DNA from: Eledone cirrhosa | Taxonomy: Eukaryota | Length of the DNA: 64,000 nt | Direction: 5' to 3' | Assembly (NCBI GenBank): GCA_964016885.1 | Contig: OZ024743.1 | Span: forward strand, 19,716,001 to 19,780,000 | Shown here: positions 1-64,000 of the stretch, piece by piece | Layout of the letters: each line of letters opens with the position of its first letter | How positions within the stretch are numbered: position 1 is the first letter of the stretch | Program-made: the position numbers and the translations under genes | The notes under the pieces: generated by a model | Told to the model about the DNA's origin: nothing | What the model saw: the letters and a program-made list of their open reading frames with translations, nothing else | The model's database searches: none

Positions 1-570
1 ACTATGTATTACGTGCAGACAGTATCAGTGGCACGGTATCGATCTCCAAATGAGTTAGAGTTCTCCAATTTATTTTTATATGAACACACACACAAATATA
101 CACGCAATATTTGTATATATATATATATATATATAAACACAAATATGTATGCGTTCAATTACAGGGGACAGAAAACCAAGAAGTCTACGAAAGGAATGGA
201 AAATACCTGGACAAACTCTAATAAGAGAATGTTTCGCCATAAAAAGTGAGGATTCCATACCGCTCAGTTCTTATCAACAGGTTTAAAATACTGTGGTTGA
301 CACTTCTAAACTTACATCAGATAACTAACATAACGAACATGGTGAAAAGAGTAGAAAACACGCGCGCTACATAGTCTATAGTAGTGTGAATAGACCTAAT
401 GACCGCTAGAAATAGCACCCCAGAACAATTCAATTTAGGAACCTCTACATACATATAGAAATGAATTGGGAGCCAATATATACAATTATAAAATGGAGTT
501 AAAAACACGCGATAATCCCCTGTAATTTAATGATCTCAAGGGGTAGATGCCCAGCTTCTCATATATATAT

Positions 571-689
571 AACAAAGAAATAGTGGTAAGGAACCAGATG
601 GACCATACCGCACCAGAGTACTCAATACATAGGGTAGTAGATTGGGAAATAGGAAAAAGTATGACCCCCGGGGTCATACTTTTTCCTAT
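571..689 (-). mobile_element. Family A minimal PLE-type hairpin insertion (short palindrome plus tail) in (TA)n
   Basis: Palindrome 649-689 (ataggaaaaagtatgacccc-c-ggggtcatactttttcctat). The 571-648 tail matches the reverse complement of the tails at 1681-1760, 31803-31880 and 34455-34531. (TA)n lies on both sides. Confidence 0.8.
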
Positions 690-709
690 ATATATATAGA
701 GATATGTAT

Positions 710-956
710 AGTGTTAGAACACTGGAAGGTAATATCCGTAGTGGTGAAGCACTCAGACCATGTGACGAGTTAGGTAGAAGTGGTTACACAACAGTTATTA
801 GTTCACCATACCGAGAACAATTGTTTCACCTTAGCAGATCCTCACCTCGTAATGGACAAGGTTATATGTTCCGTATAACCATGTCCCTTACGAGCTGAGG
901 ATCCGCTAAGGTGAAACGATTGTTCTCGGAATGGTGAACTAACTGTTGTGTAAGCA

Positions 957-959
<3 letters not shown>
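710..959 (-). mobile_element. Family B hairpin insertion (inverted pseudo-LTR fragments plus tail)
   Basis: Inverted arms 778-866 and 874-959, an unpaired tail at 710-777, TA tracts on the flanks, and an HHR motif in each arm. Confidence 0.8.
891..928 (+). ncRNA. Minimal type I hammerhead ribozyme motif
   Basis: cgag-CTGAGGA-tcc gctaa ggt-GAAAC gatt GTT-ctcg, with stem I cgag/ctcg. The mirror copy at 812-849 (-) has palindromic stem III ACAATTGT but C3>G. Confidence 0.7.
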
Positions 960-1014
<55 letters not shown>

Positions 1015-1445
1015 TGTATGTATGTATATATGCATATGTATAGACAAACATGCATATATATATATATATAAATAGATAAGTGTGTGTGTGTGTGTGCATA
1101 TGTGCGTATACATATATATAAAATCTATGAAAAATACACACATATGTATTGATTTATTTAAGACTAAAGACAATTGTAAACTTCCAACCTTCTGATGAAT
1201 ATGCAGGTATACCCATTGATTAATGCAACTGGTCACGAAATGTCTGACAACAGAGATAATTTAATATTGGTCAACATTGTGAATATAAGGTAACACCTCA
1301 AAAAGGTTAAAAGAAAACAGACATGAACATTTTTATTATATGTGTATACATATATATATATATATGTGTGTGTGTCTGTGTGTATGTGTGTGTTTGTGTG
1401 TATGTGTGTATATATATAGAGAGAGAGAGAAAAAAGAGAGATAAT

Positions 1446-1520
<75 letters not shown>

Positions 1521-1521
1521 T

Positions 1522-1825
1522 GGAAAAGATTCAGGTTCCTCGACGGGCTGAGCTCCGGCTTTTTCGAGAGCTAGATCCGAACTAAACCGGTAGCGTTAGG
1601 TCCTAACACTACGGGTTTAGTTCGGATCTAGCTCTCGAAACGGCCGGAGCTCAGCAGTCGGCGTCCAGACTCTTTTCCTATTACCCATTCTACTATCCTA
1701 AGTTTCGAGTACTCTGGTGCCTTATGGTCTACCTGGTTCCTTACCACATTTCCTTCGTTATACATACATAGGAAAATGTTTAACCCCGACGGCAGAGCAC
1801 ATGCCGTTTCGACGGCTATTTCTGG

Positions 1826-1829
<4 letters not shown>
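1522..1829 (+). mobile_element. Family A hairpin insertion plus an adjacent solo inverted arm
   Basis: Arms 1522-1600 and 1602-1678, tail 1681-1760 shared with the other A copies, and a further inverted arm at 1769-1829 ending in (TA)n. Confidence 0.8.
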
Positions 1830-1922
<93 letters not shown>

Positions 1923-2261
1923 TATTGAAATTTGCTTAAAGCATTGTGGAATAATAAGATTTATTTTCTTTTGGTCGCTTTGGAAGCCTCAACAATGCAG
2001 ATGGGTAATTCTCTGCGTAACAAAATCCGGTGGTGAAGGGAGAAATGTAAATGAATGTAGAATGAGATATATAGTGTGTAGAAGAACGTAGAAAAGAGTG
2101 TAAAAAATAAAAATAATAACACGAGATAGAGTTACCTTGTGAGAGATTTAATTGTTCCTATATTTCGGATTCACATCCATCAACTGGGGGGTTTTCCGGA
2201 GGAAGGTTATCTGTCGGATCGGAGTGGAGCGATACGTGTCCTCTGCTGTTCATTGTTTTGA

Positions 2262-2359
<98 letters not shown>

Positions 2360-2664
2360 GGTGATGGTCATGTTGTTGTAATAATATTGCCAGAAATAAT
2401 AACAGCACACACTCACTGTTTGGTTGGTTTTCGCTACTGCATCTTTTATATTTCCATAGTTAATTTATTTGACAATCAATGTTAATCATTGACTGACGAT
2501 CGGTGAAAAATACAGATTTCAATATATATATATATATATATAATCTAACAAAGTTCCTTCGTTGCACATCTGCAACATCATCAGTGATACTATTATCCTG
2601 TATCCTCCTATTGTGTTGTATTGTAATGTTCACACAATTTTTATTTTATATAAATATGTATATA

Positions 2665-2793
<129 letters not shown>

Positions 2794-2794
2794 T

Positions 2795-3324
2795 ATATAT
2801 TAATAAATGGAAACTATATTTATAAAACTATATTTATTTTATTATACAATATATTAATAAATGGAAACTATATTTATAAAACTATATTTATTTTATTATA
2901 CATATTTCAAGGGCAACCAAGGCAAATTATGGTGCGCTTTCACCAGATAAAATACAGATTTTTTTTATAAATAAATATTGACATACCCGAAAAAAAAGAA
3001 AGACAACCTTAACGATTGGGGCTTCCTGGATAGTGGAGATATTACATTTATCCAGGAAGCCCCAACCGTTAAGGTTGTCTTTTTTTTTTTTTCGGGTATG
3101 TCAATATTTATTTATAAAACAAATCTGTATTTTATCTGGTGAAAGCCCACCATAATTTGCTTTGGTTTCTCTTGAAATATGTATAATAAAATAAATATAG
3201 TTTTATAAATATAGTTTCCATTTATTAATATATTGTGTATTTACTCCACTAAACTGTTGAGTGCTTTATATCAGTTATAAAAATGTTTAAGCTTGTTGAA
3301 TCCCAACAAAATAAATATAACCTC

Positions 3325-3327
<3 letters not shown>
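2795..3327 (+). mobile_element. Family D PLE pseudo-LTR hairpin plus tail
   Basis: Arms ~2846-3032 and 3049-3236, tail 3237-3327, a ~52 bp tandem duplication at the left end, and (TA)n flanks. The same sequence abuts PLE RT at 38868-39000. Confidence 0.8.
3128..3193 (+). ncRNA. Type I hammerhead motif of family D (core CTGGTGA, one mismatch)
   Basis: tattttat-CTGGTGA-long stem II-GAAA tatgta TA-ataaaata, with an 8 bp stem I. The homologue at 38906-38968 (-) has CTGATGA but GAAA>CAAA. Confidence 0.6.
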
Positions 3328-3390
<63 letters not shown>

Positions 3391-3395
<5 letters not shown>

Positions 3396-4705
3396 TAAAA
3401 TAACAGATTAAAGTTTAAGCAAAGAATTGCTGCTTTCACCCTTAACCGGATCTTCTGAAACTAACAAAGTCAATTTGTAAACGCAGAAGTGGATATTTCA
3501 AAAAACGTTGCAACCGGAGGTAGACAGGAAGACTATACTTTGGTTCGTGGAAACGTTCGCTATGCAAATAAGTAACAGTATAAACAAAACATATACTTTG
3601 CTCCCACATCAAGACGTAAAATATCCACGTGTAGATCGTACTATCCGTTAGGGTATAACGTGGGGCTGTAATACAGGAAAGTTTTGTGCATTTATGTTTA
3701 CAAGCCGAAAATGCCTCAGATTTTTTGTTTAAGATGTGGTCTGTGGCGCAGAGGTCACATGGTCTTTTATTTCCGTTATACGATCCAGCCCTAGCTAGGA
3801 TCTCCCAGTGTAACGTATATTGGGTGTGGTTGTCTTTTAGACTCCAGATATAAGCTGAAAGTGACGTCATATTGCTTCTTAGAGGGTAACGAAAAGAATG
3901 GGTATGCATGTAAAGACGCTGCTTGAATCTAGTGACGGTTAACCCTATGTAAGCCCTACGGGACGTGGGTGTTACAACCTTACATTTGTAGACAATGTTA
4001 CTAGAGAGGCATTTCCCGGATAGGGGGCAATCAACCCGATTCCTACAATTAGAGTTAGTACTAACTACAGGGTTGCACGTGTTCCTACGGCTAGGTAGTT
4101 TAGCTAAATTTGAAGCTGTGATGTTACGTGCAAGGTTAGGAGTCGTAGAGTAAGAGATTTTAATAGTATTTCTATTAAAAATGTTACTATATTTATGTGT
4201 AGGGGGAAAATGCTTCGTAATAAGGGAAAGAAAGATCTTAGCTAAAGGTGTGGCCACCTCCATATTATATGGTGGGTTATACCAACAAATGCGACGGGAT
4301 CTATTTCTTGTAGGTCTATTTTCGTACTCTGTATATGCTACCTTATCGACAAATCCACTTCGAGCAAGAACTTCATTGTAATAAGTGGAATGGTCGTTGA
4401 AAATACGCGCGTTGTTGGAAAGACGGGAAAGCCTCAACGAAACGTTTCTTACCAGGTTCCTGGTTATGCTGGCAGGATGGTTAAGTGTATCATTCGGTTG
4501 CAACGTTTTTTAAAATATCCACTTCTGCGTTTACAGATTGATTTTGTTAGTTTCAGAAGATCCCGTTAGGGTGAAAGCAGCGATTCTTTACTTAAACTTT
4601 AATCTGTTATTTTAATAAATATTTGCTCTACCGTTCTTATATATTTGATATATATTTATCCTTATCGAGCCCTCTTTGGATTTTAGTCTTCAAATTTATT
4701 ATTAT

Positions 4706-4709
<4 letters not shown>
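3391..4709 (-). mobile_element. Penelope-like element (family E), 5'-truncated, with inverted pLTRs
   Basis: ORF 3442-4503 (-) has PLE RT C-terminal motifs (NHPASI, WYNPPY, IFNRNTIKISYS) and a GIY-YIG domain (CPLSGKC..NIVYKC..AYIGLT..FKQR). Inverted repeats at 3391-3517 and 4495-4620, tail 4621-4709, (TA)n flanks. Confidence 0.92.
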
Positions 4710-4742
<33 letters not shown>

Positions 4743-4984
4743 TGATCTTTATGACATGTACAAAAAGTTGATATTTAACAAAGAAATGTTTTCAAAATAT
4801 AGCAATAGAGAAATCAAACTTTGATAAGGATCAATCTTTTATACATGTCCTTTTTCATATATATACTAGGTGCGCTTTTCGATGCCCCTCCCCCCTTTTT
4901 TTACTATCGTTCCCTTTATATAACGTGATCTCTATAGAACGTTTTCTATCGTGCACACTTTCTACCACTATATATATATATATT

Positions 4985-5245
4985 TCTTCTAACTTTAATT
5001 TTATACCTAATTGTGTATGGTTGACGGTATATTTAATCGATTTCCACGTGCTGTTGAAATGTTGGGTAAATATTCTATGGCGGGTGGTCGCGAAGAGATT
5101 TCTGTCGTTTATTTATCTACTATTTCTTCATAGGTGCCTTTTAATCTTATAACTGGTCTAATTGATTTTGTGTGTGGTTAATTATGCTAATTGGGAGAGG
5201 AAATGGTGTATATATATTATCAAATGATTCTATGGACATACTTTA
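4985..5245. repeat. Family F dispersed repeat, one arm
   Basis: Clear similarity to the arms of the 63444-63987 palindrome, and bounded by TA tracts. Confidence 0.75.
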
Positions 5246-5272
5246 TAGTATATATATATATATATATATATA

Positions 5273-5499
5273 AGTAGAAGGGCTATTTAATTTGTTGCAA
5301 GTCCGACAAATATACATGTTTATAACTGATTTAGAGCACACAACAATCTACTGGAGTAAATATTCAATGATATTAAATAAATGGAAACTATATTTATAAA
5401 ACCATATTTATTTTATTATGTATATTTCAAGTACCCTTGAAATATATATAATAAAATAAATATGGTTTTATAAATATAGTTTCCATTTATTTAATATCA

Positions 5500-5502
<3 letters not shown>
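5273..5502 (-). mobile_element. Family D short hairpin plus tail
   Basis: Arms 5365-5431 and 5436-5502. The 5273-5364 tail is homologous to the reverse complement of 3237-3327. (TA)n flanks. Confidence 0.8.
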
Positions 5503-5589
<87 letters not shown>

Positions 5590-5629
5590 AAATATATATA
5601 TATATAAATATATATATATATACATGATA

Positions 5630-6113
5630 TCATAAAGAGCAAAAGACAATCTAAGTCAATGAAAAACATCCTAACACATGCCAAAGTACTGTCAACCACA
5701 ACAACGAAACCCACATGCGATAGACCCAACTGTGGCATTTGCATCAACCTGATAGAGGGTTCGGAATTCTATTTCAAAGAAGGACAACGTTTTATAGTAA
5801 AACACAATTTCACATGCGCATCAGAAAATCTAATATATGTATTAACTTGCTCAGGTTGTCGAGACAATACATAGGCCAGACCAAAAACAGCCTCCGCCAA
5901 CGCATGACTGTCCATAGATCCCAAATTAAAATAAGAGAATACAGGAAAATACCACTGAGTGAACACATTGATACCTGTGCCGCCTAAAATCATCCCAACT
6001 TCAGAATCTTTCCCCTCTACAAATTTAAAGATAATGCCACCAACACTCAGCGCATCAGCAAGGAATCTTACTTTATTAACAAATACGGACCCCGTCTAAA
6101 CACTTCTCCCTAA
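5630..6113 (+). pseudogene. PLE GIY-YIG endonuclease with a Cys-rich linker (Neptune-like), frameshifted
   Basis: CDRPNCGIC...FTCASENLIYVLTCSGC / YIGQTKNSLRQRMTVHR...EH...KESYFINKYGPRLN, spread over frames with one internal stop. Confidence 0.88.
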
Positions 6114-6855
6114 GACGAACCCACAACATACACACGTCAACATACATACCTACATCAGCATACATCTCTACCCACATATAAACACAATGACATACGTAAA
6201 CACACATGTTCTATGGTGCAACACAAATATATACAAATTTACATACCTTTTGATGTCTATAGATATAAACGTACCGACACACACACATACATACACGCAC
6301 ACATGCATTGCACACTGATGGGAACATACATATTTGTACACAAGTATTTCAATACGGCAAGACCTAATGGATTCCCCTTGCAGTACGTACAATCTGGACA
6401 CACTCCAGATACATATTTGTACACAGGTATACAATTTCTGGACACACTCCAGATACATGTGTACAATTTGTACACAAGTATACAATTTGTGCACAGGTAT
6501 ACAATTTCTGGACACACTCCAGATACATATTTCTGCACAGGTATTCCAATACGGCAAGGCATAATGGATTACCCTTGCAGTACGTACAATCTGGACACAC
6601 TCACACACACCTTGGTATTATGCCAATACTATATATCATTTCACACCTTTTATTATTAAGATTTTTGATGTTCTATTGAGAGAATCGATTTTACTGAAAA
6701 TATCGAATAATGTACACCATTTCACCAGTACCACAAAATAATTACTGGTACACCCACACACACACAAACACATTCTCACACACACACACACACACACACA
6801 AGTGTATGCGCACACACGCATATATATACACACACACATACACACGCGTACATTA

Positions 6856-6903
<48 letters not shown>

Positions 6904-7010
6904 CTCCGTATAAGACAAGAGCTGAAAAATATCTTTTAATATGTTAAAATAACCCCCACACACTTACAGACACATTCCTACTGACCATCCCTCTACCACG
7001 AATTACTATG

Positions 7011-7055
<45 letters not shown>

Positions 7056-7570
7056 TCTTAATAGGCATTTGAACTGTCAACAGGCTGCGGTTTGCACACA
7101 CATCCCTGCTGACCATTCTCACAACAACGAACCTCTTTACTACTACTACACACACACACATGCATATTTGTTTTGAAAGACTTATTTCTCAGTGACTTCT
7201 CAATCAGCCGTCACAAACCTACATTTGGCGCAAAATCAATTTTTAACATTCACATGACCTCTACCAACCAATCAAAATTGTTTTGACCACAAGAATTTTT
7301 GCAACACAAATTGGCGCAAAACTTATTTTAATACCGCTGGAGTCACTTTTTTAACACAAAAACAGGTAGAATTCCCAAAACTAATCAGATCAGAGCAAAC
7401 ATCACGGTCGCTCTATCTCAAAATTATTTTTGAAAAGCATTAGAAATGCGCAACAGGTGAAACTTAAAACCAAAACTGAATACTAACCAATACTATTACT
7501 AATTCTCGCTTATTCCTAATTAAACTATTTTTCACTGTGAACAATTTGTCAGCTTTTTCTTTTCCGTTTA

Positions 7571-7575
<5 letters not shown>
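6114..7575 (+). mobile_element. Probable 3' UTR/pLTR of the preceding PLE, with internal tandem repeats (6340-6600), (CA)n and a decayed HHR at ~7430-7460
   Basis: Repeated tacaatttctggacacactccagatacata units, and TTGAAAA-gcat tagaa atgc-GCAAC ag GTG close to the terminal (TA)n. Confidence 0.55.
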
Positions 7576-7669
<94 letters not shown>

Positions 7670-8460
7670 CGTTTCTGAATTTGTTTAGCAAGATTCTTTA
7701 TCTGAAATCGTGTGTTGAAACCGATATTGTTATACTTTGGGAGGGTCATGTTGCCAATAAGAAACACACGCACCAGTTGCTTTCACTTCAATTTATTATT
7801 ATAATAAATTTATAATAAATTTATAAATTTATAAATTTCTGGTTGGTTGGTTGGTTCCACAACCAGATAGTTGTTTATATATTGTCATAGTTCTTTTGTC
7901 ACACACTCTGTGACCTCTTCAGTAACTGGGGATTCCTTTCTTTGTTTCTGTGCCTTTCCTTTGTTCTGTCCTACGCCATTTTGTTTCTGTGTGTGTGTTG
8001 TGTGCTCAGTCTGCGCATGCGCCACATCCGGGTGTCTGTGTGTGTTTATGTTCATTTATTTATTTGTTTATTTACATGTTACTGGTTGGTTGTTTGTTCT
8101 ATGTGTGTGTGTGTTTTCATTTTGTCCTTAATTGTAAGTTGTGATGTTGCTGTTCCACTCATATTTTCTATTTAATTTTGGTTGTAATTCTTTTATGTTT
8201 ATTGACTCTGTAATTTGTCTAAGACCCCTTAACCCTGATAATGTACTCCCGCTACGTTGATGATATAAACATCGTAGTTAAGACACCCCCACTAGAGAAC
8301 AGTCAGGAACTAGAGAAAAACACAATGGAAAGCATCCAGCAAATAGCTAACTCCATCCACCAGAGCATTAGAGTTACTATAGACTACCCAAGTAAACACC
8401 CCAACCATCGATTACCTGTACTAGACACAGAGCTCTGGTTAGATACCATTAATAACAAAA

Positions 8461-8502
8461 ATGCACTGGGTAATTGATGGCCTTGTGCCTAAAGTAGAAA
8501 CA
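8461..8502 (+). mobile_element. 3' fragment of a tRNA-derived SINE inserted in the PLE ORF
   Basis: atgcactgggtaattgatggccttgtgcctaaagtagaaac matches the 3' end of the SINE at 63232-63416. 13 bp TSD attaataacaaaa at 8448-8460 and 8503-8515. Absent from the homologue at ~47360. Confidence 0.85.
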
Positions 8503-9640
8503 ATTAATAACAAAAAACAAATCCTCCATTCCTATTATGCCAAACCCATGACTTCCAAACATCTGATCCACCGAAACTCGGCCGTTTCGGACCATACCAA
8601 AATCAACATACTGATTGCGGATTTGGTACGGGTGATGAGAAACGTGTCCCGCATGTGCAACCCCGAAGAACTAGAGAGACACATACAACACTTCATCCAC
8701 CGTATGCAGTTCTCTGGCTACAATCAGAGAGATAAAATCAGAGTGTATAGAGGAGCCAGAACCAAATGGGAAAAAATGGTAAATAATGACATAAATGGGA
8801 CCTGCCCCTTGTATAGGAACAAATTTTGGAATAGAATAGAAAGAACTAGGAACAAGACTAATAGAATAAACTCATGGTATGATAGCAATAAATACCAGAG
8901 TGTAATGTTCATCGATACAACCCCTAGAGGTGAATTAGCTTACAAATTTAGAAGGGCCCTAAATAAACATAAACTCAATATTAAAATAGTAGAAAGACCA
9001 GGTACCTCCGTAAAAACACTAATTAGCAAGACATACCCTTTTCAAAGACCCTCATGTATAGATAAGAAATGTATAACCTGTAAAATAAGCCCCCATATTA
9101 ACTGTAAAACTAGAAATGTAGTGTATAGCATAAGATGTACTGAAGTACAATGTAGAGACAAAAATATAGTGTACATAGGTTAGACAGCTCGTAGTGTAGG
9201 GGAACGGATAAATGAACACTGGCGAGACCTTCAAGATAGTAAAGAATCATCTGTACTCTACCAACATGCTAAAATAGAACAAAAGGGTAAATTAGAGAAC
9301 ATAGAAATAAAAATAGAATCTACACACAGAAAAGACGCAATGTTTAGACAAATTACAGAGGCAATAAACATAAAAGAATTACAACCAAAATTAAATAGAA
9401 AATATGAGTGGAACAGCAACATCACAACTTACAATTAAGGACAAAATGAAAACACACACACACATAGAACAAACAACCAACTAGTAACATGTAAATAAAC
9501 AAATAAATAAATGAACATAAACACACACAGACACCCGGATGTGGCGCATGCGCAGACTGAGCACACAACACACACACACAGAAACAAAATGGCGTAGGAC
9601 AGAACAAAGGAGAGGCACAGAAACAAAGAAGGAATCCCCA

Positions 9641-9683
9641 GTCACTGAAGAGGTCACAGAGTGTGTGACGAAAGAACTATGAC
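9641..9683 (+). ncRNA. Minimal type I hammerhead motif in the family H pLTR
   Basis: gtca-CTGAAGA-g gtcaca gagtg tgtgac-GAAA gaac TA-tgac. Homologues at 7884-7926 (-), 45755-45797 (-) and 48496-48538 (+). Confidence 0.75.
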
Positions 9684-9839
9684 AATATATAAACAACTAT
9701 CTGGTTGTGGAACCAACCAACCAACCAACCAGAAATTTATAAATTTATAAATTTATTATAAATTTATTATAATAATAAATTGAAGTGAAAGCAACTGGTG
9801 CGTGTGTTTCTTATTGGCAACATGACCCTCCCAAAGTAT

Positions 9840-9904
<65 letters not shown>

Positions 9905-9907
<3 letters not shown>

Positions 9908-12335
9908 TCACCATTTTACGTCAATGTCTCCACGCTAGCATTGGTTAGAAAGGTTGACCTGTTGTGGGCAATGGCAGGTGACCGTGTCTTGCTCATAAAG
10001 GATAGATTTTGTCCCGTTTTCTACAGCTGGATGCCCTTCCTAAAACCAACCTCATTTACAGTGAGTACTGGGTGCTTTTCTTTACCGTGGCGCCTACACG
10101 ACCACTTTACAGTGTGAACTGCGTGCTTTTTGTCGTGACACCTACACGACCATTTTCATCTTTGGCTTGTAGGAATCACGGGTCTTCTGTATTACTTCGT
10201 AACGCCAGATGTCTCGGTCCTGTGTCATCGCCTTTAAGAGGTGCAGTTGGGCAAGGTCAGATTTGATCACCTCATTCTTGGTCTGCTTGGGTCTCCCCAC
10301 TCCAAGGCTTCCATCGACTTTTAGTGCTCTGCATTTTTTTATACAACTGTCATCCTTCATACGCATCACATGTCCATACCAACGCAATCTCTTCACCTGC
10401 ACACAAATTTGATTCCTCTTATGCTTAGTCTCTCTCTTAATTTGCCGTTCGTTGCGTATATTACTGTTACACATCCATCGGAGCATGCAAACTTTGTTTC
10501 TTTCTAATCTACGCAAGTCTTCTGCACACAACGCTCAGGTCTCACTGCCATGTAACATTGCTGTTCGTATGCACGCATAATACAGTCTGCCTTTCATTTT
10601 GAGGGAAAAGCCTTTTGTAGCTAGCAGTGGTTGTAGCTCCCTGAACTTCTTCCATCCCGTTCTTACCCTGGTTACTGTACTTTCAGAACACCTCCCTCCG
10701 CTGCTAATTCGGTCTGCTAGATAGTAGAAGCTGTCTACTGTTTCTACAAAGCTCTCCCAGAATTTGGTAGTTTTTGTTTCCTGTGGCCGTTTGCTGTTTA
10801 CTGTCCCAATACAACTGCTATATATAAAGCCTACATTCTTAGCTAGACTTCATGAGATCCCACTGCATCTCTTGTGCACCTATAGTTTGCATTTGGGGCA
10901 TAGGATGGAATTTTTACCTACACCTTTCCTGCATACTGAGCAAAGCCATTTACTTGAGGGGGTCTGGGTTCTGTTTCCCCGTCTACTTACGAGGACCTTA
11001 GTCTTTGTTAGATTGTCTCTGAGACCCCTTCTTTCTAGTCCCTGCTTCCATGTTTGGAATTTCTTCTCTAATTCCACCATAGATTCAGATATAAGTGTAA
11101 GATCATCCACGTACAGAAATTCCCATTTGCATCCGGTCCTAAACTCCTATCTTATATACTGTAGTACGATAATAAACAGAAGGTTAATAACGGAGCCCTG
11201 GAGGACACCAACGTGCATACTGAATTCCCCTCTGTAGTCATTGTTAACCCTAACTTTGCTGACTGCTCACCTATACAATTTTTACAGCATTCACAAGCCA
11301 TTGATCTACTCCTTGTTTTCTAAGAGCCACCTCTGTCGAAGGCTTTTTCTTGATCGACAAATGCCAGGTAGAGTGGCTTACTTTTAGCTAGGTACTTTTC
11401 CTGTAATTGCCTCACAAGGAAAAGAGCATCAGTGGTGCTTTAGCCTGACACAAACCCGAACTGCATGTCATCTAGATTTATCCGGTCCCTAATCAACTGT
11501 GATTTAACTCTTTCTGTTACTTTCATGACATGGTCCATCAGCTTTATACCTCTATAGTTTCTATCTAGTTCATCTCCTTTATCCTTGTAGTAGTTGACAA
11601 TGATGCTGCTGCACCCATCCTTTGGTATGACGCCCTCTAGTATTACTTAGTTAACAATACGTGTGGTTATGGTGTAACCTAGAGACCCAGATGCCTTCAG
11701 CAATTCGGCAGCTATACCTGATGGTCCGAAGCCTTCCCTGTCTTCATATCTTTAATTGCCTTGCTTACTACACTACTGCTGATTTGTATTGCTGGGCCCT
11801 CTATAGGATCCACTTTGTGTAGGGTCTCTTTCTCCCATGCATTCTCCTCATTGAGTAATCATTCATAATGGCTCTTCTACGCAGCTTTCTTCTTGGCACT
11901 CGAGAGGGCAAGCTCTCTTTTATCTTTCCTGTCACACTTCTCTCCAACGACATCACAATTTTCTCTAACGCACTCCCTCGCAATCCTGAACACCTCCTGT
12001 TTCTGGACCTCACGTTGCAAAGTATGCTTGAATTTTCTATCCTACGCTTCCGTTCTAGCTGAATATACTTGTCGCCTAGCTTCTCCCCTGATCTCTATGT
12101 AATGTACCCTGCTTCTCGCGGTCTTCCATTGTTTACATCCATATCTCTTAGCCTTAATTGCCTCAACTACCCTATTGTTCCACCGCCAGGTCACTCTCTT
12201 TCTTCCTGTGGTCTTGCCCAACCACAAACCTCGTCTGTCGCTTCTAGTAAGCTATTTTTCTAGAAGCTCCCAGTGCTCTTCTATATTGAATGTTTCTCTC
12301 TGTTCTTCTTTATTGTCATTGGCGTCGAGTAATAT
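9905..12335 (-). mobile_element. RTE-clade LINE, 5'-truncated and decayed
   Basis: Fragments WRWNNRVVEAIKAKR, DDLTLISES..NLTKTKVL, CSVCRKGVGKNSILC and RLRWYGHVMRM..GRPK, plus a short (TGA)n-like 3' end at ~9905. Confidence 0.9.
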
Positions 12336-12337
12336 AC

Positions 12338-12377
<40 letters not shown>

Positions 12378-13700
12378 TCGAGAAAAACATAAATGTATAT
12401 GTGGCGTGTGTCTGTGAACGTTTGCGAGTGTAAGTAATACACAATTATCTCTAATGTATAAGAACATTATTAATATTAACCAAAACCATTTCTTTAAAAG
12501 AGATAAAGCCGACATTCAGTTAAAATATTTTGTTTTTGAAAACTCTCTTCATTAAACAACAACAGATACGATGATTATATTTTGTTAAGTCTATGAGGCA
12601 GAATTGAAATCAAATATCTGAAGTGTAAAAGAGAATGAGAAGTGAATGGCACAATTTGTAAAACAACTAGGATTCGATTATCTTCATCATGCAAAAGAAT
12701 TAAAAGAAATCGAGTTAAATTTCTGTTAGAAATGTCTCACAGACAATTATAAGGTTTCTAAATCTGTATTGAAAACCTAAAATATTTCAATATTTCACTA
12801 TAATATTCTAAATGTAAAAATACTTTTGAAGATTATTATCATGAATTATATTAAACTTTAATACTTAATAAATATTTATTATGATAAAAACAGAAAGTAA
12901 CTTTGTTTATATGAGACATGAATATGTTCAGACTATTCGGACTTCCTTCTCTCCAACTACAGTGTGTGAAAGCTATATGAAGTAGGGAATGTGGAAAGTA
13001 TAAATATCAATACTATATAATGTATGTTAGTATCCAATTTAAACTTCCGAACGATTAGAACTCCCCATTTCAATCCTATTTCAACCATTTTCACAAAAAG
13101 GCATCTTAAAAATGTTGAAGTGCTTTCTGCCTGTTCACTCCATCTGTTAGTAAAAGCGAAATCAAACAGCATACGACGAACATACAAAAGCACACTTTGA
13201 ATAATGAAATTCAGAGAACTCATTTCTTGAAAAGAGATGGAATGTACATAGCCTCAATAACTTTGATCATAATTCTGCAGTTTCAAGACCATTAGATAAC
13301 AACATTTTTCGATATTATCACTATCTGTTGTTGACTAAAAATGGATTAACATTCTCAAATTCTATATGAATAGATTCCTTCAACTAACTCGCATCAAACT
13401 ATTAACATCTATATATGTCTCTGCTTACAATAAGCATTTAAGCATTTGTTTGGATCGGCAATCGAATCGAAATCATGAATTATTCATCATGAAACAAGTG
13501 CTGATATGAAGTTAAGCATTAGAATAATGGATATTAAGATATACAGTGTTTAAATAGGTTAGAACGCTGTTGATCCTAGTTGAGGTTGATCAAAGTTGAT
13601 CAAGCGCTCAAAAGCTGCCATTAGCAATAAGCTGTCATCCATATTGTAACAACAAAGAAGGCTATGCGCAGTAGCATTTCTGTGTGAGTGTGTATAGATA

Positions 13701-13920
<220 letters not shown>

Positions 13921-13924
13921 ATGT

Positions 13925-14230
13925 GTGATGGGGCATGGCTTACTGATTAGAGAGGTGGGTTCACTATCGTGAAGTTATGAGTTAGATACCTGCACCGTGA
14001 CTGCGTTGTGTCCCTGAGAAAGACACCTTATTTCCCGTTCTTGCACTTCACACAGCTGAAGAAATGACTTTTCCTTGGACATCATTGGTGGTAGAAAAAA
14101 TGGTGGTTGGCATAAATGCGTCACTACAGATCTTAAAGAAAAAGCCTTGCCCATGTTTGTGCCTCAGGGGAGCACTTTCTAAGTGCAAACTTCATGACAT
14201 TTCATGACAAACAGGTGCCTTTACCTTTTA
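13925..14230 (+). mobile_element. tRNA-derived SINE with a CORE-like central domain, diverged
   Basis: Degenerate A and B boxes, then gttgtgtccctgagaaagacaccttatttc, similar to 30355-30420. The 3' part resembles 53740-53820. Confidence 0.7.
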
Positions 14231-14898
14231 TACACACACTCTCTCACACACACACACGCACATATATATATATATATATATATATATAGGTGGGGTGGGA
14301 GAAATACATACCACATCCACGTATATATATATATACACTCTCTATCACACCCTAAACTACGTCCATTATCCTATGACACATACTCGTTAATACATTCACG
14401 CTTTCATACATATCACAGTTAGAAACTTTTCACGTACACATTATAAACTTCAACATACATATACACGTTAAAATTTATCACATACTCACACATACTAATC
14501 CACTCTTCTCTCGGACATACGCTAGACTATCGATATTTTATACACACACACAAAGTACTTCAACGTACATATACAGTACACACATTCTAACTTATATTCA
14601 CTAATACATTCATGTCCTCTGCCGCTAACGCATGGATATACGCATACACTCATTATCTTTGTTACTTTAAAAAATCTATCTTGAAAAATCACACACGTTT
14701 TAATATACACTTACACTCACACATATAACGACACTAATACATACACACTCCCCTTTCCGTTCCTACTCGTTACCAAGATTACCTAACGGTTTTCTTGTTT
14801 TCCATCTCCATTTTCGTTTTGGGGTTGTGTATGAGTGTGGGTGTGTCTTTACTGGACCTTTTTTTCTGTTTCTCCTTTGTGATCTTGTCTCTATTTTG

Positions 14899-14936
14899 TA
14901 CTCCTGAAGAAGGGCTTAAGCCCGACACATCGAACA
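14899..14936 (+). ncRNA. Decayed minimal hammerhead at a PLE-like 3' end
   Basis: tactc-CTGAAGA-a gggc ttaa gccc-GACAC ATC-gaaca, with GAAA mutated and AATATAAA downstream. Confidence 0.5.
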
Positions 14937-17900
14937 TTCATTCCTCTTTCCAATATAAAATGTGAAACTAATAAGACTTTTTGAAACTCTTTTTGTTGTC
15001 TCCTTTGATTAGATAACAACGATTGTGGGGAAAAACAACAACACAAATAATCAGTGTTACGTGACTGCGCAAACCTAATTAGAATTGGAAAGAACCAACA
15101 TCTCATCACATAGTATTATTTCGAATTCGTACCTACTATCCTTGTATCAAGTCCGGTATATTTATATTCACCGTAGTTCCAATTCACAACACCCTATCTT
15201 ATTTTCAGCCATGGCATATCTAGGAATACATTATTCGGCATGCTGTTTCCTTTTTTTCGTTTTACATGAGAGAGTTTTGGTTACTATTTCTAGCAGTGCA
15301 AACAATCGTGAATTCTCCTCCTAAATGATAAAATATTGTTGGCTGTTTGGCTTATTGTTAAGACTTCTTATTTAACCTCCTGGTTTGCTCTGATCGAGGT
15401 CACTTATGATCAAATACATTCCAAACCTACTTTAATGTAGTAACTCCAATACGCCATTATTCGGTGTTCCCTTTCGTTTTGTATAATGTTCTTTGACTGC
15501 TATTTCTGGCAATTAGAGTGACCGCATAGTGACTTTGTCATATATTTGTGTAGCCCTTCACTCACGCTGATTATTTTTGTTGTTGTTTTTACCCAAAATC
15601 TTTGTTATCTAATCAAAGGAAGACCCACGATAAGAGGCTACACATCATTTTCCGTTCCTCGCTGATACGTTATGACAGATCCTATTCAGGCGATCTGTGA
15701 CTACAGTATACAACGTATCCTAAAAACGAATGTGCTTTCAAGGAGATATAGCTGCTATTTCTAATGTGAGGAGTGACCATATAGACGTTCTCTTACTGGT
15801 TTGAAATCCAGTCTGCTGGTTTCCTATTGTGGGAAGCATCAACGTGATGAGATATAAGGGAGTATCTTCGCGGTAGTGTGACTGACTGAAGGCTTTTATA
15901 TATTTAACCATCTCCTATTTATATACAGAATCCTCATCATCTGGTCGTTTTACCCCGTCCTTCCTTTCGTGATCAATATAATAAATGCCAGTCAAATATT
16001 GTGGATCGCCGGAATATGCTATTACCTACTCATATTGTTTGGCAGTGTGCCTATATTAGAAATTCATATTTCCTGAAGTATAAACTATTGCGTAGACAGT
16101 GAATTGCATCATTAAATCCTATTAGATTCAACTTTGCGATTCAAGTATCTAGTAGTTTATCATATAGATACCTGTACTATATACAAATAGATTGAATTGA
16201 AGACATGTAACTACCTCTGCAGACATCGTAAAATAGAAGTGACATTGTAATAAAATTTTATTCAATGATTTATATCATAATTTTGAGGAATAGCTCTCGA
16301 GAATTTATGTATTGTCAATATAAATAACTGTTTCTTATATATAGCAAATATCATAAATAATATTGCCTCAATGTTCACATTGTTGGTATGATATTCGGAA
16401 AAGATAAACAAGTCAGATCTGTCTACTTCTCGACATGAGTTTACATTTTTATATGTTTCATAACGGGGCAATTACGTCAATTGGGAGTAAACTATATATC
16501 TGGACTTTTCCCGTCACTATATTCCAGACAGTACTCCTCCTAATGATAGAGACATGCAAGACCTATAAGGTTCTGGCTAAAAGAGTTTCTGGAATTCAAC
16601 TCATTACTTTAAAAGATATATTTTCTATTCACTGAGTCATATTTGTTATTTTATCGATAATAGAAAAATGTCTGCTCCTTTTCTGCAACCCATAATTCTG
16701 TGTTTGTATTTCTTTCAAATTACAAGCAATTTACAGTTATTTTTGTACAGGCCATACCATCAGATGATTAATACCAAATATCAATATTTCTAAGGAGCCA
16801 CAATAAAGACTAAGTGACTTTAACTGAGGTGAATCTAATTGAGGAAGAATATATAAAAATTGCATCACTAAAGCGTTTTAGTTCAAAATATGGTTTTGAT
16901 CTACTTCAATATAAAACTTTATTTCAAAGTAAGATAACATATATGATATTATGCTGAATGACTTATTTAATTTACTCTATTGTGGATAACGTAATTAAGC
17001 ATAACAGGCATTTTGTCAAATTCTCACTAGCGGCCAATTAATGTGGTGTGTGTATAAATTGCTTTCTATTTTCTTATAGTCTGTGGTTTTAGCTACACTG
17101 AATAGAAATATCCGACAACTACTTCAAAATAGCAATTGGATTGTCAAGTCCGTTTGTAGATTATCTGAAAACATTTTAAATGTAATTAAATATATTGAAT
17201 GGATTAATAGGCTCAATTAGAAATAAACAAATTAATATAAAGACGTGTTGGTTTTTCCAGATTTGGTGCTATTTATGTGAATTTGGATGTCACTGATTCC
17301 TTGAAAATATCTTTAAAATATGATAAATACGCTAATAAGTGATTTGATAGTTGTTAACCTCAATTAGGTAATGACTGTATGAAACATTGCCAATCTTATT
17401 TTCCTGAACTAAATCACACCATAGTCACAAATGATATAGTTAAATATCCGAAAACTATGGTAATAAGACAGAACTTGTTTCCTATATTATAGTGTAAGAT
17501 ATCGTTCTATGTCGATATTCTGACATCAGTTTCAGTAAATTGTTCATTACCTAACACCATTCGTACCAATAACAGCACATGATTAAGTGTTCAGCATGAC
17601 GCATTACGCCTATCATAGTTTAGTATCTATTTATGGCATTCAGCTTTGTCGCTGTCCATGTTAGCGCCAATGTAATTACATTCAAGGTTTACGCATTCAC
17701 TTGGATGTAATTCTAGATTTTCGATAAACTATACATTATCTTTCCTGAGACAAAATTATCAATTCTTCTGCAAATAATTTGATGGAATAGACAAAGTAAT
17801 GCAGGAAATTTAACACGAATTAATCTCATGTTATTCATTGAACACACTGTTTTTAATCATTTCGCGTGTTACCTGAGCTCAGTTAAATAGTAATAATTTA

Positions 17901-18217
17901 ATGGTTATTAATCATTTCTGATATTTGCCTCCCTACTATTAACGTTATTATTTTGTTGTTTTTTTTGCTTGTTTTCTCTTTATCAGTTTCATTAAGATAA
18001 AATACAGTTTGTAGTAAACGACCGTTATTTAGAGTTCAGAAACGTGCTAAGTAGGAAATATCAACGTATAATGAAATGAAATTTGGAGAGAACCGAGCTG
18101 TAACTCTGAAATGTTAGTTCTTTTCCCAGGCACATTGATTTTCAGACAATCTGAAATAGATATTTACTTATTTCGGAATATTTCTAGCCATCTACTACTA
18201 CTAATGATAATAATAAT

Positions 18218-18405
18218 GTTTCTACTTTTGGCATAAGGCCAGCAATTACCCCAGATCATTACTGCTACTATATTTTACTGACCCCGTAAGGATGAAAGGC
18301 AAAGTTAACCTCGGCGGAATTTGAACTCAGACTGTAAAGGGCCATAACGCCTATGCTGCAAAGCATGGTGTCTGACGCTTTACCGATACTGCCAAACCAC
18401 CGCCC
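18218..18405 (-). mobile_element. tRNA-derived SINE (Meta-domain-like)
   Basis: B box GAGTTCAAATTCC on the - strand, followed by gaggttaactttgcctttcatccttacgggg, and an (ATT)n tail. Multicopy in the window. Confidence 0.88.
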
Positions 18406-18419
18406 TAATAATAATGATA

Positions 18420-18872
18420 ATACTAATCTCTGGGATATGCCAATACATACGAACAGAGAGATCAAAGCCAACCGACCAGATTTTATAGTCAAAGACAACA
18501 AACAAACAAAAAATGCCTTCTTATAGACGTATCAATCCCCACAGACAACAATATATCTTCAAAGGAAATAAAGAAACTTTCTAAATATAAAGATCTAGAG
18601 ATAGAAATAATTCGAATGAGGAAAATGAAAACAGAAACAAAACCTACAATAATAGGTGCTCTGGGAATGATAAAAAAAAAACACAGACAAATACATAGCC
18701 AAAACTGCAGGACTTTCAGATATATACTGCATACAAAAGACAGCAATACTAGACACTAAACACCTATTACGAAAAGTACTATCAATACAATAGGAACAAC
18801 ATCAACAAAAACTAAACTGCTCATACCCACCGTGCCAGGTAAAGCAGTATTGATGTGCAATAAAAATAATAA
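18420..18872 (+). mobile_element. R4/Dong-type non-LTR 3' fragment (restriction-like endonuclease)
   Basis: Hand translation with frameshift gives LWDMPIHTNREIKANRPDFIVKD..CLLIDVSIPTDNNI..KLSKYKDL..IIGALG. Set in (TAA)n, which Dong-type elements target. Confidence 0.85.
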
Positions 18873-18889
18873 TGGAAATCTTAATAATG

Positions 18890-19254
18890 GTTTCTTATAT
18901 AGGCACAAGGCCAGCAATTGTGGGGGAGGGGAAAGTCTATTAAATCGACCCCAGTACGTGACTGATACTTTATTTTATCGACTTAGTAAGGATGAAAGGC
19001 AAAGTTAACCTCGGCGGGATTTGAACTCAGATTATAAAGGGCCGTAACACTATGCTGCAAAGCATGGCGTCCAACCCTCTACCGATACTGCCAATCCACC
19101 GCCCTGCTGGAGATTTTAATAATGGTTTCTTATATAGGCACAAGGCCAACAATTTGGGGGAAGGGGAAAGTCGATTAAATCGACTCCAGTGCGTGACTGG
19201 TACTTTATTTTATCGACCCCGATAGGATGAGAGGAAAAGTTAACATCGGCGGGA
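18890..19254 (-). mobile_element. Two tandem copies of a longer SINE variant (18890-19104 full, 19125-19254 5'-truncated)
   Basis: Same core as 18218-18405, with an added ggggaaagtcgattaaatcgac segment. Confidence 0.85.
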
Positions 19255-19309
19255 TGAAAATCTTAATAATGATAATAATTGTGTCAAAAAATCAACAACT
19301 TTTTAAAGC

Positions 19310-19710
19310 ACTTTTTTAAGCAACGTTATTGGTAACCATGGATGTTTCTTCCTTATATCCCAATATTGACCACGATGAAGGGGTAGAGGCATGTATCTGC
19401 AGACTATTGAGGTTTGTGTTACAAAAAAACACTGAAGTTTGGACAAAACTTTTACCACCAAACGAGGGATTGCGCCATGGGTACCCTTCTGGCAGTTAAT
19501 TTCGCTAATGTCTTCATGACGATATTCGAAACAGTTACTGAAGACATTCAAATCCCTATATGGTCATGAACCAATATTCTAGTTACGATTCAATGATGAC
19601 ATCCTTTTTGTCTGGGAAGGATCACAGGATAGTTTAATTGACTTCTTGCATTTCTGTGACTTTAATGCTAAAAACTATAGTTTTAAGTCCAACATAAAAT
19701 TTACACTGCC
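19310..19710 (+). pseudogene. PLE reverse transcriptase core fragment (Neptune-like)
   Basis: Hand translation: [23 protein letters not shown] ... [17 protein letters not shown] ... LRFNDDILFVWEGS..NIKFT. Confidence 0.85.
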
Positions 19711-19714
19711 TATT

Positions 19715-21125
19715 CTAAGTACGGCCATGCTGAGTGGAGAACGAGGTAAATGAGAAAGGATCACTTACCTTGATCGTGTGAGGAAGGGATAGACGAACCG
19801 TCCCTCCGGCTGGTCATGGGTGTCTCCAAGATGATATCTGTGTATATTCTCTTGGCGAGTGACCCTCTGAAATCCCCGATTGCTTTGGGGAATTTTAGTT
19901 TTAAATGTTTATAATGTTCCAGTTTAAAATATGTTACTGTAATATCTGTGTGCTGCTTTATGTTTCATGAGTTCTTGTGCTGCAAAGTTTATGGCTGTGT
20001 AATTTTGTTTTGCGAGGGGTGTGGGGGGGGGGGGGGGGCAGTTGTTTTGTTGCTGTTGTTTTCTTGTTGCTCCTATTGAGTGAGTGTACCCTGTTGTGTT
20101 TGCGTTGTTGGTGTTTGTGGTGATGTTAATGGTGGTATGGTTGTTGTTGGTGGTGATGTTTGTAGTGGTGATGGTGAGGGTCGTGGTGTTGCTGCAAGTC
20201 GCCTTGCAGCCTTTACTCCCTCTTTGTTTGCCCTCGCTTTTGTAGGGCGAAGCTGCACTGTTTTTTCGTTTGTTTTTCTTGCAAACAGTTTTCCACACGT
20301 CTGCCGCCTCATACTCCATATCAGATTGTGAGAGGTCGGAGGGGGTTCTGAGTTGTACTCTCTCATTTGTTGTTGTTATGGTGGTTGTGGTGGTGGTGAT
20401 GGTGGTGGTGTTGAAGCCTGGTCTGCCGTTTTTGGCGCAGATGCACCTAGTCCAACTGTTTCTGTTGCTGCCATTACCGCCGCTATTTTTGTTGTCCGTG
20501 GATTTGGTGTGGGTGCCACGGACGTAGAAGATGCCGTTGCCTGCTCTGTTCTGATGGCAGCGGTTCCGGCGTTGGTCGGAGGGGGACCTTCGCTTTTGTT
20601 ATTTGCTGTGGGCAGAAGGTCCTCAGGTGAGACTTCGACCCACAATTGTAGCATTTTGGGCGTCTTCCTTCCACAGATATGGGAAGTTGGGAGACATTCT
20701 GGAGGTCTATTATGTCGGGAATAGGGCTGATTTTTGTACCTGCAGAGTGGTTGTTTTCTTCTCGATGCCCGCAAGGACAGATGTGATCAGTCAAGGCACG
20801 GGTACGTAGAGTGGGACCTGGGTCACCCTGACCTTTGCAATTTTTTCCAGGAGTAAAAAGGGACTAACGTTATTTCATCACTCCGAAGGTTTCTCAAGGA
20901 GTGCGAATTTGATTCCTGCCAATCCCCCACCTCAATGATAATAATATTTTAATAATAATTACGGGGCCTGACACTTTTTCAACATTTCGTCAGATATGCA
21001 AGTATATATGTGGAAGGATACATCTAAACTGTTGATAGATGTCGCAGGATCTGTTTAATGGATTTGTAATCGATTTTAGTGAGTAGGGCGGGTGTAACAG
21101 CGGGTTGACATTTAAAGGTGAAGGT
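19715..21125 (-). mobile_element. Decayed L1/Tx1-like ORF1 (gag-like CCHC zinc knuckle) with a low-complexity C-terminus
   Basis: ISVEGRRPKCYNCGSKSHLRTFCP (knuckle ~20612-20653), upstream IAKVRVTQVPLYVP, downstream Thr/Pro/Ala-rich frames. Confidence 0.65.
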
Positions 21126-21290
21126 TAAAAATAAAAGAAGAAAATATAAAAGGTAAAACAGCAATACATCCACATTAAATCTGGAATACAACCCACACGA
21201 GACGGGTATATATATATATATATGTATTTATATATATATATATGTGTGTGTGCAATGTGTGTGTGTGTATGTATATATATATATTTATAT

Positions 21291-21440
21291 AAAGATAGAA
21301 AGCGCAATTATTTCCAGTAGTGGTGACATCACACTCAATTACATTAATGAGTTTTAACACTATCCTCATGACACGGTTGTATAATAAGCGAAAATACTTG
21401 GGAACATCTGAGTAGCAAACAAAGAGTAATTTAAAATCAG

Positions 21441-21484
<44 letters not shown>

Positions 21485-21635
21485 CTGATTTTAAATTACC
21501 CTTTGTTTGCTACTCAGATGTTCCCAAGTATTTTCGCTGATTATACAACCGTGTTATGAGGATAGTGTTAAAACTCATTAATGTAATTGAGTGTGATGTC
21601 ACCACTACTGGAAATAATTGCGCTTGCTTTCTTTA
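21291..21635. repeat. Inverted repeat with ~155 bp arms and a (TA)n centre
   Basis: 21291-21444 is the reverse complement of 21481-21635 with few mismatches. Confidence 0.92.
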
Positions 21636-21700
21636 TTGAATACATTTTCTTCTTGAGCATGCATATATATATATATATATGTGTATATATATATGTGTGC

Positions 21701-21783
<83 letters not shown>

Positions 21784-21844
21784 CATATACATACATATAT
21801 ATATATATACATATATATACATATATATATATACATATATTTAC

Positions 21845-21939
<95 letters not shown>

Positions 21940-21964
21940 TTTACATATATATATATATATATAC

Positions 21965-22074
<110 letters not shown>

Positions 22075-23295
22075 GCTATATTTTGAAAATATTATATAAA
22101 TATTTTATAAAAATTGCTTTCATCGTGATTTCGTGATATGCGTTGCAAGGTAATTATTTTTGATGACGGAATAGCATTTTTCATTGCATAGAGAATCATG
22201 GTGAAACGAATAGCTCTATAAAGATTGTGGAATTGTTAAAGTTTATAATATAGATTTTGCTTTGAATCATTACTACATATTATATTTTTTCTTATCCTCT
22301 TTAAATTGCTTGACATCTTTGTTATAACGTATAGTGTGGAGGTGGTAAATTATTTGCAAATAAATGCTTCAATTCACAATCAATGACACTTCATTGATGC
22401 TGATAATCCTCTTATGCAGTATACAATAGCATACTTTCCTTTATATATCACCGGATTTAATATTTCTATTAATAACGAGAGGTCTTTGTTCCTGGTAGAG
22501 CCTCAACATATATAACATCTACACGCATAAATATATATATATATATATGTATACATGTGTGTGTGTGTAATGGGTTTAATTTTAATATTCACAGTTAGTT
22601 CAAAGAAACGATAATACAAAGCTTCCGTACAACTTTCGCAGTAGATAAACATAAAATTACAACTTTCAACAATTTTATCCCTCGGGAATCTTACACCAGT
22701 AAACTTTCTTAGTGTCACGCGTTATCTAACTCGAAATCTCATAATCCTTATAAGAAACCTAATAACATATTAAAATACATTTCTATACAATCCATCCACC
22801 CACTGAAAATCATAATTTATGTCAGCAAAAGCATCAGAATTGTTATAAGCTCTTTGAGCGATGATGAATCCTTCCTGAGATGTATTATAATAAAACGCTA
22901 CACATTATCGAAAACATTAAAGAATTAAATGGCCTTAAAAACATACCTTCCACCTGAAAGTTCTAGTAGATGAATTGGTATATTCATGTTTCTCTCTTTC
23001 ATTAGAAAATATATCCCGGACAGCCACAATTCTGTTTGGCAAGAATAGGTTATAGGTAAACTACAGCTGTGTCCAAGTTAAATCAAGATACATTAAGAGT
23101 CACAATTAAATTATTTCTCAAATATATAAATAGGGGAAGAGACTGGCATCCACATTCCAAAACATAATTTTGACATCTGAAAATCAAGTGCAGTGTCAAG
23201 ATTATTTTATGCCATGTAGATGACATCGGGGAGGTAACGGCAAGTAAGAAAGGTGGTGTAAAGCATTCATTCAAATGTTGTCTGTGCCAGCAAAA

Positions 23296-23377
23296 GAAGA
23301 AGAAAAAGAAGAAGAAGAAGAAGAAGAAGAAGAAGAAGAAGAAGAAGAAGAAGAAGAAGAAGAAGAAGAAGAAGAAG

Positions 23378-23414
<37 letters not shown>

Positions 23415-23430
23415 GCAACAACAACAACAA
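23296..23430 (+). repeat. Compound (GAA)n(CAA)n microsatellite
   Basis: Read directly from the sequence. Confidence 0.97.
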
Positions 23431-23544
23431 CTACTTTCTCACTTCCTTTCTCTATGTCTCTCGTATCAAAAGGAAAGCACCTTCGCTTAGACAACAACAC
23501 TCTTTCTTAGTTGTTTATTTCTTCATTCATTCATTTATTCTCAT

Positions 23545-24285
23545 AGCCATTGCATGTCCTCACTGTATTGCCGAGCACAGTTCTGTATGCCATGGGTATG
23601 AGCGGTGTTGTTTTTGCTGTTGTTATTTCAATTGTATTGGGAGTACTCTTCATGATATGTGTGCAGTGATTGACAGTGCTCTTCTCTGTTTTCTATATAC
23701 ATTTGTACATCCTGATAGTTTCATTATGTATATTTCTGTGTGTTTGTATCAGTTAAATAACGCCTATTATTTTCAAGATTTGTTCTCTTTTCATTATCTA
23801 CATTCGGATTATTTCTATCACAAGATCTTTATATTTGGATAATTTCTCCATTTCCCTGTCGTCTGTGGGTATTGAAAGAAGACATTAAAAAACATATTTC
23901 TTTCTTGTTGGTCTTCGATTATAATATGCGGTCAGTTGGCTTTATTCCATACTATGGTTGGTTTGTCATCCTCTTTTACCTTATTTGTTGTGAATTTCTA
24001 CTACATTCTTTCTGATGGTATTTCGTAGAGTTGACAAAATTTTCACTTTATATAAATCCCACCACTATCGTGCCCGGGGATATATACCTTATATATTCAT
24101 GGGCATTAAACAATGTACTTAATTTTTTTTTCCTTATAACCACATATTCTGAAGTTACTTACTATGTTCTGATTCATTATGTATTTCTGGTGATTTATGG
24201 TGGAGAGGCTTTGATATTGTTCTGCAATTAAACATTTTACACTTTCGGATTATTAATATTATTATTTAGATGTTTTGATTTTGCT
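23545..24285 (-). mobile_element. R4/Dong-type 3' fragment, older copy of the family at 18420
   Basis: The reverse complement contains aaagccaactgaccgcat, caatacccacagacgac, ttatccaaatataaagatct and gctcataccca, collinear with 18460-18830. Confidence 0.75.
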
Positions 24286-27200
24286 TTGTGTTTGTACGAG
24301 CAGACTCCTAGTCTCGCCCAGACACTTCAAACTATAGTTACAGGTTCAAGTCGACATTATGACTTGGGTGGTTGATAATTTCTAATATTGCGAAGAACTA
24401 CACATTAGGGTAACTCCAGTGAGAAGCCCACACATAGCCATGGTGGTTTGCTTTTCATTATAAACCAGGCTGATAGCCGTATATCTCCTACACGTGATAG
24501 CAGTTGTTCCATACACGCCTAGAAATCTAACATGCACGCTCGTGGGACGATAGCAGGCAAGACTGTTTTGTCGATGAACGTGCGTCATGGATATGTCGAG
24601 CAAGTGGCACTTCTATGCATATACAGCATGCCACTAACTGGTAGTGCCACTCTGTGGCACTACCATGCCAATGTGGTTTAGAAATTGTTCATAATTCCCC
24701 TCCTAAAAACCTCAAGAAAATCCTGTTTAAACTGTCTCCGTCAAAGAACAGAACCGATCCCAGGCCATCTTCGCTCATGCCTTCCAGTAACCATCTATAG
24801 AACTCAAGTTTTGTTTTCTGTCTACCTATCGCGTTACTCAACTTGTAAAACGCCGTGAATGCCTGGCAATTTTTAAATGCCAGTCGCCCAAACTTGGTTT
24901 GCAAATGGCCCAGGCACGTAGGTAGAAAGACCCCCTCAATGCTTGGACTACACTTTCATTATCATCATAATGCTGTTCTTGAGGTAATTCCACAGGTGCG
25001 TTAGCCGCAGTGCGCGTCAACGTATCAATAGTGATGGCATCCTGAAGCCATCATGGAATGGAATTTGGAAGCAGATTGATTTTTTTACCAACGGTACTTG
25101 CCCCTTCGACAAAAAGTGGGAGAGCATTCGTTCCAATTCCGTTAGGTGTTTTTGAAGGCATGGTCCGACGGCCAGATGATATTACACACCTGAAGCGATG
25201 AACGTGCTTCCCACCTCAGCCCTATATTTGAAGAAAAGCTTTCCATCTGCTCATTTATGAGTTAGATTAACTACCGAGTTCTCGTGTACCTGGAGATCCA
25301 GTCTAAACCCGACTCCAAACAATCGAGCTGTCGATCCAGTACCAGATATTTGCACTACCCGGCATGGATTTGCCTCTCCATTTTCCGAGTTTCAAGCCAA
25401 CTGACGTATCTCGTTTAATGCAAACTACAATAAATTGTTGCTATTCTTCTAGTATCTTGCCGACTGGGGATACATAAGGATAACATCCCACAAACTGACT
25501 CAATCAATCAATTAAATGGCACATCGTTTGTCTGTCACATTTGCTGCAGACCATGCAAATCTGCAGCTGGACTTAAAAGCCACATAAGAAGACATGAACG
25601 GAGGTTTAGAGTTGGGGACGGTTGATGGGTTGCATAGGGAGACGGCAATCATCTGCAAAGATGAAGCAATCACCATGTATTTATCTAGGTAGGTATGTAT
25701 GTATATATGTATGTATTAAGTGCATGTTTGTGTTTGATGACTGAACGGAGATTCCAAAAACTAGTGTTGTGACAAAAAGCATAACTTAGTGATTTAACAA
25801 TCGCCAATATAAATACCAGGCTGAAATACGTAATAGCCTAAAACCAGGAATAAAATACGCTAGTATGGCCGCAGTCCAATGATTCAAACCTCTAAAATAA
25901 TGAACTTGGTCTTCATCGTATACCTCATGATATTACATATTTCCTTTAACACAAATCTTGGGAATACGGCAGTAAAATAATGTCTGATCCAAATAAACTG
26001 CACATTCTTGTAAGCAGTTATAGCAATATCTATCTATGTAATGCATGCATATTCCATCTCTGCATATTTTATGTATCTACTCCTTTATACAGTGCTAAAT
26101 GTTAACCAAAGTTAGAAATGGATTGTTACGGTCAATCAGAATGATGAGACGAAATAATTTGGCATGATACTTCAATATGCACTGCAATTATTTATTGTAC
26201 ATGTGTAGTTTATTGTTTCTCTTCAATAATAAAACTGGAAATATTTCAGTTTTATCTAAATTTTCTTTTACAAATTTCACATCATTTTTACTTCCTGTCA
26301 CATGTTAAACATAGTTCATAGTTAACGGTTCAGAAAACATTTCCTTCTTCAAGTCTAGCATATCAACATCGGCATAATTTCAACAAAGAACATTTCAACT
26401 ATAACTATAACCGTGCAAACCAAGAGCATGCAGTAAATCATTTGCTAAAGTTGCTGCGCGGAATAAATTATTCACTATATTCCAATCACAAGTCTGGAAA
26501 GGCATAATTTTGATTCATTGATTTCAGCAGCAATGTCAATAGATTGAGCAATTACATTGTTAGACTCACTATATCTTTATATCAGTCTTTTCTTATGAAA
26601 CCTACCTATGAAATGGTTTCTTATTGTGCAGCTTCCACATTATACATAATTGGCAGCCGTATGGAGTAAGATAAAATAAAGATTGGAAGCTTCGTGGTTA
26701 TTAGGTCAGCATTGGCAACATGGCGCTGAATAAAAATTGTATAGATCAAAGTATTTTGGTCACCTTTGCAAACTATTCCAGCATATTAATAAGAATTGCG
26801 AAATATCTTCCTTTTTCATGATTGGCTTTGGATTTCAAAGATTTAATCGAGTAACGTTATGGACAAATGATTTTTGTGCATCATATTTCATTCGTATTCT
26901 GGATCTACTTTAATTTGAATGCTTTTTGACCTATGATCAATGATATATATATATTGAAAATTAGTATTCTTTTATCAACTTGATAATATAGTTAACAGAA
27001 ATATATTCTAGCCAAACAAATAGATGTGTCACTCTACAGACACTTTGCAATAATTTAATTAAAACTAAAACTTATTTCCTACAATTTCTTAGTTTGGAAT
27101 TAATATTTTCGTCATGAAAAAACGTATATATCGTCATACAATGATAATAGTATATGGGAATTTGACATCCATCACAGAAAATATATTAATGTCTGTCACT

Positions 27201-27925
27201 TAAATCTATATCTTGTTGGTTATATAATTAAATATTCTCAAAGTAGTAACCTATATAGTATCTCAAATTCTAATGTGTGTCTGCTGTTGTCAGCAAATAC
27301 TGAATATGATCACTCATCGCCTGAGAAAACGAGTATGAAAATTGCGGTTCTTTCTATATAAATGTTGTCAATCTATTCAACACCAAAGTTTTAATATCTA
27401 TTTCGAATTGTGTAGCTTTCTAAAGCTATGATCAAACAGGGGAAATGATATAAGGATGTTGGGCTCCGAGCTGATCTTTTGACTATACTTGAATATGTCA
27501 ACAACATTCATTCTGGAATAGATTGAATTTTGTAGCATATTTGTGATGTTAGGATACCAAACAACAATCTATATAATAACATCGAATGGCAATGTTTCAA
27601 TATTTCCTTTTGTGTGTAAACTGATATACGTTTCAAAGTGACTACCTAAATAATAGCTAAGCATAGGAATACTGAAATTCTGTTGATTTCACACGGACAA
27701 ATACAGTCACGAATTTAATATTATGGGGAATGTTAAATTAAACATCAAGAAATATCGTCATTATGTCTTAAATATTTGCCCTTTATGAATTTTTTTAAGC
27801 TAGTGTGTCAGACAATTAAATAGTTAGAAACTTCTGTAACCGTCTGTAATGTTGATCATATGGTTAATATATTATGGGTGTCTGTGACCTATATACCCTG
27901 TTTACAGACACACACATACACGCAT

Positions 27926-27959
<34 letters not shown>

Positions 27960-27964
27960 ATATA

Positions 27965-28051
<87 letters not shown>

Positions 28052-28234
28052 ATACACGCATATACATACAAACTTATAAACTCTACCTATTTAGCAGGAA
28101 ATATTCGCTACACACATCCTATCCTAACACAAGTTATATGATACATATGAGTTAATATTCAGTCACAAAAGTTTAGCTAGATACATTAATACTGTATTCG
28201 ATTCTTTGAATCACCAGTTATAATTTCATTCAAC

Positions 28235-28545
28235 AACACGACAAGCTCTCTCTCTCTCTTTCCCTCTCTCTCTCTATCTATCTATCTCTCTATGACTCCC
28301 TTTCAATCTACTCTCTCGCAACCACTATTTCTATATCTCTCTATTTTTGAAGGTACATGTAAAAACCCCGTATCCCGGGAAATCGTGCTGAGATTTACGC
28401 GGAAGTTGTTTTATTCCATTTGTATTCCCATTTCACGGGCAACTTCCTTTCAAAGTGTTTTCCCATCATACACCGTTTTGGCTGTATTAAATTACAGAGA
28501 AACACACAATCACAGAATTTTAGTAGTATATATAGATAGATAGAT
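28235..28545 (+). mobile_element. Dispersed repeat with a Helentron/DINE-like 3' end
   Basis: Homologous to 30820-31143 and ends acacacaatcacagaattttagtagtatatatagat. Confidence 0.55.
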
Positions 28546-28849
28546 TCAAAATAAATAAACACCATCAAAATCACCACACTACCACAACCACCACCACCCA
28601 CTACACCACTACTACCACAACCACCTCCACCCACTACACCACCACTACCACTACCACCACCACCCTCTACACCACCACCACCACCACCCTCCACCACCAC
28701 ATATTCTAAACTCCTGTCAAATAATTCAAAAAAAACACACCAGCAAAAATAATGATCTCCTCCACAGCCCAGGGGTTCAAAAGGTGGGGGAGGGGATAGA
28801 GAAATGTGTCTTTCTTTACAGAAGTTGAAAACATTTGTTGTTTCAAAGT

Positions 28850-29915
28850 AAAAAAGTTTGTAGCGGGATATAGAGGGGGAGAGAGAATTTGCTGTTCTAA
28901 TGAGATAGGGGGTGTTATGAGAGGGTGAGGTATGTAGTGGAATATAGAGAGAGGGAGAATGTTTTCGTTTAGTGAGAGAGTGAGGTGTGTAGTGGGCTAT
29001 AGAGAGCGGTGAGAGAATTTGTTGGTTTAGTGAGAGAGGGGGAATTAAGAGAGCGAAAGAGAGTGAGTCATGTTCTGGAATATAGAGAGGAGGAGATAAT
29101 TTGGTGGTCTAGTGAGAGAGGGGGAATTGCGAAAGAGTGTGAGGTAAATAGTGAGGTTATAGAGAGGGGGAGAGAGTTTATTAACCTAGTGAGAGAAGGG
29201 TATTTGTGACCGAGAGTGACGTATGGAGTGAGATACAGAGAGGATGGGTGAACTTAGTGGTCTAGTGAGAGAGGGGGGAATTGTGAGAGTGAGTGAGATA
29301 TGTAGTAGGATATATAGAGTGGGAGTTTAACTGGGGGTCTTGTGAGAGAGAGGGAACTGTTTGAGAGTGAGGTGTGTAGTGGTATAGTGTGAGGGAGAAA
29401 GAGTTTGTTGGTTTAGTGAGAGAGGGGAATTGTGAGAGAGAGTGAGGTATGTATTGAGGTATATAGAGAGCATGAGATATATTAGTTGTTTAGTGAGATA
29501 GGGTGAATTGTGAAAGCGATAGAGAGCGACGCATGTAGTGGGATATAATGAGGTGGAGAGAGTTTGGTGTCTAGTGAGAGATTGGGAATTACGAGAGTAA
29601 TAGAGAGTGAGGTATGTACTGGTATATACAGAGAAGGAGAATTTGGTGATCTAGTGTGAGAGGTGGAATTGTGAGAAAGTGAGGTATATAGTGGGATATA
29701 GAGGATGGCAGAGAGTTAGGTGGTTTAGTGAGAGAGGGGTAATTGTGAGAATGATAGAGTGAGCTATGTAGTCGGATATAAAGAGGGAGAGAGAGAGTTT
29801 GATGGTTTAGTGAGAGAGAGAGAAAATAGTGGTTTAATGAGAGAGAGTGAGGCACATAGTGGTATATAGAGAGGGTGAGAAAGTTATAATGTTTTAGTGA
29901 GTGAGGTGTAATAAT
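28850..29915 (+). repeat. Purine-rich diverged minisatellite (~70-80 bp unit)
   Basis: Recurrent gagagtgaggtatgtagtgggatatagagag..ggtctagtgagagaggggaattgt, more than 10 units. Confidence 0.85.
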
Positions 29916-30016
29916 TTGAAAGATTACCGAAATAATAATCGGGGGGCAGAAAAATGTTTTAATATTGAGTTTCACAGTAAAGTGGCTGTGTATATGAGTG
30001 CGTGTGTTTATATGTA

Positions 30017-30048
<32 letters not shown>

Positions 30049-30289
30049 GTGTGTGTGTGTGTGTGTGTGTGTGTGTATTTATATATATGTGCGCGTGTGT
30101 TTTATAAATGTGTGTGTGTGTGTGTGTGTATACATCTGTGTGTGTGTGTGTATACATGTGTGGGCGTGATTATTCATATATTTCTGTGTGATTATATATA
30201 TATATATTTGTGTGTGTGTGTTTATGTTTGTGTACCTATGTGCTTGCATATGTGTGTGTGTGTGTGTCTGTTTATATCTATTTATGTGC

Positions 30290-30580
30290 GTAAGTCCGTA
30301 GTTAGAGTATTCTGCTCAGAATCGTAAGGTCGTGAGTTCCATTCCAGTCGACGCGCTGTGTCCTTGAGCAAGACACTTTATTTCACGTTGCTCCAGTCCA
30401 CTCAGCTGGCAAAAATGGGTTATACCTGCAATTCGAACGACCAGCGTTGTCACACACTGTGTCACACTGAATCTCCCCGAGAGATACATAAAGGGTACCC
30501 GTGTCTCTGAAATACTCAACCACTTGCACGGTGATAGTATCAACTGGAAAACTAGTCGTCGTAACCGACGGAGCGACTCC
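30290..30580 (+). mobile_element. tRNA-derived CORE-like SINE
   Basis: B-box-like gagttccattcc, then tgtgtccttgagcaagacactttatttcacgttgctccagtccactcagctggcaaaaatg. Confidence 0.8.
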
Positions 30581-30635
30581 ATTTATATGTGTTTGTCTTT
30601 ATATATATGTGTCTGTGTGCGCATGTGTGTGTGTT

Positions 30636-30697
<62 letters not shown>

Positions 30698-30819
30698 CCA
30701 TGTTCACTTAAGAATTATTTTTAAATAATTAAAATATACACAGACATGTATATAATGTAAAATGAAATTGAGAGTTCCTTATATATATGTGTGTGTATGT
30801 GTGTATATATATATATAAA

Positions 30820-31143
30820 ATTTCATTCAATAATACCACTAGCTCTCTGTTTCCCTTCCATTTTCGTTTACTGTCACCTTCTCTCTCTCTCGCTCTCTCT
30901 CTTTCTTTCAAACTACACGCTCACAACCACTATCTCTTTCTCTCTATTTTTCTCTCTGTTTGTGAAGATACTCGGAAAAACCCCGTATCTGGGAATCGCC
31001 TGCTCCGATTTACGCGAAACTTGTTTTATTCTATTTGAATTTCTATTTCAGGGGCAACTTCCTTTCAAATTATTTTTCCACTTAGCACCGTTTTCGCTGT
31101 ATTAAATTACAGACAAGCACACAATCACAGAGTTTTAGGAGTA
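30820..31143 (+). mobile_element. Second copy of the Helentron-like repeat
   Basis: Collinear with 28235-28530 (aaaaaccccgtatc, gatttacgcg, gggcaacttcctttcaaa, tgtattaaattacaga). Confidence 0.6.
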
Positions 31144-31612
31144 CACACACACACACACACCTGACTCATGGTCGGGTCGTCGCTGACTAAACCGACAGCC
31201 CCACCAAGCTTGCTTGGTGAGGAAGGTGATATTTGGACACCCTGTAGGATGATATACAAGACCCGGCAAAGGGGTGGGGAACTCAGCAGAGTCAACGGCC
31301 ATCCAAATAGTACATTTTTTTTCACCAAATAGTACATTTTTATCACAACACCTTTCTGGAATAGGGAAACTCTGAAAAAAAACCTGTAGCTTTGGAAGCA
31401 TCCCATGATGTTAACCAGTTCTACTTTTAGGGTAGTGTTTTCGATGCTGAGAGAGTAGGGTTGGTCGAGTGCAGCGCCCACTTAAAAAATCTTCAAAACA
31501 CAGGCGTTGCTTGTTCAGGATACGTTACAGGTTTGTGTGGCTGGCCGTAGCCTAAAAGTGCACCAAACTCTATAATCTGACAAGCGATTGCAGTACTTTA
31601 GCAGAGTTTGCA

Positions 31613-31684
<72 letters not shown>

Positions 31685-31687
<3 letters not shown>

Positions 31688-31880
31688 GGAACAAGTATGA
31701 CCCCGACGGCAGAGCTCAAGCCGTTTCGACGGCTAATTCTGAGTCCAGAATAAGCCGTCGAAACGGCTTGAGCTCTGCCGTCGGAGTCATACTTGTTCCT
31801 ATTATCCACTCTACTACCCTAAGTATTGAGTACTGTGGTGCGTCATGGTCCTTTTTGTTCCTTACCACATTTCCTTCGTT
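31685..31880 (+). mobile_element. Family A hairpin plus tail
   Basis: Arms 31685-31741 and 31746-31802, tail to 31880, (TA)n on both sides. Confidence 0.88.
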
Positions 31881-31892
31881 ATATATATATAT

Positions 31893-31960
<68 letters not shown>

Positions 31961-32728
31961 AGAGAGAAAAGGTGAAATTGGAAATATATTTAAATTTAAG
32001 TGTTGAGTAGGACACTAATCATAGGCAGTGGTGATCCTGGTCGGGAGTAGGGTTCCCCGTAAACCTTTTCAGTTTTTTTCTATAGGATGTATAATAAAAA
32101 CTGAAAAAGATTATATATACTTCTAGACCAGAATTGAACCCAAGACCAGAATTTCTACCATCTCTAGTACCTACAGCTAGGCCACTGAGACAGATACGAT
32201 AATACGTTGAAAATTTATACTTATAAACCTACTTTCAACACAAAATATTGTGGTCTCGTTCATGTATTTCTTAATGCTCCTACTTCAGTTCGACTTCTAA
32301 ATAATTTGGGTGTTTCATAAACTACATCCTCGTTTTGTTTCTCATCTATCTAGACTCTATTTTAACCTGTAATCCATGTTTCATTTCTGATGCACCTCAT
32401 TTCTCTCCCTCCTCTCTCTATCTCCCCCTTTCTTTCTTTCGCTCTCTCATTCTCTCTCTCTCCCTCTTTCTCTCTCTCTCTCTCTCATTCTCTCTGTGAT
32501 ATGTGAATTTATTATGATTTGTGCGTACCTTATTCATATATATATATATGTTTTTGCATGTCAGTTAGATTCAAACTTACAATGATTCGCATTATATATG
32601 TATATATGTGTGTGTGTGTAAGGGAGTGTAATGTGAAGTTACTGTAGGTTCACTCAGGTGAACACTCGATGTTTAGGTTCACGTCAGTAGCGAGGTCTAG
32701 AGCTAAACAAAATATAATATAATAAATA

Positions 32729-32911
32729 TTTCTACTTTTGGCCCAAGGCCAGCAATTACCCAGTGCATTACTCGTACTTTAATTTATCGACCCCGTAAGA
32801 TGGAAAGGCAAAATTAACCATGGCGGGATTTGAACTGAGAATGGAAAGGCCGTAACTCTAAGCGTCAAAGCATGGCGTCCGACGTTCTACCGATACTGCC
32901 AATCCACCGCC
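32729..32911 (-). mobile_element. tRNA-derived SINE (Meta-domain-like)
   Basis: Collinear with 63232-63416. Confidence 0.88.
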
Positions 32912-33140
32912 ATAATACAAGGACGATTGGTCCAGCCTTCATTACGTTTATTGATTGGTGACGCGCTTTTAGCTATTGATTAGCTCAAGGCTCGATCTGT
33001 ATCGATATGGACCGACTCTAGAATCAAACGTCGTCGGACCAAAAGCTCGTTGGATGAAAAAAACTTATTTAACACTTAATTTTAAATCTTTAATTTTTAG
33101 TTTTTAATTCTTACTAATTCCTTTTAATTGTAATACTCAC

Positions 33141-33185
33141 CATTTGATAAGATGAATTTTACTAATACATCGAAACCGGTTATAC
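33141..33185 (+). ncRNA. Minimal hammerhead motif, U3-A8 variant, with a weak stem I
   Basis: cat-TTGATAA-gatg aattttactaata catc-GAAAC cg GTT-at, with palindromic AACCGGTT at stem III. Confidence 0.55.
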
Positions 33186-33336
33186 TGTATATACTTTATA
33201 TACATTATAAAACACATTTTTAAAAGAGTTGTCTCTCTCATTTTTTTTCAATAATGTCGCTTTGACGAATCAAAGATGGGAAAAAAAGGAGAACAGACCC
33301 TTAAATATATTTTCCGAGCTATTTCCAATTTCAACT

Positions 33337-33402
<66 letters not shown>

Positions 33403-33403
<1 letters not shown>

Positions 33404-34193
33404 TCCTCTCGACCACTCAGTCTTGAATTTAAGTTCTCTTATCGAGTGGCCTTGGATTTCCTACCTATAGTTGCTCGCATATTACTCGGCTTGTTGTTGC
33501 TTTTTTGCTGTTTTGTTAATGTTTTCTCTTTTCTTCCCCTTTATTCCCACTGCATTTTAAATTACCTTAAATAGCAACTACACAGCCATATCTATCCTCC
33601 ATATATTTCATCATGTTTTTCGCTGTGACTATTCTTCTCTCCCCTTCTACCTACCTATTTCGCTACTTTCTACTCTCACCCCTCTTTCTTCCTCTCTCTT
33701 TCTCCCTATCTACTCTTACCCCACTTTCTTCATCCCCCTTTCTCCCTCTCACTTTCAATCACTCGTCTGACCGTTTAGCAGTTCTCTTCTCACTTACAAC
33801 TGCGGCGATCGGACGTGTGTCTCTCCCTTTCCTCTCGACCACTCAGTCTTAAACTTAAGTTCTCTGATCCAGTGGTCTTGGATTTCCTACCTATAGTTCT
33901 CGCATATTGCTCGGTTTGTTATTTTTTTTTTTTTTTTTGCTGTTTTGTTACTGTTTTCTCTTTTCTTCTCCTTTGCTCTTTCTTCCATTTTCCCAATAAC
34001 TTATCCAATTATTGAACGCCCTGGGCGGTAGATATCTTGTCTTTAAAGCGTAGAAATATCCGAGAGCCCCAGTGGACAACTGATGAGGAAATCTCCGCCT
34101 CCCACCGTTCTTGCTTACTTCGTATTCCCACTGCATTTTAAGTTACATTAAATATCAACTACACAACCATTTCTATTCTCCATATATTTCATC
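33403..34193 (+). repeat. Partial tandem non-coding element between (TA)n tracts
   Basis: 33403-33612 repeats at 33829-34193. The second copy carries an extra ~150 bp segment containing CTGATGA. Confidence 0.8.
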
Positions 34194-34227
34194 ATATATA
34201 TATATATGTGTGTGTGTGTATACACAT

Positions 34228-34531
<304 letters not shown>

Positions 34532-34811
34532 TATATATATATATATGAATATATATGTTTAAGTTATTGAAGTCGGATAACCGGTTCTCAGAATAATTGC
34601 ACCAAAGAACATCAAAAACGTTTCATACAAGTTATATTTGTAACTTCACATATTTCATAATATATAGCTTATGTCTTAGTTAAACACATTTAATTTATTA
34701 ATATATATAGGCAGATTTGCACACAATTATGCAACTGACACTCCTTATATACGTTGCATATATAAATATTCTCTCTCTCTCTCTCTCTCGCTCTCTCTCG
34801 GTATCTCTCTC

Positions 34812-34867
<56 letters not shown>

Positions 34868-35468
34868 TATATGTGCATATATGTATTATATTATGTTATA
34901 TCATATAATAAAAGGGTGGGTGTATATATATATATATATATATATATAAATATATATCACGATACATTAACGGAGCCATAGACTCTCGCCGTTCTCTGTA
35001 AATAATGTGCTCAAAGGAGAGAAAATCCTGAGCACTTTAAAATACAATATGTTGAAAGGGTAACACACTAGAGAGAGATACAGTGCGCTATCAAAAAAAC
35101 AGGGAAAAATCACTGATGTATGGAATCTATAAACTATGAAAGGCATAATATAGACACGATAATTAAAAATATAATTTAAAGCGTAAATAAATACCTCTAT
35201 AACTATATAACACACGTACAAATCCAAAGTGATCTGTTACGCCAGTAAGTTGTTGACAGAAATGAAATAACCCAGGTTCATCAGCGTGTGTAAGGCCATA
35301 CATTTCAGACAACACTAAGAGAATTTTTAAGCGACCGTCCAACTACACGTGGGAGAGAGAAGTCACAGCGTGTTTAAGGGCAGTGATATATATATATATA
35401 TATATATATATAAATGTAAGTATGTATGTATACGTACATACATATATGTATACAGACGTACAGTAGCA

Positions 35469-35535
<67 letters not shown>

Positions 35536-35684
35536 GTACACATACATATATGTACGTATCAGTTTAGCGGACGCTTATTATAACGCCCGCTTTGTCCGTT
35601 TGTAAACAAACTGACAGCCTGAATTTATGCCGTACGGTGTTAAGGTAACCACGTCACCTTTTTGTTCAACACTGACACGGGAAC

Positions 35685-35723
35685 GATGTACTAGTTTCAA
35701 GCTTGTTTGCTATCATCAGCACC
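35685..35723 (-). ncRNA. Minimal type I hammerhead
   Basis: Reverse complement: ggtg-CTGATGA-t agc aaacaa gct t-GAAAC ta GTA-catc. Confidence 0.8.
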
Positions 35724-35960
35724 GTATACCCTTCTGCCAGATGGTTGAACGTTCGAAAGTATATACTTTCCTTATGAAAATTAACGGCTGAGCAGCCTAA
35801 TTTGCATATCGAGTGAGTTCAGTCGGCCAGGCGCACCGAAAACGATAAGTTGTAATAAAAGAAAACGAAATTTGATTCCTCACTCTTAGTACGGCACTTA
35901 CTTAAATGTAAGTATGTATGTATACGTACATACATATATGTATACAGACGTACAGTAGCA

Positions 35961-36030
<70 letters not shown>

Positions 36031-36182
36031 CAGGTACACATACATATATGTACGTAGCAGTTTAGCGGACGCTTATTATAACGTCCGCTTTGTCCGTTTG
36101 TAAACAAACTGACAGCCTGAATTTATGCCGTACGGTGTTAAGGCAACCACGTCACCTTTTTGTTCAACACTGACACAGGAAT

Positions 36183-36221
36183 GATGTACTAGTTTCAAGC
36201 TTGTTTGCTATCATCAGCACC
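36183..36221 (-). ncRNA. Minimal type I hammerhead
   Basis: Identical to 35685-35723, 498 bp away. Confidence 0.8.
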
Positions 36222-36444
36222 GTATACCCTCCTGCCAGATGGTTGAACGTTCGAAAGTATATACTTTCCTTATGAAAATTAACGGCTGAGCAGCCTAATT
36301 TGCATATCGAGTGAGTTCAGTCGGCCAGGCGCACCGAAAACGATAAGTTGTAATAAAATGAAAACGAAATTTCATTTCTCACTCTTAGTACGGCACTTAC
36401 TTAAATGTAAGTATGTATGTATACGTACATACATACTTACATTT

Positions 36445-38797
36445 AGCAAATATATACTAGACAGAATTATATACTAGACAGAATTATCCCCCAAGTTAAG
36501 GTTAAAGTAGAAATTAAACTATGGGGTAACACTCGTGAAGCAATAAGATGGTTTAATAACGTTACTGATAAGAAAAAATCTAAATTTATTCAGTTTGATA
36601 TTGATGAATATTATTCCTCAATTTCACCTGATACTCTACATGAAGCTCTTTCGTTCGCTAAGGCTAATTCCGACCTTACGGATGCTGAAATTAAAATTAT
36701 TATGGAAGCGAGGAAAACTATAGTTAAATTCGATGATAGCTACTGGGTTCGCAAAGATAGACCTTCTAATTTTGATATTACTATGGGTTCTAATGATTCA
36801 GCGGAAGTAACAGATCTTGTGGGAATTTATATCACCCACAGACCACAAGGAAAATTCAAGGATCTCCACGGTGGAATCTACCGGGATGATGCGCTCCTAT
36901 TAGTTAAGCATATGAATAACCAGAATTTAGAAAGGATGCGTAAAAATATCAGAAAGCTTTTTAAGGAACTGGGATTAAATATTACATTTGAATATAACCT
37001 CAAAGAGGTCAATTCCCTTGATGTTACTTTGAATCTCAATACAGATACGATTAAACCGTTCCATAAACTAAATGAGAACCTTAAATATGTATATACGAGT
37101 TCTAACCATCCACTCTCTATAATTAAATCCATCCCTAGAAATGTTTCTCTTAGAATCTCCCGCCTGTCGTCCAACCAACAAACCTTCAAAGAACATGCCG
37201 AATATTATGATGATGCACTTAGGAAAGCCGGACACCTAGATAATATAGAGTATATAGTCGAAGATCACCAAAACACCCAAAATAAATCCCATAGGAGTAG
37301 AAATAGCACAGAATCACCACCATACATACACTACCGCAATAGACACAATAATAGTCGCACACCACCAAACAGAAGGCGATGTAAAGAGTATATTTGGTAC
37401 AACCCGGTCTATAACAACTCTATTAAAACCAATCTACCCTCACAATTCTTTCGATTAGTTAAAAAAACACTTTCCAACATCACATAAATATAATAAAATC
37501 TTAAACCCTAACACTATTCGACTTTCATATTCAACCGCCCCTAATATTGAACAACATATAAAAAAGCTTAACGCAAAATGATTGTATAAACGCCTTCCAA
37601 CACATAACAATATACGTAAAACATTAGCTATAACATCACAAAACAACAAACAACATCCTGTCCTACCTAAGCAACCTCATCAACCCATCCATGACAATAC
37701 AACAACGCAAAATTATAATTGCAACTGTGTCCAACCAGGAATGTGTCCGTTGAACAATCAGTGTCTTGAACGCAACATCGTATACAAATGTACTATCGAG
37801 TCGGATAGACAGAAGTGGTAATATGTGGGATCTAGAGCTACCTCCTTCAAATCACGCCTTTATAGACATCGTTACTCGATAAACATGAAAACCAGCGTTA
37901 TGTAACAACACTCGCAGACAGGGCTTGGCAGCTGCGTGAAAATAACCAACAATTTCACCTAAAATGGGATATAATAGCGTCTGCCCCCCCATAACCCCAC
38001 GAACAGGAATTTTGTAAATTATGTAATGTGGAATTATTTTGTATTATGAAATCCAAAAACATTTTATTGAATAACAGAATAGAACGATCGTTATACTGTA
38101 ACCATCGCTTAAAATCTACATTTTCATATTATAAATACTACCAGGATTGAACGCTTGTCTCTATCTCCGTTTGATTGTCAAAATAGATATTAACATTCTC
38201 TATTAGTCTTAATTCTATCAACTCTTCTATTATTTACCATTTAATATAAACTGCTATAGATAAAATGAGATTTCTGATTTCTTAATTCAATTCCCTAATG
38301 CATATACCAGCTGGCTACTAGCATTGATGTTATTCAGTAGCAATCGAAATCTCCCCCTTCCCCAATTGACACTTTATAATTAATACTACTACACCAAATG
38401 ACCAGCCCTGTCCACTGTCCAATTGGTCAAGTAGAGATTAAAATTGGCACTCCCAAAAATTCTTATTTAGATAAAATGAACCATTTACTCGTGGTATTCT
38501 CATTAGAAACCCTTTATATACTTGTTTAGCAGTAAATTGAATTACCATCTGTCATATACTATCCCCTCTCTTCTTCCTCTATTACTAATATAAATACTTC
38601 AATTTTTCTGATTTTATCCAATTTATCCAAAATCTCTGAAGAAGTGACAACTGATTATACATTTGCTATCGAATACTTGCTAACATTATATGATTACGCA
38701 AGCAGCGATACATAGGTATTCCGTCTGTTACAGAAACATATGTCAATACCTAATAAATTCCTTTTTAAAAAAAGCACTTTCATTTTATATTCATCTT

Positions 38798-38800
<3 letters not shown>
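36445..38800 (+). mobile_element. Penelope-like element: RT plus GIY-YIG pseudogene (36445-38150) and 3' region
   Basis: FIQFDIDEYYSSIS, FDITMGSNDSAEV, GIYRDD, LDVTLNL, SNHP, IWYNP and CNC..CPLNNQCLERNIVYKC, with frameshifts and stops. Ends at (TA)n. Confidence 0.93.
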
Positions 38801-38867
<67 letters not shown>

Positions 38868-38870
<3 letters not shown>

Positions 38871-40210
38871 ATTAATAAATGGAAACTATATTTATAAAAC
38901 CATATGTATTCTATTATATATATTTGAAGGGTACCAAAACTTTGGTACGCCCTCATCAGATATAATACAAACTTTGTTTTATAAATATTGACATATCCAG
39001 GAACGAGATCTTAAAGGTTCAACCTTAATTTAGAAATCGAGAATAATTATAAAATCGTTAACTTCTTAGATGTAACCTTAAACCTTAGCTCATGTCTTTA
39101 TTATCCATTCCATAACATTAATGAAAATCTAAATTATGTAAGTTTCAATTCTAATCATCCTTGAAATAAATAAAAAATACTATTGTCAATAGCGTCCAGT
39201 AACGGATTTCACGCATTCTGCTAATAAAAATATTTTTGATGATAAGGCAGAATATTACAATCAGCAGGATACTCGAATAAAATTAAATACTTAGACAACA
39301 ATAACATGATAAATCATCCTAGAATTCATTATAATTGTTTCTACTTTAGGCACAAAGCCAGCAATTACCCAGTGTATTACTGGTACTTTATTTTATCGAC
39401 CCCGTAAGGATGAAAGGCAAAGTCAACCTCGGCGGGATTTAAACTCAGATCGTAAAGGGACGTAACTATGCTGGAAAGCATGGCGTCCGACCCTCTATCG
39501 ATACTGCCAATACACCGAATTCATTATAATAACAATAGAATTCATTATAATAACAATAAGTTTGTTTTATAAATATTGGCATATCCAGGAACATTAAGTC
39601 CAGTAATGTACTGGTTAATTGCTGGCCTTGTGCCTAAAGTAGAAACAATTATAATAACAATAAGCAATTCAACTTAAATAGTAAACCAAACAAAATAACT
39701 AGAACTAGAAATATTATTTGGTACTCTCTCCCATTCTCATTGGGCGTTAAAACACCTGTAGCAAAACTATTTTGAAAGCACTGGATAAGTGTTTTCCTAA
39801 AGCTCACAGATACCACTCTATTTTTAATAGACACATTATAAAACTATCTTACTCTACTACTATGAACATAGCACAAAATATAAATGGAATTAATAATAGA
39901 AACTTAAATTTAAACCCTAACCAAACACACCAAGTTAACAATATTAATATTTCTAATAACAATATTCATAATAATAGTACCGTTCCTAGTAACAAAAACT
40001 CCAGAAAATGTAACTGTAGAATTGAATCAAACTGCACTTTACAAAACAATTGCTTAGACAAAAACTTAATTTATAAATCCACAGTAAAAACTAGAGACAA
40101 AATGTTTAACTATATAGGTGCCACTTCTACAAAATTCAAAGAACACTGGTACAACCACAAACATACATTTAATAGGTCCGATAAAAAATCTTCCACTTCA
40201 CTTTCACATA
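38868..40210 (+). mobile_element. Penelope-like element fragment with an inverted family D pLTR at its 5' side
   Basis: The D arm at 38868-39003 is followed by NFLDVTLNL..SNHP and by ORF 39772-40272 (FNRHIIKLSYS, CNCR..CLDKNLIYK..YIGATSTKFK). Confidence 0.88.
39337..39517 (-). mobile_element. SINE inserted in the PLE
   Basis: Collinear with 63232-63416, with TSD gaattcattataat. A further SINE 3' fragment lies at ~39600-39648 (+). Confidence 0.9.
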
Positions 40211-41176
40211 TGTGTTTATATATGTATTGTAGCCAATCATGTGGACAATCTATCTCGAGTATATTCATTTAAACATACTATTATCTAATCGTGCTGTAAA
40301 TATGCTTAGAATAGTACGTAATCATATGCTTTGTTTCGTCTAAAAGGTGAATAAAGTTTTCTTCAGCCTCGCATAAATGGGTTAGAATACGATATTTCTA
40401 TGAACATGGGTTAAATTAGGTCGAGGAAACGGTGCTGAACCTTATTAGATGAACTGTAACTCGTTGCGGGTTGTATATTTTATTCCTCACTCGGTTTATA
40501 ACAACCATCTGATGATTAAGTTTTTTTAGTGAACTCCAGTTTGTTACAAGTATTTGGAACACATTTATGATTTCTTCCAGTTTTGTGGACCTTGCAAATC
40601 CGTCCTCTCATTAAACCATTGATATTTTCTCAATAACATTAACTAAAGGCCATTATGAATATATGCGTATATAGAAGGACGTTGCATTCACATTTACTCT
40701 GATAGAAATAAGGTAATAATTTCATATGGTTGGATGTGAGGTTGATATCTCTAGTATAGGACTTGACGAAGAATATATGTTTGTTATATTTGTCTTTTGA
40801 ATGAAGAGTTGATATATACAGAAATGTTTTATGTGATACATATCTTAAACTAAGTACTAAGTTGTGTATTTTCTTCTGAAACAGAATGTATTTCCGAGGT
40901 CTCCATACCTACGCTGAAAGGCGGTTTACAAGAAAGGAAAATACAATTACATTATATTATCTTCATCATAGACATTACCAGCTTATAAGGAAGTCAATTG
41001 CTTCCATTCGAGAACTGAACCCAAGTAGTATTGATCTCCAGTTAACGTAATACAGATACTTTCCATAAAATTGAATAAAAACATCACCAATGTCTTAACT
41101 GTAATTCTTCTGTTGCCAGTAACGTGATAAATGGTATTTTTGTTATTAAGTTTTCTATTATTTATCTTGCATTTTA

Positions 41177-41217
<41 letters not shown>

Positions 41218-41237
41218 TATATACATATTTATATACA

Positions 41238-41345
<108 letters not shown>

Positions 41346-41362
41346 GGTGTGTGTGTGTGTGT

Positions 41363-41421
<59 letters not shown>

Positions 41422-42133
41422 TGTGTATGTGTGTGTGTGTATGTATGTATATATGTATGTATATATATTATAATTCTTGCCCAAATAAACACAGTAAACA
41501 CACTCGGCAGGATATGAAAGCGTTTTATTACTTCGTAATATCGTTTCAACTATTAAACCAAGCTGTTGATACTGATAACATTCAAGATGGTGGATGACCT
41601 CTAAACAGGAGAGTTTGAGAAAAGAATTACGATTTGTAGTGCATTATTTCCTCTAAAGCGATGACGGAGATCTGTTCAACAAATATGGAATATTGCTACA
41701 ACCTCACATACATTAAGAGGAAAGGTCGACATAAATCAGCTTTAAGAATAACGCCTTTAACGATTGAGTATTTTTAATCGCTGTGCTTAAGAATGTAACT
41801 CCACCAAACAGTAAATATGTAGCGTCTGTTGTTTGAGGTCTAAATGAGACTAAGGTCTAAACAGTCAAAGAAAACCTTTAATTTGATGCTTGAATTAACA
41901 TAAAAATAGATAGAAACAATGTAAAACGCTTTTCGAAACACCCATATATTATCTTTCGTGGAATATTGTACTCAAAGAGGAAAATATACGAACATAAAAT
42001 GCCATTGTATCTTACATTTTCTGTTTGATGTATACCTCTCACATTTCCCTATATCTCTTTTTTTCTAACCAATATATATATACATATATATATATATATA
42101 CAGTATATATACATATATATATATATATATACA

Positions 42134-42207
<74 letters not shown>

Positions 42208-42779
42208 ATATATTTATATATATATAAATGGATGTGTAAGTGAGTGTGTGTCTGTTTGTGCCTATGTATATATGTGCGGGCGCGCGCGCGTGTCCTGCTC
42301 AGATGGAGGGAAAATATTTTATAGTTCTTTAGTTAAACATTTTCTTAAGTGTGTATGGAATTCTTGTGGCCTAGCTAGGTCAATCATAAAGAGATCAAAA
42401 CTATGATAAAAGATATACCATCTGTAACCATCTGCTTTTATTTTCAGACATAGGGGAACAATGACTATATTGTACAGTGTGTCTATCTATTTTTAAGAAA
42501 ATAGAGTGTGATTTGAGGGACGTTTGGTTTGGTATTTCAGGCAGATCGAATGTCCACGCGGAATATTTCTTCGACTTTGATTCTTTATTTGTTTATTTTG
42601 TGTATGCGATCATGGTCCTGTCGTTATTACATATATGTAGGTGTGTAACTGAATGCATATGAAGTTTATTGTTTTTTCTATTGAAAATATGATTATATTA
42701 AAAACTGGCATATACATGGGGAAGAAAAGCGTTCTAATTTTAAAATGGTTTCATTTATAAGAAACCAAATTTATATATA

Positions 42780-42839
42780 TGGGAAATGAGTTAGAACCCC
42801 GACGGCTGAGCTCCGACCGTTTTTACAGCTAGATCCGAA

Positions 42840-42842
<3 letters not shown>
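42780..42842 (-). mobile_element. Family A solo arm
   Basis: accccgacggctgagctccgaccgtttttacagctagatccgaact matches 1537-1583 and lies between TA tracts. Confidence 0.75.
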
Positions 42843-42894
<52 letters not shown>

Positions 42895-43082
42895 GTATAT
42901 ATATTGTATGTTACACGTTGTTTTATCTATACAATATCAAAATAACAGTTCACACATATATGTGTGTGTACGCACGCTTATACATTGCTATAAGTGATAT
43001 TTGCATAGAATCTTCAGACAAGCAGACGCTATTGCCACTCTCATGATACATATCTTTTGTTTGATATATATAGATATAGATA

Positions 43083-43211
43083 AGTTATTTCGGGTTGAAT
43101 CAGGGGTAACCACAGTAAGTAAGGTACTCAATACATAGCAGAGTATAAATGTTTTAATATAGAAAAGCTTCTACAGGACTAGAACTGTTTTATTCGTGAG
43201 AAATCATCTGC
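43083..43211 (-). mobile_element. Family K pLTR-type fragment with a decayed HHR (43179-43211)
   Basis: Reverse complement: g-CAGATGA-tttc tcac gaat-AAAAC a GTT-ctag. Related to 58365-58520. Confidence 0.6.
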
Positions 43212-43219
43212 TTATTCTG

Positions 43220-43290
<71 letters not shown>

Positions 43291-44854
43291 TAGCAACAGT
43301 CTGGAACCAACGGCTGTGCTTTTCACGATTCGACAGCAAATTCCACTCTACTATCCCAAGCATCGAATAAAAGTACTGGATAAAACTCTTACTATCTTTA
43401 AATGGGAATGATGGGATAAACATTACCATTATTAAGTTCATGCGTAGAAAATTAGAAATGTATTTAAAGTTTTTGACCTAGATCTTTTATCAGAAAATGG
43501 GAGGTAGAAAAAGAGAAACAAAACCTGAAGAGAAACGACGGAAGAAAGTAGTATGTTGTTAATACGTGTGTGTTACATTGGTACCATGTTGTAGTCAACT
43601 GGATGTCAGAAGGAAAAAGAAAGATATGTCATGCACAAGACTGTGAGAGTTGGGATAAATGTGAACTAAGTGAGTCTGAGAGTGTGTGTGTATATGTTTA
43701 TGTGATAGTTGTTCGAACGGCTCTTTAATTGTAACTGTTTATAAATATGCACCTGTCATTCTTTATTTTGTTTATTGTTTGATCAGTACTACAATATTGT
43801 CGTTTTTTTTGTTTAGGTTATGTGTATCTCTATGTGTGTTTCGGTGCATATGTGTACGTGAAAGTTGTGTGTGTGCATATTTGTATTTGTGTTGATAGTT
43901 GACGGAATATTACATGTATGTGTCTGTGTTTTGTCTTATGTGGCACTGTATAAGTGTCTGGACGGGTGTGTACGTTGTTTACTTCTATGTATGTATACAG
44001 TTATGATACTGTTTGACATGCATATGTGTATGTGAAGGTTGAGTGCGCATACAATACCATGTTTATGTGTATGTTGGCTTAGGGTATTGTATGTGTGTGT
44101 TTATAGAGCTTCATGGGGGCATGATTGTGTTTGAAATCATGTGTGTCAATAATACTTTGCTGTTGATTTTGCTGTGTGATGAAGTGTACAGGGTAGTGTA
44201 CGTGTCTATAATATGTGTGTGGGCGTTGTGTAACGTATTATGTGATATGAATTTAATTTATATTTTCACGTGTATGTATGTGTCTGTTTATGCAGTACGT
44301 GTGTGCATATGTGGAAACTGAATGTGTGTCTGACCCGTGATATTTCGTTTTTGTTTTTGCATTATTTTTGTTGTTATTTGAATGTGCGTTGAATGTTATG
44401 TGTTTGCAGTGTAACGATGTGCATATGTGTGAAGGTTTAAGGCAGGGTCTGTGTATGTGTTTATTATGTACATAGAAAATGTACCGTATATAACATATGC
44501 TCCATTTGCACCATATATAAATGAGCGATGATGGATACAGAAACAGATGTCGGGTATTATCATTGCTGTAAAAAATCCATAACAAGACATTTGTATAAGA
44601 CATTTTTATATATAACATATAAATATGTTATATATAAGTATGTTATATATATATACATCATATATTCTTTCTTATACATCCCTATGATACACACACACAC
44701 ACACAAATATATGTTAAAAGGTGCACTACAAATTAAATATCTGTATATTTATGTACACAGTGGTGCAGTTTCGACTATCAACTCTGTATATATTTACAGA
44801 TATAACTTTACCGTACCAGTCCGCTGCTAGTGCACTTCTTAATATATGTATGTA

Positions 44855-44937
<83 letters not shown>

Positions 44938-44939
44938 AA

Positions 44940-45480
<541 letters not shown>

Positions 45481-45503
45481 ATATATATATTTATATATAT
45501 ATA

Positions 45504-45594
<91 letters not shown>

Positions 45595-45599
45595 ATTTA

Positions 45600-48500
45600 T
45601 GCTTTGGGAGGGTCATGTTGCAAATAGGAAACACACGCACCAGTTGTTTTCACTCAAATTTATTATAAATTAAATTTATCAATTTCCTGTTGGTTGGTTG
45701 GTTGGTTGGTTGGTTGGTTGGTTGGTTCCATAACCGGACGGTTGTTCATATATTGTCAAAGTTCTTTCTTCACACATTATATGACCTCTTCAGTGACTGG
45801 GGATTCTTTTCTTTGTTTTGTGCCTCTCCTTTGTTCTGTCCTACGCCATCTTGTTTGTGTGTGTGTTGTGTGCTTAGTTTACGCATGTGTTACATCCGGG
45901 TGTCTGTGTGTGTTTTTATTTGTTTATTTATTTGTTTATTTACATGTTACTGGTTGGTTGTTTGTTCTATGTGAGAGTGTTTTCATTTTGTCCTTAATTG
46001 TAAGTTGTGATGTTGCCATTCCATTCATGTTTTCTATTTAATTTTGGTTGGAGTTCATTTATGTTTATTGCCTCTGTGATTTGTATAAACATTTCGTCTT
46101 TTCTGTGTGTAGATTATATTTTTATTTCTATGTTCTCTAATTTGCCCTTATGTTCTATTTTCCCATGTTGGTGGAGTATTGATGATTCTTTTTTTTATCT
46201 TGAAGTTCTCGCCAGTGTTCATTTAACCGTTCTCCTATACTACGAGCTGTCTCGCCTATGTACATTATATTCTTATCTTTACATTGTCCTTCGGTACATC
46301 TAATGCTATATACTACATTTCTTGTTTTACAGTTAATATGGGGGCTTAGTTTACAGATTATGCATTTATTATCTATACAGGGACGTCTTTGAAAGGGGTA
46401 TGTATTGCTAATAAGTGTTTTTATGGAGGTACCTGGTGTTTCTACTATCTTAATATTAAGTTTTTGTTTATCTAGGGCCCTTCTAAATTTCTAAGCTAAT
46501 TCACCTCTAGGGGTTGTATTGATGAACATTACACTCTGGTATTTATTGCTATCATACCATGAGTTTATTCTATTAACCTTATTCCTAGTTCTTTCTATTA
46601 TATTCCAAAATGTACTCCTATACAAGGGGCAGGTCCCATTTGTATCATTATTTACCATTTTATCCCATTTGGTTCTGGCTCCTCTATATACTCTGATTTT
46701 ATCTCTCTGATTGTAACCAGACAACTGCATACGGTGGATGAAGTGTTGTATGTGTCGCTCTAGTTCTTTGGGGCTGCACATGCGGGACATTTTCTCATCA
46801 CCCGTAACAAATCCACAATCAGTATGTTGATTTTGGTGTGATCCGAAACAGCTGCGTTTCCGTGGATCAGATATTTGGAAATCATGGGTTTGGCATAATG
46901 GGAATGGAGGATTTATTTTTTTGTTATTAATGGTTTCTAACCAGAGCTCTGTGTCTAGTACAGGTAATCGATGGTTTCGTGTGTTTGGTTGGGTAGTCTA
47001 TAGTTAATCTAATGCTCTGGTGGATGGAGTTAGCCGAAAACCACGATGAACTAAAGAAAATGATTGCACATGCGCTGGGGACCAGTATATAACTAACCCT
47101 TAAGGAACATATGTTCAAATTTAATGAAAAAACATATGCCCAAGAGAGGGTGCAGTCATTGGTGTTAGCATTGCAGATGACATAGCTATTCATGGTATGG
47201 TGGGACAATAAACATAAACTTAAACTTAAAGAACAATTAGAAGACAGCAACTCTTAACCCTGATAATATACTCCCGCTAGAGTATTAGAGTTACTATAGA
47301 CTACCCAAGCAAACACCCCAACCATCGATTACCTGTACTAGACACAGAGATCTGGTTAGAAACCATTAATAACAAAAACAAATCCTCCATTCTCATTATG
47401 CCAAAGCCATGACTTCCAAATATCTGATCCACGGAAACTCAGCTGTTTCGGATCACACCAAATTCAACATACTGATTTACGGATTTGGTACGGGTGATGA
47501 GAAATGTGTCCCGCATGTGCAACCCCGAAGAACTAGAGAGACACATACAACACTTCATCCACCGTATGCGGTTCTCTGGTTACAATCAGAGAGATAAAAT
47601 CAGAGTATATAGAGGAGCCAGAACCAAATGGGATAAAATGGTAAATAATAATACAAATGGGACCTGCTCCTTGTATAGGAGTAAATTTTGGAATATAACA
47701 GAAAGAACTAGGAATAAGGTTAATAGAATAAACTCATGGTATGATAGCAATAAATACCAGAGTGTAATGTTCATCAATACAACCCCTAGAGGTGAATTAG
47801 CTTAGAAATTTAGAAGGGCCCTAGATAAACATAAACTTAATATTAAGATAGTAGAAACACCAGGTACCTCCATAAAAACACTTATTAGCAATACATACCC
47901 TTTTCAAAGACGTCCCTGTATAGATAATAAATGCATAATCTGTACTAAGCCCCCATATTAACTGTAAAAGTAGAAATGTAGTATATAGCATAAGATGTAC
48001 TGAAGGACAATGTAAAGATAAGGATATAGTGTACATATGTGAGACAGCTCGTAGTATAGGAGAACGGTTAAATGAACACTGGCGAGAACCTCAAGATAAA
48101 AACGAATCATCAATACTCCACCAACATGGGAAAATAGAACATAAGGGCAAATTAGAGAATATAGAAATAAAAATAGAATCCACACACAGAAAAGACGCAA
48201 TGTTTAGACAAATCACAGAGGCAATAAACATAAATGAACTCCAACCAAAATTAAATAGAAAACATGAATGGAATGCCATCATCACAACTTACAATTAAGG
48301 ACAAAATGAAAACACATACACACATAGAACAAACAAACAACAGTAACATGTAAATAAACAAATAAATAAACAAATAAAAACACACACAGACACCCGGATG
48401 TAACACATGCGCAAACTAAGGACACAACACACACTAAAACAAGATGCCGTAGGACAGAACAAAGGAGAGGCACAAAACAAAAAAAAGGATGCCCAGTCAC

Positions 48501-48645
48501 TGAAGAGGTCACAGAATGTGTGACGAAAGAACTTCGACAATATATGAACAACCGTCCAGTTATGGAACCAACCAACCAACCTGGAATTTATAAGTTCTTT
48601 AATTTATAAATTTAATTTATAATAAATTTCAGTGAAACCAACTGG
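45600..48645. mobile_element. Family H PLE as a ~3 kb inverted pair
   Basis: A - strand copy at 45600-47032 and a + strand copy at 47033-48645 (RT GAVIGVSIADD..FMVWWD through GIY-YIG and pLTR). ORFs match 8461-9183. Confidence 0.93.
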
Positions 48646-48777
48646 TTTTCCGTTTATTGTTTTCGGTGCACCCGGCCGATTAACCCACTCGATATGCAAA
48701 TTGGGCTACTCAGCCGTTAATATGCATAAGGAAAGTATATACTTTCAGACGTTCAATCATCTGGCAGGAAGGTATAC

Positions 48778-48816
48778 GTTGCTGACGATAGCTAATAAGC
48801 TTGAAACTAGTACAGC
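48778..48816 (+). ncRNA. Minimal type I hammerhead
   Basis: gttg-CTGACGA-t agc taataa gct t-GAAAC ta GTA-cagc. Confidence 0.8.
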
Positions 48817-49205
48817 CTTCCTTTGTCAGTGTTGAACAAACGAGCAACGATGGTTGCTAGACACTACGGCTTAATACGGGATGTTTGTTTACAAACACAC
48901 CGAGCATTATAATAAATGTTCGGTGAATCCATACGTACATATATATATGTGTGCATGTATGTATATATATATACATACTACTGTACGTCTGTATACATAT
49001 ATGTATGTACTTATACATACTTATATTTAAGTAACAGCCGTACTAAGAGTGGGAAATGAAATTTCGTTTCATTTTTTCCGTTTATCTTTTTCGGTGCACC
49101 CGGCCGATTAACCCACTCGATATGCAAATTGGGCTACTCAGCCGTTAATATGCATAAGGAAAGTATATACTTTCAGACGTTCAATCATCTGGCAGGAAGG
49201 TATAC

Positions 49206-49244
49206 GTTGCTGACGATAGCTAATAAGCTTGAAACTAGTACAGC
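49206..49244 (+). ncRNA. Minimal type I hammerhead
   Basis: Identical to 48778-48816. Confidence 0.8.
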
Positions 49245-49554
49245 TTTCCTTTGTCAGTGTTGAACAAACGAGCAACGATGGTTGCTAGACACTACGGCTT
49301 AATACGGGATGTTTGTTTACAAACACACCGAGCATTATAATAAATGTTCGGTGAATCCATACGTGCATATATATATATGTTTGCATGGATGTATATATAT
49401 ATACATACTTCTGTACGTCTGTATACATATATGTATGTGCGTATACATACTTATATATATATATATGGTCAATTACTAACACTAGTGCTAAGCGACGCTA
49501 GCTATAACCCGAAAAGAAGAAAAGATCAACATCATCGGTAACTACTCAGCCGCA

Positions 49555-49815
49555 GGTTTTGTGTCGGAGTTATCCCAGTTTCCTGAGTTGCCTTCTCCTA
49601 GAAGATGCCAATATAATATTAAAGATCAGCGAATAGGTGAGTATCTCTGCAGAACTAATGAAAAATCTGCAGATACTCCACCCTTATTATACCTTTAGAT
49701 TTATACCTGTGATTATTGGGGCACTGCGTTATGTTAGTAACTGCCTCGGTACTAATCTTGAGAAGCTAGGCTTCACAGAATCAGAAAGAACACGACTGGG
49801 TAGAAGATTACATCC
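49555..49815 (+). pseudogene. Restriction-like endonuclease C-terminus of a non-LTR element (R4/R2-group)
   Basis: AELMKNLQILHPYYTFRFIPVIIGALRYV...LEKLGF resembles the P(V/I)IIGALG motif. Confidence 0.6.
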
Positions 49816-50810
49816 ACACATACATTAACATCCATACCTGCACACACATGTATGCATGTAGACATGCATACATGTCTACCTAGTTGATGTTAAATTCAAA
49901 TGTGAGAGTATTGTATCTATGTTACAAACCGACTCTCTATATCTCTATCGGTAAAAAGTTATAAAATTATAAATCCACAACATACATACACACATATTGG
50001 ATGTGAGTCTTCTGAGTGAATGCTTATTACATCAATCCAGTTGAATTGTATTTAGGATTTAAAGGAGTGGCTTAGTAACGTTGATTCTCTGAGAAATCCG
50101 TTTATGGCATGTGTGTCACTCACATGGGATACAAGCCAACGTACATGTTAATTCAATGATTAGGAATATCATTTGATCGGACAAATGGGAAACTCATAAT
50201 CAAAATCGACGCACATGCTTTTCCCTTTTTATCCTTGTATTGAGTATAGTATAATAGTATTGAGTATAGTATAATAGTCGAAATATTGGCAATTGTGGTA
50301 GATGGTGTGTGCTTTGTGTGCATTTCTGACATGTAATATACATACAAGGAATGATATATATTCATTCGGCTGACACATATCTAATTAAAATTCGTTCGGT
50401 TTCTTGTTTATGTCGCAATACAAAGTTACTTGGTGATCTATGAATTTATTTCTCACCGTTTATGTCTATCTCTATACAAATTTCCCTTTATCTCTTCCTC
50501 CCATTTCCTCTGACATCCTCCTCATTCTCGCTTTTTCAAAGATATGAACTAGTAATATTCTTCTCATGTTTCGCACAGTACATATGGGAATGGTTAGGCA
50601 TGAATATATATGGATACATACGTACAAAGACAAACACCGCATAAATATTTATGTATACAATTAATATAATATAGACTAACAGACACCTATATTTAAATTT
50701 CTCGATACCAGTCTATATGCGTATTTAATAAGGTATATATATATCATGTTATATTAAACACACACTCACGCACGCACACATACACATACACGCACAATCA
50801 TATATATATT

Positions 50811-50874
<64 letters not shown>

Positions 50875-51534
50875 TGTGTATGTGTGTGTGTGTGTGCGTG
50901 TGTGTGGGGGGGAGTCCACTAGCAGAAACACCACGTTGTGATCGGTTTCTACTTTTGTATATATATATATGTGTACATGTGTGTCTCAACTTTTTAATAT
51001 ATACAAATGTAGGAAAAATAGAAACTAAATGTTTGACGTGGGTTATTTAATTGAATACGGTGATCTTATTCTCTATCATTATCATCATCATCAGCATTAT
51101 ACATATAATTGCGTGTATGTGTATGTAGTCCGTGGCTATATTATTTCATTTATAATGGCTACTTATCCTCGAAAGCAATAAAAGCACTATAAATTCCAAG
51201 CAAGTATTGTTTCCCTCTCTTGTACTTGCTCAAATGCTTTCCTGGTTAGATGAACTCAGTGACATATAGAAGATAACCAACGAGACATTTTTTTTTTTTA
51301 GAATCTGTACGAATTGACGAAACGTATATAGGAAACAACGGATAGGAAAAATGTTATAGAAGATAAATTTTGCCTTATTTCAAATATCCTTAAACATAAT
51401 ATATTCAAATCAGAGCAAATATATATATTAATTCTATGGGCAAAACTCCAATGAAATCAATTTAGCACCGATCTAATCCATTTCCCCTAACCCAAACTGT
51501 GACTTTTGTCTAGTAGTATTATTTTTATCTACAG

Positions 51535-52100
51535 AAGTAGTAGTTTGGCAGAATATGTAGAGCGTCCATAAAATACCATTGTCATATTTATTCTGGTTCT
51601 TCACGTTCTCAGTTCAAACTCCGCCAACGAGATCTTTCTCTTTCTCTATTCCATGGTCGATAAGATAAGGTGGCTAAATTTGAAATCAATATTTTTGAGG
51701 GTGGGGTATGGCATAATCGTTAGAGTGTTTGACGGAAGGTGTTAAAGTATTTCTTTTGGTTCAATACATTCTTTGTTCAAACCCTGCCCAGGTCAACTTT
51801 GCCAATCTTCCTTTCGGGGTCGATAAAATAAAGTACCAACCACACAGTGGGATCGATGTAATCAACTTTCATCTCCCCACTAATTGTTGTCCTTTTGTCT
51901 AAATTAATAATCTCTATTTCTTATTTCTGTTCACCGGCGAAATTCCTCTGTTTGCTATAGACTCTATAATTGGATGCAATCAGATGTTGGTCATTTATGT
52001 CTTAATCAAAAAGTATGTTTCAGATGTACCCAGTGCATTACTAGTACTTTATTTTATCGACCCCGTAAGGATGAAAGGCAAAGTCAACCTCGGCGGGATT
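51535..52100. mobile_element. Cluster of old or partial SINE copies (~51535-51670 +, ~51705-51905 +, 52028-52100 -)
   Basis: gttcaaactccgcc, ggtcaactttgcc..ggggtcgataaaataaagtacc, and cccagtgcattactagtactttattttatcgaccccg. Confidence 0.7.
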
Positions 52101-52909
52101 ATATTATAAGGAATAATATTCGGCAAATGTTGTTGAATGGATAAAAATTCTACTGAAATTGTTCTACTGAAATTGTTCTACTGAAATTGTTCTGAATTGT
52201 TCAACTTCTCCTTTTTATACTGCAATATGTATGATAATTCATATGTTGAAATATATTGGCAAACGAAAGGTTTCGAACGCGTACACTAAGTTTCAGTTTT
52301 CTAATCTTTAGTAAAGGTTGTCAATCACCTGCATATATCTGAAGACAATATCACTAGATATATTTAGATGTCTTTCATATTATCAATTCATTTTTCATGT
52401 ATATTTTTTTACTATATAACTTCACTGACAATTTTATTAAACTTCTAACTCTTTAAAGGTTGCTTCAGAAATCAAATTGAGTCGTAAATATTTCGAACCA
52501 GACAAATATTTATCAAGATATATCAGACAAAAACAAATATGAATAAATAAATAAACTTAATCTTTTGCGCATGCCCTGTTTTAGGGTAGTAGTGTTTTTC
52601 TCGTGTTAGGGTGTTAAATATAAATCTATTCTTGCTTGCACATCTTACTATTGACAGAAGGTTTTAATTTCCGGTTAAACTGTTCGACCCAACAAACTTG
52701 ACGCCGGTGAAGGAAATAATATTCTGTTCAGAATTCACTACTTTAACAATCTTGCTCGAATAGTTTCAACGAATTATTCTGCCTTTTTGAGTTCGATCAA
52801 ATATACTAAATATTAGAAATAACTAACTATTGCATCGATTAAATATTAAATTTTATACTTTCTATCTCTTTTGCTTTCCTTTCAGAAATACAGAATTATT
52901 CTGTATTAT

Positions 52910-52980
<71 letters not shown>

Positions 52981-53545
52981 TTCTGTGTGTGTGTGTGTGT
53001 GTTTCTGTGTGTGTGTGTGTTTCTGTGTGTGTGTATGTATATGGGTGTGTGTATGTGTGTGTGGGTGTATGTGTGTGTGTGTTATACACACACTCTTTCT
53101 TCCAGACACATGACCACCTGTATGTATATAAATGCACGCAGGTATCTACATATAGATATATATGTGCGTGTGTGTGTGTATGCATATTTGTGTGTGTGTG
53201 TGCGTGTGTGTGTGTGTTAGTGTGTGTGTGAGTGTGCGTGTGCGTGTGTATGTGTATATATAGAGAGACGTACATGTATCTATGTTCAAATACCATTTCT
53301 ATCCCGCTTTCAAACTATTTCTACTTCCTTTTAGAATTTATACTGACCTGTGTGTCAAAGTTTGATTAAATATTGGAGTAAGCATTGTTCGTGGTTAGTC
53401 ATTACAAACATATAATTTTATCTGTATGAAGGTATTCAATATGTATATAACCTTTTTATGTCAAAAGAAACGTATCACCGCACGTATGCGGTTGTTCATA
53501 GGCATTTATAAGAACGGTCGTATATATTGACTTCCTTTCCTTTTA

Positions 53546-53608
<63 letters not shown>

Positions 53609-53832
53609 GTCTGTAGACATGAGTGCTGAAATTTATGGTGCGATGCTGTATAGGTCACGGGTTTTCCGTTGATTGACATCGGTGGCGTGGATAGGGCAGG
53701 CTGATATGCATTGGAGACTGGTGGTCTTTCACAAAATCACATTGCCCGGGCTTGTGCCTCGAAACGAAACATTCCATGTGCAAATACCCAAGTCATTCGT
53801 GACCGAGGGGTTCTCTACCCTCATATGTATGT

Positions 53833-53914
<82 letters not shown>

Positions 53915-53923
53915 GTCTGTGTG

Positions 53924-53955
<32 letters not shown>

Positions 53956-54616
53956 CGTGTGTGTGTGTGTGTGTGCACGTATGTATCGGTGTAGTTACGA
54001 TTTATACAATCGCTTGGTATCAGCGATCGAGAATCACCGATTATAAATTAAATGCTGGAATTCAATGAACCGCGACAGAAATTCGATTGCCTGGATTGCA
54101 GCTCTGATCAACACATAACTCTTAACTTCTACTGACAAGTCAAGCGAACTTAAACTTAAGTTGTTCTTCAGTTAACTTCTTGCATAAATGTTGCCCGGAT
54201 TTATCTCCCTTTACGTAAATATCCTTTAGTCATGATATTTATACAATTTACTCTATCCTCAAAATTCGTTTTATTTGCAATATATCGTTTTCCTAAACTA
54301 TTAATTAACTTTCCAAAATTCATTCTTTCTATGGTGTATGATATCAATAATATAATATATTATATTGATAATATAATATATTACATTATATCGATAATAT
54401 CAGTAATATAATATGATATAATACAATGATTATAATATAATGTAATGCGACTAATGTATTGTATTACATTATATTCTATTGCATTACAATATATTTTATC
54501 ACTTTGCAGCTGTATTAGTTTCTTCCAAAACACATATTCGTGTAGTATATTGATAGAGTCCATTGCCATGAAATCTAATTTAGTACTGGTACTTATTTGA
54601 CCAGCCCCGATAGGAC

Positions 54617-54812
<196 letters not shown>

Positions 54813-55089
54813 AGATATATATATATATGATTCAAAATATTAACAAATAAAGATATTCACATAATCAAAATATATGCTTTATTATATATATTTCGAAAGT
54901 ACTGTGTTTTTTTTTGTCAGTACGTGCTCGTCAGATAAAATATATGATTTGATATATGACATACCTCTACGGTCTTGATATTTCAATTCCTGTATTGGCA
55001 GTGATTTATTTCATCAAATCTTTTGAGTGCTTTTAATCTATTGTAAAACTGTATTCATTGAGTAATCAATGAACCATATTAATCTTTGG

Positions 55090-55190
<101 letters not shown>

Positions 55191-55251
55191 CATATATATA
55201 TATTAAGAGAGTAAAACAAAGAATCCTTTAATACATCAAAAGTTTTTATTA

Positions 55252-55289
55252 GCCGACAATGTTTCGTCCTATTAAGGACTCATCAGGGC
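55252..55289 (-). ncRNA. Canonical-core minimal type I hammerhead at a PLE-like 3' end
   Basis: Reverse complement: gcc-CTGATGA-gtcct taat aggac-GAAAC att GTC-ggc, followed by AATAAA and (TA)n. Confidence 0.85.
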
Positions 55290-55730
55290 AATCAAAACAA
55301 CAAGAGGTAATTTCGGCAGATACAAGCCAGAAACTCTGAAGAATATGGAGTGTACATACACTAATGTCTTACAAAGATATACGATAATAAAAATGAAGAT
55401 AAAAATAATAAAATTATAATAACTAAGGATGTAGATAACATTAAGAACCATATTACAAATATAGTCCAAAGTCACCAACTTAAATCTCTGCACAAACAAG
55501 TTAGTGACATAGTCACTACTTAAACATTCCTAGCGAATGGTGTTCCTAATGTTTACAGTGTATAATCAAATATATTATACATACATACATTCATATAGAC
55601 ATCACTATTTCTCTGCACCAACACTAATACATATATATTGTCTATATACTTATAAATACATTTGCGTCTTTTTGTGTGTGTATATATATATATATATTCC
55701 AATAGCCGAAATGCGATTCTCGGTAATTTA

Positions 55731-55881
<151 letters not shown>

Positions 55882-58278
55882 CCACATATATAAACACATA
55901 CAATGTTTGTATATATCACAGTATATTTGGTATTAAATGTATTACTTATTGTGTCTTTAATACCCCGCTATATATTAAAAACTTCAAAATAGGGGGTCGA
56001 TATATGGCAGATACTTAGGTGTAATGGTCAGGTAACTGCTCAACAAACATAAGTTCGTGTTTTCTATTCCTGCAGCTGCCATTGTCATTTGTTTTTCCTT
56101 TGAGCGTACGTGTTTTATATACCCTATTATTTAGTCTATTTTCCTCTAGCCAAAAATTTCAACGAAGATTTTTAACTTTCTCATAAATTTCTATTCCACG
56201 TATTCTCAAGTGTTTCTGTCATAATTCATGTGCCTTGTGCTTTATTATGATATACCCTCCCAATATAGCCAGTCATCCCATCTAGTTTTGTATTTTTATA
56301 TGTCACAAATAAAATTCTTGCCCTGTTTTTGCTTTGTTTTTCTGAAGTTGTTAGAATCCTTTACTATTACTATTTTTATAATGGAGACAATATATTCATC
56401 TCTTTTTACAGTAAAATGCCAATATTTTTTGAGTGGGGAATGTAATCAATTTAAATGTATTGAAATATATAGCTTGTATTTATTTCATCAATGAGGGAAA
56501 CTGGAAATTCCGATTGGCATTTGCGTTAAGAGATTTCAGATTAACCGCACTAGTTAGCAACAAATGCCCATATAATTCAAATATTACATACCGACAAGAA
56601 TGCCTCTGAGAGGTGGCTCGTTCTGCTTAAAATAACAGCCAAATCGTCTTCAAATCGTAACTTTCCTAAAATCTTTATAAATAAAACCATTATAAACTGA
56701 TATCCAATTTGTATTATGCTCGGAGAAACAACTGGGAAGACATTAATCATATACATGCTTGAACACGGCTGATTTCGAATAAACAACAATATTTAAAATA
56801 CGCAGCCGTTTTTCATGTCTTCTGAGTTGTGATAGCACTGATTTTGTGAAGGTGAGGAATAGTTTACTACATCTGATCAATATTGTACTGCTATCTATGT
56901 TTGGAGTAACGGTCAACAACGTCGACTCCGACAGCATTTTTACTCGAAAGCAACAGCATGATAAATTGAGTTAATTATTTACATATCCACTTGCAGTAGA
57001 ATTCGTTAATGGATTATTATCTTTTCTGAGAAAGTTGCAATTGAAATACTCAAGCTATAATACTTAGCGAATGTTATATAAGTGAAGATAAATACTTGTG
57101 ACCAGATATTGAAGCCTGATTGTGGACTATGTATGAAGGAAGCTTATCTTCTAGATTATGCCGCTTGATTTCATTAAGTGTCATTGAGTTAACTATTCTA
57201 ATGCCATGCAGATGACTAGGGTATAGGTGAGCCTATTTTCCTAATCTCTGTGCGGAGAAAGACATAGTTCCTCTCGTTCCAGCATCAACAAACTAATTAG
57301 ATATTATATAACACTGAACGAATCAATGAACTAAATCTTTTTCACTAACGAAACAGCAATTTAAGCTTAGAACATAACATGAATTCTCATTCAGTATTGT
57401 AACCTACTCAGATAATCAGACGACCAGTCACACGACTAGACATATAGTATTTTCCATAGGAAACCATCAAACGCTTCTGTAATTCATCTGCAATAACTGT
57501 CAATGGAATTCTCCTTTGAAGTATCATTAGATGTTAATTTAGAAGGAAATGATTGTGTCCTATTTGTCCAATGCAGCTATATTAACATTGTGTTATATCT
57601 GTTATAGCGCCAGCTTTACGATTGTCACGAATATAATTTGAGTGTCAGTATTGTTCAGATATTCAATCAGCTTATGCAGCTAGCTTCCACTCAATTATAT
57701 AGGCGAAGGTATAAACAAGAACATTCGATTAGAATTATTAAAGTGTGTGGTATAGGAAATACTATATGGACTCTACCTGTAATTCAAAAGGCTAGTCGCA
57801 TCCATACTATTCCATGCTAATTCTGCCAGAGAATCACGTTACGGTTTTACGTGCCTTATATGTCAATTCAATACATAAATAATTCAGTTAAACAAACAAA
57901 TGGAAAACCGCGGGATAAGGAATGTTACTTTACTACTAATGAGACATTTTATACATATAAATCGTCAGTAATATATTTAATTATTTTTCAAAATAACTTA
58001 AATAAAATTGACATTTGTAAATTTTACTGGCATCAAAATATTCAAATTATGTTGCATACGTATCAATGTGTGTATAGTAACTGAATGAGCATATGTAGGT
58101 GTGTCTGTATTTGTAGTTTGTGGGTACTTGCGTGTATAAGTGTAGCTTTCGAAGTATATATGCATTTACTCTAAATAATAGACTAATGTTTAGAACAAAG
58201 TATGTTTCGCCTTTCAATTTTCTGTTCAAATGATTTCACATAAAACCATATTGCGCCTGATGAATTGATATACATATC

Positions 58279-58358
<80 letters not shown>

Positions 58359-58364
58359 CATTAA

Positions 58365-58520
58365 TTCTACAAGACTAGAATAGTTTCATTCGTATGAAAT
58401 CACCAAGTTCTAGTCCTGTAGAGGTTATTTCTTTATAAAATAAAGGTGCTTCTACGACCAACACATTGGGTGAATTCTTTAACTGTGGGCACCTCTAGAT
58501 CCACGTAGGGAATCTACCTC
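58365..58520 (+). mobile_element. Family K short hairpin plus tail in (TA)n
   Basis: tctacaagactagaa / ttctagtcctgtaga inverted. The left arm reverse complement carries GGTGA-tttc atac gaat-GAAAC. Confidence 0.65.
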
Positions 58521-58544
58521 ATATATATATATATATATATATAT

Positions 58545-58764
58545 ATGATCTCATCAGACAGCTTCACTACATAATAAGGTTATTTTAACGAGTCGATCAA
58601 AACTAAAACGACAAGGGAACGGACAATGATGATGTATATATATATATATAAGAGAACAGGTGAAGGGTCGAAAACATCATATTTGTCCGTTCCCTTGTCG
58701 TTTTAGTTTCGATTGACTCGTGAAAGTAACCTTATTATGTAATGAAGCTGTCTGATGAGATCAT
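58545..58764. repeat. Inverted repeat with ~80 bp arms and a TA-containing spacer
   Basis: 58545-58626 pairs with 58683-58764. Confidence 0.88.
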
Positions 58765-59498
58765 GGCAATGTTTGCATGGAATCACGTGGCCACTAACGT
58801 CATTTAAATATGTATCACAGCCTTATCAATAAAGGACTTCTACAACTACTTAGAATGTTCTCATTCTATATATATATTAATTGGACCCATTGCTTTTCAG
58901 TTCAATACTCATGTTGCGTTGCGAGTGTCTGGCGCTTCTTTTTCCTATCTAATATCTATTTTGGCTTGCAGCAGGTGTACAAGATTTCAGCCCAAATTCC
59001 TGAGGCAACAGGCATGATACAGTCTTGAGGTACTTCTTAGAAGCCACTCTAATTGTTTTACATGGACTTGTAGTAGAGCGTATGACGTTGTTTGTGATGA
59101 TACAATTATCCAAAGGGGTTTACCTACGCCTTTTATAAGAATAACAGTCAAACGTTTGGTATTTGTTAATAGTATCATTGACCGTTGCCTTGCTACAACT
59201 ATTTTAACAGATATCTCACGCTCCGAGTATGTTTTCTGTTGTACAGACCTAATATTTGGACTGTTTGAACGTCAAAAGGTGAGGGGTTTTATTCCTTTTT
59301 GAATGTTTTCAAATAAACACACAGCCTTTAGACTAGCAAAAGACTGTGCTACACATTTTTAAATGATGATAATGCAATAGATTGAAGCTATTGTAATTAT
59401 TTTACAAACATCAAAACTGATTAGGAAATACCATGGCACAAATGAGAAATTTAGCATCTTGGCTAGGAAGTCTTAAGCCTTTGGCCACGGCTATATAC

Positions 59499-59601
<103 letters not shown>

Positions 59602-62039
59602 TGTGTGAGTGTTAGTAAGCTAAATATATGTTAGTTATTGTAAGCAGTTTAACTATAAAATATGCGAAACAGGTTGTACATTTAAATTCTCATGAGTCGG
59701 AAAATAGCCGCCTTCGTGAATGTTAGCTTATTGTAAGCTGCTGTCATGCGTATATATTGAAGTGCAGTTTTGCTAAAATGCACTGCAACGTTGCACCAGC
59801 ACGTCTGTAAACATGTATTCATATAACTTACAGTAATGATTTATGGAAGGATTGAAGCTTACTTACTACTTTATGTATTTGAAATTAATTTCAATCGGGC
59901 GACGGTTTACTCATATCGGTAGAGGGTAGTTACCACAAATTGACAACATTTCCAAATTTTTCGATCCTAATTATGAAATGTTCATACTCAGCACCTTCGC
60001 TATTGTGTATACTCATCTATAATGCACAGTGATGTGTGGATTACATCCTAACATAATCTATTTTCTCACATGCAACTCAATGACTTCTAAAAAACACATT
60101 TAGTTTCATTTATTTGTAATGGTTCTAACAAGAATAACGTAGAAGATACTGATAACAGTAAAACTAACACAAGATGTGTTTCACTTGTTTCTTGTTCAAA
60201 TTTTTAAAATGAGTACAAATGCAGTTCAGAAAATTATTGCTTTTCGAAGTCGCGCATACGTATCTATTTGATGCTATGGACTGAAATAATAGGAAAGAAA
60301 AATAAGGTAACTTATCTGTGGCTAGATTTCACGGCTGCGCAAACATAAACATAAACCGTTCCCGTCTAAAGTTCCAAGGCAGTCGTTATAAACAGAGCAA
60401 AGTACAAGCTTGACGTCTCTCAGGAATCAATAAACTATCAAAGGTTCACACAGCTACTCTAAGTGCTGAAAACAGAACAAGCGATGATGACACTTTGGAA
60501 AATTATGTGACACCATGGATGTTTTTCATGTAAAGATATTTTGATCAACTTTTCATTTTGCATATCACCAAGGTCAGAAGGACACACTGTATTCCAATCA
60601 ATTTGCTTTACGGAAAATTCAGAAGGAAAATTTTACTAACGTTGAAATTGGGCTACGTTCCCGCATTAGTTTCACTAAGACAAGTAATCACATAGCCATT
60701 ACTACGAAGATGAAAATTTGCCAACACATCAAGTAGATAAATGAAAACGTTTCTGTTTTCATTGTTGAATGAACATGCTTAGGCAATAATAGTTTCATTG
60801 GAAAAGAATAATGATATGAAACGTGACTCCACATTTCATCTCTTTTTATCTAACTGAAATTTCTAATAAAAAAACTATAACAATCGTTAAGAATCTTTGC
60901 ACTGTCTCAAACACCACATGTTTGATTACGCTTATTTGAAACGTGTTGACGAGCATAACACTTGGTGTCAGATTTGGTTCTGCCTCACCACTTCTCAATG
61001 AGCCATTTCAGCGTGTTGTAGAATTTTAAAACACCGTGTCTGTATCCTGAAAAATCGATAAAGGTTGAAACAAGACCTGACAGTGAAAGATACACATATG
61101 AGGGTTCGTTAAAAAGACTCTTTGGAGCAGATTTATTGGACTTCGTCGTAATGTATATGTTGCATGAATTGGCTTACACTCAGTGTTTAGAGAAACGAAC
61201 TACTACGATTGTTTATGTAGATATATTGATCCTATCCATCACATGATCACTGCATCAACTGAAATAACAAGCTGGTATAACAAAATACTATAAGCTCAAA
61301 AAGCAGGCGGACAGTGGAGCTTTGAACAGAATTACATAAGAAACAAATAAGTATTGTTTCTATTAATATTCTACAGCTTCGTGGTTATGCCAACATGCTT
61401 GAAACGTTCTTAAACCTTTTAACTACAAAATATGCATATATTCCAGATAAAGGAAATCTACTGACCTGCATGAAGTAGCCTCAAATTATTGTGATGTTGA
61501 AACATCTACTCTCTATAAAAGGTTTAAGTTTTTATCTTCCTCCGTAATAATTTCCTTCTGAATTTCGTTAAAGGTATATGGATACCGCTGCAGATTTACG
61601 TCTATTCCTGAGCTGCTTACAACTTACGCTTGCTAATAATGTCATGTGTGAGAAGGAGATTAGTTCCATAAACATGATAATAACAACTGGTTCAACAGTT
61701 CTCATAAATCATGAAGCCAAAAAAATACATTTGTTAAACTACACCGACATGCTTTAATTCAGTGGAAACTTGTGTTGTTTGTCACTGCTGTATCAAACAC
61801 CAGCAAATAATATCAGGTCAAATGTTTCTTCCGAAACCCGTACACAATTAATGTCTGACCTTTTCTTAAAATTATTGTGACACTTACCATGTTGGTATTG
61901 GATATATAAGTAAATAATAAGTTACTAAAATAGATGAATACTGTTTTTTCTTATTGCTTGATAATTAAGTTATTATAATTAATAAACCTAATGTCAGTTT
62001 TTGAACAAAGTATTATATAATTTATCATACGATATACAA

Positions 62040-62210
62040 GGTGGATTCGCAGAATCATTAAAGCGTCGGATAAAATGCTATGCGGCATTTATTCTTGCTC
62101 TTAATATTTTGAGTTCAAATACTACCGAAGTCAACTTTACCATTCATCCTTCAGTGGTCCATAAAATGAAGTGCCAGTCAAATCAGTTGATGTACCAGTC
62201 CAGTATTGTC
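62040..62210 (+). mobile_element. Old SINE copy
   Basis: ggtggattcgcagaatc..gagttcaaatactaccgaagtcaactttaccattcatcctt. Confidence 0.7.
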
Positions 62211-62374
62211 GATTCTTCCTTCATATCTTCTCTATCATTCTCACGCTCATTCGCTGGAAGAAATTGACTGTGTTCAGACCTGGAGAGGGGTGATCTCTGC
62301 TAGTTTCAAAATGCCCAAGCCATTCTCTATATCACATATTTATTTACAATTGTTATGTTCATCAAAACTAATTG

Positions 62375-62890
62375 TTTGTCCGTCGGTCTCTGTCTATGGA
62401 TAAGTTCCAGAAATGCCTGGACTGGCAGTGCTACAGAGGAGTCTTGCTAGTTCGAGATAAACGCTACAGGCATGGAAGTGTCGTCAGCCGGGCCTGTCCG
62501 ATATGTCGCAGTGCAACGAAATAAATCCGACACACACTCACCGAGTATCCGAGTATTACCGACCTGTGGTTTTATGTCGAACACCTACTTCCACGTGAGG
62601 GACGGGACCGGCTATGAAATGCGTCCATTGTGAAGATCACCGCCGTCTTCCTTTAGAGGGGACGAGCAGGCAGTTTTTATCCGCCTGGTGGACACGGCAA
62701 AAGAGGTTGTGTGGTGGACGCACCTGAAAGGTTTGAAGACAAGCACTTTCCTCTTTGGCGAATATTTGATTAACTTTTTCAGGTTTCCCCTGAAGGGAAA
62801 AATCAGAGTGAAAAGGGAAATATTGTCTTCCTACCAGTTTGTTGAAAGGTGCTTGATCCGAGTCAATGGGCTTGTCCTGAGTATGTAGCT
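62375..62890 (+). pseudogene. Tx1/L1-type ORF2 C-terminal zinc-binding region
   Basis: Hand translation: FQKCLDWQCYRGVLLVRDKRYRHG..RACP.C...H....P.ITDLW..VE, then AKEVVWW... Confidence 0.7.
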
Positions 62891-63231
62891 GTAAATTGGA
62901 AGAGAACATCTGAGTGAGGGTACTTGGCCCCACTAATCAATGAGAACTAAGATCTCCATCTATTCACCAACTTTCGGCATGTATTTTGCTTTCAAGCACA
63001 CCCTATAGATACTGAACTAAAGTAACTCGTGAAACATCGTCAATATAGTTAACGAGCGTAATTACTAAATAAATATACTCTAGTAAATGTATTGAGCACG
63101 CTATAGCTCGTTTCCGAAACTAAAAGGATGTGTGTATAAATATATACATATATAAAAATTTACATATACATAAAGTCACAGATATATATGCGCAACCGGT
63201 CACGTTGTGGCTCAATGAAGAATTAATAAAT

Positions 63232-63416
63232 TGTTTCTACTTTAGGCACAAGGCAATTAATTACCCAGTGCATTACTGGTACTTTATTTTATCGACCCCG
63301 TAAGGATGAAAGGCAAAGTCAACCTCGGCGGGATTTGAACTCAGATCGTAAAGGGACGTAACTGTGCTGGAAAGCATGGTGTCTGACTCTCTACCGATAC
63401 TGCCAATCTACCGCCC
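63232..63416 (-). mobile_element. tRNA-derived SINE, full length
   Basis: On the - strand: A-box-like tggcagtatcgg, B box gagttcaaatccc, and the conserved body shared with other copies. Confidence 0.9.
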
Positions 63417-63443
63417 TAATAAATAAATTAAATAATCAGAGCA

Positions 63444-63987
63444 ATATATCATAAATCATGTCCTTAGAATTATTAGATAAAATATGTACCATTTCCTCTC
63501 CCAATTAGCATAATTAAGAATATAAAAAATCAATTAGACCAGGCTATAAGAATAAAGGCTCCTATGAAGAAATATTTGATAAATAATCGAAAGCAGCCTC
63601 TTAACGGTGACCCCAATAGAATATTTACCCAACATTTCAACAGCATGTAGAAACTGACTAAATATACTGTCAACCATACACAATTAGGTGTAAATTTAAA
63701 CTTAGAAGAAACCTGTACATACCGTAAAAGTTTAAATTTACACCTAATTGTGTATGGTTGACGGTATATTTAGTCAGTTTCTACATGCTGTTGAAATGTT
63801 GGGTAAATATTCTATTGGGGCCACCGTGAAGAAGCCGCTTTCGATTATTTATCAAATATTACTTAATAGGAGCCTTTATTCTTATAGCCTGGTCTAATTG
63901 ATTTTTTATATGGTTAATTATGCTAATTGGGAGAGGAAATGGTATATATTTTATCTAATAATTCTAAGGACATGATTTATGATATAT
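63444..63987. repeat. Family F palindrome with ~260 bp arms
   Basis: 63444-63703 pairs with 63728-63987 across a 24 bp spacer. Ends in (TA)n. Confidence 0.92.
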
Positions 63988-64000
63988 ATATATATATATA

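Follow-up and report, generated by a model that had tools for sequence, protein, structure and literature searches.

A minor class of family A insertions in Eledone cirrhosa ends at a predicted hammerhead cleavage site

Family A insertions in the window

The window analysed here, 64,000 nt of Eledone cirrhosa contig OZ024743.1 (assembly GCA_964016885.1, positions 19,716,001 to 19,780,000), carries several insertions of a repeat that we call family A. The smallest lies at 572-688 on the minus strand, flanked by TA repeats. The insertion consists of 97 bases from the end of a Penelope-like element (PLE), placed head to head with an inverted copy of 19 of them, both halting at a predicted hammerhead cut. 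Positions within the element are counted from this cut, +1 being the base after the predicted GUC. The parts of this copy are:

572..668, minus strand: arm with the tail, spanning 97 nt up to its distal end in (TA)n
669..669, no strand: single base between the arms; it reads G in element orientation and is either untemplated or complementary to C17
670..688, plus strand: inverted arm, from +1 to an internal TA site at ~+19, joined to (TA)n

The first-pass annotation had described the copy at 571-689 as two arms that both begin at GGGGTC, one nucleotide apart, and this is correct: a perfect 20-bp inverted repeat (649-668 and 670-689) has base 669 as its spacer, and base 668 is the +1 of the tail-bearing arm. 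A G at base 669 would also be expected if the inverted arm had copied C17, one base past the cut. Because base 669 complements C17, an untemplated and a templated G are inseparable and the copy is ambiguous by itself; its match to the cut is not above chance as a single event but is above chance as a class. Adjoining this copy is another inverted insertion between TA repeats (window 823-957), with a hammerhead-like CTGAGGA...GAAAC, and sequence related to it is fused to a family A end in locus L043.

Other family A copies in the window run past the cut:

34398..34530, plus strand: typical tail-bearing arm, beginning ~37 nt upstream of the cut
34412..34440, plus strand: 3' half of the hammerhead, with GAAAC, the stem III hairpin, GUC, the cut at 34434/34435 and the 3' strand of stem I
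34340..34396, minus strand: inverted arm of the 34398..34530 copy, passing the cut and reaching ~-38
31685..31880, plus strand: inverted insertion, forward arm from ~-41 (initiator-like site) through the cut
1531..1760, plus strand: diverged inverted insertion, both arms past the cut, initiator-like TTAGTT at -41
1768..1830, minus strand: lone inverted arm ending at ~-41 to -42
42782..42843, minus strand: lone inverted arm from the diverged subfamily, with one extra base beyond its end at -41

The layout previously read at 34412-34454 was confirmed: GAAAC begins at 34412 and is followed by a 6-bp hairpin, GTC occupies 34432-34434, and GGGGTC starts at 34435. This copy lacks the 5' half of the hammerhead, as does every family A copy in the window; we found the full motif only in longer copies elsewhere. 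A search of 180 kb of neighbouring DNA with a strict anchor returned only three more copies, too few to use. At the far end of the window (63444-63987), a 260-bp inverted repeat with a 24-nt spacer lies beside TA repeats and represents another head-to-head insertion family.

The family A element and its predicted hammerhead

In the 3.0-Gb genome, the tail pattern of family A has 19,948 exact matches. Long copies continue upstream into the end of an ORF, and at one locus two family A repeats 3118 bp apart enclose a 719-aa ORF that, by motif reading only, encodes a reverse transcriptase (RT) and a GIY-YIG endonuclease (FDI, YRDD and VIY..YIG); its ATG lies 190 nt downstream of the hammerhead. 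No Pfam match to this ORF was found. It also contains RLRWR, DKT, CNCPDRSIC (CxCX5C), CNLC (CxxC) and CKH (CxH), and the Hydra clade is described, in the available text of PMC8557442, by RWK-like, DKT, CxCX5C linker, CxxC and CxH motifs. By eye, the protein resembles the printed alignment of Hydra-1_Obim from that source, likewise a single ORF with RT, a C-terminal GIY-YIG and the RWR, DKT, CxCX5C, CxxC and CxH motifs. The features of an EN+ PLE are present, namely a single ORF with RT and C-terminal GIY-YIG between pLTRs, an inverted 5'-truncated copy and a one-sided tail. Judged by its sequence, family A is the pLTR of a Hydra-type PLE that is very common in this genome.

The typical insertion is a head-to-head pair in (TA)n, with a forward arm to ~+97 and an inverted arm to ~+19. 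Nearly all of 99 loci examined are flanked by TA repeats, although the search patterns required TA at one side. One partial-tandem element (L170/L171, C1:11218000-11237999), which has an open ORF of 719 aa, follows an inverted 5'-truncated copy and sits among other non-LTR retrotransposon remnants. In a minority of inverted insertions (L033/L034, L045/L046, L054/L055 and L246/L247) both arms carry the tail, as if both cDNAs had begun at the distal site. As far as the available text of Craig et al. (2021; PMC8557442) goes, Hydra-clade PLEs share the (TA)n targets, the pLTR hammerhead, the partial tandem, the inverted 5' copy and the one-sided tail. Family A differs from them in its ~3.1 kb repeat unit, a tail of ~78 nt rather than 30-40, a U3-A8 core, a stable 6-bp stem III and a long loop II.

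Complete copies read CCCC, a core of UUGANAA, G, stem II (loop of 37-40 nt), GAAAC, stem III of 6 bp, GUC and GGGG, where CCCC and GGGG form stem I, N7 is G, T or C, and G10.1 pairs with C11.1. We interpret this motif as a predicted hammerhead of type I that has U3-A8 in its core. This pair is U3-A8 in 20 of 23 rows and C3 opposite A8 in three (L067:1346-1453, L107:853-960 and L172:6194-6302), some rows being two arms or repeated retrievals of one locus. The C3-A8 copies are possibly intermediates between C3-G8 and U3-A8 cores. U3-A8 is a described natural covariation (in the accessible part of PMC3088659) and occurs in hammerheads of Schistosoma PLEs (likewise PMC4209133). The three-way hammerhead fold was the minimum-energy structure in three of the five copies folded (L075, z -2.1; L080; L086) and not in L107 or L060. 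The stems are almost invariant in 11 aligned copies, so that they give no covariation support. Rfam hammerhead models matched neither the complete copy L080 nor the family A copies of the window, which weakens filing under Rfam families and leaves the working hammerhead model unaffected. The case for family A self-cleavage is an indirect one, namely the record left in its junctions.

The Rfam search of the window also gave one Hammerhead_1 match at 55248-55292 on the minus strand (31.7 bits; gathering score 34), a separate canonical CTGATGA hammerhead, and its other output was microsatellite noise. Two further repeat families have hammerhead-like cores, several of them in pairs 430-500 bp apart, which is retrozyme-like:

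9645, 45759-45793, 48500; and 35689-35719, 36187-36217, 48782, 49210: repeat families with hammerhead-like cores

Arm ends at the predicted cut and at about -41

The first-pass annotation had proposed that copies such as the smallest one were made from the self-cleaved 3' product, and that truncation points should peak at the NUH site. Breakpoints of all copies were read in the first 100 genome matches of a tail-only pattern, with no selection on the 5' end. The range from -33 to -46 contained the ends of 51 of 100 forward arms and of 39 of 52 inverted arms. The other forward arms ended at -2 to -32 (12), at -1 to +2 (4), at or beyond -47 (6) and at +3 or beyond (27, an upper bound, as the breakpoint script halts early in some mutated copies). 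Eight of the 100 reached -74 or further; L067 and L107 are really long copies. Counting inverted copies with identical flank patterns genome-wide gave 645 with a gap of 0-30 nt, 1,973 with 45-74 nt and 10,224 with 75-105 nt, these counts excluding the classes of 31-44 nt and above 105 nt. The predicted cut is thus not the main arm end of family A, and most copies run past it, likely having been made from uncut RNA.

At the cut itself, a sharp but minor peak was found. The short-hairpin sample comprised the first 100 matches in genome order, hence not a random draw, from 99 loci (two rows are one element), and in 44 of these 99 both ends were readable because the junction contained inserted bases. 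Inverted arms ended at +1 in 26 of the 44, at +2 in five, at -1 in none and at -2 in one; the figures for forward arms were 28, three, none and one (P ~1e-20 for the +1 peak under a null of equal frequency over 15 positions). In 22 of the 44 the two arms both stopped at +1, with varied A/T-rich inserts of 1-6 bases and in several subfamilies. Microhomology does not explain these +1/+1 joins, since both cDNA ends are CCCC and cannot anneal. Thirteen more loci have blunt CCCCGGGG joins, which are ambiguous through the CG palindrome and could be -1/-1 ends annealed by CG. No upstream-flank cross-matches were found among the 22 double-+1 and 13 blunt loci, four of which have fewer than 30 unique bases; the double-+1 junctions therefore appear to be independent insertions. 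A single amplified master junction is excluded by the varied inserts, the several subfamilies and the unrelated flanks.

The same peak was seen in copies joined directly to TA repeats. From 100 rows we obtained 60 sites, set aside 28 with an inverted stub and kept 32, of which, by hand count, 13 start at +1 (two of them 1.6 kb apart), four at +2, three at +3, none at -1 or -2 and five at -9. CpG decay as the source of the 'T before GGGG' was rejected, as there was no unmutated counterpart among the 32 sites; two TT cases remain possible. Genome-wide, 437 inverted arms (raw count) cease matching after +1 compared with 33 after -1, the -1 pattern being 1.5-fold stricter. A hand count of the first 100 among the 437 gave 20 one-base slips and 17 possible microhomology joins, and many of the 33 are microhomology joins as well. 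Scaling up gives ~140-230 copies with both arms ending at the cut, or 1-2% of the 12,842 inverted copies counted, and overall one to a few percent of family A copies halt exactly there. The smallest copy likely belongs to this minor class, probably reverse-transcribed from self-cleaved RNA. The earlier proposal thus holds for family A at the population level as a minor peak; it does not describe the main route, and its original example is ambiguous.

One result counts against cleavage as the source. A subfamily with C3-A8 in two of its three complete copies contributes 4 of 22 double-+1 copies and 6 of 30 ordinary copies, and its undiminished peak is unfavourable because the mismatch should impair the core. 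The true source of this subfamily may have had U3, or its cleavage may have been in trans.

The main arm end falls at A(-41), which lies within TCAGTC or TTAGTC, 29-31 nt after TATTTAAA or TATTCATA (29 nt in the case of TATTTAAA). A TATA box typically lies ~30 nt before an initiator (Inr), and this TATA- and Inr-like site is likely the start of a transcript. All 42 TA-joined sites listed begin between -37 and ~-46. An untemplated G precedes A(-41) in five of seven clear cases, or five of 14 with ambiguous ones included, versus one of 13 at +1 (P 0.007 for the clear cases; P 0.16, not significant, with the seven ambiguous cases included). Copying of the RNA cap would explain this extra G. Contigs from four sequencing runs do not reveal RNA ends; those of one run, which may be of the assembly's own sample, show a ~20-fold depth step across -41. 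TATA and Inr have also been proposed in the pLTR of rotifer elements (available text of PMC3846280). At two junctions (C1:64990508-64990554 and C1:88824945-88825031), sequence from -41 or from just downstream of +1 has been re-copied in short tandem units, which suggests repeated template jumps at an RNA 5' end.

A second repeat, family K, had also been cited for a cleaved template, on the ground that its tail-bearing arm starts within a few nucleotides of GTT|ctag. Its copy in the window is:

58357..58404, minus strand: inverted arm, reaching ~24 nt upstream of the predicted cut
58406..58520, plus strand: tail-bearing arm, beginning 4 nt upstream of the predicted cut at 58409/58410

The start at 58406 is indeed within a few nucleotides, but on the upstream side, contrary to a cleaved template; as both arms include sequence upstream of the cut, this copy argues against such a template. 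None of 19 short K hairpins (21 rows) had both arms at the cut; one arm ended at +1 and five at +2, which is the edge of the search pattern. The family is old (73-80% identity to the window copy). Its copies carry CTGATGA, GAAAC and GTT, and in the few that reach upstream the bases that would close stem I next to the core are unpaired, so that a stem I in family K is doubtful. Family K lends the proposal no support.

Coupled arms and the origin of the +1 class

The arms of family A have two fixed starts (~+97 and ~+19) and two preferred ends, carry untemplated bases and are coupled. On contig C1, inverted arms at +1 had a forward partner at +1 in 14 of 41 cases, versus a background of 4 in 100 (Fisher P 6e-6). 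Both arms also share the subfamily base at +12 (98 of 99, 28 of 30 and 30 of 30 loci, versus 34-44% by random pairing), although subfamilies active at different times could equally cause this sharing. The coupled ends and the shared base fit two cDNAs made from one RNA. A fold-back of the forward cDNA was rejected as the origin of the inverted arm, which often extends further upstream than the forward arm (e.g. L074 and L114).

We propose that the enzyme nicks (TA)n and primes twice on one RNA, at +97 and +19 and at two sides of the target, and that both cDNAs would extend to the 5' end of that RNA before their ends are joined. The usual 5' end would be the capped start at A(-41), inside loop II. 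RNA from this pLTR promoter would yield the common arms of ~140 nt and should be unable to cut in cis, because it is without the core and the 5' strand of stem I. Read-through RNA from the ORF would include the complete ribozyme, lying between the RT start and the ORF. Left uncut, it would give the long copies; once cut, both cDNAs would run off at +1 and gain a few bases, giving the tiny hairpins. Cleavage would abort, not produce, full-length copies. We consider it probable (roughly 70%), from junction sequences, that self-cleaved RNA is a minor, dead-end template and that the +1 class records ribozyme cutting in living germ cells. The wider proposal is more tentative, and we give it somewhat less than an even chance as a whole: hundreds of independent germ-line insertions would be a fossil record of in vivo hammerhead cleavage; the promoter in loop II would split the ribozyme, leaving the mRNA with the substrate half only; and the read-through RNA, the only source of full-length copies, would hold an active ribozyme acting as a brake that diverts both cDNAs into a tiny hairpin. 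The halves may reassemble in trans.

The strongest alternative, which we consider unlikely, is that RT pauses at +1 while copying uncut RNA, either where stem III begins or after the G run. Release, tailing and joining of the paused cDNAs would follow, and their match to the cut would be a by-product of ribozyme structure. Such pausing requires no catalysis, would accommodate the C3-A8 subfamily, and is favoured by one fold of the RNA from -41 (L060) in which stem III extends to +1/+2. A pause is expected at or within a helix, however, and the observed ends halt before unpaired C17, with none at -1 and almost none inside the helix, and the same hairpin is crossed by most cDNAs. Furthermore, joint +1 stops are about ten times more frequent than chance, which fits a property of the RNA molecule and not independent pauses. 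Arrest at a G-quadruplex was rejected separately: it would be expected to halt RT ahead of the G run, not after.

It is still less probable that the RNA 5' end at +1 is real but otherwise made, by a minor second transcription start, a host nuclease or a trans-acting ribozyme half on the -41 RNA. These would account equally well for the run-off features and the arm coupling, and the C3-A8 subfamily would be accommodated if a 5' half from another subfamily cut its RNA in trans. The two ribozyme halves are predicted to co-fold into a hammerhead for L080 and L086, but fail to do so correctly for L107 or L060. A second start is disfavoured by the lack of an Inr-like motif at +1 and by the extra G in only 1 of 13 cases there, and it would take a coincidence to place a start or nuclease site exactly 3' of GUC. 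Trans cleavage would still be ribozyme cleavage. Formation of the short hairpins after insertion, by central deletion of longer palindromes (which are unstable), or a chance match of the window copy, is largely excluded: many other junctions use microhomology and the window copy is ambiguous, but copies without an inverted arm, in which no cruciform can form, peak at the same position (13/32) and the +1/+1 joins have varied inserts and no microhomology.

Our preferred reading, the cleaved RNA as a minor template, can be set beside known systems, each as described in the available part of its source. In the anole PAc/Poseidon system (PMC11167929, Frangieh et al. 2024), two internal RT start sites likewise define the tail, both target strands are primed and uncut RNA is the dominant template. 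Ribozyme mutants of Anolis carolinensis PAc left in vitro insertion unchanged, and no RNA-seq ends were seen at the cut, in contrast to the minor genomic junction class found at the cut in family A; in addition, the PAc hammerhead overlaps the ORF start, and that of family A lies well ahead of it. The HDV-like ribozyme of R2 (PMC3774820) is a precedent for genomic 5' junctions that record a cut and for untemplated bases at RT run-off. There, however, the cut defines the normal full-length 5' end, whereas in family A the ribozyme belongs to another class, the route is minor and the copies are tiny dead ends. PLE hammerheads of type I in pLTRs, a U3-A8 variant, and single or opposite-strand motifs in truncated copies were described by Cervera and de la Pena (2014; PMC4209133); the metazoan ones are minimal, cut weakly and are thought to need dimers, whereas stem III of family A could fold as a monomer. 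Penelope insertions of Adineta vaga (PMC3846280) also have head-to-head inverted pLTRs, a one-sided tail and a putative TATA and Inr in the pLTR, and self-priming on an antisense template was favoured for their inverted structures. In family A, the inverted arms often reach further upstream and end at landmarks of the sense RNA, which fits two sense-RNA cDNAs instead. We found no breakpoint map around the cut in the available text on Hydra-clade PLEs (PMC8557442), nor a report of a breakpoint peak at a ribozyme cut in PLEs in literature outside subscription journals.

Since the element class, its architecture and the R2 precedent were already known, and since the route is a minor one, these results refine a mechanism and do not define a new system. 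In the part of PMC4209133 available, in vivo evidence for PLE hammerheads is stated to be absent. The coupling of arm ends bears on the origin of inverted 5' structures, pointing to two primings on one sense RNA. If our reading is right, the base-sharp junction peak means that the germ line contains cleaved RNA able to serve as a template, and such a peak would be a genome-only assay of ribozyme activity for any high-copy family.

Follow-up and report, generated by a model that had tools for sequence, protein, structure and literature searches.

The tandem array at 48646-49459 of the window, the whole 64,000-nt stretch of Eledone cirrhosa DNA analyzed here, is quite probably a single insertion of a mobile, hammerhead-bearing repeat: we read it as a subfamily B copy of a likely metazoan non-LTR retrozyme, likely copied into a (TA)n tract by a Penelope-like element (PLE). 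The repeat to which it belongs is a dispersed, non-coding, high-copy family of tandem units with three subfamilies (A, B and C). It shows the defining features of metazoan non-LTR retrozymes that were tested, and this type of element is already known.

The window contains two arrays of the repeat, which we call array A and array B after their subfamilies (Table 1). The original prediction gave array B a 428-bp period with hammerhead ribozyme (HHR) motifs at 48778-48816 and 49206-49244, and both repeat blocks and motif scan agreed with it. A 300-nt block at 48646-48945 recurs 428 nt further on, at 49074-49373, with 99% identity; an AT-rich block of 91 nt is 93% identical between its copies. At its 5' start the array is truncated within a segment that we call the 'tail', and its 3' end is a fixed site (site 1, ...CATACTTATAT). 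Array A also ends at fixed site 1, reading ...CTTACATTTA at 35411, and together with the inverted copy at 36428-36447 it forms a perfect hairpin-like junction. Units of the two arrays differ at 49-50 of 265 aligned positions in the non-microsatellite part (18.5-18.9%). The arrays fall in two lineages of one abundant non-coding repeat and are therefore independent insertions.

Table 1. Features of the two arrays in the window (positions within the 64,000-nt stretch)
Feature	Position	Strand	Details or basis
Array B, subfamily B insertion	48646-49459	+	1.9 units, 428 bp period
Extended helix continuing stem I	48751-48837	+	96-98% of cells paired, changes one-sided only
GUUCAAU/GUUGAAC pairing in extended helix	48751-48757 with 48831-48837	+	
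CUGGCAGGAA/UUCC..UGUCAG pairing in extended helix	48761-48770 with 48818-48829	+	
5' bulge GGUAUAC in extended helix	48771-48777	+	
Hammerhead 1, array B	48778-48816	+	pattern scan plus stem I strands of 4 nt
Hammerhead 1, stem I 5' strand GUUG	48778-48781	+	
Hammerhead 1, core CUGACGA	48782-48788	+	
Hammerhead 1, stem II U-AGCU/AGCU-U, loop AAUA	48789-48802	+	
Hammerhead 1, GAA	48803-48805	+	
Hammerhead 1, helix III, palindrome ACUAGU	48806-48811	+	
Hammerhead 1, predicted cleavage, after A	48812	+	
Hammerhead 1, stem I 3' strand CAGC	48813-48816	+	
Non-HHR hairpin ACCGAGCAU-UAUAAUAA-AUGUUCGGU	48899-48924; second copy 49327-49352	+	
Hammerhead 2, array B	49206-49244	+	predicted cleavage after A 49240
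(TA)n target remnant, adjoining array B 3' end	49460-49467	.	
(TA)n tract, adjoining array A 3' end	35386-35410	.	
Array A, subfamily A insertion	35411-36435	-	2.1 units, 498 bp period, 97%
Array A HHR motifs	35685-35723, 36183-36221	-	
20-nt inverted copy of the unit's last bases, array A 5' end	36428-36447	+	read from sequence

The pattern CTGAYGA-N(8-30)-GAAACTAGTA matched the window four times, at 48782-48812 and 49210-49240 on the plus strand and at 35689-35719 and 36187-36217 on the minus strand, and never matched in 100 shuffles. All four motifs contain the complete type I core (C3 U4 G5 A6 N7 G8 A9 ... G12 A13 A14 ... A15.1/U16.1, H17). Hammerheads 1 and 2 of array B are identical across 39 nt, and the motif of array A reads GGUG ... 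CUGAUGA ... ACUAGU-A ... CAUC. Thus the differences that had been proposed between the arrays, stem I changing from ggtg/catc to gttg/cagc and N7 from U to C with the core and ACUAGU unchanged, can all be read directly from the sequence. A change in loop II had been proposed as well and is indeed present between the arrays, but part of it is a T-to-A substitution private to array A of the window, where it opens the fourth stem II pair (AGCA versus AGCT in the family); at the family level, loop II is AAGA or AACA in A and AAUA in B and C.

The three helices of the motif differ in their completeness. Helix I is open-ended, with four proximal pairs (paired in 99.4% of cells) that run on into a long distal helix. 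Helix II lacks its closing 10.1-11.1 pair, both positions being U and unpaired in 42 of 42 distinct sequences, and beyond this U.U mismatch stem II consists of only four pairs, all invariant. Helix III is A-CUAG-U, which is one pair with a palindromic tetraloop, and ACUAGU can pair only between two motifs. No Rfam family matched the window at gathering thresholds, and at E values up to 10 in 15 kb no hammerhead match fell on the motifs. The matches obtained at this lenient threshold were microsatellite-driven miRNA look-alikes and an unrelated weak HH9 match at 45162-45231. When a 111-nt stretch was scored, the best Rfam model was HH9 (RF02275), with 16.7 bits against a gathering score of 52.

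Genome-wide searches showed that the family is very large. The B, A and C queries (C was reached via a copy of intermediate sequence) found 631, 1975 and 1985 candidate places, respectively, in the 3.0-Gb genome. Only the best 40 per query were scored, which for the A and B queries were 95-100% identical and lay on all large contigs; old copies are under-represented because the sample consists of these best-scoring copies. The 31-nt HHR (Y at N7, N in loop II) matched the genome exactly at 24,587 places and, when up to one mismatch was allowed, at 32,436; a reversed-pattern control had no match. In public contigs of unclear kind (X1), the summed word depth was about 2 million, a value that measures neither expression nor copy number. 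We clustered 149 units from 90 loci into A (42), B (48), C (52) and others (7). Mean pairwise distances inside the subfamilies were 2.0% (A), 5.5% (B) and 4.5% (C), and those between them were 19.7% (A-B), 11.9% (A-C) and 13.5% (B-C). The units are about 420-500 bp long and low in GC (35-38%), with an internal (TA)n tract and no LTR, PBS or PPT, and the longest stop-free stretch of a trimer is 67-92 aa. Units of one array had been described as near-identical, which holds in the window (2 differences at 279 non-microsatellite positions in array B, 5 at 279 in array A), whereas genome-wide they were only modestly closer within than between arrays (1.5 versus 2.05% in A, 3.4 versus 5.6% in B and 3.55 versus 4.5% in C).

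Several comparisons lend limited support to the original prediction that the hammerhead is under selection for ribozyme function. First, when the majority bases of A, B and C were compared in one alignment, none of the 26 constrained HHR positions (12 core, 10 stem II and 4 inner helix III) showed a fixed difference; the 5' flank had 13 among 115 positions and the 3' flank 29 among 111. Finding 0 of 26 would have a probability of 0.005 if the overall rate applied and of 0.044 with the rate of the 5' flank (11% fixed differences). Differences within the motif fell on two of the five free positions (N7 and one loop II base) and on two of the eight positions of proximal stem I, which are the partners of one pair (121/157); subfamily C has A-U here, A has G.U and B has U.G, with 14 sequences for each. 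Second, non-CpG substitutions within families amounted to 38/3592 (1.06%) in the core and stems II and III versus 640/30616 (2.09%) elsewhere; the corresponding Fisher's test (8e-6) is optimistic, because related copies were counted as independent. Third, the HHR 31-mer, with 29 specified positions, had 7,849 single-mismatch copies for its 24,587 exact ones (0.0110 per site, CpG included). The best-conserved flank block, a 22-nt CpG-free stretch invariant in A, B and C, gave 6,061 per 19,267 genome-wide (0.0143 per site), and the number of units that contain it is lower by about 7,000 than for the hammerhead. Moreover, a B-derived lineage that lacks 8 nt of this block still occurs in arrays of 5-6 units with intact hammerheads. 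Finally, contigs from four public runs show variation in at least 10% at 33 of 290 positions, and the only such positions within the 31-mer are N7 and loop II.

The core was thus less variable than its flanks both between and within lineages, and the 5' two-thirds of the unit were nearly as conserved as the HHR. It is likely that the intactness of the HHR across diverged lineages reflects selection for cutting, with cleavage itself being predicted. The idea that the changes preserve structure found a partial echo in covariation: one stem I pair, the A-U, G.U or U.G pair given above, behaves in this way, but stems II and III are invariant and stronger covariation lies outside the HHR. Only one HHR pair covaries because stems II and III never vary, and this invariance counts neither for nor against the two stems. 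A genome-wide search found no lineage with a compensating helix III palindrome, and of 11 genomic double mutants at the inner helix III pair one was Watson-Crick (CAUG) and one G.U.

The clearest covariation is in the non-HHR hairpin and is stronger than that in the HHR. Around the conserved loop UAUAAUAA, B and C form the stem CCGAGCAU/AUGUUCGG, and A forms GCGGGCG/CGUCCGC. Four pairs of the hairpin and one of a neighbouring helix have changed on both sides, and these five pairs are formed in 98.4% of cells, versus 27-46% when the partners are slid. RNAalifold on 44 units did not recover the hammerhead fold and paired GCUG with UAGU instead. Structural constraint acts on the whole RNA, ribozyme included. 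Self-paired retrozyme RNAs have been described, and structural constraint on the whole unit is thus expected (PMC7229834).

Cleavage after A 48812 and A 49240 is predicted from the hammerhead model, and it would be carried out by hammerhead dimers, as the ACUAGU helix III is unable to close within one molecule. For the B domain, the minimum free energy (MFE) of the homodimer was -37.0 kcal/mol versus 2 x -15.7 kcal/mol, and the homodimer MFE structure contained an intermolecular ACUAGU:ACUAGU helix, an intermolecular distal stem I and both stem II hairpins. For PLE hammerheads whose helix III is short and palindromic, a dimeric mode of action has been proposed (PMC6765202), and the two axolotl retrozyme HHRs show weak cleavage as monomers that improves greatly in the dimer (PMC7229834). 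In Xenopus, one of nine predicted retrozyme dimers cleaved in vitro (bioRxiv 10.64898/2026.07.22.740005, preprint); a good motif is therefore no guarantee of activity.

The Xenopus result also bears on the strongest alternative, in which the hammerhead is a relic: the unit would still spread, the motif would no longer cleave, and its conservation would come from the youth of the family or from another constraint, such as a fold recognized by the reverse transcriptase (RT). The U.U at 10.1/11.1, the 4-bp stem II, a helix III that cannot form within one molecule, the lack of covariation in stems II and III, and the fact that other parts of the unit are likewise conserved and structured would all suit such a relic. 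Nevertheless, we consider it unlikely, since the three lineages differ exactly at known free positions (N7 and loop II) and at the partners of one stem I pair, the HHR survives longer than the best-conserved flank block, and an axolotl HHR with the same U.U mismatch does cleave, better as a dimer (PMC7229834).

The anatomy of the insertions was analyzed by chaining BLAST matches into 118 elements from 90 loci (33 A, 44 B and 41 C). The elements are 63-4283 bp long, and their 5' starts are scattered over the unit. Their 3' ends, on the other hand, are fixed: of the 33 A and 44 B elements, 26 and 34, respectively, stop where the rotated unit ends, and 33 of the 41 C elements stop no more than 10 nt away from this point. 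We found two such 3' sites, site 1 (...CTTACATTTA) and site 2, which lies 56-58 nt further (...ACAACTTAT in A). Site 1 was used by 52 elements and site 2 by 47, with 19 unclassified, and the tail scores were bimodal. A (TA)4 or longer repeat was present within 30 nt of the 3' end in 88 of 99 elements, versus 366 of 5000 control windows. In addition, the 118 elements include 27 pairs of head-to-head arms. In all 17 pairs in which both ends could be classified, one arm used site 1 and its partner site 2, with the 56-58-nt tail on one arm only; given the 52:47 usage, the chance that all 17 pairs are mixed is about 7e-6. In 20 of 26 pairs, the distance between the two arms (3.7%) was smaller than that to other copies (5.1%; p = 1.4e-4). 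In the accessible parts of the retrozyme literature, we found no description of two fixed 3' sites, a TA target or paired tailed and untailed arms.

PLEs have been described as forming partial tandems and leaving 5'-truncated copies in inverted orientation, with a tail on one side and a bias for (TA)n (PMC8557442), and retrozymes have been proposed to be PLE derivatives (bioRxiv 10.64898/2026.07.22.740005). The scars seen here, with their fixed 3' end, (TA)n, 5' truncation, head-to-head arms and one-sided tail, are of the PLE type, and insertion into the TA repeat was likely performed by Penelope-type retrotransposon enzymes. The genome contains 10,595 GIY-YIG candidates; all 150 that were scored exceeded the Pfam cut-off, and several sit in frames of about 500-1096 aa. 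A degenerate PLE copy with GIY-YIG is located in the window itself, 2 kb from array B. BLAST detected no similarity between the unit and 22 PLE loci (12 + 10) taken from the more than 10,000 candidates; open frames of 502-1096 aa are present at 10 of these loci. The PLE family represented beside array B has a 3' motif that was found at four independent places in the 90 retrozyme loci (about 300 kb, some overlapping), which is no denser than in the window and therefore reveals no association.

5' truncation and 5' inversions are hallmarks of LINEs, too, and both are seen here. The repeat could accordingly depend on a LINE, in the manner of a SINE, and not on a PLE, with inverted arms made by LINE-type twin priming, and the failure to find a PLE with a matching end among 22 loci would agree with this. 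Such an origin seems quite improbable to us: no poly(A) or LINE-like tail was present at the junctions of 60 elements, PLE endonuclease genes are very abundant, and multi-unit tandems, a one-ended tail and a (TA)n bias are what has been described for PLEs (PMC8557442). Still less probable is that the arrays are pseudo-LTR (pLTR) fragments of an autonomous PLE and not a separate non-autonomous element. PLE pLTRs do bear hammerheads with a palindromic helix III and occur in tandem (PMC6765202), and the Xenopus retrozymes are sister to pLTRs (bioRxiv 10.64898/2026.07.22.740005), but none of the approximately 118 elements at 90 loci contains coding sequence, and the unit resembles none of the 22 PLE loci by BLAST. 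An ordinary satellite, amplified at the DNA level by unequal crossing-over and carrying a hammerhead-like motif of no consequence, would fit the tandem layout and the A-B-A-B higher-order pattern of one array, but is contradicted by the insertion anatomy (thousands of short arrays dispersed over all large contigs, phase-fixed 3' ends with random 5' ends, TA-repeat junctions, and a tailed and an untailed arm in 17 of 17 head-to-head pairs) and is extremely unlikely.

For a retrozyme mobilized by PLE enzymes, the life cycle would run as follows. An array of units would be transcribed, the RNA would cleave itself after A 48812 or A 49240 through paired hammerheads, and the cleaved RNA would be ligated to a circle. 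Reverse transcription would then be primed by the 3' ends of a cut TA repeat, and the PLE reverse transcriptase and endonuclease would likely copy the RNA back into (TA)n tracts. The differences between A and B would represent substitutions fixed in active lineages under selection on RNA structure, and most differences between copies of one subfamily would be due to decay after insertion.

The template of this copying was probably longer than one unit, because the arrays cross the cleavage site and the 5' ends are not piled up there. None of the 77 A and B elements starts within 5 nt of the site, and a cleaved linear monomer does therefore not appear to be the template. Starts in subfamily C are concentrated in the hammerhead region as a whole (24 of 41, at rotated positions 159-246), with no sharp peak and no clean cleavage signature. 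Both a circle and an uncleaved multimer would fit. It had been proposed that each array was copied from one repeatedly read template, and the 3'-anchored multi-unit arrays, a homogeneous six-unit array (0.4%) and a five-motif array that alternates A-B-A-B (3.65% at lag 1 and 0.48% at lag 2) are consistent with this; the distances within and between arrays do not discriminate. The modest closeness within arrays is compatible with units that were identical at birth and decayed later, and is no proof of it. The A-B-A-B pattern is consistent with a dimeric circle read round repeatedly, and a duplication of the dimer would give the same. Two further arrays were neither homogeneous nor alternating, so that higher-order repeats occurred in only one of the four arrays with at least five motifs.

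A more tentative suggestion, which we regard as possible and somewhat doubtful, is that a head-to-head insertion is one event: both 3' ends of the cut (TA)n would prime on the same small circular or multimeric RNA, the polymerase would lap it more than once, and the two cDNAs would be joined in the middle. The two priming sites would then be fixed, 56-58 nt apart. If this is true, the scars, with a tailed and an untailed arm in 17 of 17 pairs and variants shared between arms, would be a direct genomic read-out of Penelope-type integration and of a rolling-circle RNA template.

The value of this family lies in its being large, young and well resolved, with at least 24,587 intact HHR motifs and three or more lineages, so that selection on the ribozyme can be read from the differences between lineages. 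Its insertion scars bear on the open question of what mobilizes animal retrozymes and from which template. The published proposal of PLE mobilization rests mainly on co-occurrence and similarity to pLTRs; the scars add evidence at the level of mechanism and make the PLE model testable in a genome with many recent insertions. The strict pairing of tailed and untailed arms is the part that specialists might use.

Among known systems, the hammerhead resembles Hammerhead_HH9: in the cmscan alignment the domain is in register over its full length, from distal stem I through the UAC-containing bulge, proximal stem I, CUGANGA, stem II and GAAAC to the cleavage site. It differs in that the motif has no helix III loop and a mismatched 10.1/11.1 pair. 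Newt satellite 2 and the other amphibian hammerhead satellites have tandem units of about 330 bp and self-cleaving RNAs, with hammerheads active only as dimers. The repeat described here comes from another host animal and forms short dispersed arrays, in contrast with these long satellites. With PLEs it shares partial tandems, an adjacent inverted 5'-truncated copy, a one-ended tail and a preference for (TA)n (Craig et al., 2021, PMC8557442), and with PLE pLTRs a type I hammerhead that has a short palindromic helix III and has been proposed to act as a dimer (Weinberg et al., 2019, PMC6765202). Unlike PLEs, it has no RT or GIY-YIG open reading frame, its tail measures 56-58 nt as against 30-40 bp, and comparison of its unit with the 22 PLE copies examined detected no sequence similarity. 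In the axolotl, HHR_Amex1 likewise has a helix III of one pair and a palindromic tetraloop, and HHR_Amex2 a U.U mismatch at the base of helix II (PMC7229834), whereas here both of these weak features occur in one ribozyme. Finally, the units of about 420-500 nt exceed the approximately 170-400 nt of the metazoan non-LTR retrozymes described in 2020 (Cervera and de la Pena, 2020, PMC7229834) and fall within the 51-972 bp of the 2026 preprint (bioRxiv 10.64898/2026.07.22.740005). In the other respects compared, the repeat agrees with the metazoan retrozymes: its tandem units are short, non-coding and low in GC, each contains a type I HHR, they are dispersed in thousands of copies, PLEs co-exist with them and the RNA is highly self-paired (PMC7229834).

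We found that array B, the tandem array of 428-bp subfamily B units in the window, lies beside a large inverted repeat with Penelope-like element (PLE) features, the right arm of which ends 65 nt before the start of the array. The two arms are approximately 1.07 kb each, show 94-97% complementarity and are separated by a spacer of 717 nt. A degenerate copy of GIY-YIG, the PLE endonuclease domain, is located inside the repeat. Close to each outer end of the repeat lies a hammerhead-like motif of minimal form, CUGAAGAG-GUCACA..UGUGAC-GAAAG. The structure resembles two 5'-truncated PLE copies arranged head to head. One further pair of motifs of this type is present elsewhere in the window.

Features identified in the window and in the Eledone cirrhosa genome (G000)
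Feature	Position	Strand
Large inverted repeat, arms	45712-46789 and 47507-48581	
Degenerate GIY-YIG domain inside inverted repeat	46158-46490	-
Hammerhead-like motif, left outer end	45764-45793	-
Hammerhead-like motif, right outer end	48500-48529	+
Further pair of CUGAAGAG-type motifs	7893-7922 and 9645-9674	- and +, respectively
L113 array, five hammerheads	G000:C1:19314600-19317300	-

A weak match to Rfam HH9 (25.6 bits, E 0.011) was also observed at 45162-45231 (+); here the GAAAC-AUGU palindrome is present and the CUGANGA box is degenerate, and this site is probably a decayed hammerhead from another PLE family. Further hammerhead types were detected close to long PLE frames at genomic loci L103-L112: a canonical form with G10.1-C11.1, CUGAUGAGUCCCAC...GUGUGGACGAAAC, at L109 and L110, and CUGAUGAUUUCUAAAGAAUGAAAC, whose stem II of 3 bp again has U.U at its base, at L103, L108 and L112.

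Among the retrozyme-like arrays on contig C1, the one at L113 is a dimeric higher-order repeat, with periods of 420, 422, 420 and 422 and alternating units (distance 0.48% at lag 2 versus 3.65% at lag 1). Together with L114 and L116, it carries a B-derived sub-lineage lacking 8 nt (ACTTTCAG) of the flank hairpin GAAAGU-AUAU-ACUUUC, which is otherwise invariant; the hammerheads of this sub-lineage are intact and its arrays reach 6 units. Comparison with window positions 48646-48935 revealed near-identical units in four public sequencing runs (X1, X4, X5 and X6) labelled as four different organisms (A-D); in X1, 8084 contigs aligned to this segment, their word depth summing to 1-2 million.

At the 5' end of array A, the subfamily A array (region 36428-36487), the last unit bases recur inverted over 20 nt, forming a perfect palindrome with the array; adjoining this inverted copy, flanking DNA is directly duplicated at 36451-36487 (17 bp, 2.2 copies, 100%).

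In the subfamily C elements of L061-L090, 24 of 41 5' ends fell at rotated positions 159-246 (unit coordinates ending at the fixed 3' end), which correspond to the hammerhead and rod-helix region, whereas subfamily B 5' ends were evenly spread. In subfamily C, the clustering may arise because reverse transcriptase stalls at structured stretches, or because joining is favoured there.
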